DNA of 64,000 nt from Hydrolagus colliei. Taxonomy: Eukaryota. The stretch lies in assembly GCA_035084275.1 (NCBI GenBank), contig CM068743.1, positions 42,160,001 to 42,224,000 of the forward strand, written 5' to 3'. The notes under the pieces were generated by a model. The model did not search any database and was not told the DNA's origin. It saw only the letters and a list, made by a program, of their open reading frames with translations. This document shows, in pieces, positions 1 through 64,000 of this stretch. Each line of letters begins with the position of its first letter. Position 1 is the first letter of the stretch. The translations under genes were made by a program, and so were the position numbers.

Positions 1-309
1 TTTTTAACATTTTTAAAATAAACATAAAGAAACATTTGTGTTCCCCTTTCTCAGTTTTACAACTGAACAGGCTGGAGGTTCAGTCTCTATTTTCAGTAGC
101 TCCTGGGTGTGCTCAAAGTGTAATTTTTAATTATTGTATACAATGATGCAAGCTGCTTTACAAAAACAATAATAACTTCCTTAATAGTATCTGCTTGAGA
201 AGAACACATGCCAGAACTACGGAATTGGTGAGGGATTTGAATCATTTAAGGCTCATTTCTTTTATAGAGGTAATTTGTAGGCAGATGTCAGATACAACGG
301 GAAGTATTA

Positions 310-520
310 CAACAACAAATTATATTTATATAGTACCCTCCATGCTGGGTGGTGACTCAGAGTGCTTCACAACAGCTCAGCCCGAGGCCGAGGAAATGGG
401 AGAGGAATGTAACCGTAAGCACAGTCGAAGAGAAAGGTCTTTAGTCACAACTTGAAGATGGAAAAGCAGGTGGAGAGGCAAAGGGTTGAGGGAGGGAGTT
501 CCAAACTTTCATTGTGTAGC
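310..520 (-). mobile_element. L2 LINE 3' end fragment
   Basis: Reverse-strand (TTG)n tail and L2-type 3' terminal sequence, similar to the end of the young L2 at 39058; continues past the SINE into the RT fragment at 871. Confidence 0.6.
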
Positions 521-525
521 TGTTG

Positions 526-870
526 ATAATAATAATAAGAAGAATAATCCTTGCATTTGATATAACGCTTTTCACATTTTATCGACGTCCCAAAGCGCTT
601 CACAGAATATAGTGTAAAGTGAATTGACTGTATATTTGTGGGTGAATTGCGGCAGCCAATTGCGCACAGCAGTGTCCCACAAACAGTTGTGGATTGAAAT
701 GAACAATTTTATTATTGAGTTTTTTTTAATGGATTATTATTAGGTGTGTGGAGTAAGGAAACTTGCCTTAGGTTTCGCCCTGACCTGCCTGGATTTGAAC
801 ACAGGTCTCCCCAGCTTGGTCTTCCCAGCTTGCAAAACAAGTGCTCTAACCACTAAGCCACAGGAGCTCC
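526..870 (-). mobile_element. tRNA-derived SINE (young subfamily with duplicated GCTGGGGAGACC in head)
   Basis: Head GGAGCTCCTGTGGCTTAGTGGTTAGAGCAC with A/B-box-like motifs, shared body, (ATT)n tail; near-identical to the copy at 61035. Confidence 0.9.
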
Positions 871-1600
871 AGGAGCTCTGATGGTGGAACGGAGTGGCCA
901 GTGGGGTGGGGTGGTGGGGGGTTGAGATAATGGCAGAGTTGGGCAATATTGCTGAGTTGAAGGAAGGCAGAGCGAGTCATAGCTTGGATGTGTGGGAAGA
1001 AAAACAATTGAGGATCGAATAAGACACCTAGGTTCCTAACTGGCTTGTTGAGGTTCAGTATGCAACCATGGAGGTTAATGTTGCCAGTGCCTGATGCGTG
1101 AAGGCGCTGGAGCAAGCAAATCAGGAGGGCCTCAGTCTTGTTGACATTCAATTGTAGAAAGTTAGCTCTCATCCAGGACTTGACAGGCAGTCTGTCAGGA
1201 CAGTAGTGGCCTTGGAGTCGAGGGTAGAAACAGAAAGATAGATTTGGGTGTCATCCGCATACATGTGGAAGTTGACCCCTTGTCTGAGGATGATGTCACC
1301 AAGGAGTAGCATGTAGATGTTAAAAATTAGGGGGCCAAGGACAGAGCTCTGAGAGACGCCACAATGACAGCGCAGTGGCTGGAAGAGAAGCCATTTAGTG
1401 GCGACAAAGTGGAGACGGTGAGAAAGGTAGGAGTAGAACCAGGCGGTTGCAGGTTCGTGAAGATTGATCTGTGATGAGAGGCAGTGTAGGAAGATGGAGT
1501 AGTCGACAGTGTCGAAGGCAGCAGAGAGGTTGAGGATGGCAAGGAGGCAGACAGAGCCCTGATCACAGATGTTTAGCATAGTGAAGAGTGATTTATTACT
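871..1600 (-). pseudogene. Degraded L2 LINE reverse transcriptase fragment
   Basis: Minus ORFs contain LSAAFDTVD, GVSQSSVLGPLIF, HMYADDTQIY and NFLQLNVNKTE, with frameshifts. Confidence 0.9.
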
Positions 1601-2526
1601 TGTTCCTTGACAACTTTCCTTCTGATATTCACATAAAAGGACCCAATTGCTCAATCAAACTAATTTTGAACCAGTGGAAGAAAAAGTAAGAACATGCATT
1701 TTTGTAATGCCTTATCTTGATGAGATGTTTCAAAGCTCTTCACAGTAATTATTGTCAACTATAGTAACTTATTTGGAGCTAACTCTGTGTTCTGACTTTG
1801 TTTTCAACTGGTCATACGATCCTTCTGCGCTAAAGTTAAAGCACAGGGTGGAAAGGAGAATTATTGTTGTAGACCAAGTTGTTGGTAGTTTTGTTTGCAG
1901 TTGTAGTTCAACATAATGTATGAGTCTTCACCAAAATAATATAAGATTATCGATTTGCAGATGAGAGAAACTCTGGCCAAGAAATTGGAATGTGATTTGT
2001 TCAATCAGGGCCGCACAAAAACAATTTTCAGTTCAGTGTAGGATAACGTAGCAGTCTTTTAATTCTCAAAGATGGAACTGCCAACATTAGCAAAAAAGAC
2101 TAACTATCATATGAGATTCATAAACTACCTCCTATTCATGCTTGAATTGACATTCAAATAAATGTTTATCATAAAATCAATTTAATTAATTTGTTTTTCG
2201 AAAGTTGTCCTTCCAGCAACTTGGGACATCCTCCCAACATGAAAGGCAATCTATAAACGTAACTTTGTTTGTTGTTTTTAATTAGGTTGGGCGAATTCAT
2301 TTGTACATCTCTGTGTACTCCTTTTCCCTCTTTGCCCTCAGTATTTATCCCAACCAGTCATTTTATGGCTGAAATATTAGAGTTAGATAGAATAAATACT
2401 GATGAAGTAGTATATTGTATATAATATATTTCTGTTACATTGGAAGACAGTTCAGATCAGATATTTGTTTACTTGCTGTTGGTTAAAAAAAAGTGGATCT
2501 GTAATACACTACCTGTCTATTCTGGT

Positions 2527-2730
2527 AACAACAACAAAATTTAATTTTGTAGAGCGTCTGAAACTTCAGGAGAATGTCCCAAGGCGCTGAACAGTCAGGG
2601 GTCGGGACCCGAGCATGGGGCAGGAGCAAGGTAGGGGGGAAGGGGAGGGAGAGAGGTGGGAGGGCGACAGAAAGCACGATCGAACAGGAGGGTCTTGAGA
2701 CTGGACTTGAAGGAGTCAAGGGAGGAGGTA
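2527..2730 (-). mobile_element. L2 LINE 3' fragment
   Basis: SLDSFKSSLKTLLFDRAF C-terminal motif and (TTG)n tail. Confidence 0.75.
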
Positions 2731-3764
2731 AACTGAATAACTGTATTACAATAATCAGTACGAAGGTGAGGTAAATTAATTTGCAGGCTTGGATGAATCC
2801 TTGTGTTTGACATAAAGATTACTATTCCTTTGCTCATATACTGAGTTTTAAATTAAAAATAATAAAGGCAGATGGCATGGTGGAAAGAAACAATTTTCAG
2901 TATCTATCTGCTGTTGCTTGCACTATCTCAGCTTCCAGCTGGTCTTCCATTCCTTTGTAATATAACACTTGCAATGTATAAATTAATGGGTAGATTAAAG
3001 TCTCAAATGCTGCAGCACGATATCGGAGCCAGTTGATTTTTATAAAATATTTATTATTTTATAAAATAATTTATACTAAGTATGTTTTGTTTGCGTTAAA
3101 TGTGTTTTGCCAAAGTCCTGTTCATTCTCCAACACACTGATTCAATCATCATGGCATGACAGTCTCTGTGTCTCCAGCAAATCTCTATTACTTTCTTTCT
3201 CATCTTTCTTCTGCTATTTTTCATTATTTAAATTCTTGCCCCTCTAGTTTTCCTTCACAGAACATGTTTCTTCCCACTGCACTCTATTCTATTTGGATTT
3301 CCTTCAATTTCCTGAAATTAGCATAGGAGTCAATAACCACATATAAAGTTTACAAGATGAATCTTTGAAGGAGGCCTCACCATTGATATCAATCAAAACA
3401 AATTCCACTCAGTTTAGGCTATCCGCAAAATCGATCGATTCACATGAAAAAGAAAATGCATGCATTCAGGATACCAGTCTCCAGTGTGTGTGTTCAGATT
3501 TTTGTGTTTTAAAAATAATGAAGTAGCTTTTTATGAATAAGAATTGTATGGAAGAGATATTTCCTGCACAATTGATAATACTAAAATGCTTATCCTGGAG
3601 CGTTACCATAACTTTACAGGAGTACACAGTAAGCACATAACAACAACAATAAATTATATTTGGATAATGCACTTCATGCTGTTTCTTAGGGCCCAAAACA
3701 GTAACAGAGTCTGACGTATATATTTCTGGGATCATCCACACTAATGAAACAGGAAGACATTTTA

Positions 3765-4090
3765 ACAAAAAAATTACATTTATAGAGCGCCTTTCACATT
3801 GGGAGGAAGTCCCGAGGCAACGAACAGTCAGGTCAGGAACCGAGCAAGAGGGAGAGGCAGGGTAGGTGGGAGAGGCAGGAGAGAGTTAGGAGGGGAGGGA
3901 GAGAGTTGGGAGGTCAGCAGAAGGCATGATCGAAGAGGAGGGTCTTGAGACCGGCCTTGATGGAGGCAAGGGAGGAAGCGAGGCAAAGGGACTGTGGGAT
4001 GTAGTTCCAGAGTGTGTGGGCAGAGAGGCTGAAAGCCCGTCCACTGATGGTAGGGAGGGTCGGGCAGGGACATGGAACAGATCAGAGCCC
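3765..4090 (-). mobile_element. L2 LINE 3' fragment
   Basis: Similar to 39058-39390 (3'UTR and ORF2 C-terminus). Confidence 0.75.
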
Positions 4091-4207
4091 ATTCAACACA
4101 GCAGTTTTGAATGGGGTAGGAACAATGCCAGATGAAAGGGACAGGTTGAATGTGTCGACTTGTCCTTCCGACGTGAAAGGCGCTTTGTAAGTTTAAGTTG
4201 TTGTTGA

Positions 4208-4625
4208 CAAGTGGTGGAGCAAGGAGGTATAATTGGAAGGTAAAGAAAGGGGTGGCGATGGGGAGCAGTTGGTGGGCTTCATGGAGGATATGGTGGTGAT
4301 GACAGAGGATGCGGTGTTAGGTTCCAAGGTCTGGAAGGAAGGATGGGTAGGAGTCGGAGCATGGGAGAGAGGTGGGGATTGGGTGGAAGTACAAAGGGCG
4401 ATGACAGCTGAGTGAATTCCCTCAATTTTTGACTTGATTAAATTCAGCATCTCCTCTCAGTGGGAATTGGAGGAAAGGATCTGTGAGGTGTGGCATGGAG
4501 GGCGGTAGAGTCTGATTGTCATGGAAAACAGGAGTCTAGGGTGGTCCTTTGCCTCCAGGATTATCCGAGAGTAAAAGGACGATTTGGCAGAGGTCAGAGT
4601 GGAGATTTTGATGTGATCCAGATAT
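4208..4625 (-). mobile_element. L2 LINE ORF2 fragment (region upstream of RT)
   Basis: Degenerate peptides SAKSSFYSRIILEAKDHPRLLFS and KSKIEGIHS...ISSMKPTNCS typical of the L2 ORF2 linker. Confidence 0.6.
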
Positions 4626-5104
4626 GCTGGTGAACTGTTAGGCCAGATTTTTAACAAAAGAGATGCAGTTTTCCAAGGAAGCAAACAAAACTGTTTTTCC
4701 CATGCTTTTAAAATATTCATATTTTAACATTTTTTTTAATTTTATTTCATTGATCATTTTAAAAAGTACTATATATACATGTATGTCAAGGTATATTTAG
4801 CATGAGCTTCACTGCTGTATTATTTTTAGTCCTTTTTTTATCATTCATAGGGGGTTGCTGAAGAATTTCAGTCCTTATATTACTACAGTTTTCTTCCTGA
4901 AATTATATTATTTTAGATCACATCATATCTACGTCAGGGACATTAAACTTTTTTGGCGACATATCAATTTAGAATTGTTAAACAAAACATGACCATGTAT
5001 TTCCATTAACTTGATATGATAATAATAATAATGATCACTGATACAAGGATTTTATTTCTAATCAAATTATCCTAACCTGTTTAATTTTCTTTGTTGTTTG
5101 CCCT

Positions 5105-5335
5105 CCGTTCCATCCGATTCCCCTGTATCAAAAGTTCATAATCTGATCTGTTTGGATAAAGAAGGCTCTTCACCCCATTTGATCTTATCCTTACAGAATC
5201 ATCCTCCCATCGCAGCGGTTTTTTTAAAAAAAGAAGTAAAGTGTTGTGCTTCAACCACTTTTCCTGGCAACTTGTTCTAATTGTTAATTACACTTTGGGT
5301 AAAGACACATTTCCTAGTATCTCTCCTATGTTTTT
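5105..5335 (-). mobile_element. CR1-type LINE 3' fragment, degraded
   Basis: GCTTCAACCACTTTTCCTGGCAACTTGTTC resembles the CR1 C-terminal region seen at 19370-19440. Confidence 0.45.
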
Positions 5336-8300
5336 CTTCTGTTCAATGGATGGTATATTCTACAGTATTGTCCATTTAAAAAGTAATTAGGGAATAATCG
5401 ATAATTGCCACTAATCATGGAGCAGTAATATAGACATCCATCATCTGAAACCTAAGATTGGATTTTTGTCACTTACAGATGTTTTAATTTTACATGTGTT
5501 TGTAGACATCCTACCGATGTGAAAGGCACTGTATAAATGTAATTTTGTTGTTGTTAGACTATTTCCTCTGCTACGTTTATTTTAGATGCCATTGGCTGCA
5601 CAATATACTTCTCATAGATAAGCATCTTCTTACAAGAGTGATGATTATCATATTGTCATTACTTCAGATCTCTGTCACTCAAAACTCAAACCGTTCGAGA
5701 TTGACAGTATCACATTGTACAAAGAAATCAAATCAGTTATCTCCCTAAGATTCAGCAGATCATTTTCAGATCAATTTGTTGGAGAATGTACAAGATTAAA
5801 ATAAAAATAATAGCAGCTGAAAGAAAATAGGAAAGAATGAAGACCAGAGGAGGACAAATACAAATTTTATTTATTTTACTTTTGTTTAAAACTGTAGCTT
5901 TGGATAGTTGGTCAATATTACAGCATTGATGCTATCCGAATGTTAGTGTGGCTTTATTCAGAGTTTTTTTAAATTCGAAGACACCAGCCAATCCAAGGTA
6001 AACCCATGTCAAGGTGACATTTCATGTGGAATGGATTGGGTCACCAAATAAACCATTACCCCAGAAAAATTTAAACAATTCTGAAGACCTCTTCTAACAA
6101 CTGCTTACGTTTATGCTTGGCCAGCTCTGCTCAAACTGTGCATTAAATAGACTTACCATTCTCTCCTTATTTCTGTTTGTTTATGACAACTGTAGCATGT
6201 CTAGAACTCAGAGCGACTGCAGAATATTTGGGAAAATTTTTCCACCGTGAGGCATCAGAGTTTTTTCTATGAGGGTAAATTTGTGACATTTCTTAACATA
6301 TTCATTTTAGCTTCGGATTTCGTTAGAAAATGTTGCAAACAAATAAAACTTTGTTTGACAGGTTCATTCATCACAACAGGTGTCTTGCAGGGACTCAATC
6401 TTTCATTGGAAAAGATCACCAGAGGAATATCTGTACGTTATGTGATTTTTTTTGTTATAGTTGAACAACTGTTGAACAATTCTGAATGGAGTGCCATTTA
6501 ATCAGAGAAGATATTTTGCCCTACCTGGAATAAGTGTCTAATTATTAATCTGGAACTCCATGTGCACTTAAAAGTCTTCCTCTATTATCAGTACTAAGCA
6601 TAGAACTTTGTTTATCATTTACGAGATCTGGCTCCACAGAGAAAGACTGGAAGTCTCATTAGGTTTGCCCCACATGGTTGAGAAGCCTGCTGACATACCC
6701 TGCCAAAGTTCACACATGAATAATGACACTAGCTGAGAGACCTGGGATTCTGAACAGGAAACAAAGCCGATAGATCTATACCCCATCCTGGGATCAGGAG
6801 TTGAATCCAAGAAAGACTGAGGGGATGCCAGGCTTCTTCATCTGCTGGTTGTGAAGCTGTTATGAGTTCTGAGATTTAACAAAGGTTGGCAATCTCACTG
6901 AGAGTGCCTTTACCAGTGCCCTGGGAAGTCCTCCCGATTTAAAAAGTGCTCTACAAATGTAATTTTGTTGTTGTTACTAGTTACAAAAATAGAAGTTGCT
7001 GGGAGCACTTAGCAGGTCAGGCAGCATCTACAGAGAAAGGAAAAAAGATCAATGTTTCAGGCCACGACTCTTTGTCAGAACTGGGGTATTTTGGGAGGGA
7101 GAGGCTTTTAAGGACTAACAGGGTGTGGGGGGCAGGGCAAGGAAGATAAAGGAAAAAAATGGGATAGAGGACAGGATATGATGTGTTAAAGAGGTATTAT
7201 TTATTCAAAATGGAGTTGCAACAAAACAGGCAGACCAGAGAGAGAAAAGGTGTATCTGGAATCCAGATGATGTGGTTGGTAATGGTCACATAAGAGGGTG
7301 AGGGGGAAAGTCTGAAGTTATGGTGTGAAATTATTGAAATCCCCCCCCATTGACTCCCCTCTTCTGGCCTTAACTATTCATTGCCTTGGGACATCCTCCT
7401 GATGTGAAAGGCAGTCTAGAAATGTAACATTGTTGGTGTTGTTGTTGACCTGCCTCCCCCCTCTCTGGTATTTCTTAATAGCCTTTCCCACACAACATCC
7501 CTCAGCTCTGAATAAAACAGTCCCTTCCAATGAAAAAAAGTTCACAATATGAGAGGTTGTTTTACAATTTGCACAAAACTTTTCAATTACTTGGAAAATT
7601 GCTACTGGAAGTTGATTTTACTGGTTTTATTGAAATGCTGGTACCCAGATAACAGAGGAGTAGACATTATTTAAGATTGCATTAAGAATTCAGCACAAAG
7701 TAGAATATTGCTGCAACAATAAAGATAAAGATAATTTACTCGTGTGAAATAAAAGCAGGTATAAAGCCTTGCCTTTGATTTCAGGGAAGTAATGATTGTT
7801 TTGAGCAGTGTGATGTGCGTGGAATATTAATTTGCACTGGCTAACATCAATAGAACACTAGGCCTAGAAGGTGCTCGGGAGTAAGTTTACAATACATGGG
7901 ATGGGGACAGGGAGATGTGAGTGATAATTAGCACAAAAGAAAGGAGTATGAGTAAAGTACTCTTAAATTATTCTTAACAATAGATTTTGGAATCCCTCTG
8001 ACTGAAGAAATGTCCACTATCTAACTTGTCAATTCTTTTCATTGATTAATATCTCTATCAAATAACCCCTTAAACTCCCCTGTTCTAAGAAATACAACCC
8101 CAATTACCCAGCTTTTTATATATTTGCATTGAAGAAAATCTCATGGAAAATCTTTTATGGTTCGATGAATATATCCAGCATTTGTCACATAATACAAACA
8201 GCTAGAGCACTTTACAGCACAGAACATCATGTGAAGTGCTTTGAGATGTCATGATGATGTGATAAGGCACTATATCAAATGCAATATTATTATTATCCAC

Positions 8301-8677
8301 ACATACAAGGTTCAATTCCAATTCATGCTGCACTAACTGATCAAAGATGCGTCACAAATAATGACTCCACAATTGGCATCAGCACCTCGACTTCTGGTGG
8401 AGAAAATTGATCACCGTTCCTGCTCATGACACTATCCAGCAGATGCTGGTAGGATTTCCAGGAAGATTTGTTCGGTAGAGACATAGAAGTGTATCAATTA
8501 GCAGATCAGGTAAGGTGTAACAGTGGTTAAATAGTCTTCCAAAAGCCATCGTTAAGTCAAGTACAAGGCTTGTGTGGTGATGTGCTGAAAAATATCTGGG
8601 GCACCTAGAACTACACCAGTACAAAGAATGATCATCTTCAGGAAATAAAAAATTTGATTTTTGTGTGGATTTTTTTT

Positions 8678-8970
8678 GTGGAATCCTGTAGTTTAGTGGA
8701 ATCCTGTAGCTTAGTGGTTAGAGCACTTGCCTTACAAGTGAGAGGACCTGCATTCGAATCCCAGGTGGGGTGAAACATTGGGTAAGTTACCTTACTCCAT
8801 ATGCTTCTGTTTACCTAGCAGTAAGTAAGAACCTGGTTGTTGGTTGAGCGGCGGATTGTTTTTCAAGTTAATAATCCCTTCAAAATATACTTTTATAGTA
8901 CATTATGTAAAACATTTGAGACATCTATAAGATGTGATAGGCGTTATAGCAAATGCAAGAATTATTATGA
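8678..8970 (+). mobile_element. tRNA-derived SINE (older subfamily, internally deleted)
   Basis: tRNA head with a 19-bp tandem duplication; CTGTTTACCTAGCAGTAAGT segment; AAATGCAAGAATTATT tail. Confidence 0.85.
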
Positions 8971-9104
8971 TTTTGTCTCTAATTTTATTAAATTTGAAAA
9001 TAGTTCTCCATTCTAAACACTCAGCCACATAATCTATGGCAATTTGTTTTTATATATTGAAACATATAGTTTTTTAAAAATGCATAGAGTGTAATGTTAC
9101 CTCA

Positions 9105-9880
9105 CAGCAACTTCAACCAACATATTGCTGAACAGCGAGAACTCTTGGGAATTGGGCAGATCAATAGCAGATGAAATTTAATGTAGGGAAATGCGAAGTG
9201 CTTCACATGGGGACATAAATTCCAGGAAGGGACTATTATTTAAATGGTAAGAAAATTATGTGTATGGAAATGAAAATGACCTGGGGATCCTGGTTGATAA
9301 TAAATTACAGCTTTCCCTATACTGCTTGGTAGCAGTGAGTAAGACAAAGCAGATGCTAGGATATATTTAAAGGACTATATTGAGCCACAACAGTGGGGTA
9401 ATCCTGCCACTTTATATATCACTGATGTGACCGTAGTTGGAAATACTGTGTGCAGTTCTTGTCACTGCAATATAAAAAGGATATTGCAGCAATTGGGAGA
9501 ATACAGAGTAGGAGAACCAGAATGATTGAGCGGGTGGAGGGGCAGGACTACCAGTGATTAGATAAACTGGGCATGTTCACACTGGAGAAGAGAAAGTTTA
9601 GGGGCACTATGATTATTATCTTTCAGATTCTGAAGTGAATAGACAATGTAGACTATGGTAAGCTGTTTTATTTTGTATTGAACAGTAGAACCGAAGGACG
9701 TGGCCTGCGATTGAAGAGTAAATTCATAACAAATCCGCTGAAACACTACTTGATTGAGAGAATAGTAAATGTAGAGAACAGACTCCAGGGGAGACAGTGG
9801 AAGCAGAAAATGTAATTTGTTTTAAGAAAAAATTGGATTGATTTTTGTTAGAAAATAATATCTCAGGCTACAGTATATAG
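9105..9880 (+). mobile_element. CR1 LINE 3' ORF2 fragment, degraded
   Basis: QMKFNVGKCEVLHMG, DLGILVD and EYCVQF-like motifs with stops and frameshifts. Confidence 0.8.
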
Positions 9881-11681
9881 TTTGGGACATACATACCAAG
9901 CAATATTAGTCTGATTTAAGAAAGCTCTTAGGCAATCTGATCGCAACCCTCCAAACACCCACTGTACCATCCACCAATACTGCATCAAGGTGGTTTTTAA
10001 ATGAGTTCAGTATACTTGTCTTTATTATCTTCCTGGCAACCTGATTATTTGTTGATTGCCCTCTATGTAAAGAGAATTAAGATTGTTGTTGTTATCCCTT
10101 CAGTGGGCTTTAAGGATCCCTGAGTTTTATCCACTCATTCCTTTCTATGTTCCTCGCTGTTTCCTTTCTATGCTTCCCAGTCTTCCTTCCACCATCCAAT
10201 AGTGTTGCAGCCATCTTTAGTGGCACTGTGATGGATTCAGCTGCAGGGAGAGGGGTGGGGATAGCCATGGACAAATCAATAAATTAAAACATTAATTGAA
10301 TATTGTGTTAATAACTGTCAATTCAGTCATTACATGTCACAACTTTAATCTCCTAAAGAGGCTTCCCATGAGAGGGGTGAATAAAAGAGAAAATAAATAG
10401 AATATTGTTGGAGTAGCATTAAAATTATTTGTGTCTAACTATAACCCCACCCTCTAATTGCACAATTATTTGTTTACTGCTGGATAAAAATGTGAAAATG
10501 CAACTATTGAGTTATATTCCTTCGTTTAAATGTATTGCCTTGTGCCCAGAAATGACAAACACATTATTAATTTAAGCTTGGTGTTCTATGTGAGTTACAA
10601 CACATCCCTAGGAGACAGAATGAGTCAATGATAAGGTACATAAAACCTTTAAAAAGAAAAACGTAATTTCTTGCAGCTGTTAAGAAAGGAGCATTTGAAT
10701 GAAAATGTGCCAAGAAGCTTTAGAGGTCTGATGCTATCATTCAATCTTTACGGTTAGTTCAGATACTTTAAATTCTATTCCCCAAAGCAAAACATCTATA
10801 GCTATTGGTTCAATGATGTATTATTTTTGTTGCGATTGACATTTCTTTAGTTCACTAGCCACCACATAGCAATCTCTAAGGTAAAATAATCCACTGCCAT
10901 ATTCATTTGATGCAATGTAGAATAAAGGTAAAAAATTAAATGTTAAAATATTATTTTAAAATTGACCAAGTCACCATACTAATGTATAAATAACTAATTC
11001 GAAAAGTTTTCTTTTGGATAGGAAATGTATAGTCCATGTTTTTATTTCGTTTCTGAAAGCAATATCATTGAAAAGCCCAGATATTTTTTGAAGATGTTAT
11101 TTGATCATTACCTTCAGTTTATCTTCCACAGGATTTATTTTTGTAAAAATAAGGATCCACAGATATCATAATAAGCATGGCAGTAATAATAATATATAAT
11201 AATAATTAATAACTTGTATTCATAAAGCTCCCAGTACTGTACATTGAATTGCAGTACAAAATATTGTTGATAAGAAATGAATTAAATGAATCTTGCCACA
11301 CAAGTGAATAGCTGGTTCAACTGAATTAGGGATTACATTTGGCTTGGGAGAAAGACACATATTTGAAAATAGCAATGGAGGAAGGTCTCTAAACATCCAC
11401 CTACATCACAAGGCAGATAAACCTAAATGAGCAACACAATCACAAACGAACCAACAATTTGCAAATAAGTAATAAAATTGTAATCGCGTGTTTAAGGCCG
11501 TTATGTAGGCAAACATAATGTACATCACCAATGCATTGCTTGCAATTGAACAGTGAATGATTTAGCCTCTGTAACATTCTCACTCTGTATGATCCTGACG
11601 TCTGTATTCAATTTAGCTCTACCTTTTCTGGTTTACCTACCTGCTTCTGTTTTAAACTGAGGTTCTGCTGTTCTGTCATTT

Positions 11682-11973
11682 TAATAATAATAATCATCGC
11701 ATTTGATGTAGCACTTTTTCATGTCATCTAGACGTTTCAAAGAGAATATATTGTAAAGTGAATTGACTATACATATGGGGGTGAAACGTGGCAGCCAATT
11801 CTGCACAGCAGTGTCCCACAAACATTGGATTGAAATTACCAATTTATTATTATTTTATTGGGAGGGATTTTTATTAGGCAAGAAAACTTGCACAAGATTT
11901 CACCCTGTCTGGAATTGAACACAGGTCCCTCATTTGTAAGGCGAGTGCTCTAACCACTGAGCTACAGGACTCC
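11682..11973 (-). mobile_element. tRNA-derived SINE
   Basis: Same head, body and tail as the other copies. Confidence 0.85.
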
Positions 11974-12029
11974 ACAACAGGACTCCTATGCTTGATACAG
12001 TGCCTTTCACCCCAGGAACACATTTCAAA

Positions 12030-12385
12030 GTGCTTAACAAGAATTTTTTGTTCAGTGTAGTGATTATGTGATCTGTAGGTAAACACGGCAGCCAATTTGC
12101 TCCACAAACAGCCATGAAGTAAATGGCAAATTTTATTTGGGGGATCTTGTTCATGCGTGATGTCCTTGTCTTTTTGAATAGTGCCATGGGATCTTTAACA
12201 TCCTGTGTTTGGAAACTTAGCTGCATCTTTCATCTGAAGTTCTGCACCTTCAACAATGTGGTACACCCTCAGAGGCTACATTGCTGTGTCAATCAAGAAA
12301 ATATTAAACATGGGTATAGAGCTCATAACCTTATGAATCAGAGGCGAGAGTGCTTTCAACTGAGCCAGACTAATTTAGGCTGAAA
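12030..12385 (-). mobile_element. Deu-domain-type SINE (SacSINE1-like), degraded
   Basis: Reverse head GCACTCTCGCCTCTGATTCATAAGGTT and core AAAGATCCCATGGCACTATTCAAA; similar to 58545-58875. Family name is from recall. Confidence 0.6.
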
Positions 12386-15300
12386 AAAAACATGTTTAGA
12401 GATACAAACATAAACACCAATAAACTTCAGACCCTGCTGAGAAAACATTCTGTGCAGAAACTAAATGACAGAACAATACCATCTACAAATAAACAAGCAG
12501 CAGGACAGACAATTATACACCAGGATCAGTATTAATATGATTCAGACTTCCTTACACGCAACAGATATTCTACCATAACACAAACTTAACATATTCCAAT
12601 TCAATAAAAATCTGTTGTAGAACATCTACAAAATTGTGCAAAGCATGCAGAAACACAGCAACACCTCAATCAATACTTGCTTCTCTTTTATTGTTATAGT
12701 TATTGTGCATAAAAGATTACCTCAACCCAGAAATGGAGCTTATACTTCAATGACTCCAATAAGGAGCTAGTAAAAAATGTATATTTACGAATTCAGGATC
12801 CCAAGGTTGTGGGTTTAACACCCATATTCTTTTAAAAATAACTTCTAAAAAATGCTTAAAGATAGGACAGTATTTCAAAATTAATCAAATTCTGTCTAAC
12901 AATAATCTTTGTAATTTGTATAGTGCCTTTCACTTCCAGAATGCTTCATATGATTTATTGTAATGTGAATGTTTTGTGCAAATACTCTGAAATGCTAATA
13001 AAAGAGTAAATCTAGAAATGTAAGTTAATGAATACTCTGCACCATTATATGAGCCTTGTAACCATCTCATTGTGTTCTTCTTTGCAGCATTTTTAAAGCA
13101 TCTGCTTTGTTTCAAATCAGTTATATAGCTTTAAGAGATCAATAGCTCATTTTCACTTGGTCAACCCAATGACCTATTGTTTTACGATATATTTTGTACA
13201 CTACTTTGACAGACAAAACAAAATCCATTCAAGTTGATGAGAATTCAATAGAATTATCAGTATATTATCAGCCAAAGCATTGCTTGCCAACTCAAACTTC
13301 AGCCAATTTCTGAATCAGCAGTTTTTTCTAGAAATATTTATTTTAAAGGCTTCACAGTCTGTAAGCTTGCTAACAATCTGACAATCTAACAATACTGGTA
13401 TTCCAGTAGATATACCTATTTGCTGCATAAACAATCCAGAATGGAAAGGAACTGGATGTTTATAATTTTAAAATAGTCTGCTTTCCTCTAATAACCCATT
13501 CATTCTATGTCTAACAGAATGTTTTTTTTTTTTTATAGAAGAAACATTAGATTTTGAATAAGTGCAAGCTGCCCAAGTAACCTTGCAGGACTTTTAGGCT
13601 TGTCATAGCCCGAACCATTGAAAATCAGGGTCTCTGTTCTTGGTAGCTATTCAGCACCCTTTAGGTTTTGCTTATGTGTGACACCTGGATGAGAAGTGGT
13701 CCGCTGGTCTGTGACAACAACAATAATTTGCACTTTTGTACAACCTTCACACAGCTATCTCAGAATGTGGTACAGTGGTGGGTGGGACACGGAGCTACAG
13801 TGAGTGGAAAAAGGAGTAGCTGAAAGCTAGATGTAAAAGTGGGATGTTAAAATACATAAAGAGAAGGCAAGGGATAAGTATTGAGGCTGGGAGGTGATAT
13901 CCACTGAAGACAAATATTTGACTGATGTTCAGTGCCAAAGCTCACCCACAAACAGTGGTCACTTGCGCAAGGGCCCAGAAGACAATTGACACCTATGGAA
14001 CACAGCAAGCACAGACCAGACCAGAAATAGTGACATATGCCAGTGGGATAAAATTAGAAAACAAGATTACAAAGCACAATATCAGGGGGAAACAAATCTG
14101 CTTCCAAATAAGTCTAAAAATTTATGATTTTTTCTGGAATTCTGTGGAAATATATATATTTTTAGAATAATTGGCTTTACAGATTAAGAACAGCTGGAAT
14201 TTTAATAATAACAACAACTACCTGCATTGATGTAGCACCCCTCATGCAGGGTAATGTCCCATAGTGCTTGACAAGGGTTGGGTTGGAGAGACAGACGAAG
14301 ATTGTTCAAGAGGTTAGGGGAGTAGTGGCTGACAGTGGAAGCACTGAGGGTTTGCAATTTATAACAGGATCTCAAATAATTACCATATTACATTTACCTG
14401 TGCAAAGTCTGCTGCAGAGGTACACAGTGTCAGAGTAGTTCAAATTAGGGTAAGCTTAGGGTAACACACTTCTTATTTGCAACTCCTGTAAGAATATCAC
14501 ATTTTATATAATATCTGCATTTATATGACGTAATTCACACAGTATAGCATCTATTCGCTCAATAATTTATTTAAATATTAACATGCAAACTATAGAAACA
14601 AAATGATTGTCTGACCCAACAAAAGCCTGCTCTCATCAAGGGCTAATCACCTAGTTTTTATACATCAGTAATAACTCTGTTAACGAACAATATTTGTATT
14701 TTGTATTTTTCAATTGTATTTTTGTATCTTTCTATCATGCAACAGCTACCCAAATAATTTTCTATATTATTCTCATATCTATTTATTTCATAGTACTGTA
14801 TATGGAATTGGTAAAATAGAGAGCAGTGCTAGAACATTTCTTAATTTACAGTATTATTAAGTGAAATAATCAAAAAGTAATCTTATTATGTTAATTATTG
14901 TTGAAAAAAATTCTATGGCTCTGAAAAAGAATACAACATTGTGAATAATCATATATAAGTGGATACATTTCTCACCTATTTTCATTTATATGTTAATTTT
15001 GTGTGAAAATTTAATTCATGTTTCATGACATTCCCTTTAAGGAGAACATTGATAAATTGTATAAAATAAATCAGTTGCAGTTCAGTTGTTAAACGTACCC
15101 ACGTAGAAAGAGCAGAGAATTAAATGAAAACATGCATAACACTGGGGACGAACACAGACCTTTAACAAAACAGTTCATATATGAGCTGATATGTCAATGT
15201 TTTATATAATTTGTAGAAATTGAAATATAAAAACACAGATAATTTCTACAAAACATTTGAGACCAATGCTCGTAAGCATGATTACACTTTACAATATAGT

Positions 15301-15813
15301 TCAAGTTGGGAAGTCCTCCCAACGTGAAAAACACTCTATGAATGTAGTTTCATTGTTGTTGTTGTAGTACATACAATTTTATTACTGAAAGGCTTATGCT
15401 TCATACCATGTTGTGCAAAAGTGTAGTGATTCATGTAACAGTAGTTTTTTTTTAAATTTCTTGTGTCCTCCCCAAGCACTTTTCTAAGATCAACTTCAAG
15501 TAACTGATAATGGTAATGTCAGTCTTAATGAATCCATAAGGACTTCTCTTACGCTCTCAAATTCACTTGTCTTGTCAGAGGGAAATGGACTATCACCCCC
15601 AGGATCTCCATCAGTACATGCTGTTGGACTTCGACTTGCCTGTAGTGTAGTATTGTCACAATTGATCAACATCTCAATTATTTTCTTCATTTACATCTTC
15701 CTTTCCTACTTGCTCCTGCTAAGCAGTTGTGACACCATCTTTTCCTCCGTTTTGATGATAGAAATACACAGTGTGAAATCAGTTAAAGTATTCCTTTACC
15801 TTGTGTTCTTACC

Positions 15814-15930
15814 ATAGAATCATAGAATCCTACAGCACAAAAGGAGGCCATTCGGCCCATCATGTCTGTGCTGGCTCTTCGAAAAGAGCTACTAAAAGTC
15901 AATCCTACTCCATGGCTCTCTCACTATAAC
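15814..15930 (-). mobile_element. CR1 3' terminal stub
   Basis: CATAGAATCATAGAATC tail repeat plus GGAGGCCATTCGGCCCATC 3' stem-loop. Confidence 0.75.
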
Positions 15931-16224
15931 CCCACAATGAGATGTCAGAATGAACATTCACTATATAAATTGACTGGCTCAAATGAAAAAGTGGTTGATT
16001 TGCAGATCCCTGCAAATCAACCACTCTCAGCAATCCTGAATTCCCTCGATGTAATATAACCAATGAATTCTGGTTTTGCACACTGACTGTTTATTTTACC
16101 CTCTCTCTTTTTGCTTGATGAATGCCCCTCTTGAAACCAACTTTATAGAGGAGTTTTAAAGTTTTATAGTCATATTTTAAATGACCTAAACATTCAAAGG
16201 CTGTACAAGTTTCCAATAAATTAT

Positions 16225-16770
16225 GATGGCTTGTGTTGTTTGGTAGCACGCTTATCTCTAGGAAAGAAGGTGGTTGATTCAAAACCTATATTCAAGACTA
16301 ATTGGAGTCTTGTTGCTTAGTGGTTAGAGCACTCACCTCACAAGCAAGTGGCCATAAGTTCGACTCCTGGGCAGGTAAAAACATTTGGCGTGCTTCCTCA
16401 CGATTGTTCACCTGGCAACAAGTAGAAATTGGTTTGTTAGTTGATTAGTGGATTAGGTTTCGGGGGGGGGAATAATTGTTTAAAAAAATCTAAACCCAAA
16501 AAACGAAATCTGTTCACTCACTCCACGGTTATCTGTGAGACGCTGCTGTGTGCTGGTGTGTTTCGCCCACAACATATGCAGTCAATTCAATTTACAGGAT
16601 ATTCTGTAAAGCACTTTGAGACATCTAGAAGACTGGATAAGACACTCAATAAAATGGAAGGAATATTATCATCACTATTGCATTGGGTCTTGAGCTCACA
16701 GTCCTGAAGAACACCTCAGCTTAATAATGCATTGTCACAAGAGTCATCCTTCAAATGTAAAATACACTGA
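16225..16770 (+). mobile_element. Deu-type SINE head interrupted by a tRNA-SINE (16304-16675)
   Basis: GGTAGCAC...AGAAGGTGGTTGATTCAAAACC head before 16304 resumes as CTTGAGCTCACAGTC after the inserted SINE. Confidence 0.55.
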
Positions 16771-18445
16771 ATTTAATAATTAAAAATTAGAGGGCATGAA
16801 AGTGAGGGTAGAGGAAATCATGGAGATAGGAAGGGGTGAAAGCAAAAATGAATTTGTAGGAGAGAGTGAGGATCTTGAAGTCAATTGGCTCAATAGGCTG
16901 AGAAATAGGGAGTCAATGGAGCGACTACTGATATAATCCACAATTTCACACTGGGCAAAGAATATGTGAATGGAATTAATATTCCCTTGTGTAGCGTTTC
17001 AATAGCACAGAACAGCTGTAGTAACCATTTATGCAATGGTTGCTAATTTGCTCCTGTGGGTTAGAGTTCCATGCATCAACACTCAATGTGGAAATAAAAT
17101 GAATCTGATCTATCATAAGTGTACTCTGCTCTGTCAGCCATATTCTGGTGCTTTGATGTAGTAGATTTGCATCAGCATCTGATTGAAATCTCCTGTGGAT
17201 TAATACTGGAGAGGTAATTGCATATTCACCAGGGACATAAACTGACTATAGGCAGTCCTTCATATAAAGCCTGAAGGAAATTGTATTCAATTTGAGCTAT
17301 CCTAATATTCACTGAATACCATGTTGATGAAACTGAAATATCTTGCTCAATATGGACGGTGATATTCTGGGCAAGATGCACACTTGCTAAATCTAACCAC
17401 AAATGACTCTTATCAAAACTAAACTGATATAAGTAGTGTAAAGCATATTGGTTAACATTTGTTGTGTGGATTTTTTTAATTGAAAAGTTGTACCAATTAC
17501 CTTTCCAGTGGGTCTGTTAATGAGGAAATGTTATTGCCCCCACTTCTGTAACATTATTTAATCTAAAACACAATGTATATTCACTCATTACTTTTACTCC
17601 AACTATACATATCAACCTATTTCAAAATCTGCAAGTCACTCTTCCCAGAATCCTTTTATACTTGCATCCTCCATATTCAATTGGCACTTATGTCATTAAA
17701 GCAATATGCAACAAACACAATAAAAGGTTTAGCTGATTTAACACATAAACACACACATACAACTTCAAATGACAAGATATCAGAAAATGCTTCTGCATGA
17801 TTGATGCTACAGTACACCCTTCACATTGAAAGCCCCAGTAACTCAGTCAAGTCAATTCCCAATTATATAATTGATGCTGACAATTTACTCATTCATACTC
17901 ACATGCAGTTTTGTGAATCGCCTTGAAATCTCCTCTCAGAGTGAAGAGCTCTGAGTTTGTCTGAGTGCCGAGTGTCTGATATATTTGGAAACCCATCGCT
18001 ATGTTTAAGGGTATTTAAACCAAATAGCAGTTCACATATGCATACCACCTACATATGTGCACTCTCTGCCTAGAAAGACACATGCTGCTTTTATCATTCT
18101 GGAGAGTATTAGACACAGATTGGTGAGTCAAGGCTTCGGGATTCCAGAGTGTCTTGTTAGATTGTAATCAGTGAAAACCCCATATCCGTCCATTGAGAGT
18201 ACTGTCTGACAGTCTTCCTACCACCTTACGGGCCAGTGCCTTCTCTTCCTGGTGGGCAACACTATGCAGCATAAAATGCATTAGGACGTTGCAACCATTG
18301 CCCTGTCCACAGTTCAGACACACAGCCTTAATCATTGAATGATAGTTTTACCAGTTACAGGTGCGGAGCTTGAGCAGCATCTGCTTAACTCTCTGCAAAC
18401 CAATCAATATGGTATGCAAGCCCTAGTTTTTTATACATATGCTGC

Positions 18446-18491
18446 ATATATATATATATATATATATATATGTACGTGTGTGTGTGTGTGT
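18446..18491. repeat. (TA)n-(TG)n compound microsatellite
   Basis: Directly visible. Confidence 0.9.
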
Positions 18492-19194
18492 TCATGAACC
18501 CAGACTCCAGCTAATGTCTTACAACAACTATCGTTGCAAGCCTCATAGTTTCCTCATCAGATACGTGATGGTCATCTTCCTTCAGCACAGTTGGAGGATC
18601 TTTACAGGACAGCTTGTGATGTGTAAGCCATCTGGTGTTCTAGAAGTCCAGAATGAATAGAACTAACTGGTTAATCCACATCCTCGTATGAGCAGTTTTG
18701 GCAACTAGACCTGGCCTCCGTGAAAGCAAGTCCATCTCCAGGGTGCTCAGCAACGGGTCAGTGTCGGCCGAAGCCCTCCCTCCTTGCAGCCAATTCCCCA
18801 TTTTACCACAGCCATTTTATAAATGTAAACTGTTGTTCAAATAACTAATCTTTATTTTACATATGATTTTTTTTTTTAAATGGTCCTGATGGTGAGCCAT
18901 CCTCTATAACAACCTCCATGTATATTTTTGAATGAGAAAAATTTGTCCAAATGAGCAGGGCAATCAGAGAATGATTCACTTGAGACCAGTTTTGTGTTCC
19001 TTCAATGTTGCCCTGTTACTTCATAATGGAACTGTCTTGATGGCAAAAGTATCTGCATGCTATTGAAATAGTTATTAAACATATTGATTGCTAGATTAAT
19101 TATTGAAATAACCCATGATTACTGCAGTCCAGGGAAGTGAAACTATTTTTACATATGCAGAAATTAACCATTTTAAAGATGATGTATTCACAAT

Positions 19195-20012
19195 CATAGA
19201 ATTATAGGCATATATAGCCAGAAAAAGGCCACTTGGCCCATTTTGTCTGTGCCGCCACTTTGAAAAGATCTCTCCAAATCAATCTAAATCACCCACACTC
19301 TCCCTATAGCTCTATAAATGTGTCCTTGCCAAATAATTATCTACTTCTCTCTTAAAGGTTGTTATCGAATCAGCTTCCAACACCCTTTCAGGAAATGCAT
19401 TTCAGATCTGAACAACTTGTTCAATGAATAAACTTTTTCTTACCTCTCCTTCACAACTATTTGAAATCGGTGTCCTCGGGTTACCAACCCACTTGCCGGT
19501 GCCAATAGTTTCTCCCTGTTCATCTTATCGAATCTGCTGATAATTTTGAAAACTTCTATTAAGTCTCCTCTTAACCTTTTCTGCTCCAAGGAGAATAATC
19601 CAAGCTTTTCTAGCCTCTCCTGATAACTGAAGTTCCTCATTCCTATTACCATCCTGGTAAATCTCCTTTACACCATCACCAATGCCTGCCTTGACATCCT
19701 TCCGAAAATGTGGTGCTCAGAGCTGAATACAGTATCCTAGCTGAGGCCTAACCAGTGTTTTATAGAGGTTCATCATAACTTCCTGACTTTTCTATTCTAT
19801 GCCTCTAATTACAGTATAAAGCCTAGTATCCTGCATGCTTTTCTAACAGCTTTATCTACCTGTCCTGCCACCTTCAAAGATTTACTTATGTGAATTGCCA
19901 AATCTCTCTGTTCTTTCACCCACTTTAAAATTCTATCATCTAGCTTATATTGCCTCTCCTCATTCTTCCTCCCAAAATGCATCACTTGACATGTGTCCAC
20001 ATTGAACTTCAA
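19195..20012 (-). mobile_element. CR1 LINE 3' ORF2 fragment with 3'UTR
   Basis: FNVDTCQVMHFGRKN, EQRDLAIHI and SYQERLEKLGLFSLEQKRLRGDLIEVFKI. Confidence 0.9.
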
Positions 20013-21587
20013 TAATTTGCTATTTTGTTTTACAGTTGTTCTCTTTTTGCAATGTTGCTGACATTGCATTTGGAAAATGTGGGTTGTAATTGAAGAGATA
20101 TTGTACTCTAACTTTACTTTAGATAAATGATGTGTTCAATAACATGCATCATTCTTGCAAATATATTACAGCATTGGTGGTTCATCATTTAGAAACGTAG
20201 CGTTAACACTATTTATCAATGTAATTGTGAAGGAGCTGAAGGCTATTCACAATTATAATCAATTTACCTGATGTTTCTCTGCTCCAGTTCTGAAAACTAT
20301 AATCAGTTAAATATCACTACTGTGTTCCAAAACTTCTGAACTTTTCAATAAACAATTGACTGGGTCCTTTAAAAAAATTGTCTGTAAGAAATCACAGATT
20401 TGATTCAATTTCCGTATCACAATTTAACAATGAGTATCAATTAGATTGTTTCAATGGATAGGAAAAAGATCATGAAGGAAGAGAATAGGGAGGACAGGAA
20501 AAGCAAGGAGGAACAAGTGTAAGAAAATAAGAGGGAAGGGAGAGATAAGACAGACAAAGAGGAAAAAAAAGGGAAATATTCAAGAGACAATATAATAATG
20601 CGTTAAGCCAGATCTGAAATACAAGAAACAGTAAGCAAACACATGAACAAGATACACAAGTATACAGATATATGAATTGTGACTGACCCAGTGTGAAAGA
20701 GGTAAAAGTGAAACTGGTAAAATTTAAGGTATGAGAGAAGAGACGGATGTGAAAGAGATAGTGAATGTGAATCAATTTTGCAACAAACAGAGAGAGAAAA
20801 AAAATAAAGACTGATGAAGGAGAGATGGGACAGAGTGATTGATGATTAAAAGAGAGGATAAAAAACAGGTTGAGTTTACTGAAAAGCAAATTTTACTGTG
20901 GATTTTCATCTATTTAATGTGGAATGAAAGTGGAAACCATCCATAGGAAACGATGGATCCTGAAAATAATTCAGACACGTATCACCTTTAATGGAACCAC
21001 AAAAAGACCAGAGAAACCCTTGGCATCCTGGCAAACAACTACATTTATTCCACAAACATTGGCAGTCTAGTTTCATACCCCCACAGGAATAACATAGTTG
21101 CTAACTGCTGAGTCACTGAAAAAAATGGTTGGCAAGTATAAATATAAGAAAATTATTTTCTAAGGATAGAAAGCACCAATGTTTCTTAAATTATCTGAAT
21201 TAATTCATATGATTAATTTGAATTAGATCAATTAATCTGATATTCTTTTGATTTTGGAAATATCCAATTACAGTGTACAAATAAGCAGGTATTGAGTTAC
21301 AAGCTGCAGTTTTATCCTGAGTACAGCCAACAGTATCCTCTGCGGTTATAGATTTGAGCTGTCTATAGATCTAATTTTTGTGTGCCATGGTGTCAGAGTG
21401 ACCTCCATCCTGTGTCTTCAGATACTTTGAAAATCGATGAGGTTCAATAATGCATGAATCATTTATGCATTAAAAAAAGAACCTTTTAGTAGATTGAAAT
21501 TTGTTATACAGTCAACCATACAATAATTCTCAAAGACTTCATACATTATTAAGCATTAGCTATAACAGACAGATGGATTGTTTTCAA

Positions 21588-21767
21588 NNNNNNNNNNNNN
21601 NNNNNNNNNNNNNNNNNNNNNNNNNNNNNNNNNNNNNNNNNNNNNNNNNNNNNNNNNNNNNNNNNNNNNNNNNNNNNNNNNNNNNNNNNNNNNNNNNNNN
21701 NNNNNNNNNNNNNNNNNNNNNNNNNNNNNNNNNNNNNNNNNNNNNNNNNNNNNNNNNNNNNNNNNNN
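21588..21767. other. Assembly gap (180 N)
   Basis: Run of N. Confidence 1.
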
Positions 21768-22703
21768 CACTCACTGAATTATATTGGGAGCAAGATTCCA
21801 TGGTCAATCAAGGTGATTTTTGATGCTTGATGATGTTGAATTAAATGTAATTGTTGCTTGCAAAACTAACAGATGCTTTTCATCAGATATAACCAAAAGG
21901 CACATTACATTTTACTCCATTTTTCTTCTTGAGGTCCAATGCAAAATTTAATGGGGCATGTATTCTGACATCACAGCATACAATATTTGCCATTGACTTG
22001 ATCAGTTCAGAGAATCATCCATCGATTGCTCAAAGTATCTCTCCAGTTTAAACAGCTGGCAAATGGCTGTGTTTGACAGCATTAACATTAAACAACGCGA
22101 GAAAAAAAATCTAATTTAACTTCTTGTCATTTGTGTCCTCTAATTAAAGATGCAACTTAGAATGGTATAATTATGCTAACCTTTATGCAGTAAGCCTAAT
22201 TGTAACCATTTCCAAAAATAATAACAATTTGCACTTACGCTGTGACTGTCCTGTAGAGCGAATGTCTCAAATCACTTTAAAATTTTGAGTAGAAGCCCAA
22301 AACCACAATTCAAAACTATTATCATTTTTTCATATGACACAGATTTTTTTTTTAAAAATCATTACAGTTGATATAGGAGCTATCATGTTGGAAGGATTTC
22401 TGAAAGCTTCACAGATGATACTAACCCATGAAGCTGCTTTTTATGGTAATCCAGCTAGTCCTGGCATCAATCAATCTTCCAGGCAAACCATTCAGTCGTT
22501 AATTACCCTTTAAGTTTGAAAAAAGTCTTCAAAGAATCAAATTTAAAAATAGTACAGTACTTAACAGTCACATAAATCTGCTCTTGTACAATTCATGAAC
22601 TGCCAAACCAGCTGGGAGACATTGTTTGTAATGACATAATCAGACCCCAATGAGGCTCATTAAAAAAGCATTACAAGGCACAACAAAAATATATCGTGCT
22701 TAA

Positions 22704-22938
22704 AATGATTGTTAGGTAAGCTAAGTCCTTCTTAGGAGATAGTGTGCATACCTTTCTTGACACAGAGACATTTCTGTGTTTATGTGATATATATATGTAG
22801 AACTTTCGTTTCGATGCCATGGTAATGCATTTCCATATGTATTTTCTGTGTTGCTGGAAATTTGAAATGATAATATTTTGATGAGATAGTGTATGCACAC
22901 TATCTCCTAAGAAGGACTTAGCTTACCTAACAATCATT
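22704..22938. repeat. Perfect 48-bp inverted repeat, 139-bp spacer
   Basis: 22704-22751 is the exact reverse complement of 22891-22938. Confidence 0.9.
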
Positions 22939-23584
22939 AAGTTGAAATAAAGTTATATTTATTCTTAAGGTGAATTAATCACATGGTAAGAGAATAAATT
23001 GCTCAGTTAGGGAATGTGGGATACAAATTGATTCCACTTGAACAGAAAGCCCTTGGTATGTCATGAATGACAAAGTGACCAAGTGACAGACTCCTCAGTT
23101 ATCAGGATTACTTGATATATGAGATGCACTCTCAGTTATTCAGATTCGTCTTGAATATATTTTGCTTTTGAACTATAAATTGTTGTAATTTAGCCCACAT
23201 GCCTCAAGTTAATTCTCTGATCATTGGTGGGTCATCTTATTCAGTACTGGTGAGACAGTGGTGGAGCTGGGCAATGTTGCAGAGGTGAGGAAGGCAGAGC
23301 AGATTATGACACAGATGCAGGGAAGAAATGCTAGTTGAGGGTCGAACAAGACGCCAAGGTTTTGGATGGGCCTAGTGAGATGGAGTTGTAGGCCTACAAT
23401 GGCCTACAATTAGCACCTTCACTGCACCTCTCCAGGATCAACGTATCTTTCCTGAGGTATGGTGCCCAAAGCTGAACATAGAGCTGCAGATGGAGTATGA
23501 CGAACAATCAATGCAGCAGAAGTATCAGTCAGGTTCCTACTGCTTAAGAAGTGCGGTTTCAATGGTACGTAAATTTACTCAACA

Positions 23585-23812
23585 TGACCTTGCTCCCTCC
23601 TACCTCTGTGACCTCCTAACACCCTACCAACCCATCCACCCCCTCAGCTCAGCAAGTCCCCACCTCATCCATGCCATCGTTGGCAGGTGGGTCTTCAGCC
23701 ATTCTGCCCCCACCCTCTGTAACTCCATCTTACAGTCCATCCTCCTCATACTGTCCCTCGCCTCATTAAGACCCAACTTAGTGCCCTCCTCTTTGACCGT
23801 GCTTTCGATCAA
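23585..23812 (+). mobile_element. L2 LINE 3' ORF2 fragment
   Basis: HDLAPSYLCDLLTPY and GRWVFSHSAPTLCNSI. Confidence 0.7.
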
Positions 23813-25991
23813 CCTAACTAAATGGCGGAACAGACATGAAGGGTTGAATGGCATACCCCTGTTCCTATGTTCCTATAACCCAATGCAATCTTAGTGGTAA
23901 ATATGGAAAATAGGCAATAAATTGAGTCCTAATATGTTTTTGAGGAGAAAAACACACATTTGTACCCTGTATTTTTTCTAGTAATAATAATAATAAGAAG
24001 AAGAATCGTCGGAGTTGCTATAGCAACTGTCACATCAGGATGATGTCTGAAAGTGCAAATAAATTAACGTAAATGGGATGTGCATGTGTGGGGGATCTTG
24101 TGATTATGAATGTTCCTTAATATTTCTATTTTACTAAATATGCATAACGCCATAAGGAAGTTAGATTCATACAATATTTTAAATTCATTCAGATTGTAGG
24201 GACATACAAAATCTGACCATTAAAGTGATTTCTGACCTAAAGCACTCTGAATTGGATCATTTCTGCCTCGAGTGTATTGTATAAAATAATGAATTTGGCT
24301 CAATTCATCTAAATTCAGACTTGATGCTTTAGTTAAGGGACCAGAGACAAGATCTTAACATGCAAATTGTGTGCACAGATAAGGCACTACCACTAGCCTG
24401 CAATTGTGAATAATTCAAACAGTTTATGTTCTTTACCTCTGACCAGAGTTGTATCAGAAATGCTTGGAAGAAATCCAACTTTTTCTCTTTCTGCATGCAC
24501 CGCATGTAGTGTAAGACTTTTGTCTGATATCATTTGCATTTAACACTGGGAGGCAAAATGTTGAAGTTGACATGAACCTGCTGAAACGGATCTGACCAGA
24601 GAACAACCAAGGGAAGAGTGATGGAATGACATCCCAAAGGGAATTGGAGAAAATGACAAAAGATAGGCAGAGAGGGGAAATTAAGCTCTGTAAGTGCAAA
24701 TAGCATTTCAAAAAAATTAAAAAAGGGATCAGAGAGGTGCATAATAATCAGAGAAAAATAGACAAGGGAAGGATCATTGAACCATAGATTTAAGGTGAAG
24801 GAGAGAATCACAGTGTGGACAAGTATGGTAAACCTGTAGACAATTAGTAGAAGAAGCTTGTTGGATGGATAGAAAGGCCATCTGCCATTTGTTTTGTTAT
24901 GTAAGTTGGTTGGTGTGTCATTAATGGAGTCTGCTTTTTCAAGTTAGAAGTGTTTCAAGGCCAGTTACATTTTGAGAGATGCAAAACCACATTCTTCTTT
25001 CATTCACCCCACTTTTGTTATTCTGACGTTCTTTGCAATATAGAAAAACAATCTTTATTTGTCTTACAGTGTAAAATTTATAACAGGATCCAGTTTCTCA
25101 TCCTTTTATTTTTGCTGAAGTATTCGGTTTGAATGGATTCTAAAGAAGATTTTTATTTCAATTTAATTACTCTTTCGATCGCTTAATAACAATCATTTTA
25201 ACTGCAGATGTGCTGTGAAACAAGCAATCAAAGCTGACGATGAACGCTCACATCATCCTTCCAACCATTCTCATTCTCCTCATTCAGTTGGATTCTTTCA
25301 TCAAACAAACGTAATGAATAAGAATGAGCCAAAGTCGACCTCCAATAGCTTTGTAAAAATATTTCTGATTTAGAAAGTTCAAAGCATTTGAAAAACAATC
25401 AGTAAGTAATGAAGGAACATTTTCATAAACGTTTCCAAGAGGTTTTTATACACTCTCACTTGTAAACCTGTAGTCATCCAAAAGCATGAATTTATTCAAA
25501 AGCCATCAAGAAAAAATTAAAAGCTGTCTTGCAATCAAAGATGCATAGTTATAGTTAAACCCGCTTTCACACAGGTTAAAGGATTCCAAGTTGAGAAATA
25601 TTGTCATTTCACAAAATCTAGCTTTCCTTAATTTATAGTACAACCTCTCTTCTATGTTACAGGATCACAACTTCCAAAGGTGATGGAAAGAAATTAGTGG
25701 AACCATTTATTAGTTGTTTGATTTTCAATTGAAATAGTGGTATACCTTATGGTGCAATTTAAACAATATTTCCCTGTAAGCTTTTCTACTTGTTTTTATT
25801 AATGACTTTAAAAATGTAGCAAATGTAAATGGTCACCTGCGGGATTGTGCATGCAAATTTGGAATGACCCACTGAGCTGCAATATCAGAAATAATCAGCG
25901 AAAAGCCAACAATTGATCTTGGGTTTGGTATCTTACATGGGAGATGCGCTGAATACAAATAACCTTCAATACATTACAGTCTACAGTATGT

Positions 25992-26317
25992 GGAGCTCCT
26001 GTGGCTTAGTGGTTAGAGCACTTGTCTTGCAAGCTGGGGAGACCAAGCTGTGTTCAAATACAGGCAGGTCAGGGCGAAACCTTGGGCAAGTTTCCTTATT
26101 CCACACACCTAATAATAATCCCTCCAAAAAAAACACAGTAATAAACTTGGTCATTTGAATCCACGACTGTTTGTGGGACACTGTTGTGCGCAATTGACTG
26201 CCGCAATTCACCACAAATATACAGTCAATTCACTTTACAGTACATACCGTGAAGCGCTTTGGGACTTCGATAAGATGTGAAAAGCGCTATATCAAATGCA
26301 AGGATTATTATTATTAT
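25992..26317 (+). mobile_element. tRNA-derived SINE (young subfamily)
   Basis: Full head, body and GGATTATTATT tail. Confidence 0.9.
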
Positions 26318-27319
26318 ACCAGATTCAAAAAGAGATTTCATTCCGTTGCCTTGTCCATAACAGTATTGCAAAACTCGAGCTGTGATAAACCAGCCTTTGA
26401 CCACTTATTGCAACTGCCTCACAGTCATCATTCAGGGATTAATCCATTCATTTTGAGCTCTATCTGTTCTTTGTTTCAAATTTGTATGTTGTTCATTATG
26501 TCTTTAGATTAGAAAATCTCATTATAAACATAGAATGATAAGGTAATTATTTTTAATACAATTGCGATTGTTACTTTTGAGTAACCAGATGGCTCAAACT
26601 GAACCTATGGGACAATGATGTCAATTCTGACTTCAGATAAGCCACAATACAGCCAAGAGTGGCTGTTGGCACTTGGCAAACATTTGTCATCTCACCCGAG
26701 TTCAATATCATTCGTTAGAGCTCAGTACTTATGATGTGCCTTAATTGGTAATAATCTCACCTCTGAGTCAGAAGGTTGAGTTCAAGCCCTAATATTAAGA
26801 CTTTAAACTCACATAGTCTCCACTGACACTTCAATATAGTGTCCATGAGAATAAAAGGGAGTTTCCAAACAAAATTAACCTAATTTATCATTCACTTAAT
26901 TCCCCTACAACCTACAGTCACTACACAGTATGCCATGTGAAGCATTTTGAGACAGTATCCAGTAGGGAACGGCGATTAATCGGTTTTTCGATTAAACCCG
27001 ATATGATTTTCAGATCGGTGTGCCGATATGGTGATTCTAAAAAAACTGTTACATCGAGAGATTCGATTTTAAAAATATACATCGTTATATTTTTAATATC
27101 GTTCCTGGCAATATATCAATATTGTTGGTATTATCAGTGTAATGCGATCTTTTCCAGCTTACCTTGTCGCCGGCATTGCAAACTCCTAGATCTAGAGCAT
27201 GGAATACGCGTACATTCGGTGCGAGCGCACACTTTACTGCTTATACTCGACGTGAGTCGTGGCGTCTTGACAAAGTCGCATCGCTGAAAATTGTAGTTTG
27301 AAAATTTACCTTTCTCATC

Positions 27320-27680
27320 ATGGGGAAAAGAAGCCCCGTATGGGACTACTTTGAAAACAATGCAGTCAGTAATGGTGTGTATAGATGTACAGTTTGCAAG
27401 GTCTTGGTTAAGACATCTGATTCGAGCACGAGCAACCTGCGACATCACATTAAGCAGCACCACCCCGCCCAGCACGCTGCCCTCAGAGCGAAATCATTGT
27501 CGACAACAGCAGGAAGTCGAACCAGCGCTTCGGAGAAAGCGACAGGTAGTGGGGCCAGTGCAGCTCAAACAATTCCTGCTTTATTTAAGAGGAGAACATT
27601 GTACCAGAGAGGGGACAAAAAGTGGCAAAGTATCACGAACGCTGTCACTTTTTGCATAGCAAAGGAGAGCTTGCCAATGG
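27320..27680 (+). pseudogene. Truncated hAT transposase N-terminus with BED zinc finger (ZBED1-like)
   Basis: SPVWDYF...CTVC...STSNLRHHIKQHHP is a BED finger; ITNAVTFCIAKESLP starts the DNA-binding domain; catalytic core absent. The ORF runs on to 27907 in unrelated sequence. Confidence 0.85.
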
Positions 27681-27957
27681 CAAAGGACATTAATTCAGAC
27701 TTCAGACTACATAAAAATAAGTTGCATTTTGTGGCTGTAAGTATTATTTTTGTGTGTGAGAGAGTCAGACACACACATAGAAGCAGTGATAATCTGGCTT
27801 CTAACTCTAACAGTAAGACTGTCTGTCTCTCTCTTTTCTATTGTAATAGATCTCATTTACACGTGGACATTACATGCTACTTTCAAACAAGAAATGGAGG
27901 AGAATAAATCTCTAGATTTTGTTTTTGGTGTGTGCGTGTTGTATTTTGTGTTTAGAG

Positions 27958-28720
27958 ATGGAGGGAGAGAAGGAGAGGGGGAAAGTTGGGAGAGAAGGAG
28001 AGAGGAAGAGAGGAGAGGGATAGAGAGAATGAGAGGGGGAAAGGAGGGAGAGAAGGAGCGAAGGGAAAGGAGGGAGAGAAGGAGAGAGGCGAGGGAGGGA
28101 GGGAGAGAAGGAGAGGGGGAAAGTTGGGAGAGAAGGAGAGAGGAAGAGAGAAGAGGGAGGGAGAGAAGGAGCGAGGGGAAAGGAGGGAGAGAAGGAGAGA
28201 GGAAGAGAGGAGAGGGAGGGAGAGAAGGAAAGGAGGGAGAGAAGGAGCGAGGGGAAAGGAGGGAGAGGGGGAAAGTTGGGAGAGAAGGAGAGAGGAAGAG
28301 AGGAGAGGGAGGGAGAGAAGGAGAGGGGGAAAGGAGGGAGAGAAGGAGCGAGGGGAAAAGAGGGAGAGAAGGAGAGAGGGGAGGGTGGGAGGGACAGAAG
28401 GAGAGAGGGGAGGGACAGAAGGAGAGAGGGGAGGGAGGGAGGGAGAGAGGGGAGGGAGGGAGGGAGAGAAGCAGAGGGGGAAAGGAGGGAGAGGAGTCAG
28501 GGAGGAGACAGAGGAGACAGGGAGAGTGGAGGGGGAGGGAGAGAAGGAGAGGGGAAAGGAGGGAGAGAATGAGAGAGGAGAGGAGGGAGAGAAGGAGAGA
28601 GGGGAGGGAGGGAGGGAGAGAAGGAGAGAGGGGAGGGAGGGAGGGGGAGAAGGAGAGGGGGAAAGGAGGGAGAGGAGACAGGGAGGAGAGGAGGGAGAGA
28701 AGGAGAGGGGGAGGTAGGGA
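27958..28720 (+). repeat. ~760-bp polypurine (GA-rich) complex tandem repeat inside the hAT element
   Basis: Almost only G/A on the + strand; recurring GGAGGGAGAGAAGGAGAGGGGGAAAG units. Confidence 0.95.
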
Positions 28721-29094
28721 GCAAACAACATCGTATAATTCAACAGACCTTGACACCAACATTACAAACTTTCTGGACCTAGAGCACGCATTTCGAAATG
28801 TGCGTGCACCGCGACTGCGCGCGCATCGTCAGTGCGGACGCACCGTCAATGCGCGCGCACCATAAATGCGCGCGCGCCATCAATGCACGCGCACTTCGAA
28901 TGCACGCGCATGCGCAGTATAAAAACTCGATAGATCGGTTTAAGCAGGTATGAGGAAACCGATATATCCATATCCGGAAAAATCCCATATCACCGTTCCC
29001 TAGTATCCAGTCATGAATGAAGTTTTACGTAATTTGTTTTTCTACTAATAATCACCGAAAACAATGCTGAGCCTAACAATACTGAACATAAATA

Positions 29095-29309
29095 CAGTAA
29101 AATCCTGTTTATCCATGGCCCGATTATATAACTTCCATATAACCGGCACCTCAAAAAAAGGTCCGCATTCGATTAACTGGAATTTATCCGGCACAATGCA
29201 TTTTGGGGGGGATTTTTTTTTGTGTGTGTGTTTTCGGCCGAATATTCGGCATGCACTTTAACCAGCATTGGCCAGGTCCCGAGGGTGCCAGATAAACGGG
29301 CTTTTACTG
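29095..29309. mobile_element. Tigger/pogo-like MITE (215 bp)
   Basis: TIRs CAGTAAAATCCTGTTTATC / GATAAACGGGCTTTTACTG flanked by TA. Confidence 0.8.
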
Positions 29310-30509
29310 TAATCGTAATCAGTTTGTGCATGTAGTTTTAAAATGTTCTTTCTTAACTAAGAAAATGAGTGTGGACAATTTCATGGTTAGCGTTACTTTG
29401 CTTCATCCTGATTCAAAGAAATGCTATGCCATAAATAGCTAGGTCTGCAGCACATTCCCATGAGTCTGAGGCTTTCATTCCTAATTTTTGTTCATGAAAA
29501 AATTACATTGGAAAAATTCACCTCAGTATGTTCATATCAGTATGTTTGTATGAACCTTGTGCTCCATACGTGTTGCTATAAAGTTTCCAATCAGCAACTA
29601 TGTTGACATGTTTTCCATTTGATACAGTTTGCTTTAAAATAATCATAATCCTTATATTTGGAACAGTGCAGTTCGTGTCAGGATGATATTTCAAAGCGTT
29701 TCACAGGATATACTGTAAGACTGTGTATGTGGTTTTGTGGATGAACACAATATGGGTAAACTGAAGGCAATGTCATTTGTTCTAAAATGTTATTTCAAAT
29801 ATAATAGGAGAAAGTAACTTTTAGAGTCTGCTTCTACATCCGTTGGGCCTCTCATTATAACATACAGAGGTGGATGTTACATTTGAAACAAAGCATTGAC
29901 GTTCACATCCTCTGAAACAGAAAAATCTTGACAGCACAAATTTACTTTTTGGCAATAGGTTGACTGGAAAATTCCATTACCATTCTACCAAGGGAAACAT
30001 TTAGCTTGATATTTCATCAGGACAACTGCAGATTTCTTTTCGAAGTGCTAATGTGGTACAGTAATTACCATTTATGGTGCAGCAGTAAATTTAGCTTTCA
30101 GATTAAATCCAGATTGAAATAATGGGTACTAATTGCAAGGAATGATCTGGAAATGTCTACTAGTTGTAATTATAACTGATAATAGTAAGTTCAGGAATGA
30201 ATAGGGAAAAAGTGTTAAAAACAGAAAGAAAGAGGTCAATGTTTCTGATGAAGCAAGCAAATTTCTCACATGAGGCTTACACATATAATACACCATTGAT
30301 GTCGTGTTTTAGCATTATCATGTTAGCAAAGTCCTGCAAAGGAATTGGTAAAAAGTGGATTTTTTGGGGGTCCACCAAATAACAGAAATGTCAAAATCCG
30401 TCACCTGCCTAAGATTGTCCAAACCAAACTAAACGTTTCTCATAGGTATGCTACATACACATGAACATTTTTCCACATCTGAAATGCAGTGTACACTGTC
30501 TTGCTGGGC

Positions 30510-30950
30510 ACCTTCCCTCACTTACCTTATTCTGGAGAGGCCTGGATGAGTGTGAATGTCCGTTAGCTGAACATGGACAAAGCAGAAACCATACTCCTTG
30601 GCTTCCATCAATGCCTTTACTCCTGTGGTCCTAAACTCCTCAACCTCCCTGGGATTTCCATCTGACTCACCGAACCAGTCTAGACGTAATCTAGATGTTC
30701 GATCCACAGCTGTCCTTCCACCGCTATCTACAGTCGCTGACCATGACTGCTTTCTTCCACCACAGTCATATTGTCAACCTCTGACCGTACCTTCGCCCAA
30801 ATGCAGCCGAAACCTTTGAGCATGTGTTAGTCACCTTTTGCTTGGATTACTCCAGGGTGCTCCTCGCCATTCTCCACAGCTCCAACGTCCAAAAGATCCA
30901 GCTGATTCCAAACTCTGTGGCCTACATACTGCTTCAAATCATACACCTTA
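30510..30950 (+). mobile_element. Degraded L2 LINE fragment
   Basis: QLNMDKAE and LVTFCLDYSRVLLA...KIQLIPNSVA match L2 RT C-terminal motifs. Confidence 0.65.
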
Positions 30951-30957
30951 CGCACGT

Positions 30958-31664
30958 AATAATAATGATAGTAATAATAATCCTTGTAGCTCAGTGGTTA
31001 GAGCACTCACCTTACAAGCGTGAGACCTGTGTTCGAATCGAGGCAGATCAGAGCTAAACCTTGGGCAAGTTTCCTTACTACACATGTCTAATAAAAATCC
31101 GTCCCCAAAAAATCACAGTACTAAAAATTGACCATTTTCAATCCATGACTGTTTGTGGGACACTGCTGTGGGCAATTGGCTGCCGCATTTCTCCCATAAA
31201 TTTACAGTCAATTCACTTTACAGTATATTCTGTGAAGTGCTTTGAGACGTCGATAAGATGTGAAAAGCGCTGTATCGATTGCAAGGATTATTATTATTGT
31301 AATTGATATAGCGCTATTCATTTCTTCTACATATCTCAAAGCGCTTCATGGAATATACTGTAAATAATAATAATATTCCTTGCATTTGATATAGCCCTTT
31401 TTGAGTCTCCTAGACATCTCAAAGTGTTTAATAGAAGATACTGTAAGTGAATTGACTGTATATTTACAATATAAACTTGGCAGCCAATTGCGCACAGCAG
31501 TATCCCACAAACAGTTGTAGATTAAAATGACCAATTTATTATTTTTTGGAGGGGGAATTATTATCAGATGCGTGGAGGTTGCCCAAGGTTTTGACATGGT
31601 AGGAATTGAACCCAGATCTCTCGCTTGTCAGGTTAATGCTCTAACCACTGAGCTACAGGACTCC
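30958..31664. mobile_element. Nested cluster of three tRNA-SINEs (+ copy ~30985-31300; - tail fragment; - copy 31363-31664)
   Basis: A minus tail AATAATCCTTG...TTGATATAGCGC is split by the plus copy (TTGTA on both sides) and followed by a full minus copy. Confidence 0.8.
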
Positions 31665-31975
31665 TTTTGGATAAACAGTTTTTGCAAACATGCCTAATGA
31701 AGCCAAACAAGTTTATAATGATTCAAAGTAGATTTAGAATATGTGCTCAATTCTTCAAGCCAGGCTCCATTATTGAGGGTGGTCCTGTTTAGAAATTCCC
31801 TTTTTTAATTTTAATGTGAAATCCTTCTGTGTTAAGTATAATAACAACAACAACAACAAATTACATTTATAGAGTGCCTTTCATGTCGGGAGGACGTCCC
31901 AAGGCGCTGCAATAGAATATGTTCTGAAAAAAATTACGTCTTCTTAACAATATCCTCCCTTATCATCTACATATA

Positions 31976-32594
31976 CAGGTACTCCACCCCAACCATGGCC
32001 TCGTTAACCGCAAAACTCACGCATCCACAGTTTGCTAAATGTGACAACCCTTGAAAATCATGGCTTATAACCCTTGCTAATCCATGGGTTTTAACACTAA
32101 CACTAGCGTTTAGCACTAGGACCTGGTTGCATCAACCAGCCTCGATGTCGCTTCGTGCTAGCGTTTAGCACAAGGTCCCAGTTGCGATGTTGCAATCAAC
32201 TAGTGATAACGCTTCTCTCTTATGATTAAGGTAAATAACATGAATTTATTGTCGTTTCTCTGCATCCTCTCTCTCTCTGTATAAGTGTATCATATCTCAT
32301 CAGATCTCTCTCTCTGACTCACCTTCTCTCTATTTCACTTTCTCTTTCCCCCAACCCCCCTCCCCCATCCTCCCTTCTCTCTCTCACCTTCTCTCTATTT
32401 CAACTTCTTTTCCCCCCACCCCTCTCCCTCTCTCTTTATGTCTGTGTAGATCAGTCAGTCAGACACCACCCCTAGCCCTCTGTGTCACCCACCACACCTT
32501 CTCTGTTGATTTATCTCTCTCTCTCTGTAGAACAGTCAGACAGCCCCCCCGCCCAGTCCTCTGTGTCACCCCTCAGCTCGCACCACCCTCCGTG

Positions 32595-32625
<31 letters not shown>

Positions 32626-32930
32626 AGATCAGTCAGTCAGTCAGACAGCCTCGCGGATTGCTGCAGATCCTGGCAGCCAATATGCCCAAACTTACTCCCC
32701 CTATCCCCATGTATGTTGTAACTGTATGTGTTGTTTTAGTTCTACGAAACACAAACTTACTCCCCGTATCCCCATGTTTCCAATAGGGCCGTGCATTTTC
32801 CACCGCGAAAAAGCAAACGTACTTCCCCTATCCCCATGTTTCCCATAGGGCCCTGCATTTTCCAACCGCGATTTTACCAACTTGCAGAGTTTTAGAGGAA
32901 CATATCCTCCGCGGTTAGGGAGGGGTACCC
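31976..32930. mobile_element. Tigger-like non-autonomous DNA transposon with internal CT-rich and tandem repeats
   Basis: Left TA|CAGGTACTCCACCCCAACCATGG resembles the reverse complement of the right end (GGGGTACCCCTCCCTAACCGCGG); three AAAC(T/G)TACT(C/T)CCC-TATCCCCATGT units at 32687-32840. Confidence 0.6.
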
Positions 32931-35029
32931 CAAAACATTATACACATTCAAATCAAACTCAAGGACCCTTTCTTTCTCGCCAAGTTTAGATTCTGTTTGA
33001 AAGAACATGCTCCATCCTTTATGGGAATTCAAGGCCACAAGATGTTTCACAATGTAAATTCTTGTGACATTCATGTAGGGATTCTGTTGCACATGGAGAA
33101 TTCTGTTTCACATGGTTCACTTTTTTCTTAGCGGATTTCTGTCTGGCTTAGTTACTGTATAAATTTAGACATGAGGGAACTAACTCATATCTGCTTGATC
33201 AATAGAGCGTATGCTAAAACACGCCTGGAGGAAAAAACATTAATGGACATTGTCTTATTCTGGGAGACTTTACCACATCATACTTATCCAAGATTGAATT
33301 AAATGCCATTGAAATGTTGATGCAGTTTTATAATTCCTAGACTACTGCATGCAGGAGATGTCCAAAACACCTTAGGCATTTGCTTTCAGAAAGTGACAGG
33401 TATTTCACTTTCCTTCTTCCACTTGATTTGATTTTCATATTTTTTATTGTTGGTGTAGAGTTCTCAGGAGTTGAACCTTCATTTTGTCCCTTCAATTTCA
33501 AACCTTAGTTTTTTATTTGAGCTAAATTCTCAATATTATTATTGTAGTTCTTAAAAGGCCATCACTTCTGTCATTTCCATTTTGAATTCAAACTTACATG
33601 AGTTTAAACCATTCTGGCACAAGTCATTTTTGCTGGTCATTGTAGTGAAATTAGCTAAATAAATGATGCTGGCTATTTAATTATGAGAAAACAAAAGGGG
33701 TTAAGCCTGACATGGTCATATGCAGATCCAATATTACTTTTCAAAGGAAAGATAATATGGAAGTTCATTTATTTTGAACACAAGGCTGTCTTGGTACATC
33801 TGAAAGTCTTGTTCTGGGTTTGATGTTTTATTCATAGTATCATGTACCTCTATAATATAAATTCATTTGAAATATCATGTACCTGTATAATATAAATTCA
33901 ACATATATGTTCAGTGTATGTTCATCTTTAAGATGTCCCATTTCAAATTTGAAGAGCTTGTCTAATGGTGGCTCACATTCCTCTAACAAAGGATTGAGTA
34001 TGGCTAAACTATACAGATTGAGTATGATGAATTTGATGTGTCACGTTGAATCTATTCTGAAACACTGTTCATAGCTGTGGAACTGCACACTCATTGCTCC
34101 CACCCCAACTTTAGCATGTTAGTCATGTTGTTGTTGTTAGTTTAATCTTATTCCAATTTTGAACAAAATCAACACCATTGTGCAAATTGGGAACCAAGAC
34201 TTATTTTAAATCCTATCGACAGTGTTTCAATTCTGCTTCACAGGATACTAGCAGAATTGCCACTTCCACTCCCTCCAGCTTGGTTCCTACTCCTCCTGCA
34301 TTCAACTCCCCAGCTCGTTGCACACACTTTTGATAGTCCAGCAATCAAGGAAAGGACATCCTCCTGATGTGAAATGCTCTACATCAATGCACTTTGTTGT
34401 TGTTGTTCTTTAAACATTTGAATTATTGGTGGATGTTTGGGCTGAAGTTGGGCTGAAATTCTGATCAGGGTTGTACCTATTGCCTTTTGCAATCTGCTAT
34501 CATAAAAGAGGAAATCCCAATAGTGCTGACATTACCAAAAATGCAATATACAATGCTAACTGGAAATTTTCACTCAAAAACATCCAATAATTTTTTAAAA
34601 CACTGTCAATGGAGTTGAATGTTTAGCAATTTAAGATCAGTAAACTTGGCTGCTTCCATAGTACACAAAAAATCTTAGACAGGTTGCCATTATGGGTGGT
34701 TGAAGTTGGAACTCTGGACTCATTCAAATAACAGCTTCATACTGTGATGGGAAGATGGTAGGACAGGTTTCCTGAAAGGATAATAACACTACTACTAGTA
34801 ATATTGCTTTCATTTGACATAGTGTCTTATCGTGTCTTTGAGACATTTCAATGGACCATAGAATATACTGTAAAGTGAATTGACTATATTTTGTGGGCGA
34901 AAGTGAAGTGAAAATGGGCTAACAGCCTTCTTCATCCAAACCAATCTCATGATCTTTTGAAATGTACCTGACCAATCTACAAAATTCCATAATCTAGTCA
35001 TTATAACTCATTTCCAGGTACTATCAGGA

Positions 35030-35340
35030 TAATAATAATAATCCTTACATTTGATATAGCACTTTTCACGTCTTCACACATCTCAAAACACTTCACAGAA
35101 TATACTGTAAAGTGAATTGATTGTACATTTGTGGGCAAAATGTGGCACACGATTGCGTACAGCAGTATCCCACAAACAGTCATGGATCAAAATGACCAAG
35201 TTTTCTTACTGCGTTTTTTTGGAGGGATTATTATGAGGTGTGTGGAGTAAAGAAACTTGCCAAAGGTTTCGCCTTGACCTGCCTGGATTCGAACACAAGT
35301 CTCACGCTTGTAAGAAGAGTGCTCCAACCACTGAGCTACA
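35030..35340 (-). mobile_element. tRNA-derived SINE
   Basis: Near-full copy; further partial copies at 34795-34900 and 35402-35540. Confidence 0.85.
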
Positions 35341-37435
35341 GTACTACATAGTATGAGTGTGTTGGGAATAACCCAGAGTTGTATTTATAATAATCCTATG
35401 TTAATAATCCTTGCATTTGATACAGCGCCTTATCATGTCTTTGAAACATGGCAACCAATGGTGTATAGCAGTGTTCCACAAACAGTCATGGATTGAGTGC
35501 CTAAATTATTATTACTTTATTTTTTGAAGGGATTATTAACCCCTGGAAAAATAATAACTGCTGCAATAAAATCCATTATAGTAGATCCTAGTACCAACAG
35601 GACTGGAGAAACATTTACAATACAATTCTAAACACAATTTACATTAAGAAGAAAACACCTTTTGCATTTGGAGGTCATATTAAAGTACTTCAATGTGCTG
35701 GATGTGCATCCAAGCTGGAGATGAGAATATTTTACATTTTAACAGGGTTTTAGGATTTTTTCTATCATATCTAACACAGATCTGATGCCATTATCAATCA
35801 TATTTATCACCCCTATACTGTATTTTGAAATGTTTTTATGCAAAAGGTCGGAGAGTTAAGTGCATTTCATGAAAATAAATTGAACTCATCAGTAGTATTT
35901 TCATTTCACTTTTTATTTGTCTTAAGAAAACTTCCACCATAAAATTAACATGGCACCGAATGGTTTATCAAAGAACACATGAATCTAGAATTTCATAAAT
36001 TATCTTGAAACCTGTGCAAGCGTAGGATCATCCAGTTTAATGAAATCTGACAATGAATTGCTAAAAGATTACTAATGCTATGGCACTTTCCTTTCCCACA
36101 CCTCCTACAATATTACAAATTCTGAAAATTATCCCATGCACCAAATATCAAATAATCTTCCAGTCATAAGTTAAATTCTTCACAAGTATCACTTCAACCG
36201 CGCCTTTGGTCATCTTTCTACCCCTGCCCTGGCTCGGTCCCGGGATCTGCTAATGTGAAGCGCTCTGAGATGCTGTCCAGCGTGAAGGGCGCTATATAAA
36301 TTGAAGTTGTTGTTTTCTCCCATTTGTGGTATACTCATCCAGAGTCAGATTGCTCATTCAGTGCAATATTGTTCCATGAGAACTGAATTAATCACATACA
36401 AATGAATTTGTTTTATGAGGTGTGAAATTCCATCTTAATCTCCCCAAATGTTCCAGTGACTGCAATGTGGGAGAAGATGGGAAAATCAGTTTGTTTCTGA
36501 ATTTCAAAGATTCCACTTTCCAAAAAAATAGCAATGAGATCAGAGATGTGCAAAAGTTATTTGATCAATTTGCAGGTCTCCTTTGCTCCACCATCCATAA
36601 ATTGCAATTTATCCAAATCTATGTCACCAACATTTGCATCTGCACCAATCTGGATGTATATGTCACATATCCAATCCTGACCAGCTTCCCGTGGCTCACA
36701 GTCTCCAAGTGGATCGATTTCAAGAGTTAAATCCTCGCAACCTGAACCACATGATAACAGTAAACTGATAGAGATCAATCCACTCTACTACAATTGTGGA
36801 AGTAACTCATTCAGAATGCAAAATACATTTAGCAATCTTTTAGAATTATCTTGAGAAAGGGCAATATTCAAAGAGCAAAGGAAATTTGATGTATACAACA
36901 GTGTTTCCTCAGATAAATTGAGTAACTCAAATAGAAAGGGAAAAGCTTTTCTTGTTTGTCTATGCTAGACTTCATGTTCCAGTTCATTGGTAAGGCTGCA
37001 TTGCTTTCATTACTAGTGATCTCATGTCATATTTTGGGCCAGAGATCTTTGGGTTTCAGTTGACTACCTCAGATATTGCTCAGAATCCACTTCACGGTCA
37101 AATTGTACCTAATTAATGTCTTGAATCCCATTTTGAAACATAAATTCAGCTTCCTTCACTAGCTCTATCCTCATTTGAAATTTCACATCCATTAGCACCA
37201 TTACTTATTTATTCTAGAGACAGAATATGCTAAAGAGAAATGTCAGTGTAATACTTGGGAAGTGTTTTAAATTTAAAATGAATTCTCTCTTAAATCATCC
37301 ATAGTCCTGGGTTTTAAACATTTTGTGATTGATGACTCCCTGCATTGTTCAGCAAGTATAGCAAGGAGACTGTTATCAGCATTTATTAGGACTGGCCCTG
37401 TTGTGGAAGTGAAAACAACTTATACATCAGGCCAG

Positions 37436-37782
37436 AATAATAATAATCCTTCCATTTGATATAGCACCTTATCACAGCTTTGACACATCTCAAAGCATTT
37501 CATGGATAAACTGTGAAATGAATCTATATCACACAAACTATATTTTGTGGGTGAAATGAAGCAGCCAATTACATACTGCGTTGTCCCACAAACATTCGTG
37601 GATTAAAGTGATCAATTTATTATTATTACTTTTCTTGAAGGAATGATTTCTCCCAGAAAAGCGATTAGCCAATTAACTAGCAACCGGATTCCTACTTGCT
37701 GCTCCATAAACAGTAGCATGTGGAGTAAGGAAATTTGCCCAATGATTAGCCCTGCCAGGTATTGAACCTAAGTCTCTCTAAC
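37436..37782 (-). mobile_element. tRNA-derived SINE (older subfamily)
   Basis: Tail, body and degraded head recognisable. Confidence 0.75.
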
Positions 37783-39057
37783 CGAAAAGTTGTCACATAA
37801 AATGCAAAGTGTACAACACCATCTAAAAGCTTCACTGATCAGGAAATAACTACAGTATATGCTGTGTTATTATGTGAGTCACTAACATATGAATTTTCTT
37901 ATATAACACAGTTGCATTATGGACCCTTATGTCTCCCATATGTGCACCAAATTCTCTCACATTCCATGTGCTGACTGGCTTTTCATTTCAACATGGCCAA
38001 TATTCTGGTCATCAGCATGATATCTGTGTCATTTGCTTCTTTGCCAAGTATTTGCAAAGTGGGAAGTGAAAGCAGCAGCAACAAAATAACTTACCATACT
38101 AAAATTAGATGGCTCATTTCTATGTAATGTGATCACCAACAATGTCACTTCCTTCTTTGTGCAAACATAGCCAACAGGAAATGATAATGGTGATGACACA
38201 ATGATAATGGTGAAAAGATAACTGGGCTATTTATTCTTTTTCTGAGGAAACCAATTGGCATGTAGGCATGTTGGCCAAATCCACACACAGCCAAATCCAC
38301 TGTGGCACCTCACTATAAGTAAGGTTTGTTATTCATGGACCCACCGTATACCTTTGCAACCATACACTGCTTATCCAAAGGCAGACTCCATTCTGAATCA
38401 GGCAACCAATCGTAGTGCAAGGAGGAAGAGGGAGGATGGCACAGTCACTCATATTGACATGTACAGCAATCAATGTTGGAGTCACCTCATCTATGACACG
38501 CTGAAACATGGGTGGGGCTCTATTGGCCTCAATCCCCAATGGATCATGCTATGGACAATCAATGGATCAATCTTTGCAAAAAAGTTAGAAAAACTTACTG
38601 ATACCACACAAACCAAATGGATGCAGCAATGGAAATTTGTATTTTGTCATTCATTCTCTTATTATAAGTATATTGATCAAAACCCTTCGACATTATTACT
38701 TGTCACTGGGACTGTTAACAAAACAATTCAGAAATAGCTTGGCGGGATCCCTGATGCATAAAATAATTATCTTGGTAAATTCAAATATACCAGGAAAAGT
38801 AACATCCATTTATGTGTTATATAATAGTGTTATTAGGTCTGGTTGGCCCATCATTGAAAAACACTTAGAAACTATCTGTATACAATGATCTACGATAACA
38901 ATATTTTTAAAAATACTGATAGGTTAACCCATGGAACTCTTTGCCAGGCAGATACAGACAAATACTGCCAAGTCTTAAACACCATACTTTTATTTTCATA
39001 GGATGGGAGACTTTGCAATCTGCCGTACTATTCTATATACTACCAAACTTCGGAGCA

Positions 39058-40563
39058 ACAACAACAAATTACATTTATAGAGCGCCTTTCATGTCGGGAG
39101 GACGTCTCAAGGCGCTGCACAGGAGGCGTGTGACCCGAGCTGAGAGGGGAGTGTTTGGGAAGGGGTGAAACACGAAGGGGAGGTAAATGAGTTTGGGGTG
39201 GAACAAAAGACACGATCGAAGAGGAAAGTCTTCAAACCGGCCTTGAAAGAGGAAAGGGAAGAAACGAAACGGAGGGATTGAGGGATGGCATTCCATAGGG
39301 TGGGAGCGGAGAAACTGAAGGCCCGGCCTCCGATGGTGGGGTGGTTTGGGCGGGGGGCTTGGAGCAGGCCAAGTCCTGTTGAACGGAGTGTCCGGATGGG
39401 CGTGTAGGGGGAGAGTAGATCGGTTAAATAGAGCGGGGCAAGGCCGTGTAAGGCCTTGTAGGTGAGGACGAGGATCTTGAACTCGATCCTCTGGAGAATG
39501 GGGAGCCAGTGGAGACGGGCGAGGGTGGGGGTTATGTGGTCGCGGAGGCGGGTGCGGGATAGTACACGGGCTGCAGAGTTTTGGATGACCTGCAGCCTGT
39601 GAATGGAGGAACTGGGGATGCCGACGAGGAGAGAGTTTCCGTAGTCCAGCCGTGAGGTGATGTATGCGTGCACGAGTGTTTCGGCAGCATGGGGGGTAAG
39701 ATAGTTGCGGAGCCTGGCAATGTTGTGCAGGTGGAAATAAATGGTGCCTGTCAAGGCGCGGATGTGGGGGAGGAAGGAGAGTTTTTGATCGAACATGATG
39801 CCGAGGTTCCTGACTGGCTTTGTGAGGTGGAGAGTACAGCCTTGGATATTGAGGCTGGCAGCGCCCGATGTGCGGACGCGCTGGCTTGAGCCAATCAGGA
39901 GGGCCTCGGTCTTACTCACGTTCAATTGCAAAAAGTTGTCCCTCGTCCAGGACTCGATGTCGGACAGACATGCTGTCAGAACATCGATCGTCTGGGGGTT
40001 GAGGGATGAGGCAGAAAGGTACAACTGGGTGTCGTCCGCATACATGTGGAAATTTACCCCATGTTTGAGAATGACGTCTCCCAGAGGGAGCGTGTAAAGG
40101 GTGAAAAGGAGGGGGCCTAAAACAGAGCCCTGAGGGACGCCATGAAAGACTGTGTGGGGGTTTGAAGAAAAAACGTTGGAAGAAACAAAATGTAAACGGT
40201 GGGTCAAATAAGAATGGAACCAGTCAAGGACTGTGCCTTGAAGGTTGAGGTGGGATGAAAGACGTTGAAGGAGGATGGTGTGATCGACTGTGTCGAACGC
40301 AGCAGACAGGTCAAGGAGGATGAAGAGGCAGAGGGAGCCCTGGTCACAGGCGGTTAGGATGTCATTTGTGACCTTAACCAGGGCAGTTTCTGTGCTGTGG
40401 ATAGGGCGGAAACCTGATTGGAGGGGTTTAAAAAGTGAGTGAGTTGAAAGGAAAGAGCGGACCTGGGAGGCAACCACTCTTTCAAGGACCTTGGATAGAA
40501 ACGGGAGGTTGGAGATGGGTCGATAACTTGATGGTTGCGACCCATCAATGGAGGTTTTCTTCA
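39058..40563 (-). mobile_element. Young 5'-truncated L2 LINE
   Basis: (TTG)n tail; uninterrupted RT frame; CpGs retained; candidate TSD GGAGCA at 39052-39057 and 40564-40569. Confidence 0.92.
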
Positions 40564-40729
40564 GGAGCAGCCAAGTGTCCCAAGGCTCAAGCCTTTTTCC
40601 TGGTTCTCCAGAAAGAGGGACAGACAGACAGAGTTCTAGGGGTTCAGCTATCTCTTTTAAGCTGACACAGCAACAACATCTTGCTGCCAGGTACAACCCA
40701 AGGAGCTTCTGCTGGTGCCTAAGGTCCAT
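39107..40729 (-). CDS. L2 ORF2 reverse transcriptase + C-terminal domain (no endonuclease; first ~53 aa come from flanking DNA)
   Basis: YRPISNLPFLSKVLE, QSGFR..HSTETAL, LDLSAAFDTVDH, GVPQGSVLGP, YADDTQLY, LHWLP..RIEFK. Confidence 0.85.
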   Translation of the reverse strand: MDLRHQQKLLGLYLAARCCCCVSLKEIAEPLELCLSVPLSGEPGKRLEPWDTWLLLKKTSIDGSQPSSYRPISNLPFLSKVLERVVASQVRSFLSTHSLFKPLQSGFRPIHSTETALVKVTNDILTACDQGSLCLFILLDLSAAFDTVDHTILLQRLSSHLNLQGTVLDWFHSYLTHRLHFVSSNVFSSNPHTVFHGVPQGSVLGPLLFTLYTLPLGDVILKHGVNFHMYADDTQLYLSASSLNPQTIDVLTACLSDIESWTRDNFLQLNVSKTEALLIGSSQRVRTSGAASLNIQGCTLHLTKPVRNLGIMFDQKLSFLPHIRALTGTIYFHLHNIARLRNYLTPHAAETLVHAYITSRLDYGNSLLVGIPSSSIHRLQVIQNSAARVLSRTRLRDHITPTLARLHWLPILQRIEFKILVLTYKALHGLAPLYLTDLLSPYTPIRTLRSTGLGLLQAPRPNHPTIGGRAFSFSAPTLWNAIPQSLRFVSSLSSFKAGLKTFLFDRVFCSTPNSFTSPSCFTPSQTLPSQLGSHASCAAP

Positions 40730-42483
40730 TACATGGCCACTTCCTTAATTTTCTGAGCAATAGCTTCATTGGCCCCTGCTTTGGGCATTGCATATTTTGG
40801 TGGTCGATAGAGACTCTTATTCTTATTAGAGACGCCATGCCGTCTGACGTGGAGAGCGCTATATAAATCAAAGTTGTTGTTGTTGTTCTTCTTCTTCAGT
40901 GACTGGGAACCCAGCATAATCTTCATCACTGGTTTCTGGCAGTTTAATACTGTCAGCACTGGAAGTGCCTTACCTTTCCAACTAGTCCTGATCCACTGCC
41001 TCTCTGTCACCAACACAGGCCATAGCTTGGGCATCTCATGGCCAGTCACCATCTACCAAGCATTGTGCATTCCTTATGGGCTCCATACTGCTCATGACCT
41101 GTCCAGTGACAGCACGATACGATCTCAACATCTTTTGCACGTAGCTCACTGATGACTAAATGTTAAAAGCCTCAGGAAAGAAGGAATTTAAATTGGGAAA
41201 TAATGCTGCTCTGAACCCATCTGTTTATGAGGATCAATTAAGTATTTTACTTTTATATGAGAAAATATTTGTTCCATTCAATATAATGTATGGAATTTTG
41301 CTTATAACTTAAACTCTTGCTCAAATATTTTTCCCAAATTCAGTTACTTTTGTATTATTTACTTAATATAAAATTATACAGAATCTAGACTCGAATAATT
41401 GTGCCTGATATCAATAACTCTCTCTCTCTCTCTGTCTTTACTTGCTGATTACTCTTTGACTGCGCTATTGGTCATCTTTCCCCTCATCATTCTGTTCAGC
41501 TCCACCACCAATTCTGCTGCCCAGCCAGGACTGTCAAGACCTATTCAATGTCCTTCTGATGTGAAAGGTACAATATAAATGTAAAATATATTGTATTGTA
41601 TAATTTTGTAAAATGTTTCTCCATGACATAGAATGGCTTGAGATTCTATGAACCTTCTGAAATATGTTTCTGAACCTTCTGAAATATGGCAACTATTGTA
41701 TTGCTTAAGCTGATACATTTACAACAAAGTGAGAGTTACTTTCTGTTTCGAAACCAGTCCTCATTGAATTAAGCTGAAAGGACAAAGCTAAACTCTGCGG
41801 GCATTCAAAAGCATAGTTCTACGATGTTAAACATACCATCAATGTAAACAGTCAGTGGTACCTTGGGGATGTGGACTTTGCGGATTCTCCCATCTGATGT
41901 TTCAGTGTGTTTGCTTCCATGAAATGACCATCTGGTGCATTGTATGCAGGAGTCCTTCAGATGCTAATTACTGACACCAGGTATAATAATTGAAAACAAA
42001 CTGGATGGTTTGTGGAGGTTACATTTCTCTGTGGGAAATTCAGAACGTTTCCATCGAAACTTTGGTGTGAAACATGTTATGGTTTGTAAAAGATTCAGCG
42101 TACAATTATCACATGAAATTTCACATTTTACTGATATCACAATTTCCTTATGTTCCTCAATTCTCTGTTGTTTACTGATAGTAAACTTGTGCGGGTCCAC
42201 CTTAAAACTGTATGGGGAAAATAAAATTTATGTTTTTCCCCTTGTAATCATCTATTTCCCTCTCCTGAAGGCTCCTTGCTCTTTGGTTCTGCCATGCTAC
42301 AGTTCCATGATTTGATGTATCTCATTGCAGTGATACTCATATGTTCATCTTGAAACTGAGTGTTAACAACCTAATTGTCATCTGTAGGCATGGGGTTAAC
42401 TTACATGGACGCCAAACAATTCTATAATCTCTGTCTCACCCTTGATTTCAAGACCATTGCTGTCCTGACCATTTGCCCGTCAG

Positions 42484-42742
42484 ATAATAATAATATAATA
42501 ATAATCCTTGCATTTGATATAGTGCTTATCACATCTTCTAGATGTCTCAAAGTGCTTTACAGAATATACTCTAAAGTAAATTGACTGTATACTTGTGGGC
42601 AAAACACTGCAGCCAATGTGCATAGCAGTTTCCCACAAACAGTCATGGATTGAAATGAAAACATTAAAAAAAAAATTTGGAGGGATTATTATTAGGTGCG
42701 TGGAGCAAGGAAACTTGCCCAAGGTTTCGCCCTGACCTGCCT
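42484..42742 (-). mobile_element. 5'-truncated tRNA-derived SINE
   Basis: Body and tail present; head truncated. Confidence 0.8.
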
Positions 42743-42744
42743 GA

Positions 42745-43510
42745 TGTCCTGGATGTCTTGGATGGGAGCTAGGCTTGTCCATTTCAATGCTGACAACAAG
42801 CGACTCTTCTGCTTGACTCCCATCAGCATTTTTTCACTTCAGACATTAACATCATCAATCTATATGGATGTACACTCCACCTCATTGAGCCAGTTCAGAA
42901 CCTTGGTGTCTTGTTCAACTCTCAACTGTCCTTAAATCACACATCCGTGCTTTGACTTGTTCGGCTTTCCCCCACTTCCACAACATTGCCCGCCTCTTCT
43001 ACTAGCTCTCCTCTGTGGCCACCAAGACACATATGTATGTTTTAATCACATTAAGGGTTGACTACACTTTGCTCCACTTCCTAACACTTCCCTCGAAAAG
43101 CTAAGGATCGTTCAGAACTCTGCAGCTCGTGTCCTCCAACTAACAATACCCAGCTTTACCCGGCTTCACCGGTTAACTATTACCCGCATCTTTGCCTCAA
43201 TTCACTGTCTCCCCAACCCCCAGAGGATTGTGTTCAAGAACATTTTCTTCACTTTTAAATCCCTCCACAGTGTTACCTCATTGTAAACCTGGAGCCTTCC
43301 AAAACCCTACCAATTTGCCTTGTTCCCTTGGCTCAACACGATTATCCTATTTCGTACCCCTTAGCTTACCATCGGGGGATTGGGCCTTCAGCCTTGCTGC
43401 CCACACTCTCAGGAAAGTCTATCCTGGAGTTGCTGTGCCTCGCCATTCCCTCATTTCCTTCAAGATCCAACTCAAGATCTTCCTTTTTCACCCCTCTTTC
43501 AGTTAACCTC
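42745..43510 (+). mobile_element. Highly degraded L2 fragment
   Basis: VQNSAARVL, GDWAFSLAAHTL and SFKIQLKIFLF remnants. Confidence 0.6.
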
Positions 43511-44504
43511 ATACTCCACCCCCTTTGGTCTCCACCCTCCCCAAAATTCAAATTATAATGCAGAACATGTTCTGCTGTGTTGGAACAGCTATTTATTTCT
43601 TATTGAGAGAGCTGTAAACAATGACTACCGTTCTAGATTTCAAGCACCATGCAATATGTCAGAATGACTTGGTGATGGACTGCAGCATTTATTTTAAGTA
43701 GCCTTTACAATTTCAAAAAGATCATTGTGTTAATGTTTACAATGTGACACACACAACGACAAGGCATTTAGGTATAATTGTCTTTGTATAGTTGCAGATT
43801 GCATTTTCCAGTCTATAATCTGTTAGCAGAGAAAATGATTCAATAAAACAAATTTCTGGTGACTGTGGCTACCTGTGTTTAGAGTATACTAGTCATGCTT
43901 AGAGATGATGCATGTCACAAGACAACCACTATAATAACGCTTAAATCTCTGAGATCTAAAAGATGATTAAGGATGGATAGATCACATAAATGATTTCTAA
44001 CTATAACAGCTCAGACTGGAAGACAGCATTTAATGTACAGATTAGTAGCTAATCCATTTTGCAGACATATGAAACGTATTTAAACATAAAGGATTTTTTT
44101 TCCATAAGAATAAATCTATGTGATAAAGAAGTAAGAATCCTTTCATTGAAATGATTCAATTTAAAATGTTTCCTGGCAAAATTCAGCCACTGAGGTGTAA
44201 TATCTGGTGAGTTTCAAATTTGGGTTGACCCGTATTGTGTAGTGCACTCAAGTTATTAGTTTGTCTCTTCTGCCTACCTTGAATTTACGTGGCACCACCT
44301 CATCTCTATGGGTAAGGATTTTTTCCACTTGGATCCTGTTAATACTACAAGACAAATCCCTAACTGGTAGAGTGATCCTAGCTGAATAAGCAGCGAGATG
44401 CTTGCCAGATAATCATCTCAGTGGCATCAATAGAGTCAAGCTATGTGGTTTTGACCGTTAATGCCAGCAGTACCCAAATGCACATGTGCACTGAGGGGCT
44501 ATAG

Positions 44505-44660
44505 GGTATGAGTAGGGTATTGGGGCTAGTTGGATAGCGCTTTGAATGAGCCAGTGCAGGCACAATGGGCCAAATGGCCTCCTTCTGCATTATAATTTAT
44601 TATAATTGTGGATTATTATGATAGGGATTATTACGGTGTTATAAAATTCTATGATTATTT
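44505..44660 (+). mobile_element. CR1 3'UTR stub
   Basis: GCACAATGGGCCAAATGGCCTCCTTCTG stem-loop and ATTCTATG tail unit. Confidence 0.65.
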
Positions 44661-46619
44661 TAGTTCAATGTTAAAACTCTTCATATGGTATCCCTTAAAA
44701 TGTAGTTACCATGTATCTGTAGATAAATTTGGCAACTAACAGTGACAACATTTGTTCCCGAATGGAACATGCACATCTGGGTTCCTGACAGTATTGATAT
44801 ATGGCTGATATTTGGAGTACCGTAATGATACCATGATTTATGATTATTACCACAACCATAGTCATGCCAAATAGCTAGTTAGACAAGTAAACCATTCTCA
44901 GATGAATGACTAAGGGTGACTGAATTATGGGATGATCCTGGATATATCCCAGCCACTTGAAAAAGCGTTCACTAACTGATCACTTGCATATTGAGGGATT
45001 TGGAGTTTTTGCAGGGGACATATGACATCGGATTGACTGATGAAGCTATTAACACTTCGTGACTTCAATGAGTCACAGCAGCCAGTGCTTTGGGAACAGC
45101 TGCAATGGCATGAAAGCTTCCCTGTGTGGCCAACTGTTACTTTCGTTCTCAGAAAAAAAAGAATGAATGAACCTGTCAGCTGTCCAGTATAGTGCACTCT
45201 TCATCTGCTGAATACACATGAACATGGAATACCACTGTGGTGTCCACTAAGCAAATATAATGAACTTGTAGCATAGCAAATGAATGACTTTTACAGATGT
45301 AAGAGGACAGTGGGAGTCTCTAAATTCCTCAATACGGAGTTAGCATGTACTGTACTATGTTATTACATTTCTGGTTATCTTAAACCTCCTTACACTTTGG
45401 TCTTTGTCATCGATGGCAGGTGAAATTATTCTTTCAGGATTTTGAGTAAACCTTAGTTAAAGGTTTAGTTCCTTTAAAACAGGTGAACGGTTGGTTTGAC
45501 TGATGATCAGGCAATCAGAAGTAGTTGAAACTGCTCGGAGGACTGGCTGTGTGTGGTGCTCCAAGGTGTTCCCCCTCCCAGCTTTCCATAAAAAGGTCAC
45601 ATGTAGAAAGATTGGGGGGAATCAGGGCTGAGCGCATCTAGCCACTCACTTCATACAGTTGTATAATTCTAGATAATTTATCTTTGGTTCATAGAGTTTA
45701 TGCTGCACATATGGCCATCTGCTAAATAACTTTTGTCTCTGCGATCATATTTTTCCATTAATTTCTCTTGAAACAGAATAATGTTTCCTGGTGCAATAAT
45801 GAAATTCTTAGTGCAAAAAACTGGAATTGTAGGCTCAAATTATCCGTGTAGTTGAAAATAAAAATAATTGAATTAAACTCCTAATGTGGGTGGAGGCAAT
45901 GAAACTTAGATTTGGAGTTTTAGATTTGGAGTTTCTCTTTGTGGAGAAATGAGTGTCACAGTATCCAGTGAGAGGATTAGATTCTGGGCTCATGCAGAAA
46001 GTTTTTGTTGCACATGTCATATTACATGAGGAAAATTGCAGGTCCATTTTATTTTCCGTGAACATGCTGCACATAACATGAGGATAATCCTCAGAATAGC
46101 ATTGGAAAGAGCTATTTAAAGATATCCCCCATTTTAAGTATAATCCCAGAATGAGAGTGATGTGCAACAATGCCTATGCATACCCATGTGACTATGGGCA
46201 AAAGTATCTTCCACAGGCTGCTTGATATGATCCTCCTAAAAGGAAAACAGTTTATCCTGGAAGCTTGTGGAAGTTGCTGATTAAGAAGAAAGTAGATGAG
46301 CACTTTATTCCGGAGAGCTTGACAGTTTCATATTTTGAAAGCTGCTGAAGAACTCAGTACTGAATGGCCCTCAATGTCACGTAATCAGTGCATAGTAGCT
46401 GTTGAGCAGAACACATTTCAAAAAACATTTATAGCGGAAAACATATCTTTCTATATTTCATATTTGGAAAGTGTCAAACAAGAAAATCCTGTTTAGTAAG
46501 ACGGAAATTCTGCGCATCAGTATAACATTGAACTGGAGACACATTACATTTCAGCTGAGTTGAGTTCAGAAAGATATGCTGAACCATAAGATAAGGAGGA
46601 CCACTTTAACATATAACTT

Positions 46620-47055
46620 CTTTTGTATAGTGCCCACCATGCAGGTTAGCATCTCAGAGTGCTTAATAGTGGCGGAGCCAGAATCCGAATTGGGGGGGAT
46701 AGAGTGGGGTTGGTGGTGGGGTGGGGGGGGCGGTGGGGTGGGAGGTTGTGTTTCGGCTGCAAGCCTGGTCGAAGAGGAAGGTTTTCAGGTAGGACTTGAA
46801 ACGGGTAGGAGTTGGAGGGATTGAGGGAGTGTTCCAGAGTTTTGGGGTGCAGTAATTGAAAGTGACCTATGATGGGGGAGGTTGGGGAGTGGGTGAGGGT
46901 GAGTAGAGAAACAGGGATGCCAGTGGTGGATTGGGGAATGAGGAGAACAGAGAGGTAGGGAGGTGCCAGAGAGTGAAAAGATTTGAACACAAGTGTGAGG
47001 AACTTGGAGTCGATCTGTTCGGTGATGGGGAGCTGGTGGAGCCTGGCCAGGTACT
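46620..47055 (-). mobile_element. Degraded L2 3' fragment
   Basis: FKSFHSLAPPYLSVLL motif. Confidence 0.6.
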
Positions 47056-47057
47056 CT

Positions 47058-47298
47058 GGATTCCTGTATCTCAGTGGTTAGAGCATTCTCCTTACAAGCG
47101 TGAGACCTGTGTCCAAATCCAGGCAGAGCGAAACCTTGGGCAGGTTTCCTCAATCCACACATGTAACAATATTCTTTTTTTTTAAAATTGGTCATTTCAA
47201 TCCATGACTCTTTGTGGGACACTGCTGTGCGCAATTGGCTGCCGCATTTCACCCACAAATATACAGTCAATTCACTTTACAATATATTCTGTGAAGCA
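47058..47298 (+). mobile_element. tRNA-derived SINE, 3'-truncated
   Basis: Head and body present. Confidence 0.8.
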
Positions 47299-48799
47299 CA
47301 GAATATATAGCACGGAGTTTGGACTGGGTAAGTATGCGGATGCCAGAGTTCTGAAAACCTACATGACCCACTTTAAATTAGGTAAGCAGGATATATCCTT
47401 CCAGGGAAAGTGTGTGCGTTCCATTCCAACAATCAATCTCTGAAATTTCCATGTGTAGGTTAGATGCATGAAATTCTCAGTTTGTTTGGATTTTTGCCAC
47501 AGAGTGGATGTCCATGGCCACCCTTTGAAAGTAACATTTTCAGTTGGCTGCACAAGGGAACTAAACACAAGACTACAGACTTTCTTTGCTCCATGATGGA
47601 AATAGGCATTCAGAAGCATTTCAAAACTATTGGAGCAGCAGCTGATGACAGTTGATTTATATCGCTAATCTCTCACTGTATCAAACCGACCATGAGATAA
47701 TTCAGCCTACTTATCTTCTGTCAGCACTTCTATTTCTGCATGGAAGAAGAGAAAAATGAAATGATTTTCTCCTTCTTGCTAGAAACTTTGTCACGATCAT
47801 GGCATGGATGAATTGAAGAGGTTAGACAGGAAACCTGACTGAAACATGTGCCACTCACTGAACAATCATATCAGAAGACATTCTTGGGGCTAAGTGGTTC
47901 AACTAACTGACACATGGTTCTTTCTCTCCTTTTCACTTCAGGAGACCTTGTTTGAAATCCAGCACCGGGACAAGAAAAAAAGCAGGCAACTTGTAACTGA
48001 CACTTTCACAAATGAATTAAGATCTGACGTTCGTACCTCATTCCACAATGGAGTAGGAATTTTCAGCATAGAAGTTTCCTTTGATGAGGATAGTTTTACA
48101 GGTTAATCCCAAGGGAAACCAATTGCACAACTGAAAATACATTTTAGAAAAGGGGATTTAAACCTTTGTGAAGCAACAAGCAAAGCAAGCTTTGCCAGTT
48201 TCAGTGAAGATGTATGGCGTAAAAACATGTTCTACATTGTAATACATTTTATGCTTTCCATTATCTGATATGTTGGTGCCATCGATCAATTTATTTTAAA
48301 AACATAATTTGATGTGATTAAAATGAAATAGATTTGGACACATTTGAAAAGATAAAAAGTACAAAAATGCTTCCATATCAAAAGACTTAAAACTAGCAAA
48401 AATGTAATTAACTTTAAGTGAAAATTAGGTTAATTGGATTATTATTAAAACATAACTTTCATCGCCAATTAATTAGCTGCTTATCTGTTTTAACTAATAC
48501 CAGAACTTCTGATGCTGATGGTACAAGATCAAGTAATTTGCTTTATAGGCAGAATTTTCAGATCCTATGAAACATTGAGTAACAGCACAATTGCAAATCT
48601 GAATTGAATGTGAGAAGACAACAGATAAACCAATTGACATTCAAAAAGTGCAGCTGAAGTTGTGAGATTCCCCAACAATGCAGTAAAGTTGGGATTTGTA
48701 AGGAAGTCCTATATCACATAAGTTAGAGCACTCGCAAGCGAGAGGATTTGGATTTTGACCGTGAGCAGGGCGAAAATTTAGGCATGTTCCTTTACTCCG

Positions 48800-49276
48800 C
48801 ATTCTTACTCGAACCAAACTTCATTCCCCGATTACCCCAGTCCTTGCCCGACTTCACTGGCTCCCTGTTTCAGAAGGGATTGATTTCAAGATCCTCACTC
48901 TTGTTTTCAAATCCCTCCACTCCTCTGCACTCCCACTACCTCTCTAACCTCCTCTCTCCTCACAATAGTACCCGTTGCTTTTGCTGTACTGGGTCTGGCC
49001 TCCTCCTTGTCCCCTGAATCCTCCATTCCACCGTTGGCAACTGTGCCTTCAGCCACTATGCCCCGAGGCTCTGGAACTCCCTTCCTCACTCCCTTCACCT
49101 CACCCACTCCTTTCCTGTTTTCTGATTGTGCCAAAAGACTTTTCTTTTCGACCGCACTTTTGGTCACCTTTTTCCCCTCCCTCTGCCTCGGCCCCTGGAT
49201 CTGTTTTGTAAAGCCATCTGAGAAGCCATCTGGCATGGAGGGCGCTGTATCAACCCAATTTGTCATTGTTGTTGTT
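48800..49276 (+). mobile_element. L2 LINE 3' fragment
   Basis: CTTCACTGGCTCCCTGTT (LHWLPV), ATTGATTTCAAGATCC (IDFKI), and TTGTTGTTG tail. Confidence 0.75.
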
Positions 49277-49877
49277 GCTTACCCAGCTTGCATAAACATA
49301 TTCACTGATCACAGGTACACACACACACTGATCACAGATACAATCATTTACTGATCACAGGTACACACACACACAATGCCCAGGTCATTGAGTCACTACA
49401 ACTGTTTTCTTCGAATGCATAAAGTGGTAAGTGAAATTGGTGACTCGTGACAATCCAATGTCAATCTTATGTGGAAGGTCATTTGGGAGAATTCACTCAA
49501 GAGGAAGCCTGATCTGTTATTCACCAAGTGTGCTCAACCCAGCTCAACATGGAATATGTGAAAGCATTACCACCATCTTCCTGCCCACAGCTTGTCTAAA
49601 ACCTACTTCTGTATATCTATAGCCACTTTGCCAAAGCATTGTATTGTATTCTAATAACCATCTGGATCATTGAAACATTCTTCCAATTTTGCCATTGTTG
49701 TTTCCAAAAAAAAGCCATGAGGTTATGGTCCTATGTTACTGATTCACTAATCAGCAGGAATAATCTATTCTGTATTCCTCTGATAATCTTTCTGAATTGT
49801 AGTTGCATACCCCCACTAAACACATTATAAAATGGATGTGAGTATTATGTTATATGACTTTCAAACAAGTGGAGATG

Positions 49878-50446
49878 TGTCGTGGAATAACTCACAAAGA
49901 GATCAGGTTATTCATGTAAAACACAAACAGTCATTTAATATACTAACGGCCGAAAGGAGAAATACCCTCACAGGTCAGATACCCGAGTTGGTACTTCTAA
50001 AGAACTAACAGAAATACAACGGTTTATATCTTATTCGTTTGCACACCGCATGACAGTAGTATAAGCTCCGTTAACCAATTACAGCAATCCACCTAATCAA
50101 TAAAAGTGAATGTGGGAAGAGAGTTGAACTCTATTTACACTAGCCATGGGGTGCAAAAAGGGCAGCATCTATTAAAACAAAACTAGACAACCACAAGTTG
50201 CTAATTGATAGATTACCATTTTCAAAGAAAGAAGTAAATCGTCTTCAATGATCAGGAAGCAATTGATCACCTAAAGAATAACAAGCAGGGAATGTCTAAT
50301 TTACTCAAACACAAGCCTTTCTCCCTTCTTGGTCTGGACTATGTCATACAACTGACGTTTGCTGATATCCCTATTGACCTCTGGAATTTCTAAGGGAGAC
50401 TAAGAAACAGCTAACATGGTTGCCGATGTTTAACATGGTTTCCACA
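49878..50446 (-). repeat. 3' LTR (569 bp)
   Basis: Matches 57280-57848 with no difference seen by eye; candidate ATTAAA polyA signal at 49934-49939 (minus). Confidence 0.96.
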
Positions 50447-50448
50447 AT

Positions 50449-50459
50449 CCCCCCTTTTT
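50449..50459 (-). promoter_or_regulatory. Polypurine tract AAAAAGGGGGG
   Basis: 2 nt upstream of the 3' LTR on the minus strand. Confidence 0.92.
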
Positions 50460-50486
50460 GTCCTCCTAAGGACAAATAAAGTAAGG

Positions 50487-51864
50487 CTAATCAAAATTAA
50501 TAGCAGCTAGCCGAGCAGCTTCTTGTTCAATAGAATCCTTATCTAGATCGAATTCTCCAGGGTAGGATAACGATAGTAATGGAAGGAGGGCAGGGACATT
50601 TAAGTTTGGAGGTCTAAACATTTGAGCACACAAACAGTGGAAGCACATGACACAAGCATATATCAAAACAAAAACACAAATGATTATTATGAAACCTTGG
50701 ACAAAAGTACCGTCAAGACCTCCAAACCAAGTGTACTAAGAAGTAGACCCAGGAGAGTGTAAACTTTTAACAGCAGATCGAATATGGGTGCTTAAATTAG
50801 TAATGTTCTCTGAGGAATCAGGGATATAGGTGCAACATTCAGTACCTATTAAGGCACACGTGCCGCCTTGTTTGGCCAATAAAAAAATCAAGGGCCATTC
50901 TATTTTGGAGGGTGGTCGTTCGAATGGCCACTAATTCAGCACTAAGCTGTTCTAGGGCAGTCGCAGTGTCATTTGCAAGTTGTTCCAATAGGGAAGATAC
51001 TTTATTTACTTCTATTTGAGATCGAATTGTTCCATAGGAAGGGACAAAGGCAGAAGCAATCATTTCCCATGTAGAAATAGACCTACGGAACTTCTGGGAA
51101 GGCAAGGCTGGTAAACTTTGCAAATGACGAACTTGTGGGATCACATAAGCCAAATAACAGGACCCAATCCAATTAAGGGGCAACCAGGGATAGGCTTTTT
51201 GCCCACAAACAAAATAAGTGCCATTATAAGACACTGCTCGTAGGTCACCTTTCCAAATCAATAAACTAGGGCCCGACCATTGAAGTCCACTTGTTATGTT
51301 AGGCAACCCAGTTAGATTAAATATACCGAAGATAGGCCAGATATTAGTGTTATCCTTACTCACTGTGATCGTACCGATGGAAATATGGTACGAACAAAGA
51401 CTGTTACCCATAAAAAGACCATGTAGTGAAGTTCATACAAAGCAGACATGACCTAGAGTTACTTCGGTACCTTTATTTCGAGGGATAAACAAAAATGGAG
51501 GTAAATGACTTCTATTAACTAGGGGTTGATACCATCCTGAAAAGTGGGTCAAATTGTACCCTGCAGACTTCCACATGTTTGGATCAAAGCTCTCGGCCTG
51601 TGTGCGTAGTAGCGTTACATTTTTAAATTGATAGAACATCCATTCAATCGTTTCTGACAAATAAAAAGGGACTGATTGTACAGGAATGCCTCCTTTTGAA
51701 TGGAGAGGGATATGGGAGCATACCCAACAAGCTGATTGTCCTGTGCGGTTTGCAAAAACGTATGACATGTACAAATATGTATTAGCATGAATAGAAATAC
51801 GGGGTTTTACACTTAATAACTGAGTAGAACATACTAAAAGGCAATAATATAGATTCAACATCAT
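50487..51864 (-). pseudogene. env: env (gamma-type SU-TM), disrupted
   Basis: Signal peptide; CWVC in SU; KFRR cleavage site; LQNRMALD immunosuppressive domain; CALIGTECC (CX6CC); hydrophobic TM anchor. Lesions: TGA 51433-51435, +1 T at 50881-50887, TAG 50736-50738. Confidence 0.92.
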
Positions 51865-54800
51865 TCAACCAGTAAAAGGTGCTGGCTTGACGTGAGTGGC
51901 GTGAATCCAAGTATTTTGTCCTTTACACTTGACAGCAGTATGGGTTGTTAACAGGACAAGGTATGGTCCTTCCCACCGGGGCTCCAGGCAATTCTTCCTT
52001 CGAAAGACCTTTATGTAGACGTGATCACCAGGAGTGTAATCATGACAGGCGTCTTCAGTCGGTTTCTGCTGGGCAGCCACTACCTTGCGTGTGGGAAGTT
52101 CTAAAAGACTTTGTTAGAGCTACACAATAAGATAACAAAGCTTCATCCATAGCATGGAGAACCATTTGCCTAGTTGTTAATGGGGCGCTAATCGGTAGTC
52201 GTAAAGGACGACCCATAACTATCTCATGAGGAGATAGACCAGATAATCTGTTAGGATTTGAACGCATGAGCATCAATGCAACCGGTAAGGCTTCTGGCCA
52301 TTTCATACCCGTTTCAGCGCATAATTTAGCAATCTTATTTTTCAAAATCCCATTATGTCGCTCCACTGCACCTGTAGACTGTGGATGATAGGGACAAGAA
52401 AAATGCTGTGTACACTGCAAGGCTCTAAGCAATTCTTTAATGATAGTGCCAGTGAAGTGAGGTCCATTGTCACTGGATAAACGCTCTGGCACTCCAAACC
52501 TGGGGACAAAATCTTTAAGTAGAATCTTAGCCACTGTTATTGCATCATTTTTTCTGGTAGGGTAGGCTTCTACCCATCGAGAGAAAACATCCAAAATGAC
52601 TAAAACATAAGTAAAACCCATACATTTAGGCATGTGAATAAAATCCATTTGTAAATGGATAAAAGGTCCCCAAGGCTGCGGCTGTGATGCTGGCTGCACA
52701 GCCGGAGTCTTACCCGCATTATACTTATTACATATAACACACTGCGTACTAATTTTCACAGCCAATTTAGCAAATCCAGGTGCATACCAAGATTGCTGAA
52801 TAATGCTTAACATTCCCCCTTTGCCCGCGTGTGTATACACATGACACATATGGGCAAGCCAGGGCAACAGGCTCTTTGGGGCAACCACGCGGCCGTCGTG
52901 GGATACCCAGAGACCTGACTCGAGTTGAGAGCATCCTGCAGCCTTCCAGAGAGCAACCTCTTCAGAGGGTGACTCAGCCTGGGAATGTAGGAGAGATGAC
53001 AAGGGAGAAAGATTAGACGCAGGTTTAGCAACACATAATTTTACCACAATCCCTGCATTACCACGCGCAGCTGCTTTTGCGGCACGGTCAGCACGGATAT
53101 TACCAAGAGAGATATCATCTGTACCGGTGGTATGGGCGGCACATTTAATAATGGAAATAGATGAAGGTAACTGAAGAGCTTTTAAAAGATTATAAATCAA
53201 TTGTCCATGTTTAACCGTAGTCCCAGAAGAGGTAAGGAAACCACGGGATTGCCAAATAATAGCAAAATCGTGAGCTATTCCAAAGGCATAACGAGAATCA
53301 GTATAAATGTTCACAGACTGGCCATGGGCTACAATACATGCTCGGGTTAAAGCAAATAATTCAGCAGCCTGGGCAGAACATGTTGAAGGCAGTTGGCCTG
53401 ATTCCACAGTTGCGGTGGGAGAACAAATCGAATAACCAGATTGACTTTGGCCGGTGTCGGAACGCAAGCAGGATCCACAGTAAAGAGCTCTAAATCAACG
53501 TTTGTTGAGCATAGTCCCGTAACTCTGGACGAGGCAGTGAGACCGTCTGGGTTATAAGTTCACAATCGTGTGGTTCACCGTCGTCTTCAGTGGGTAAAAG
53601 ATCAGCAGGATTGAGATTGGTACAGCGAAGAATAGTAAGAGAAGGATCAGAAAGAAGAATAGCTTCGTACTTAGTAGTTCGAGCAGCCGTAAGATGTTGA
53701 GTCGCAGAACGAGTTAATAAACAGACAACAGAGTGAGGCACATGAAGAGACAAAGGGTGACCGAGAACCAAGGGTTGACAGGAAACTACAGCATGATAAA
53801 CAGCCGCAACAGCCTTTAAACACCCAGGGAGCGCCTGTGCTACTAGATCAAGACGAACGCTAAAATAAGCGATTGGTCTGTGGCGATCACCATGTAACTG
53901 AGTCAAAACGGAACACGCTTTTCAGATAGCGAACGAGTGCGCTCACTTAAAACATGTCCAAGATACTGAACACTAGGCTGACATAATTGGACTTTAGATT
54001 TCGAAACTTTATGTCCTTTACGGGCCAGTGTTTGGAGGAGAAGGATGGTGTCTGATTCAGAAGAAGCCTGTGAGGGTGATGCAAGAAGCAAATCATCAAC
54101 ATACTGAATCAGCACCGAACCTCCAGGAAATACAATATCCTGTAAATCCTGATGAAGAATGCGAGAGAAAATTGTAGGGCTTTCAGTGTATCCCTGTGGC
54201 AACCTTGTCCACGTATATTGTTTACCCTGATATGTAAAAGCAAACAAATATTGGGAGTCAGGATGTAGGGGAACAGAAAAGAAAGCACCGCAAAGATCGA
54301 TGACAGAATAATATTTAGTACAGGGAGGAATACAACTTAATATAGTCGCAGGGTTAGGAACAACAGGAAAAGCTGGTACCACTGCTGCATTTACCACACG
54401 TAAATCTTGCACGAACCGCCATGTATTTCTTCCCGGTTTCTTGATGGGTAAAATAGGAGTATTACATGGACTCACGGTTGGGATGATTACACCTTGTTGC
54501 AAAAGGTCCTGAATAACTGATTGGATTCCCAATGAAGCTTGCGGGCTTAACGGATATTGCTGTCGTCGAGGAAGTTGCTTAGTGACATCCACCTGGACCA
54601 CGAATGGGGCTGCGGAGAGAACTTTTCCTACCTCATTCGGTCTGGTGGCCCACAAACATGTAGGTACTTGGTCGAATATAATCCTGGTTACATCGTCGGA
54701 GGCCAATTGGTGTCGTTCAAAAATGCCAGTCATAGTTGTAAAAGCTAACGTAAGACAAAATTCATTATTTGGAAAAACAAAAACCTGACCTAAACAGGTA

Positions 54801-55663
54801 GGGATAGTTTGCAAAGGCTTTTGCTGTTGAAGTCGGAAAACCATAGACCCTAAGTCTTTTGGCTCATACCCATCATTTACATAGAGAGTACAGTGAGAAA
54901 CATTAGGGGTGGTTGCTTTGTATATAGCAACTGCTGCTGGCGAAAGATCCACATATAAAGCAATCCCTTCAAGTCCATAGTACATCGTATTTGTGGACAT
55001 AAAAAATGACTGTCCCAATGCACCAGTGTGCTGTTGTGCATAATCAGTGTCGTTTCCTTCTTTATCAAAATAAGCCGTACAATGGAGATGAGAATGCCAT
55101 TTATAAGGTTGAAGAGAAGGCAATAGTAAATAAGGCATTAATGCTGGTAAGTGTATTAAAGTTTGTACTATATGTAAAAGCTCCGAAGATAAAGTTGGAC
55201 TAACAATCTTCCACCACCAAACAATTGGACCTGACAAATCTTGAGCTTCTTGAAGTAAAGCACAAACATAGCCATATTGTTGTTCAGGAACTTGCAAACT
55301 CACACCATCATCAGTACAAACTAAAGTGCATCCAAGTTTACACAGTAAATCTCGTCCGAGTAAATTACAAGGAACACTTTTTGCGAGTAAAAATTTATGT
55401 TCCCCAGTCCACCCATGGATGCTGTACTCCATATTTTCAGAAAAAGGGATAGAAATAGGCTGTCCAGTAAGACCCACAACATTAATTGTGTTACCTGTTG
55501 CTTTAATACCAGGTAAAGTGGAAGGTTTTAGGGTAGAATGTGTCGCTCCTGTATCAATAAGGAAAGGAAGGGAAAGACCCTTAACCATCACAGAACAAAA
55601 AGGCTCATTAGAAAAATTGTCATCATCTCTCTGTGGTAATATACCGTCCGGGTTGTGGCACAG
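51865..55663 (-). pseudogene. pol: pro-pol (protease, extra domain, RT, RNase H, integrase), disrupted
   Basis: LIDTGA...NLLGRDLL protease; LPQG and YVDD RT; AQAAEL/YTDSRYAF RNase H; HHCC, LQMDF, SDNGPHF, AVERHN integrase; WEGPY C-terminus. Lesions: RT thumb deletion ~53910, two frameshifts ~53478-53505, frameshift ~52084. Confidence 0.95.
54707..55228 (-). other. Putative 2H phosphoesterase domain inserted between protease and RT
   Basis: LHCTAY (His codon 55084-55082) and SHCTLY (His codon 54895-54893) are two H-x-T-hydrophobic motifs 63 aa apart in an open frame; boundaries approximate. Confidence 0.7.
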
Positions 55664-56684
55664 TCATTGACAATTATTCTTAGGAGGCGAATTGGGGAAT
55701 GGGGCATTCATAGTAAAAGATGCCCAATTTCCCTGAGGGGTCGCATCAGATGGAGGTGGGGGTTGCATTTGATATCCTCCACTGTGCCCCTGCTGTCCTC
55801 CAGCAGTATTTTTGGGGCATTCTTTAGCCCAATGTCCAGGTTGTTGGCATATATAACATAAACCAGGTTTAGAATTATTATTTCCCCAATTGTTTCCCCA
55901 ATTGTTTCCCCAGCCACGACCACGACCTTGTCCACGTCCCCGGCCACGTCCCCTACCCCGACCCTGATAATTGTTGTAAGGGTTAGGGTTTGGGTGGCCA
56001 AAAGGAGCATACTGGATCAGGACGCGTTCGGGCTTATCTTTGAATTTTTGCTGAATTTGACGTTGACAATGCTGCAGAACGTTAACAACTTCATTCATAG
56101 ACTTAGTCTCATATCCTATACAAGCAGTACAAAACATTTTCCTAATACCAGGTTGCAACCCGTTCACAATAGCACTAATCAAAGCAGGTAATCCAGCTTC
56201 TAGATTAATTCCCGAATACTTTTCAAACACATTCCGAAGACGCTCAACATAATCACCAACATCCTCATCTGATTTTTGTACAGTACAATGGATTTTACCC
56301 CAATCGACATTTTTAGGAAATTGCCCACGCAGCGCTTCGCTAATTCTAACCCACAGTTGTTTCATGTGCTCTTCATTTGGATTATCCTGATCTAATGTCC
56401 AATCACAATTATTTTTAATCTTTTTCCATCTATGATTACCTAAACAAGCATCCAACATTGCTAATTTTTTTTCTAATCGCTTCACGTTTCCTTAGGACGT
56501 CTCCTAAGGCTGTGATACGATCTAAATTCCACGAACCATCTCTTGGGAAACTATTTCCCTCACACCGTGACCATTTTTCCCATTTCTTCACATACTGTAT
56601 ACTACCAGAACCATAATGTACATACATATATGCACATGGAATCCTTTTATTGGGAACCAAATCTTTACAATTACTTTTACCCAT
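55664..56684 (-). pseudogene. gag: gag, frameshifted and probably internally deleted
   Basis: MG N-terminus (myristoylation-type) with FPRDGS; MHR-like QKSDEDVGDYVERL; RG repeats; single CYICQQPGHWAKEC zinc knuckle; frame break ~56465. Confidence 0.9.
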
Positions 56685-56942
56685 GTTTTACTGTAGCCAA
56701 TCAAGACTTCCCAGGAAGAACAATTTTGATAATGCTAAATTTTCTTAAGTCCAATCAACTGCTCAATTGTCAAACAAATATATCTTCTGGTTAATTTACC
56801 AAAAGTATGTCCAATTAACACACCAAAACAATACAAGACAAACAAACACACAATAAACAAGAGTTTCGCGAACAAACCTTCAGTATACTATTAAACCCAT
56901 AGATTGCAATCATCAACAATATATCTATATATATATCATAAA

Positions 56943-57087
56943 GACTGGTTACTTTATGATCGTAGGGCCTGGTTACCCTACGGAATCAGGGACTGGTTAC
57001 CCCAATTCTGAATCAGGGACTGGTTACCCCAATTCTGAGTGCGGACTGGTTACCTCACTCGGAGTGCGGACTGGTTACCTCACTCTC
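56943..57087 (-). repeat. Tandem repeat array in proviral 5' leader (six CTGGTTAC-cored units of ~23-27 nt)
   Basis: Directly visible GGACTGGTTACC repeats. Confidence 0.9.
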
Positions 57088-57212
57088 CTTATACGTATAA
57101 CAGTAAAAACACTTTGTCTATTCAACACTGATGACGTATCCACCCATTCACACACTACACAGGAGACAGACTGGTAAGAGTTGAGAGAAAACTCTGAATC
57201 AACTCGCAATCT

Positions 57213-57221
57213 ACTCACCCT
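57213..57221 (-). promoter_or_regulatory. Candidate major splice donor (AGG|GTGAGT)
   Basis: Consensus donor ~35 nt downstream of the PBS, the usual position for the env mRNA donor. Confidence 0.6.
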
Positions 57222-57253
57222 CCCGTGTAGGCAGAATTCAGGCAGAGTTAGTC

Positions 57254-57271
57254 ATCTCGGTGGAACCTCCA
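57254..57271 (-). promoter_or_regulatory. Primer-binding site, tRNA-Gln (TGGAGGTTCCACCGAGAT)
   Basis: 18-nt complement of the vertebrate tRNA-Gln 3' end (ATCTCGGTGGAACCTCCA), 8 nt inside the 5' LTR boundary. Confidence 0.9.
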
Positions 57272-57279
57272 AAAAGTAC

Positions 57280-57848
57280 TGTCGTGGAATAACTCACAAA
57301 GAGATCAGGTTATTCATGTAAAACACAAACAGTCATTTAATATACTAACGGCCGAAAGGAGAAATACCCTCACAGGTCAGATACCCGAGTTGGTACTTCT
57401 AAAGAACTAACAGAAATACAACGGTTTATATCTTATTCGTTTGCACACCGCATGACAGTAGTATAAGCTCCGTTAACCAATTACAGCAATCCACCTAATC
57501 AATAAAAGTGAATGTGGGAAGAGAGTTGAACTCTATTTACACTAGCCATGGGGTGCAAAAAGGGCAGCATCTATTAAAACAAAACTAGACAACCACAAGT
57601 TGCTAATTGATAGATTACCATTTTCAAAGAAAGAAGTAAATCGTCTTCAATGATCAGGAAGCAATTGATCACCTAAAGAATAACAAGCAGGGAATGTCTA
57701 ATTTACTCAAACACAAGCCTTTCTCCCTTCTTGGTCTGGACTATGTCATACAACTGACGTTTGCTGATATCCCTATTGACCTCTGGAATTTCTAAGGGAG
57801 ACTAAGAAACAGCTAACATGGTTGCCGATGTTTAACATGGTTTCCACA
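57280..57848 (-). repeat. 5' LTR (569 bp)
   Basis: Copy of 49878-50446; TATAAA at 57425-57430 (minus). Confidence 0.96.
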
Positions 57849-58544
57849 GATGTTTGCATGAATTTAAGTGTAATGAGTCAAATGGATTCCTCCACTTCAA
57901 AGAAGACTCTCCCAGCAGCATGTGTTTGGAAATTTAGATACTTTGTGACTTTATTGCATAACTTCATGATCATTGCTGCAAATGATTTATTAGATGTGAA
58001 TTAATACTCATATTGTACCACTTTACGTTGCACTTAAAATGACTGTGGTTTAGGCTGTTGCGAATGGATCTACCATAGCTGATAAAAGCTTTAGTTATAA
58101 CATTGACGTTAACCATAGGAGACAATGGCACACTTTACAGCTCAGTCTGCTTATTGACACAGACATTCATTGATTTTGTTTCACTTCTGATGACCTGGTG
58201 GATTTGCAGACAAAGTGATATCTATATTCTACTCTTTAAATCGCAGATCTCAGTAAACAAACTAGCTCAGTGTGATTTGGGATTCTTTTTGCATGCTCCA
58301 AAGAAAGTAATCTGACAAGAAGGTGTTTGGAACAAATAAGTGTGCATAAATAATAATAATAATCCTTGCGTTTGATATAGCATTTCATCATGCTGTTGAA
58401 AAGTCTCAAAGAGCATTAAAGGATATAATATGAAGGATATATTATAATTTCAGCATCTTAGGACATCCTCCCCATGTGAAAGGCACCATACAAATGTAAT
58501 TTTGCAGTTGTTGTAATATAAAGTGGATTGACTGATTATTTTAG

Positions 58545-58875
58545 AAGTGAAACACAGTAGCCAGTTTACACACATCAATCTTCTACAGAAATAAGTGAGC
58601 AATTGTTATTTGGGTGATTTGCTGGCTGGGACACCGGGAGAAACTATTTTCCCTTTTTGGACAGTGCAATGTGATATTTAACATCCACCTTAACAGGCAG
58701 ATTGGACCTTGGTTTACTGTCTCATCTGAAGGACGACACTTTCAACAATGCAACACCACCCCCAGCGCTGCATTGGAGTGAAGTTTACAGCTTGAACTGT
58801 ATGATTCTAAATCCTAATGTGGGGCTTGTACCAACAACCTTCTGACTCAGAGACTACAACTGTGCTAGGCTGATA
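58545..58875 (-). mobile_element. Deu-domain-type SINE (SacSINE1-like)
   Basis: Reverse head TCTCTGAGTCAGAAGGTTGTTGGTACAAGCCCCAC and core GTCCTTCAGATGAGACAGTAAACCAAGGTCC. Confidence 0.65.
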
Positions 58876-60288
58876 GGCAAATGAGAAAAAAGAAATGGTC
58901 AGGTAGCTAAGATTCACATTGCAGTTTTTGGATATCCCCCATTGTAAATACTTAGCTAGAATGAAAACTCTCAGAAGGAAAGCTCTCAGAAATCACTCAC
59001 CCAAATCCAACTCTTCAAATCAGAGTCAGCTTTGACCTTTTAGTTGTGATGGAGCTCCTTTCAACAGGGAATTATTACAGAGGACATTAATGCCCAAAGC
59101 AGTATGATTCCTGCACCCCAATAAATAAAACTTTCTCACAACAATATTTTCTATTTTAGTTTCACATTTGGAAAACATTCTAATTGGATAAGGGAGTATC
59201 TCACTGCTGTAATACAGTTTATTTCCTAAAATGCCTTCCAGATCCTCTAATTATAATGTTTTCAATACAATGACTAAAGTCCTGATTTTACAATTGTAGA
59301 ATGTTGCACATCACTCCAATTGTTAGGATTCCATCAAAGGCTCCCTTTGCCAAAGACTCAATTTTACCAAGCAACAGAGAACCTATCCATCAAGCTAGGA
59401 AAAATCACTAAACTGGTTGACTTATTATCCCCAACAGATTGTAATATAAATTATGATGCTGTTCCTTTTTTTTAAGGTAAAATTTTAAGATCAGTGCAGA
59501 TGAAGTTGATCTTTTTGGGGAAGGGTGGATTTCAGAAACATTATACAGTATGTGGTAGATCAAAGTGAATTTCTGAACTGTTTTGCTTATACCATCTCTT
59601 ATTTCAGACTATCAAAGGCAGCGGTATCAGACAGGACTAGTTCAATTAAATGTCCCTGCAGGATATCTAACTCTGTTATTTGAACAGCTATCACCCATAC
59701 AATGTTTATTCTTTCCTAGATGTGTATTTCCTACATTAGAACATAATATTGATATCACTTATTGAGACTCTGAATTTGGTTTGGATTCTCTTAAGTACAG
59801 TGGTGGAAAAAACTTGACAAGAGAATTGTTTCATTTTCTGAACAATATTCCTCTTTCCTGCCCTCTGAAACATCACAAAATTGTTTTTCCATTAGTAAGA
59901 TACTTGCTGTGAAAGACCTAATTAACATAATGTCAAAGGTGTAACTTGTGCCCAGCACATTAATAAAATGAATGCAATCTGTGATTATTTGTCAGAATGA
60001 ATGATTACTTGTGTGTTTCTCTGTACTGAAAACTGTGTGTATGTGTTTCAATACTTACACCAGAAGATGGAGCAAAAGCTCCCTGCCATTTTAGTTGAAG
60101 CCTCTACCTTTAATTGTGCAGAACAGAAATGAATTTGTCTGTGTAAGTCACCATGATTAATCATGAAACGTTTTTTTTAAAAACAGCTATGCTTGAAATG
60201 TTGTTCCTTCAAGAAGGGTATTCAGGAGAAATGGGGGTCATAATCTTTTTCTTTGGTCAGCCAGGAACTGTGGAAATCCATTGCTATA

Positions 60289-60992
60289 CAATTCGTCCTT
60301 GCTTAACGTCACAGTTAGTTCTTGAAAAGTGCGACTTTAAGCAAAATAACGTTAAGCGAACCCATTTCCCCCCTAAAAATTAATGTATAAACTGAAGTTA
60401 GGTTCTTTCGGACATTTTTCATCAAACTTTTGCTAAAAAAAATTATAAGTTGAAATACATGTACATTCATAAATGTGAAATATATAATATTTGTAAACAG
60501 TGTAAATAACATAACAGTCATCAAGATGCTTGCGGAGCTTGCTTATAGCAGTTGGTTGGGGTGGAGGGGTGAGTAGTAGAGCACTCTGCTTATATCAACT
60601 GCCCGTTCTCCGGCATCAAATGTGTTAAAACATCTAATTTCATTTTGAGTTAATAGTTTTCCTGTATTTTTTACTACCAGAGTCACAACTGTCACTTCCT
60701 GGTTGTTTTTGACTCATGTTTATAGAGGATTGCACAAATAAATCACGATAAAAAAATTACCAATATCACACCTGCACACAAACTTAAAATTGTGACGTTA
60801 AGACTCAGGATGGATGCTGCATAAGAATACTTTGTACTGCCCAAAGTGTAGTGAGCAGTACAGTTCATTTCCACCGACTGGTGAACAACATAATAGCGAA
60901 TGTTGCAACGTTAAATGGATATATGTTCCCCTATGTATCAGCAATGTAATAACAAAACAACGTTGACCGAAACGTTAAACAAGGTCTACCTG
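60289..60992. mobile_element. Tigger-like non-autonomous DNA transposon
   Basis: TA-flanked imperfect TIRs CAATTCGTCCTTGCTTAACGT / ACGTTAAACAAGGTCTACCTG. Confidence 0.7.
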
Positions 60993-61034
60993 TACTTAAG
61001 AATATCTAAAGCAGATTGATAGATTCATATACCT

Positions 61035-61370
61035 GGAGCTCCTGTGGCTTAGTGGTTAGAGCACTTGTCTTGCAAGCTGGGGAGACCAAGCTGGGGAGAC
61101 CTGTGTTCGAATCCAGGCAGGTCAGGGCGAAACCTTGGGCAAGTTTCCTTACTCCACTTGCCTAATAATAATCCGTCAAAAAAAAACACAATAATAAAAT
61201 TGGTCATTTCAATCCACAACTGTTTGTGGGACAATGCTGTGCGCAATTGGCTGCCGCGATTCACCCACAAATATACAGTCAATATTCACTTTACAGTATA
61301 TTCTGTGAAGCGCTTTGGGACGTCGATAGGATGTGGAAAGTGCTATATCAAATGCAAGGATTATTATTAT
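61035..61370 (+). mobile_element. tRNA-derived SINE (young subfamily)
   Basis: Full length; GTTCGAATCC B box; AAGCTGGGGAGACC duplication. Confidence 0.92.
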
Positions 61371-62059
61371 CAACTATGCATTGAAATGTCTTTGCATCTG
61401 AATTGGGATGTGTACTATCTTCCTGAGAAGATGCACCCTATATTGAATTCCAACAATTATCAGGTGCATTTTGTTGAGAGCCAAGGCTTGGATACCAGCA
61501 TATACATTGGGTACTACCAGAGTTTAACCAGCTAAAACAATGTAGACTTAGCAAACCAACTACTGCAACTATCACAAAGGATTTGCTAAATTCTAGCAAA
61601 CACGTGATAATTGCAGTCAGTTCAGCTCAAAGAAGATTCCATCTTACTCCACTGCCAAGAATAGAGACACTAAGGTAAACCATGCATAAATCATGTGTAA
61701 ATATGAGTCCTGAAGTAACTACAGGTACATTTCAATATGTAATGAATAACCAGTGAAAAGTATTGATTGCAAATTGCATAACGAAGAACACTTATAATTT
61801 GCTTTAAGCAGCTTTACCTTGCATTTAAAACATCAACCTGCATTAACATCATGCCCTGCATGTGGGGTGATATTCTGATATCATGATAGATCTATATCAC
61901 TCCATTCACATAAAAGAAAGTGTCAAAATGCTTGACAAATCTAGTCATGAATACAAGTGATGGAACATTGGGACAAGCTCATTAATTAGTCTGGTACTCC
62001 ACTTTTATGCAATATTGGAAGAGCAGTGACTTGTTATGGTGCCCTTCTCCAAATAAGTC

Positions 62060-62255
62060 ACTAAAACCAAGATCTCATCTCTTTGTTCAAGGTTAGGGTA
62101 AATATCCCATGGTACTGTTCAAGTAGAAAAATAAACATCTCCTGGTAGACTTGCAAACACTCTTCCAGAATTGGTCATTCTAGCTGTTTATTGTTTATTG
62201 TTGTTGTTTATGGGACCTTACTGCGGGCAGAAATGGCTACCACATTTGATCATAA
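62060..62255 (+). mobile_element. Deu-type SINE body fragment
   Basis: ATCCCATGGTACTGTTCAAG and TTGTTTATGGGACCTTACTG..AAATGGCTACC motifs. Confidence 0.5.
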
Positions 62256-62614
62256 TAAAGGATCTTTATGTAACTCGGGACTGCTTCCAATCTCTGTGAA
62301 CTAGATGTGACTTGGCATCACTATCATCTATACATAGACAGGATGGCACACCACTGCCAAATCCTGCCTATATCTGTCTGAATTAATGTGGTAACTGTTC
62401 GCATTTCAGAAGAGAAATTTGTCGCTCTGCAATTACTCTGATATTGTAAAGCTACAAATTAGAGCATTGGAGCTTTTGATGTAAGGTCTTCTTTTAAAAA
62501 ATTCAAGAAGCAGAATTGAGTCAAACATACTTCGCTGAGGGAGGCCATCATTATTCTTATATTAAGAAAACTAACAGTGATTTATCATGAGCTGATCTTT
62601 GTGTCAGCTCATGT

Positions 62615-62905
62615 AGTTCTGTAGCTCAGTGTTTAGAGCACTCGCCTCATAAGCATGACACCTGGGTTTGATTCCCTGCAGGAAAAAACCTTAGGCAAGT
62701 TTCCTTAATCCACATGCCTGATAATAGTACCTCAAGAAAAAAAAATTTGGTCACTGAATCCACGATTGTTTGTGGGATACTGCTGTGTGCAATTGGTTGC
62801 TGTGTTTCGCCCATAAATATACAGTGAATTCACTTTACAGAATATTCCGTGTAGTGTTTTGAAACATCCAGAAGATGTGAAAATCACTATATAAAATTAT
62901 TATTA
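62615..62905 (+). mobile_element. tRNA-derived SINE
   Basis: Head, body and degraded tail. Confidence 0.82.
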
Positions 62906-63074
62906 ATATATTTTATATTCTTTGTTCCCCCTAAGAAAGTCATCTATTCAGTTCAGAAACTCACCAAATAGGCCTCAAAATGCCAGTTTTTCAATGGATT
63001 TTGATTATCATTCCTCTCATGACTTTAGAACTGTCAATCATTTCTGCTCTAACCATGCTGAATATAGTAGAAAA

Positions 63075-63232
63075 TGGTATCCTCTCTGGGTAATGAGTTT
63101 AAATGGGGATATCTACACATCTAAGGAGAAAGGGAAGCTACATGGAAATGAAAGGATTGATCTTAAAAAAGCGAGCACAGATACGGTAGGCCGAATGACC
63201 TTCCTCTGTGTTGTAAAGTTCTATGGTTCTGT
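63075..63232 (+). mobile_element. CR1 3'UTR stub
   Basis: GCACAGATACGGTAGGCCGAATGACCTTCCTCTGTGTTGTAAAGTTCTATG terminal motif. Confidence 0.65.
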
Positions 63233-64000
63233 GAAAGCAGCAAAAAGACAACCTAATAAAGTAAATTCAGTCTTGAGAGAGCAGATCATGACTGAGACTT
63301 TATGTCTTATTCACTAGGGCTTCGGAGAACTTTGACGTGATTGCCAATTGAGTTACCAGTATGACCTTGTTGTGAACACAATTGTTTTTCCTGGTTTTTC
63401 TTTGAAAGGGGCTGCACCTTCATTGATGTCAAAGTTAAAAGTAAAATGCACTTTTAGTTTGATGTTCAAATTGGAATTCTCTTTAAAGTGACCAGCTGTG
63501 GATTTCAGACTATTGTGATTATGTTCACCAACAAATGTACAAGAATAGATCTTTTGAGGTGTTTTCACATTAAGGCACTATATGAAATGCAAAGATTATT
63601 ATGATGTTGTAAAATGATATGTAACTGTCACTTGATAGCATAAATGTTTATAAACATATATACATAAAATATGTATATGAGCCATACAAGTCATATCAAG
63701 CTCTCTGCATACCCATCAAAATAGAAAAACAGACCTTATTGAATTCACTGCATGCAACCACCAGTGAGTCAGATTTCCCAGTGGTTTAAACTGTCATAAA
63801 TACTGACATTTCTTGATGAACTCAGTATCTATGGCTGATTACACCTTTCCTTCTCTTATAGATGGATTCCTTTGAGTGCTACCTATTAGGTAACCTTTGT
63901 GCCTGGGTTGCCGTCAATCTTTTTTTGCAGAACATCAATCACAGTTCCAGAATTATAGTGGTTATTTATTGCTAGTAAGTGAGCAGGAAGGGTCAGAGAT

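Follow-up and report, generated by a model that had tools for sequence, protein, structure and literature searches.

A defective, probably trans-complemented endogenous retrovirus with identical LTRs in the chimaera Hydrolagus colliei

A provirus of 7971 bases is found on the minus strand at positions 49878–57848 of the window, the 64,000 nt stretch of H. colliei contig CM068743.1 analyzed here. It most likely integrated when already defective and recombinant, with Gag, reverse transcriptase (RT) and integrase coming from another copy or from an infecting virus. Copying of a broken genome in trans is indicated because most of the lesions are shared with other copies, the two LTRs are identical, the element has its own target site duplication (TSD), its interior is a mosaic, and an empty allele exists at the site. 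The original prediction that the lesions predate integration and that a defective RNA was mobilized in trans is thus supported, by the shared lesions and the empty site.

Organization and class of the provirus

The 5′ LTR (57280–57848), which is of a short U3 type, and the 3′ LTR (49878–50446) are identical throughout (569 of 569 bases), with no extension of the match past either LTR edge. The same 4 bases flank the element, at 57849–57852 (the upstream copy in element sense) and at 49874–49877 (the downstream copy). The identical 569 bp LTRs and intact TSD first read from the sequence are therefore confirmed by exact alignment. The paired LTRs with TG...CA ends, the short target duplication, the primer binding site (PBS), the gag-pro-pol-env order and the polypurine tract are all those of a provirus. 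The 318-base flank adjoining the 49874–49877 TSD matches the assembly over its full length at one place, and exact 4 bp duplications are present at 19 of 20 single LTRs examined. Older LTRs of the family measure 599–612 bp, as against 569 bp here.

The PBS (57254–57271), which we take to be of the tRNA-Gln type, is separated from the end of U5 by a spacer of 8 bases (57272–57279); the usual distance is 1–3 bases. Of the 26 family copies whose PBS is exact, 22 have a spacer of this length. The exact PBS 18-mer is present in 26 of 32 loci and has 36 matches in the genome; the ten further matches were rejected as family members, as they belong to other families, none with this LTR and three sharing the leader only. 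The polypurine tract (50449–50459) is situated 2 bases ahead of the 3′ LTR. The cis signals (LTR, PBS, leader and polypurine tract) are kept at the level of sequence. The earlier view that all such signals are intact holds for the PBS and the polypurine tract, but the PBS spacing is unusual and the putative splice donor is only a single consensus-like match near 57220.

The coding region, also on the minus strand, begins with a gag remnant (55664–56684) that retains one zinc knuckle (Pfam zf-CCHC, E-value = 1e-7) and has lost about 795 bases near 56464, where the frame changes. Protease (55322–55663; RVP, E-value = 3.9e-11) follows, then RT (53496–54670; RVT_1, E-value = 1.4e-27), which displays a 286-base deletion near 53912 that shifts the frame. 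RNase H and integrase (51865–53494; RNase_H, rve and MLVIN_C) show frame changes near 53501, 53478 and 52088. The env gene (50487–51864; TLV_coat, E-value = 2.6e-7) is interrupted by two stops, at 51435 and 50738, and changes frame near 50884.

On these sequence features the provirus is assigned to class I of the endogenous retroviruses (ERVs) and is probably epsilon-like. The best PDB matches to RT are MLV-type RTs with an E-value of about 1e-65, versus 1e-38 for foamy RT, and an MLV-type integrase C-terminus and a TLV-type envelope, both class I marks, are present. The open reading frame at 55664–56491 adjoins that at 53903–55663 in frame, and a longer copy has the same arrangement; gag and pol sharing one frame with a single stop between them is a class I (gamma/epsilon-like) feature. 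The best matches to RNase H-integrase are from turtle, hagfish, sawshark, Callorhinchus milii, coelacanth and amphibians (41–56%). In the genus Epsilonretrovirus (WDSV, WEHV) accessory genes lie downstream of env. Here roughly 40 bases separate the end of env (50487) from the LTR (50446), which leaves no room for the accessory genes of WDSV-type viruses; membership in the genus was therefore rejected.

An insert between protease and RT (54701–55306) is predicted to be a CNPase-like 2H phosphoesterase. Its structure model has a pLDDT of 84.5 and matches mouse CNPase in Foldseek (E-value = 6.8e-10, TM = 0.68); a single-sequence fold of the insert gave a pLDDT of 31, and a word-index search with it gave no match. 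A CNPase/2H domain in the pol region is described as occasional among epsilon-like fish ERVs (PMC4977317), and the predicted domain occupies that region here; the likeness extends to the CNPase-like domain of fish epsilon-like ERVs and WDSV (PMC4977317, PMC9503650). Lineages II and III of CmiERV in C. milii are also epsilon-like and also have a holocephalan host (Han 2015, PMC4422223). However, the two complete CmiERV insertions reported there have divergent LTRs (2.4–3.3%) and are dated at more than 50 million years, whereas the LTRs here are identical, and the best C. milii protein match is 49% identical.

Shared lesions and mosaic ancestry

Lesions were called against the unaltered open frames of sibling copies. 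The gag break, RT deletion, three or more pol frameshifts, two env stops and env frameshift that had been proposed are all located, giving nine breaks in gag, pol and env. A search of the genome for siblings with the same lesions shows that seven of the nine recur in other copies, both large deletions included. Of 29 loci scored for the gag deletion 19 carry it, and of 19 scored for the RT deletion 6 do, every first-look candidate being included in each case; the RT junction is the same in the 6 loci, all of which carry the gag deletion as well. The frame change at the gag deletion junction is a private homopolymer-length difference. Near 53496–53476 two single-base losses change the frame, and among the loci scored the state near 53501 is found in 9 of 17 and that near 53478 in 6 of 15. 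The frame change near 52086–52088 is shared by 12 of 22 scored loci and that near 50884 in env by 8 of 23, while the stops at 51435 and 50738 are found in 1 of 23 and 2 of 24. The two private lesions of the nine may have arisen after integration or may be errors of the assembly. No convincing short repeats are found at the deletion ends at their true offsets, so microhomology is not claimed.

Five RT-deleted copies show 4 bp target duplications that differ from one another, with 0, 1, 3, 0 and 4 LTR substitutions, and therefore represent separate integrations. Independent insertions thus inherit disabling lesions, as is characteristic of a trans-complemented defective lineage.

Of 6807 interior sites, 85 differ between the provirus and its nearest sibling. 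Accumulation of half of these differences at this locus would predict 7.1 differences between the LTRs, with a probability of 0.0008 of seeing none; for the 17 private substitutions of the provirus an in-place origin fits only marginally (probability of none = 0.06). The provirus is a mosaic of sibling copies: it can be painted by 34 greedy segments from siblings, and four-gamete incompatibility rises from 0.17 for sites less than 30 bases apart to 0.47 beyond 1 kb, the value for neighbours being reached in 0 of 1000 permutations. No sites are fixed in the RT-deletion carriers yet absent elsewhere. Linkage decays within 100–300 bases. This is also the scale of short reads, so part of the mosaic could stem from polishing or from gene conversion.

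The LTR pair of the provirus is at least 2 substitutions from each of 50 other LTRs, and a second identical pair in the family lies 9 substitutions from it. These locus-specific haplotypes therefore argue against family-wide homogenization and against scrambling after insertion. Two loci with a shared flank (200 of 200 bases) differ by 2.2% internally, so exchange after insertion, or misassembly, does occur in the family. Only 6 of 42 branches of an LTR tree are supported (starred), and the order of events is not taken from it. The pN/pS ratio of shared variants is 0.50 and that of single variants 0.71 (13 copies, uncorrected for transition bias), which at most hints at purifying selection in the past.

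The empty site and the age of the insertion

The empty site was sought in other samples and in a related species, and contigs of three of the four runs examined (X1, X5 and X12, the last a related species) show it; run X10, whose contigs do not cover the flank junction, is left out of the empty-site count. The X1 and X5 flanks show 0 and 2 differences in about 1.8 kb, and from this near identity both appear to be of the host species. The empty-site joint skips 7975 bases, that is 7971 + 4, and the TSD matches the single copy present there. The insertion is thus likely to be unfixed, that is, polymorphic. The evidence from other samples consists of contigs, and the filled junction and the LTR identity are known from the assembly rather than from reads, and the two large deletions likewise from the assembly. 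Run X1 may derive from the source animal itself, and a heterozygous empty state is not distinguishable from a homozygous one by contig depth; a homozygous-empty reading was withdrawn because depth is flat along the contig.

If a shark rate is assumed, a pair of LTRs without differences could be as old as about 12 million years. LTR identity is a weak clock in this slowly evolving lineage, and the case for calling the insertion recent comes chiefly from the empty allele. The proposal of a recently active retrovirus gains from the persistence of that allele and is loosened by the span that LTR identity allows.

Origin of the defective provirus

Retrotransposition by the element's own enzymes is ruled out, as RT and gag are deleted. 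Under trans complementation, defective copies with an intact LTR, PBS, leader and polypurine tract would be transcribed and co-packaged in pairs. Template switching over repeated rounds would stack the gag deletion, the RT deletion and the small frameshifts from different parents, reverse transcription would reset both LTRs to one sequence, and a borrowed integrase would place the DNA in the germ line. The search for siblings and an intact helper was answered in part: siblings share the lesions, but none of 42 loci examined in the one haploid assembly (some cut by the fetch window) has all genes open, and none has pol in one frame. A helper may be absent from the haploid assembly or extinct. 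Distant retroelement families in the genome have long open RT frames. A more speculative proposal, with perhaps an outside chance of being right, is that a family with no intact master copy still enters the chimaera germ line, its broken genomes recombining freely and cross-supplying Gag, Pol and Env; linkage in such a pool would fade over a few hundred bases, and the integrase would cut back an unusually long U5 end of 8 bases.

The fine scale of the mosaic would also be produced if an intact or less broken provirus had integrated and other copies had later passed the deletions and frameshifts to it by gene conversion, and the shared-flank loci, along with three loci on small contigs that have mismatched target duplications, are in keeping with this. 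It is nevertheless improbable: some 34 tracts in 6.8 kb would likely reach the LTRs too, for which potential donors are far more numerous (368 candidates), yet the pair is identical and locus-specific; both deletions would have to be converted into six loci; and some chromosomes are still empty at the site. Collapsed or mis-polished repeats as the source of both the identical LTRs and the indels are very improbable. Three of the small lesions, one of them private, do sit in homopolymer runs and linkage decays at the scale of read length, but family copies keep 11–74 private substitutions each, LTR pairs keep their own haplotypes, and the TSD agrees with the empty site. In addition, short-read contigs of X1 and X5 partly show the provirus state near 53501, 53478 and 50884, although this signal is weak and comes from depth remainders. 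An old insertion that decayed in place and had its LTRs equalized by mutual conversion scarcely seems credible. The slow clock leaves time for it, and LTR-to-LTR conversion is a recognized dating bias (PMC11379458), but decay in place predicts private lesions, whereas seven of the nine recur in other copies, in two cases at identical junctions, and the empty allele persists.

Integration of an already defective genome in trans has parallels in mammals. Spread by trans complementation has been inferred for CfERV-Fc1(a) of canids (Halo et al. 2019, PMC6407205), which like the present family has young copies, among them some whose LTRs are identical, together with stops and frameshifts that copies share in varying combinations and a common non-monophyletic deletion. 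It is gamma-like, however, its shared deletion is in env and some of its frames are apparently intact, whereas here gag and RT are deleted and no locus is whole. SERV-K/MER11 of rhesus macaques (PMC11379458) also has two stacked shared deletions, with U3 deletions in younger LTRs and co-packaging proposed; 31 proviruses are reported with both deletions and 36 with identical LTRs. That family is class II and has two copies with intact gag-pro-pol, in contrast to none here. The ERVi of Wang and Han (2023, PMC10435555) share identical LTRs and insertional polymorphism with the provirus, but they require intact genes, and the provirus is excluded from them. Thirteen cartilaginous fish genomes were screened in that survey, and none of the 37 host orders in its Fig. 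2e legend is cartilaginous. No publication on young or polymorphic chimaera ERVs was found in a search of article texts mostly outside the subscription journals.

The mechanism is thus already known in mammals and the new part is the holocephalan host. It would now extend to a chimaera, a group in which published ERVs were dated at more than 50 million years (PMC4422223) and in which LTR identity is shown to be a weak clock. Screens that require intact genes would overlook such defective copies. The host is likely among the slowest-evolving vertebrate lineages, yet retroviral activity in its germ line seems to fall within the life of a species.

Structure and breaks of the provirus

The element lies at positions 49878–57848 of the window on the minus strand. 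An exact alignment bears out the original observation of identical LTRs (569/569 bases) and an intact target duplication, the same four bases being present on both outer sides. Pfam domains are found in the order zinc knuckle, protease, RT, RNase H, integrase, MLV-type integrase tail and TLV-type envelope. The U5 end is situated 8 bases (57272–57279) ahead of the PBS, as in 22 of 26 family copies, and 3′ LTRs terminate precisely at the same CA. With LTR ends read by eye, this spacer is apparently 2 bases in at least five other loci with the same PBS and 5–6 bases in three distant relatives. The DNA end is normally set by the primer, and if this holds here integrase would trim 8 bases.

Nine breaks are found relative to the unaltered open frames of sibling copies, and the lesions originally listed are correct. 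Both gag and RT carry deletions, that in RT of 286 bases, and the gag junction also has a homopolymer frame change. Single bases are lost near 53501 and near 53478, the frame changes again near 52088, and env has a frame change near 50884 plus stop codons at 51435 and 50738. Near 52490, in the integrase core, the window is two bases longer than the contigs with most depth in two sequencing runs, X1 and X5; thus a break common in the family is absent from this copy.

Two other features of the window were seen. A 201-codon frame (27302–27904, plus strand), adjacent to a purine-rich repeat at about 27960–28720, begins like what we take to be the BED-finger protein encoded by a hAT-type DNA transposon. 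The window also holds many copies of what is likely a SINE family, a repeat whose head is tRNA-like (25991–26292, 30980–31275, 47060–47334, 61034–61346 and others).

RAG1 of the host genome is 93% identical to its Callorhinchus milii counterpart, against 85% for the best shark match, which makes a holocephalan other than C. milii the likely host. Among solved structures, the RT is nearest to MLV-type RT. The stretch between protease and RT (54701–55306, minus strand) gives a modelled fold, built from 15 sequences, that resembles CNPase (pLDDT 84.5, E-value = 6.8e-10). Both histidines of this predicted CNPase-like 2H domain are kept across the 15 aligned sequences, and its frame is intact in this copy. 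Passages of PMC4977317 and PMC9503650 describe a CNPase domain in fish epsilon-like ERVs and WDSV. The element is provisionally assigned to class I as an epsilon-like ERV outside the genus, on RT and domain comparisons.

Age of the lesions and mixed ancestry

A genome search with gag DNA of a longer copy gave 29 candidates, all scored: 19 carry the gag deletion, 8 span it, one is partial and one divergent. Four of the spanning loci (L017, L019, L020 and L025) are one older insertion copied with its flanks to four places, with LTR differences of 20–25 substitutions. A search across the RT deletion gave 19 candidates, also all scored; 6 carry the deletion, 11 span the region and 2 have a different 60-base gap. 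The gag stretch is missing in 6/6 RT-deleted loci. Five RT-deleted copies with both LTRs complete have different target duplications and LTR substitutions of 0, 1, 3, 0 and 4.

The smaller lesions were compared in 32 loci, excluding unscorable loci per site. The window state is found at 53501 in 9/17 scored loci, at 53478 in 6/15, at 52088 in 12/22 and at 50884 in 8/23. The stop at 50738 is found in 2/24, the stop at 51435 is private (1/23), and the gag homopolymer length is also private to this copy. Slippage can recreate homopolymer lesions independently; the two large deletions, the 53478 loss and the shared stop are not of that kind.

The interior differs from the nearest sibling at 85/6807 sites and carries 17 private substitutions in 6820. 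If half of the sibling distance arose in place, 7.1 LTR differences are expected (P of none = 0.0008), and private changes alone give 2.8 (P = 0.06). Since no difference is present, most of the divergence predates integration. The lesions common to siblings and this LTR expectation together support the earlier claim that the lesions are older than the integration, and the sought siblings with the same deletions do exist.

Recombination was examined in 13 aligned copies with 211 informative sites. Four-gamete incompatibility is 0.17 below 30 bases and 0.47 beyond 1 kb, a pattern unchanged without CpG sites, and neighbouring-site compatibility exceeds all of 1000 permutations. Greedy painting divides this copy into 34 segments and other copies into 11–37. 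No site in the aligned family copies is exclusive to RT-deletion carriers, which parallels what is reported for the env deletion of CfERV-Fc1(a). The LTR pair is at least 2 substitutions from each of 50 other LTRs, and another copy's identical pair is 9 away. Later conversion or polishing would likely split or level LTR pairs, so we infer that mixing mostly preceded integration. However, two copies on small contigs, L005 and L006, count against this: their 3′ flanks are 200/200 identical while their interiors are 2.2% divergent, thus post-insertion exchange or misassembly does occur in the family. Their 5′ flanks differ, and each has unlike LTR types at its two ends. In L002, also on a small contig, the target duplications do not match. 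Misassembly or ectopic recombination would account for these three oddities.

Empty site and age of the insertion

An empty site, proposed as a check in other individuals, was found. Contigs of X1 and X5 (organism A, two samples from two studies) and of X12 (organism C) run directly from 49872 to 57848; the 7975 bases passed over equal the element plus one target copy. Run X10, without cover at the flank junction, was left out of this count. At full length, the left flank matches a single place in the assembly. Over about 1.8 kb, flanks differ from the window at 0 sites in X1 and 2 in X5, so sequence likeness points to organism A as the likely species of the window, with X1 possibly the source animal itself. 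It follows that the insertion is likely unfixed, as judged from contig joints, which give neither genotype nor filled junction. Runs of organisms B and C contain family sequence roughly 1–8% different, so the family predates this copy.

The claim of recent spread stands in part. Zero LTR differences give a 95% upper bound of 12 million years at the shark rate assumed by Han 2015 (PMC4422223); with the rate given for the epaulette shark in PMC10587355, the bound is 3.8 million generations. Since LTR identity permits 12 million years, the case for recency comes from the empty allele and from many solo LTRs within 2–9 substitutions (40 of 368 LTR candidates scored), with exact target duplications in 19/20 fetched. 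Some solo LTRs match proviral LTRs exactly. The youngest LTR type (window 49878–50446 and loci L034–L053) is 567–577 bp, its U3 about 30–40 bases shorter than that of older 599–612 bp LTRs.

Helper search and known systems

The intact helper that had been proposed did not appear among 42 loci of one haploid assembly (32 family loci, some loci incomplete and sibling copies used as gene reference counted, and 10 other PBS matches). Open genes number 2 for gag, 4 for protease-RT, 1 for RNase H-integrase and 3 for env; in this set 0/42 loci have all genes open and 0/42 have pol in one frame. One of 17 family RT matches sits in a 1224-codon stop-free frame, around which neither PBS nor gag was found in the stretch examined.

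The most likely reading, which we hold with good confidence, is that an already defective recombinant genome integrated in trans; it would have used functions supplied by another source. CfERV-Fc1(a) and SERV-K/MER11 work in the same way, as described in PMC6407205 and PMC11379458. In contrast, ERVi, as presented in PMC10435555, require intact genes, which this provirus lacks. Thus the mechanism is already known. Judged from main texts of the cited papers, whose supplements may hold cartilaginous-fish cases, the interest here comes from the host lineage, from an insertion that is likely unfixed and from how deep the mixing goes.

Follow-up and report, generated by a model that had tools for sequence, protein, structure and literature searches.

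A predicted CNPase-derived 2H phosphoesterase domain in the Pol polyprotein of an epsilon-like endogenous retrovirus of Hydrolagus colliei

An endogenous retrovirus of Hydrolagus colliei carries, between the protease and the reverse transcriptase (RT) of its Pol polyprotein, an insert that motif conservation and a predicted structure support as a 2H phosphoesterase domain. The earlier note on this DNA had proposed membership of the 2H superfamily, and both the conservation of the motifs and the AlphaFold, Foldseek and VIA-align comparisons bear this out. The predicted fold is nearest to that of CNPase, and an early forerunner of these fish retroviruses probably acquired the CNPase catalytic domain.

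The element lies on the minus strand of the window (the whole 64,000-nucleotide stretch that was analysed) and is a defective provirus between two LTRs of 569 nt that show 0 mismatches when compared within the window (Table 1). Its order is LTR, primer binding site, gag, stop, pro, pol, env, polypurine tract, LTR, with a gamma-type TM and a tether plus RNase H, which is the plan of epsilon-like (class I) endogenous retroviruses (ERVs). We call it epsilon-like, a genus-level label drawn from anatomy and relatives rather than from a tree with named reference viruses. The primer binding site presumably matches tRNA-Gln. The gag stop is a TGA in frame with pro-pol, as read from the open reading frames (ORFs).

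Table 1. Features of the provirus, in window coordinates
Feature	Position	Strand	Remarks
5' LTR	57280..57848	-	569 nt; identical to 3' LTR
Primer binding site	57254..57271	-	begins 8 nt past 5' LTR
gag	55664..56687	-	one CCHC knuckle; frame break near 56440-56490
Retroviral aspartyl protease	55322..55609	-	Pfam RVP E 3.9e-11; DTGA at 55544-55555
LLGRD (near protease end)	55349-55363	-	
Predicted CNPase-like 2H phosphoesterase domain in Pol	54704..55237	-	aa 143-320 of 586-aa ORF; AF2 model residues 43-220
First H-x-T motif and aromatic at +5	55067..55084	-	HCTAY 55070-55084; H194, T196, F199
Second H-x-T motif and loop to invariant Gly at +15	54848..54895	-	HCTLY 54881-54895; H257, T259, P268, K269, G272
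Predicted helix after motif 2	54827..54862	-	model helix 168-179; equivalent to CNPase helix alpha7
DQVPT (near RT start)	54659-54673	-	
Reverse transcriptase, N-terminal part	53906..54673	-	Pfam RVT_1 E 1.4e-27; YVDD 54092-54103; break near 53910
Remaining pol: tether, RNase H, integrase	52058..53921	-	two more frames; Pfam RT_RNaseH, RNase_H, rve
env remnants, several pieces	50490..51864	-	gamma-type TM; TLV_coat, Pfam E 2.6e-7
3' LTR	49878..50446	-	569 nt; polypurine tract just before LTR
Target-site duplication, 4 nt	49874-49877 and 57849-57852		flanks LTRs

Breaks are present in gag, pol and env alike, among them one near 53490 in the tether, RNase H and integrase part of pol, and the provirus is unable to produce a whole Pol. 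Some of these lesions recur in other copies of the same family (family A, below). Among the matches listed, five copies share the break near 53910; the gag break recurs in one copy of the 10 that cover it, and the break near 53490 in one of six. These shared breaks indicate that the element was likely already defective when it integrated, in agreement with its identical LTRs.

The insert belongs to a stop-to-stop ORF of 586 aa on the minus strand (53903-55663; frame 53906-55663) that continues in frame from the gag TGA. Pfam places RVP at aa 19-114 and RVT_1 at aa 407-571 of this ORF and matches no domain in the approximately 200 residues between them. An in-frame insert of about 175-200 residues at this place had been claimed at 54707-55228, and the fold-defined limits of 54704-55237 (about 180 aa) confirm it. 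So do the coordinates of its motifs: LHCTAY and SHCTLY stand 63 aa apart (H194 to H257), with GYEPKDLG right after the second. Two further, independent public DNA runs yield contigs that cross the domain with 0 gaps, so that an assembly artefact is ruled out. Among the sequencing runs listed as carrying the sequence, none is an RNA run. We dropped, on the other hand, the argument that an uninterrupted frame is a sign of selection. Given five to eight lesions in 6.2 kb of coding sequence, a 534-nt stretch escapes all of them by chance with a probability of 0.49-0.64, and 11 of the 18 listed family A copies are broken within the domain; the intact frame seen here is thus no evidence.

The domain has at least 45 matches in the Hydrolagus colliei assembly. 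At least 29 of these rows merge into at least 18 copies of the query family (A), while at least 16 others, at 27-37% identity, fall into another two ERV families, named B (11) and C (5), which carry the domain at the same position between protease and RT. Among the matches listed, seven of the 18 family A copies keep the domain intact. Beyond this genome, 7991 candidates were scored with a profile built from the three families, and 19 proteins matched. Most of these are of the teleost Pol type, and the teleost Pol relatives too have the domain between protease and RT. One of the 19 is a Callorhinchus record that falls near family B by eye. A phmmer search over 1.84 billion representatives returned 15 matches, one of them an artefact. 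Single-sequence searches with the query gave no match to the domain in Pfam, in PDB by phmmer or in two word-index searches of longer proteins. The protein-atlas neighbours of one homologue were uninformative (scores of 0.77 or less).

Conservation was read from an alignment of 41 non-independent rows, nine from the host genome and 32 database proteins, from which one repeat-array artefact (no profile match) and one protein without most of the domain were excluded. Identity outside family A is 20-31%, typically about 25%. Nonetheless, the first histidine is kept in 40 of 41 rows, its Thr/Ser in 38 of 41 and a Phe/Tyr at +5 in 40 of 41; the second histidine and its Thr/Ser are kept in 40 of the 40 rows that reach them, and the glycine at +15 from the second histidine in 39 of 39. 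The insert thus has two conserved H-x-T/S-hydrophobic motifs (40/41 and 40/40), as in the 2H superfamily, and the conservation in related proviruses that had been set as a check is present, with both histidines in 40 of 41 aligned relatives. Within family A, covered copies among the matches listed keep His194 (15/15), His257 (17/17) and Gly272 (17/17).

The structural prediction points the same way. An AF2 run on a 13-row alignment (pLDDT 33.6) was discarded; with 42 rows, the model reached a mean pLDDT of 76. Values exceed 90 for most of residues 51-220 and fall below 50 in the linkers on either side (model residues 29-42 and, after the domain, 223-233). We ran VIA-align on Foldseek's top 999 chains and considered the best 50 rows. 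Model residues 43-220 superpose on mouse CNPase 163-378 with Z 19.8 and an rmsd of 2.4 A over 178 residues. Ranks 1-40 are CNPase or goldfish RICH, followed by the fungal Trl1 CPDase (Z 13.1) and LigT (Z 8.2-8.6), and all 50 rows are 2H proteins, as expected if the model has the two-lobed 2H fold. In Foldseek, CNPase/RICH made up 40 of the 40 matches listed (best E 3.4e-9). Among these 50 rows, which do not include the crystal structures of AKAP7, NS2 and VP3, CNPase therefore stands well ahead of every other fold. This superposition and the register of the motifs with CNPase suggest that the two histidines may face each other in one cleft. Folding the domain and then searching it with Foldseek had been suggested as a check, and the outcome was a predicted 2H fold closest to CNPase.

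Sequence profiles, which are independent of the model, agree. A sequence profile of the domain searched against PDB gave 21 sequences at E<=10, of which 20 are CNPase/RICH (E 0.005-0.22); with an earlier alignment this search had given only three chance matches, and the profile of another alignment was swamped by RT. Pfam CNPase (PF05881) is matched by three of 14 relatives below the cut-off (best E 2.7e-4, 21 bits vs a 25-bit cut-off) and has no match in the query itself; against the remaining 2H families of Pfam, members of families B and C score no better than E 0.01-0.2. Given this score under the cut-off, the domain is CNPase-derived rather than a full member of the CNPase family. The N-terminal P-loop domain and C-terminal membrane tail of full-length CNPase are absent, and protease and RT flank the domain instead.

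Most of the CNPase active site can be recognized in the viral domain. In CNPase, the catalytic set is His230, Thr232, His309 and Thr311, Phe235 and Val321 enclose the base from either side, and motif 2 is followed by a loop and a helix, alpha7, that are specific to CNPase among 2H enzymes and may set the 2'-product (PMC4643303). Viral H194, T196 and F199 correspond to His230, Thr232 and Phe235, and the second viral motif aligns ungapped with CNPase His309 to Gly324, so that the four catalytic residues and the equivalent of Phe235 are all kept. The model also contains the beta5-alpha7 loop and a predicted helix alpha7 (model helix 168-179), with the conserved glycine in 39 of 39 rows. The differences are the approximately 20% identity to CNPase, a His-His spacing of 60-63 in viral domains vs 79 in mouse CNPase, the loss of Arg307, and a basic residue at the Val321 position in all 39 of the 39 rows, namely Lys in 28, Arg in 9 and His in 2. 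Tyr168 is a further substrate-binding residue of CNPase, at which the alignment is ambiguous. The basic residue may stand in for the charge of Arg307 or admit a larger, more anionic substrate. With Val321 replaced and Arg307 lost, substrate specificity may have shifted.

A dN/dS comparison, proposed by the earlier note, found constraint in one family. Windows in which RT or protease was off frame were left out. In family C, dN/dS of the insert is 0.14-0.26 (10 non-independent pairs) alongside 0.08-0.25 for RT (six in-frame pairs), and these ratios, computed from sequence, show purifying selection on the domain in this sister family. In family B the insert ranges over 0.20-0.79 (21 non-independent pairs). 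Family A shows no sign of recent purifying selection: among the matches listed, all variants divide into 35 synonymous and 67 non-synonymous in the domain and 52 and 86 in RT, and variants present in at least two copies into 3 and 17 vs 12 and 17 (Fisher p 0.064). The weak constraint in family A, and the fact that gammaretroviruses manage without the domain, would suit a vestigial passenger that does no harm where it lies, with a protease site on either side. We give this reading hardly any credence: catalytic residues are unchanged across cartilaginous- and bony-fish lineages and in the covered family A copies, dN/dS is about 0.2 in family C, and this conservation largely refutes it.

The domain diverges 2.2 times faster than RT across 20 sequences, and the two sets of distances are correlated (rho 0.79; 0 of 2000 permutations). 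Six of nine supported RT splits are common to the domain tree, while some supported teleost splits conflict; two proteins in which the motif pattern was missed, one with a mis-anchored RT window and proteins without RT were left out of this test. Although the comparison is unrooted, the correlation and the shared splits fit a single old capture that was then inherited with RT. A recent capture from the host's own CNP is ruled out: that gene is split into exons, one of which is only 11-23% identical to the viral domains.

We regard it as probable that the domain acts as a CNPase-type enzyme. By hydrolysis it would open the 2',3'-cyclic phosphates of RNA ends and of free mononucleotides and leave 2'-phosphates. 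By analogy with CNPase His309 and His230, His257 would activate water and His194 would protonate the 3'-O. Read-through of the gag stop would yield the domain within Gag-Pol, which would be packaged in the virion, and the viral protease could then free the domain at the flexible linkers on both sides. Its likeliest job would be to remove the cyclic-phosphate products left by host metal-independent RNases on viral or primer RNA. Genome searches show that the host has its own CNPase gene, so that the benefit of a viral copy is not obvious.

The earlier note had considered both such RNA ends and the destruction of 2-5A- or cGAMP-type signals. Since the predicted fold points to the CNPase subfamily and not to the LigT, AKAP7 or Acb1 type, 2',3'-cyclic-phosphate ends are the better option. 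That the CNPase scaffold has been adapted to degrade an immune messenger is possible but unlikely; cGAMP would then be a more probable target than 2-5A. In favour of this, retroviral cDNA is sensed by cGAS. The host genome has STING and an OAS cluster, and the basic residue at the Val321 position could bind a second phosphate; viral LigT-like enzymes cleave cGAMP or 2-5A (PMC11410667). The nearest folds are nevertheless CNPase by a wide margin, and enzymes of the AKAP7, NS2, VP3, Acb1 and LigT kind are weak Foldseek matches (E 0.018-0.3). Among predicted viral structures in the same search, the E-values are 0.04 for Acb1, 0.018-0.054 for coronavirus ORF2/ORF4b and 0.07 for rotavirus VP3. A read-through Pol product would also be scarce for a messenger sink. 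As to 2-5A in particular, teleost ERVs keep the site intact though OAS and RNase L are reported lost in fish (10.1101/693333), which makes 2-5A an unlikely substrate. In the host genome, the two RNase-L-family matches may be IRE1, judged by the IRE1 signature.

The best match among predicted viral structures is Q2VF30, a 1072-aa entry (Foldseek E 2e-14), followed by the Env polyproteins of WEHV1 (E 1.6e-10) and WDSV (E 3.5e-9). Walleye-virus Env has a cytoplasmic loop, which would sit at the budding site (PMC3185748), and host CNPase blocks primate lentivirus assembly by binding Gag (PMC5434554). Both would suit a domain that mainly binds, as a decoy or competitor of host CNP or as an RNA-binding spacer in Pol. 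[quoted passage not shown]

The favoured hydrolysis of 2',3'-cyclic phosphates could also bear on RNA sensing. The TLR7 and TLR8 ligands 2',3'-cGMP and fragments ending in a cyclic phosphate arise through RNase T2 and PLD3/4 (PMC11470960, whose accessible text mentions neither CNP nor retroviruses). A co-packaged viral CNPase might open both and so disarm sensing by TLR7/8 when endolysosomes degrade particles. This extension is rather improbable, as Pol products are low-copy inside the particle and would have to survive lysosomal proteases. If true, it would mean that fish retroviruses keep the enzyme in the particle at two places, in Pol here and in the walleye-virus Env loop; it would also be the first retroviral enzyme directed at a nucleotide of immune signalling, and would add a class to the substrates of viral 2H proteins. 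Apart from this, the TLR7 ligand 2',3'-cGMP is the kind of substrate on which CNPase acts.

Simple retroviruses encode few accessory enzymes, with dUTPase as the textbook example. The statement in the earlier note that 2H-like domains had been noticed in fish retroviruses is correct: among the epsilon-like ERVs of ray-finned fish there are some with a CNPase or macro domain (PMC4977317, citing Basta 2009), and 2H domains are recorded in fish retroviruses and WDSV (PMC9503650, citing Mazumder 2002). As far as these sources go, the architecture itself is not new, and the query family is a divergent addition. It shares with the reported elements an epsilon-like retrovirus with a CNPase/2H domain and differs in its host, Hydrolagus colliei, and in being only about 25% identical, the known reports being compared through the papers that cite them. 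In the available portions, PMC10835031 contains no occurrence of "retrovir", "endogenous" or "fish", PMC11410667 none of "retrovir" and PMC8672886 none of "CNPase" or "cyclic", while PMC4422223 makes no mention of such a domain. The literature searched, which covered few subscription papers, yielded no study in which the function of such a domain from a retrovirus was tested.

Compared with known enzymes, the modelled domain resembles vertebrate CNPase and fish RICH (PF05881; PDB 7qzk, 1woj, 2i3e) in its whole-domain fold, both H-x-T motifs, the equivalents of Phe235 and Gly324, and helix alpha7. It differs from them in being embedded in a polyprotein, as well as in the identity, motif spacing, Lys/Arg at Val321 and missing Arg307 described above. 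The fungal tRNA ligase Trl1 CPDase (PDB 6u05), which opens 2',3'-cyclic phosphate RNA ends, shares the 2H fold over 153 residues; identity is 8%, however, and the provirus lacks a partner kinase or ligase. Coronavirus NS2/NS4b, rotavirus VP3, phage Acb1 and avipox PDE are likewise virus-borne members of the 2H superfamily with paired histidines, but these LigT-like antagonists belong to another subfamily, give weak structural scores and have a different cellular donor.

The domain is small, confidently folded and intact in seven of the 18 listed copies, so that its substrate should be answerable with one enzyme panel, and the answer bears on what the natural substrate of CNPase itself is. That a CNPase-like domain with an intact active site is kept across retroviruses of cartilaginous and bony fish implies that the retroviral cycle includes a so far undescribed step involving RNA ends or cyclic nucleotides.

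The two-histidine insert between protease and reverse transcriptase (RT) varies among the endogenous retrovirus families of this genome. In the two further families (loci L030-L045) the domain is shorter, at 146-155 aa where an identical cut gives 202, and lacks most of the helical segment preceding motif 1. In a structure search, the domain model also matched the BFVD entries Q9WHI8 and A4GTG3, both matches being recorded without a residue range. Among copies of the provirus's own family (L002-L024), shared variants were non-synonymous in 17 of 20 cases across domain codons 143-320, compared with 17 of 29 in RT (p 0.064); apart from its catalytic residues, the domain may be evolving under relaxed or positive selection.

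On the host side, the source genome (G000) encodes five OAS-like genes in tandem on contig C28 and a further, single-exon-like OAS piece on contig C1. A search of the same genome found no clear RNase L gene.

The primer binding site, presumably matching tRNA-Gln, begins 8 nt past the 5' LTR end, where the usual gap is 0-3 nt. Downstream of it, short tandem repeats, roughly 24 and 20 nt per unit, were seen by eye in the 5' leader. Elsewhere in the window, the two tRNA-Val predictions are part of a tRNA-derived, SINE-like repeat family dispersed across it.

Coordinates of features (window positions unless a contig is given)
Feature	Position	Source
tRNA-Val prediction (SINE-like repeat)	8701-8772	ARAGORN
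tRNA-Val prediction (SINE-like repeat)	11901-11970	ARAGORN
Provirus	49878-57848	
TGA closing gag, with the next codon	55661-55666	
5' leader repeats	56977-57080	by eye
Primer binding site, with the 8-nt gap to the 5' LTR	57254-57279	
OAS-like cluster	G000:C28:1805710-1843942	

The TGA that closes gag is in frame with pro-pol, as it is in all 17 other copies, and CTG follows it directly in 15 copies. Judged from this sequence context, which is leaky, passage from gag to pro-pol would occur by read-through of UGA, rather than of the UAG used by MLV-type viruses. The LTRs of the provirus are identical, yet gag, pol and env are all broken, and several of these breaks are common to other copies; the defective genome thus appears to have spread recently in trans.
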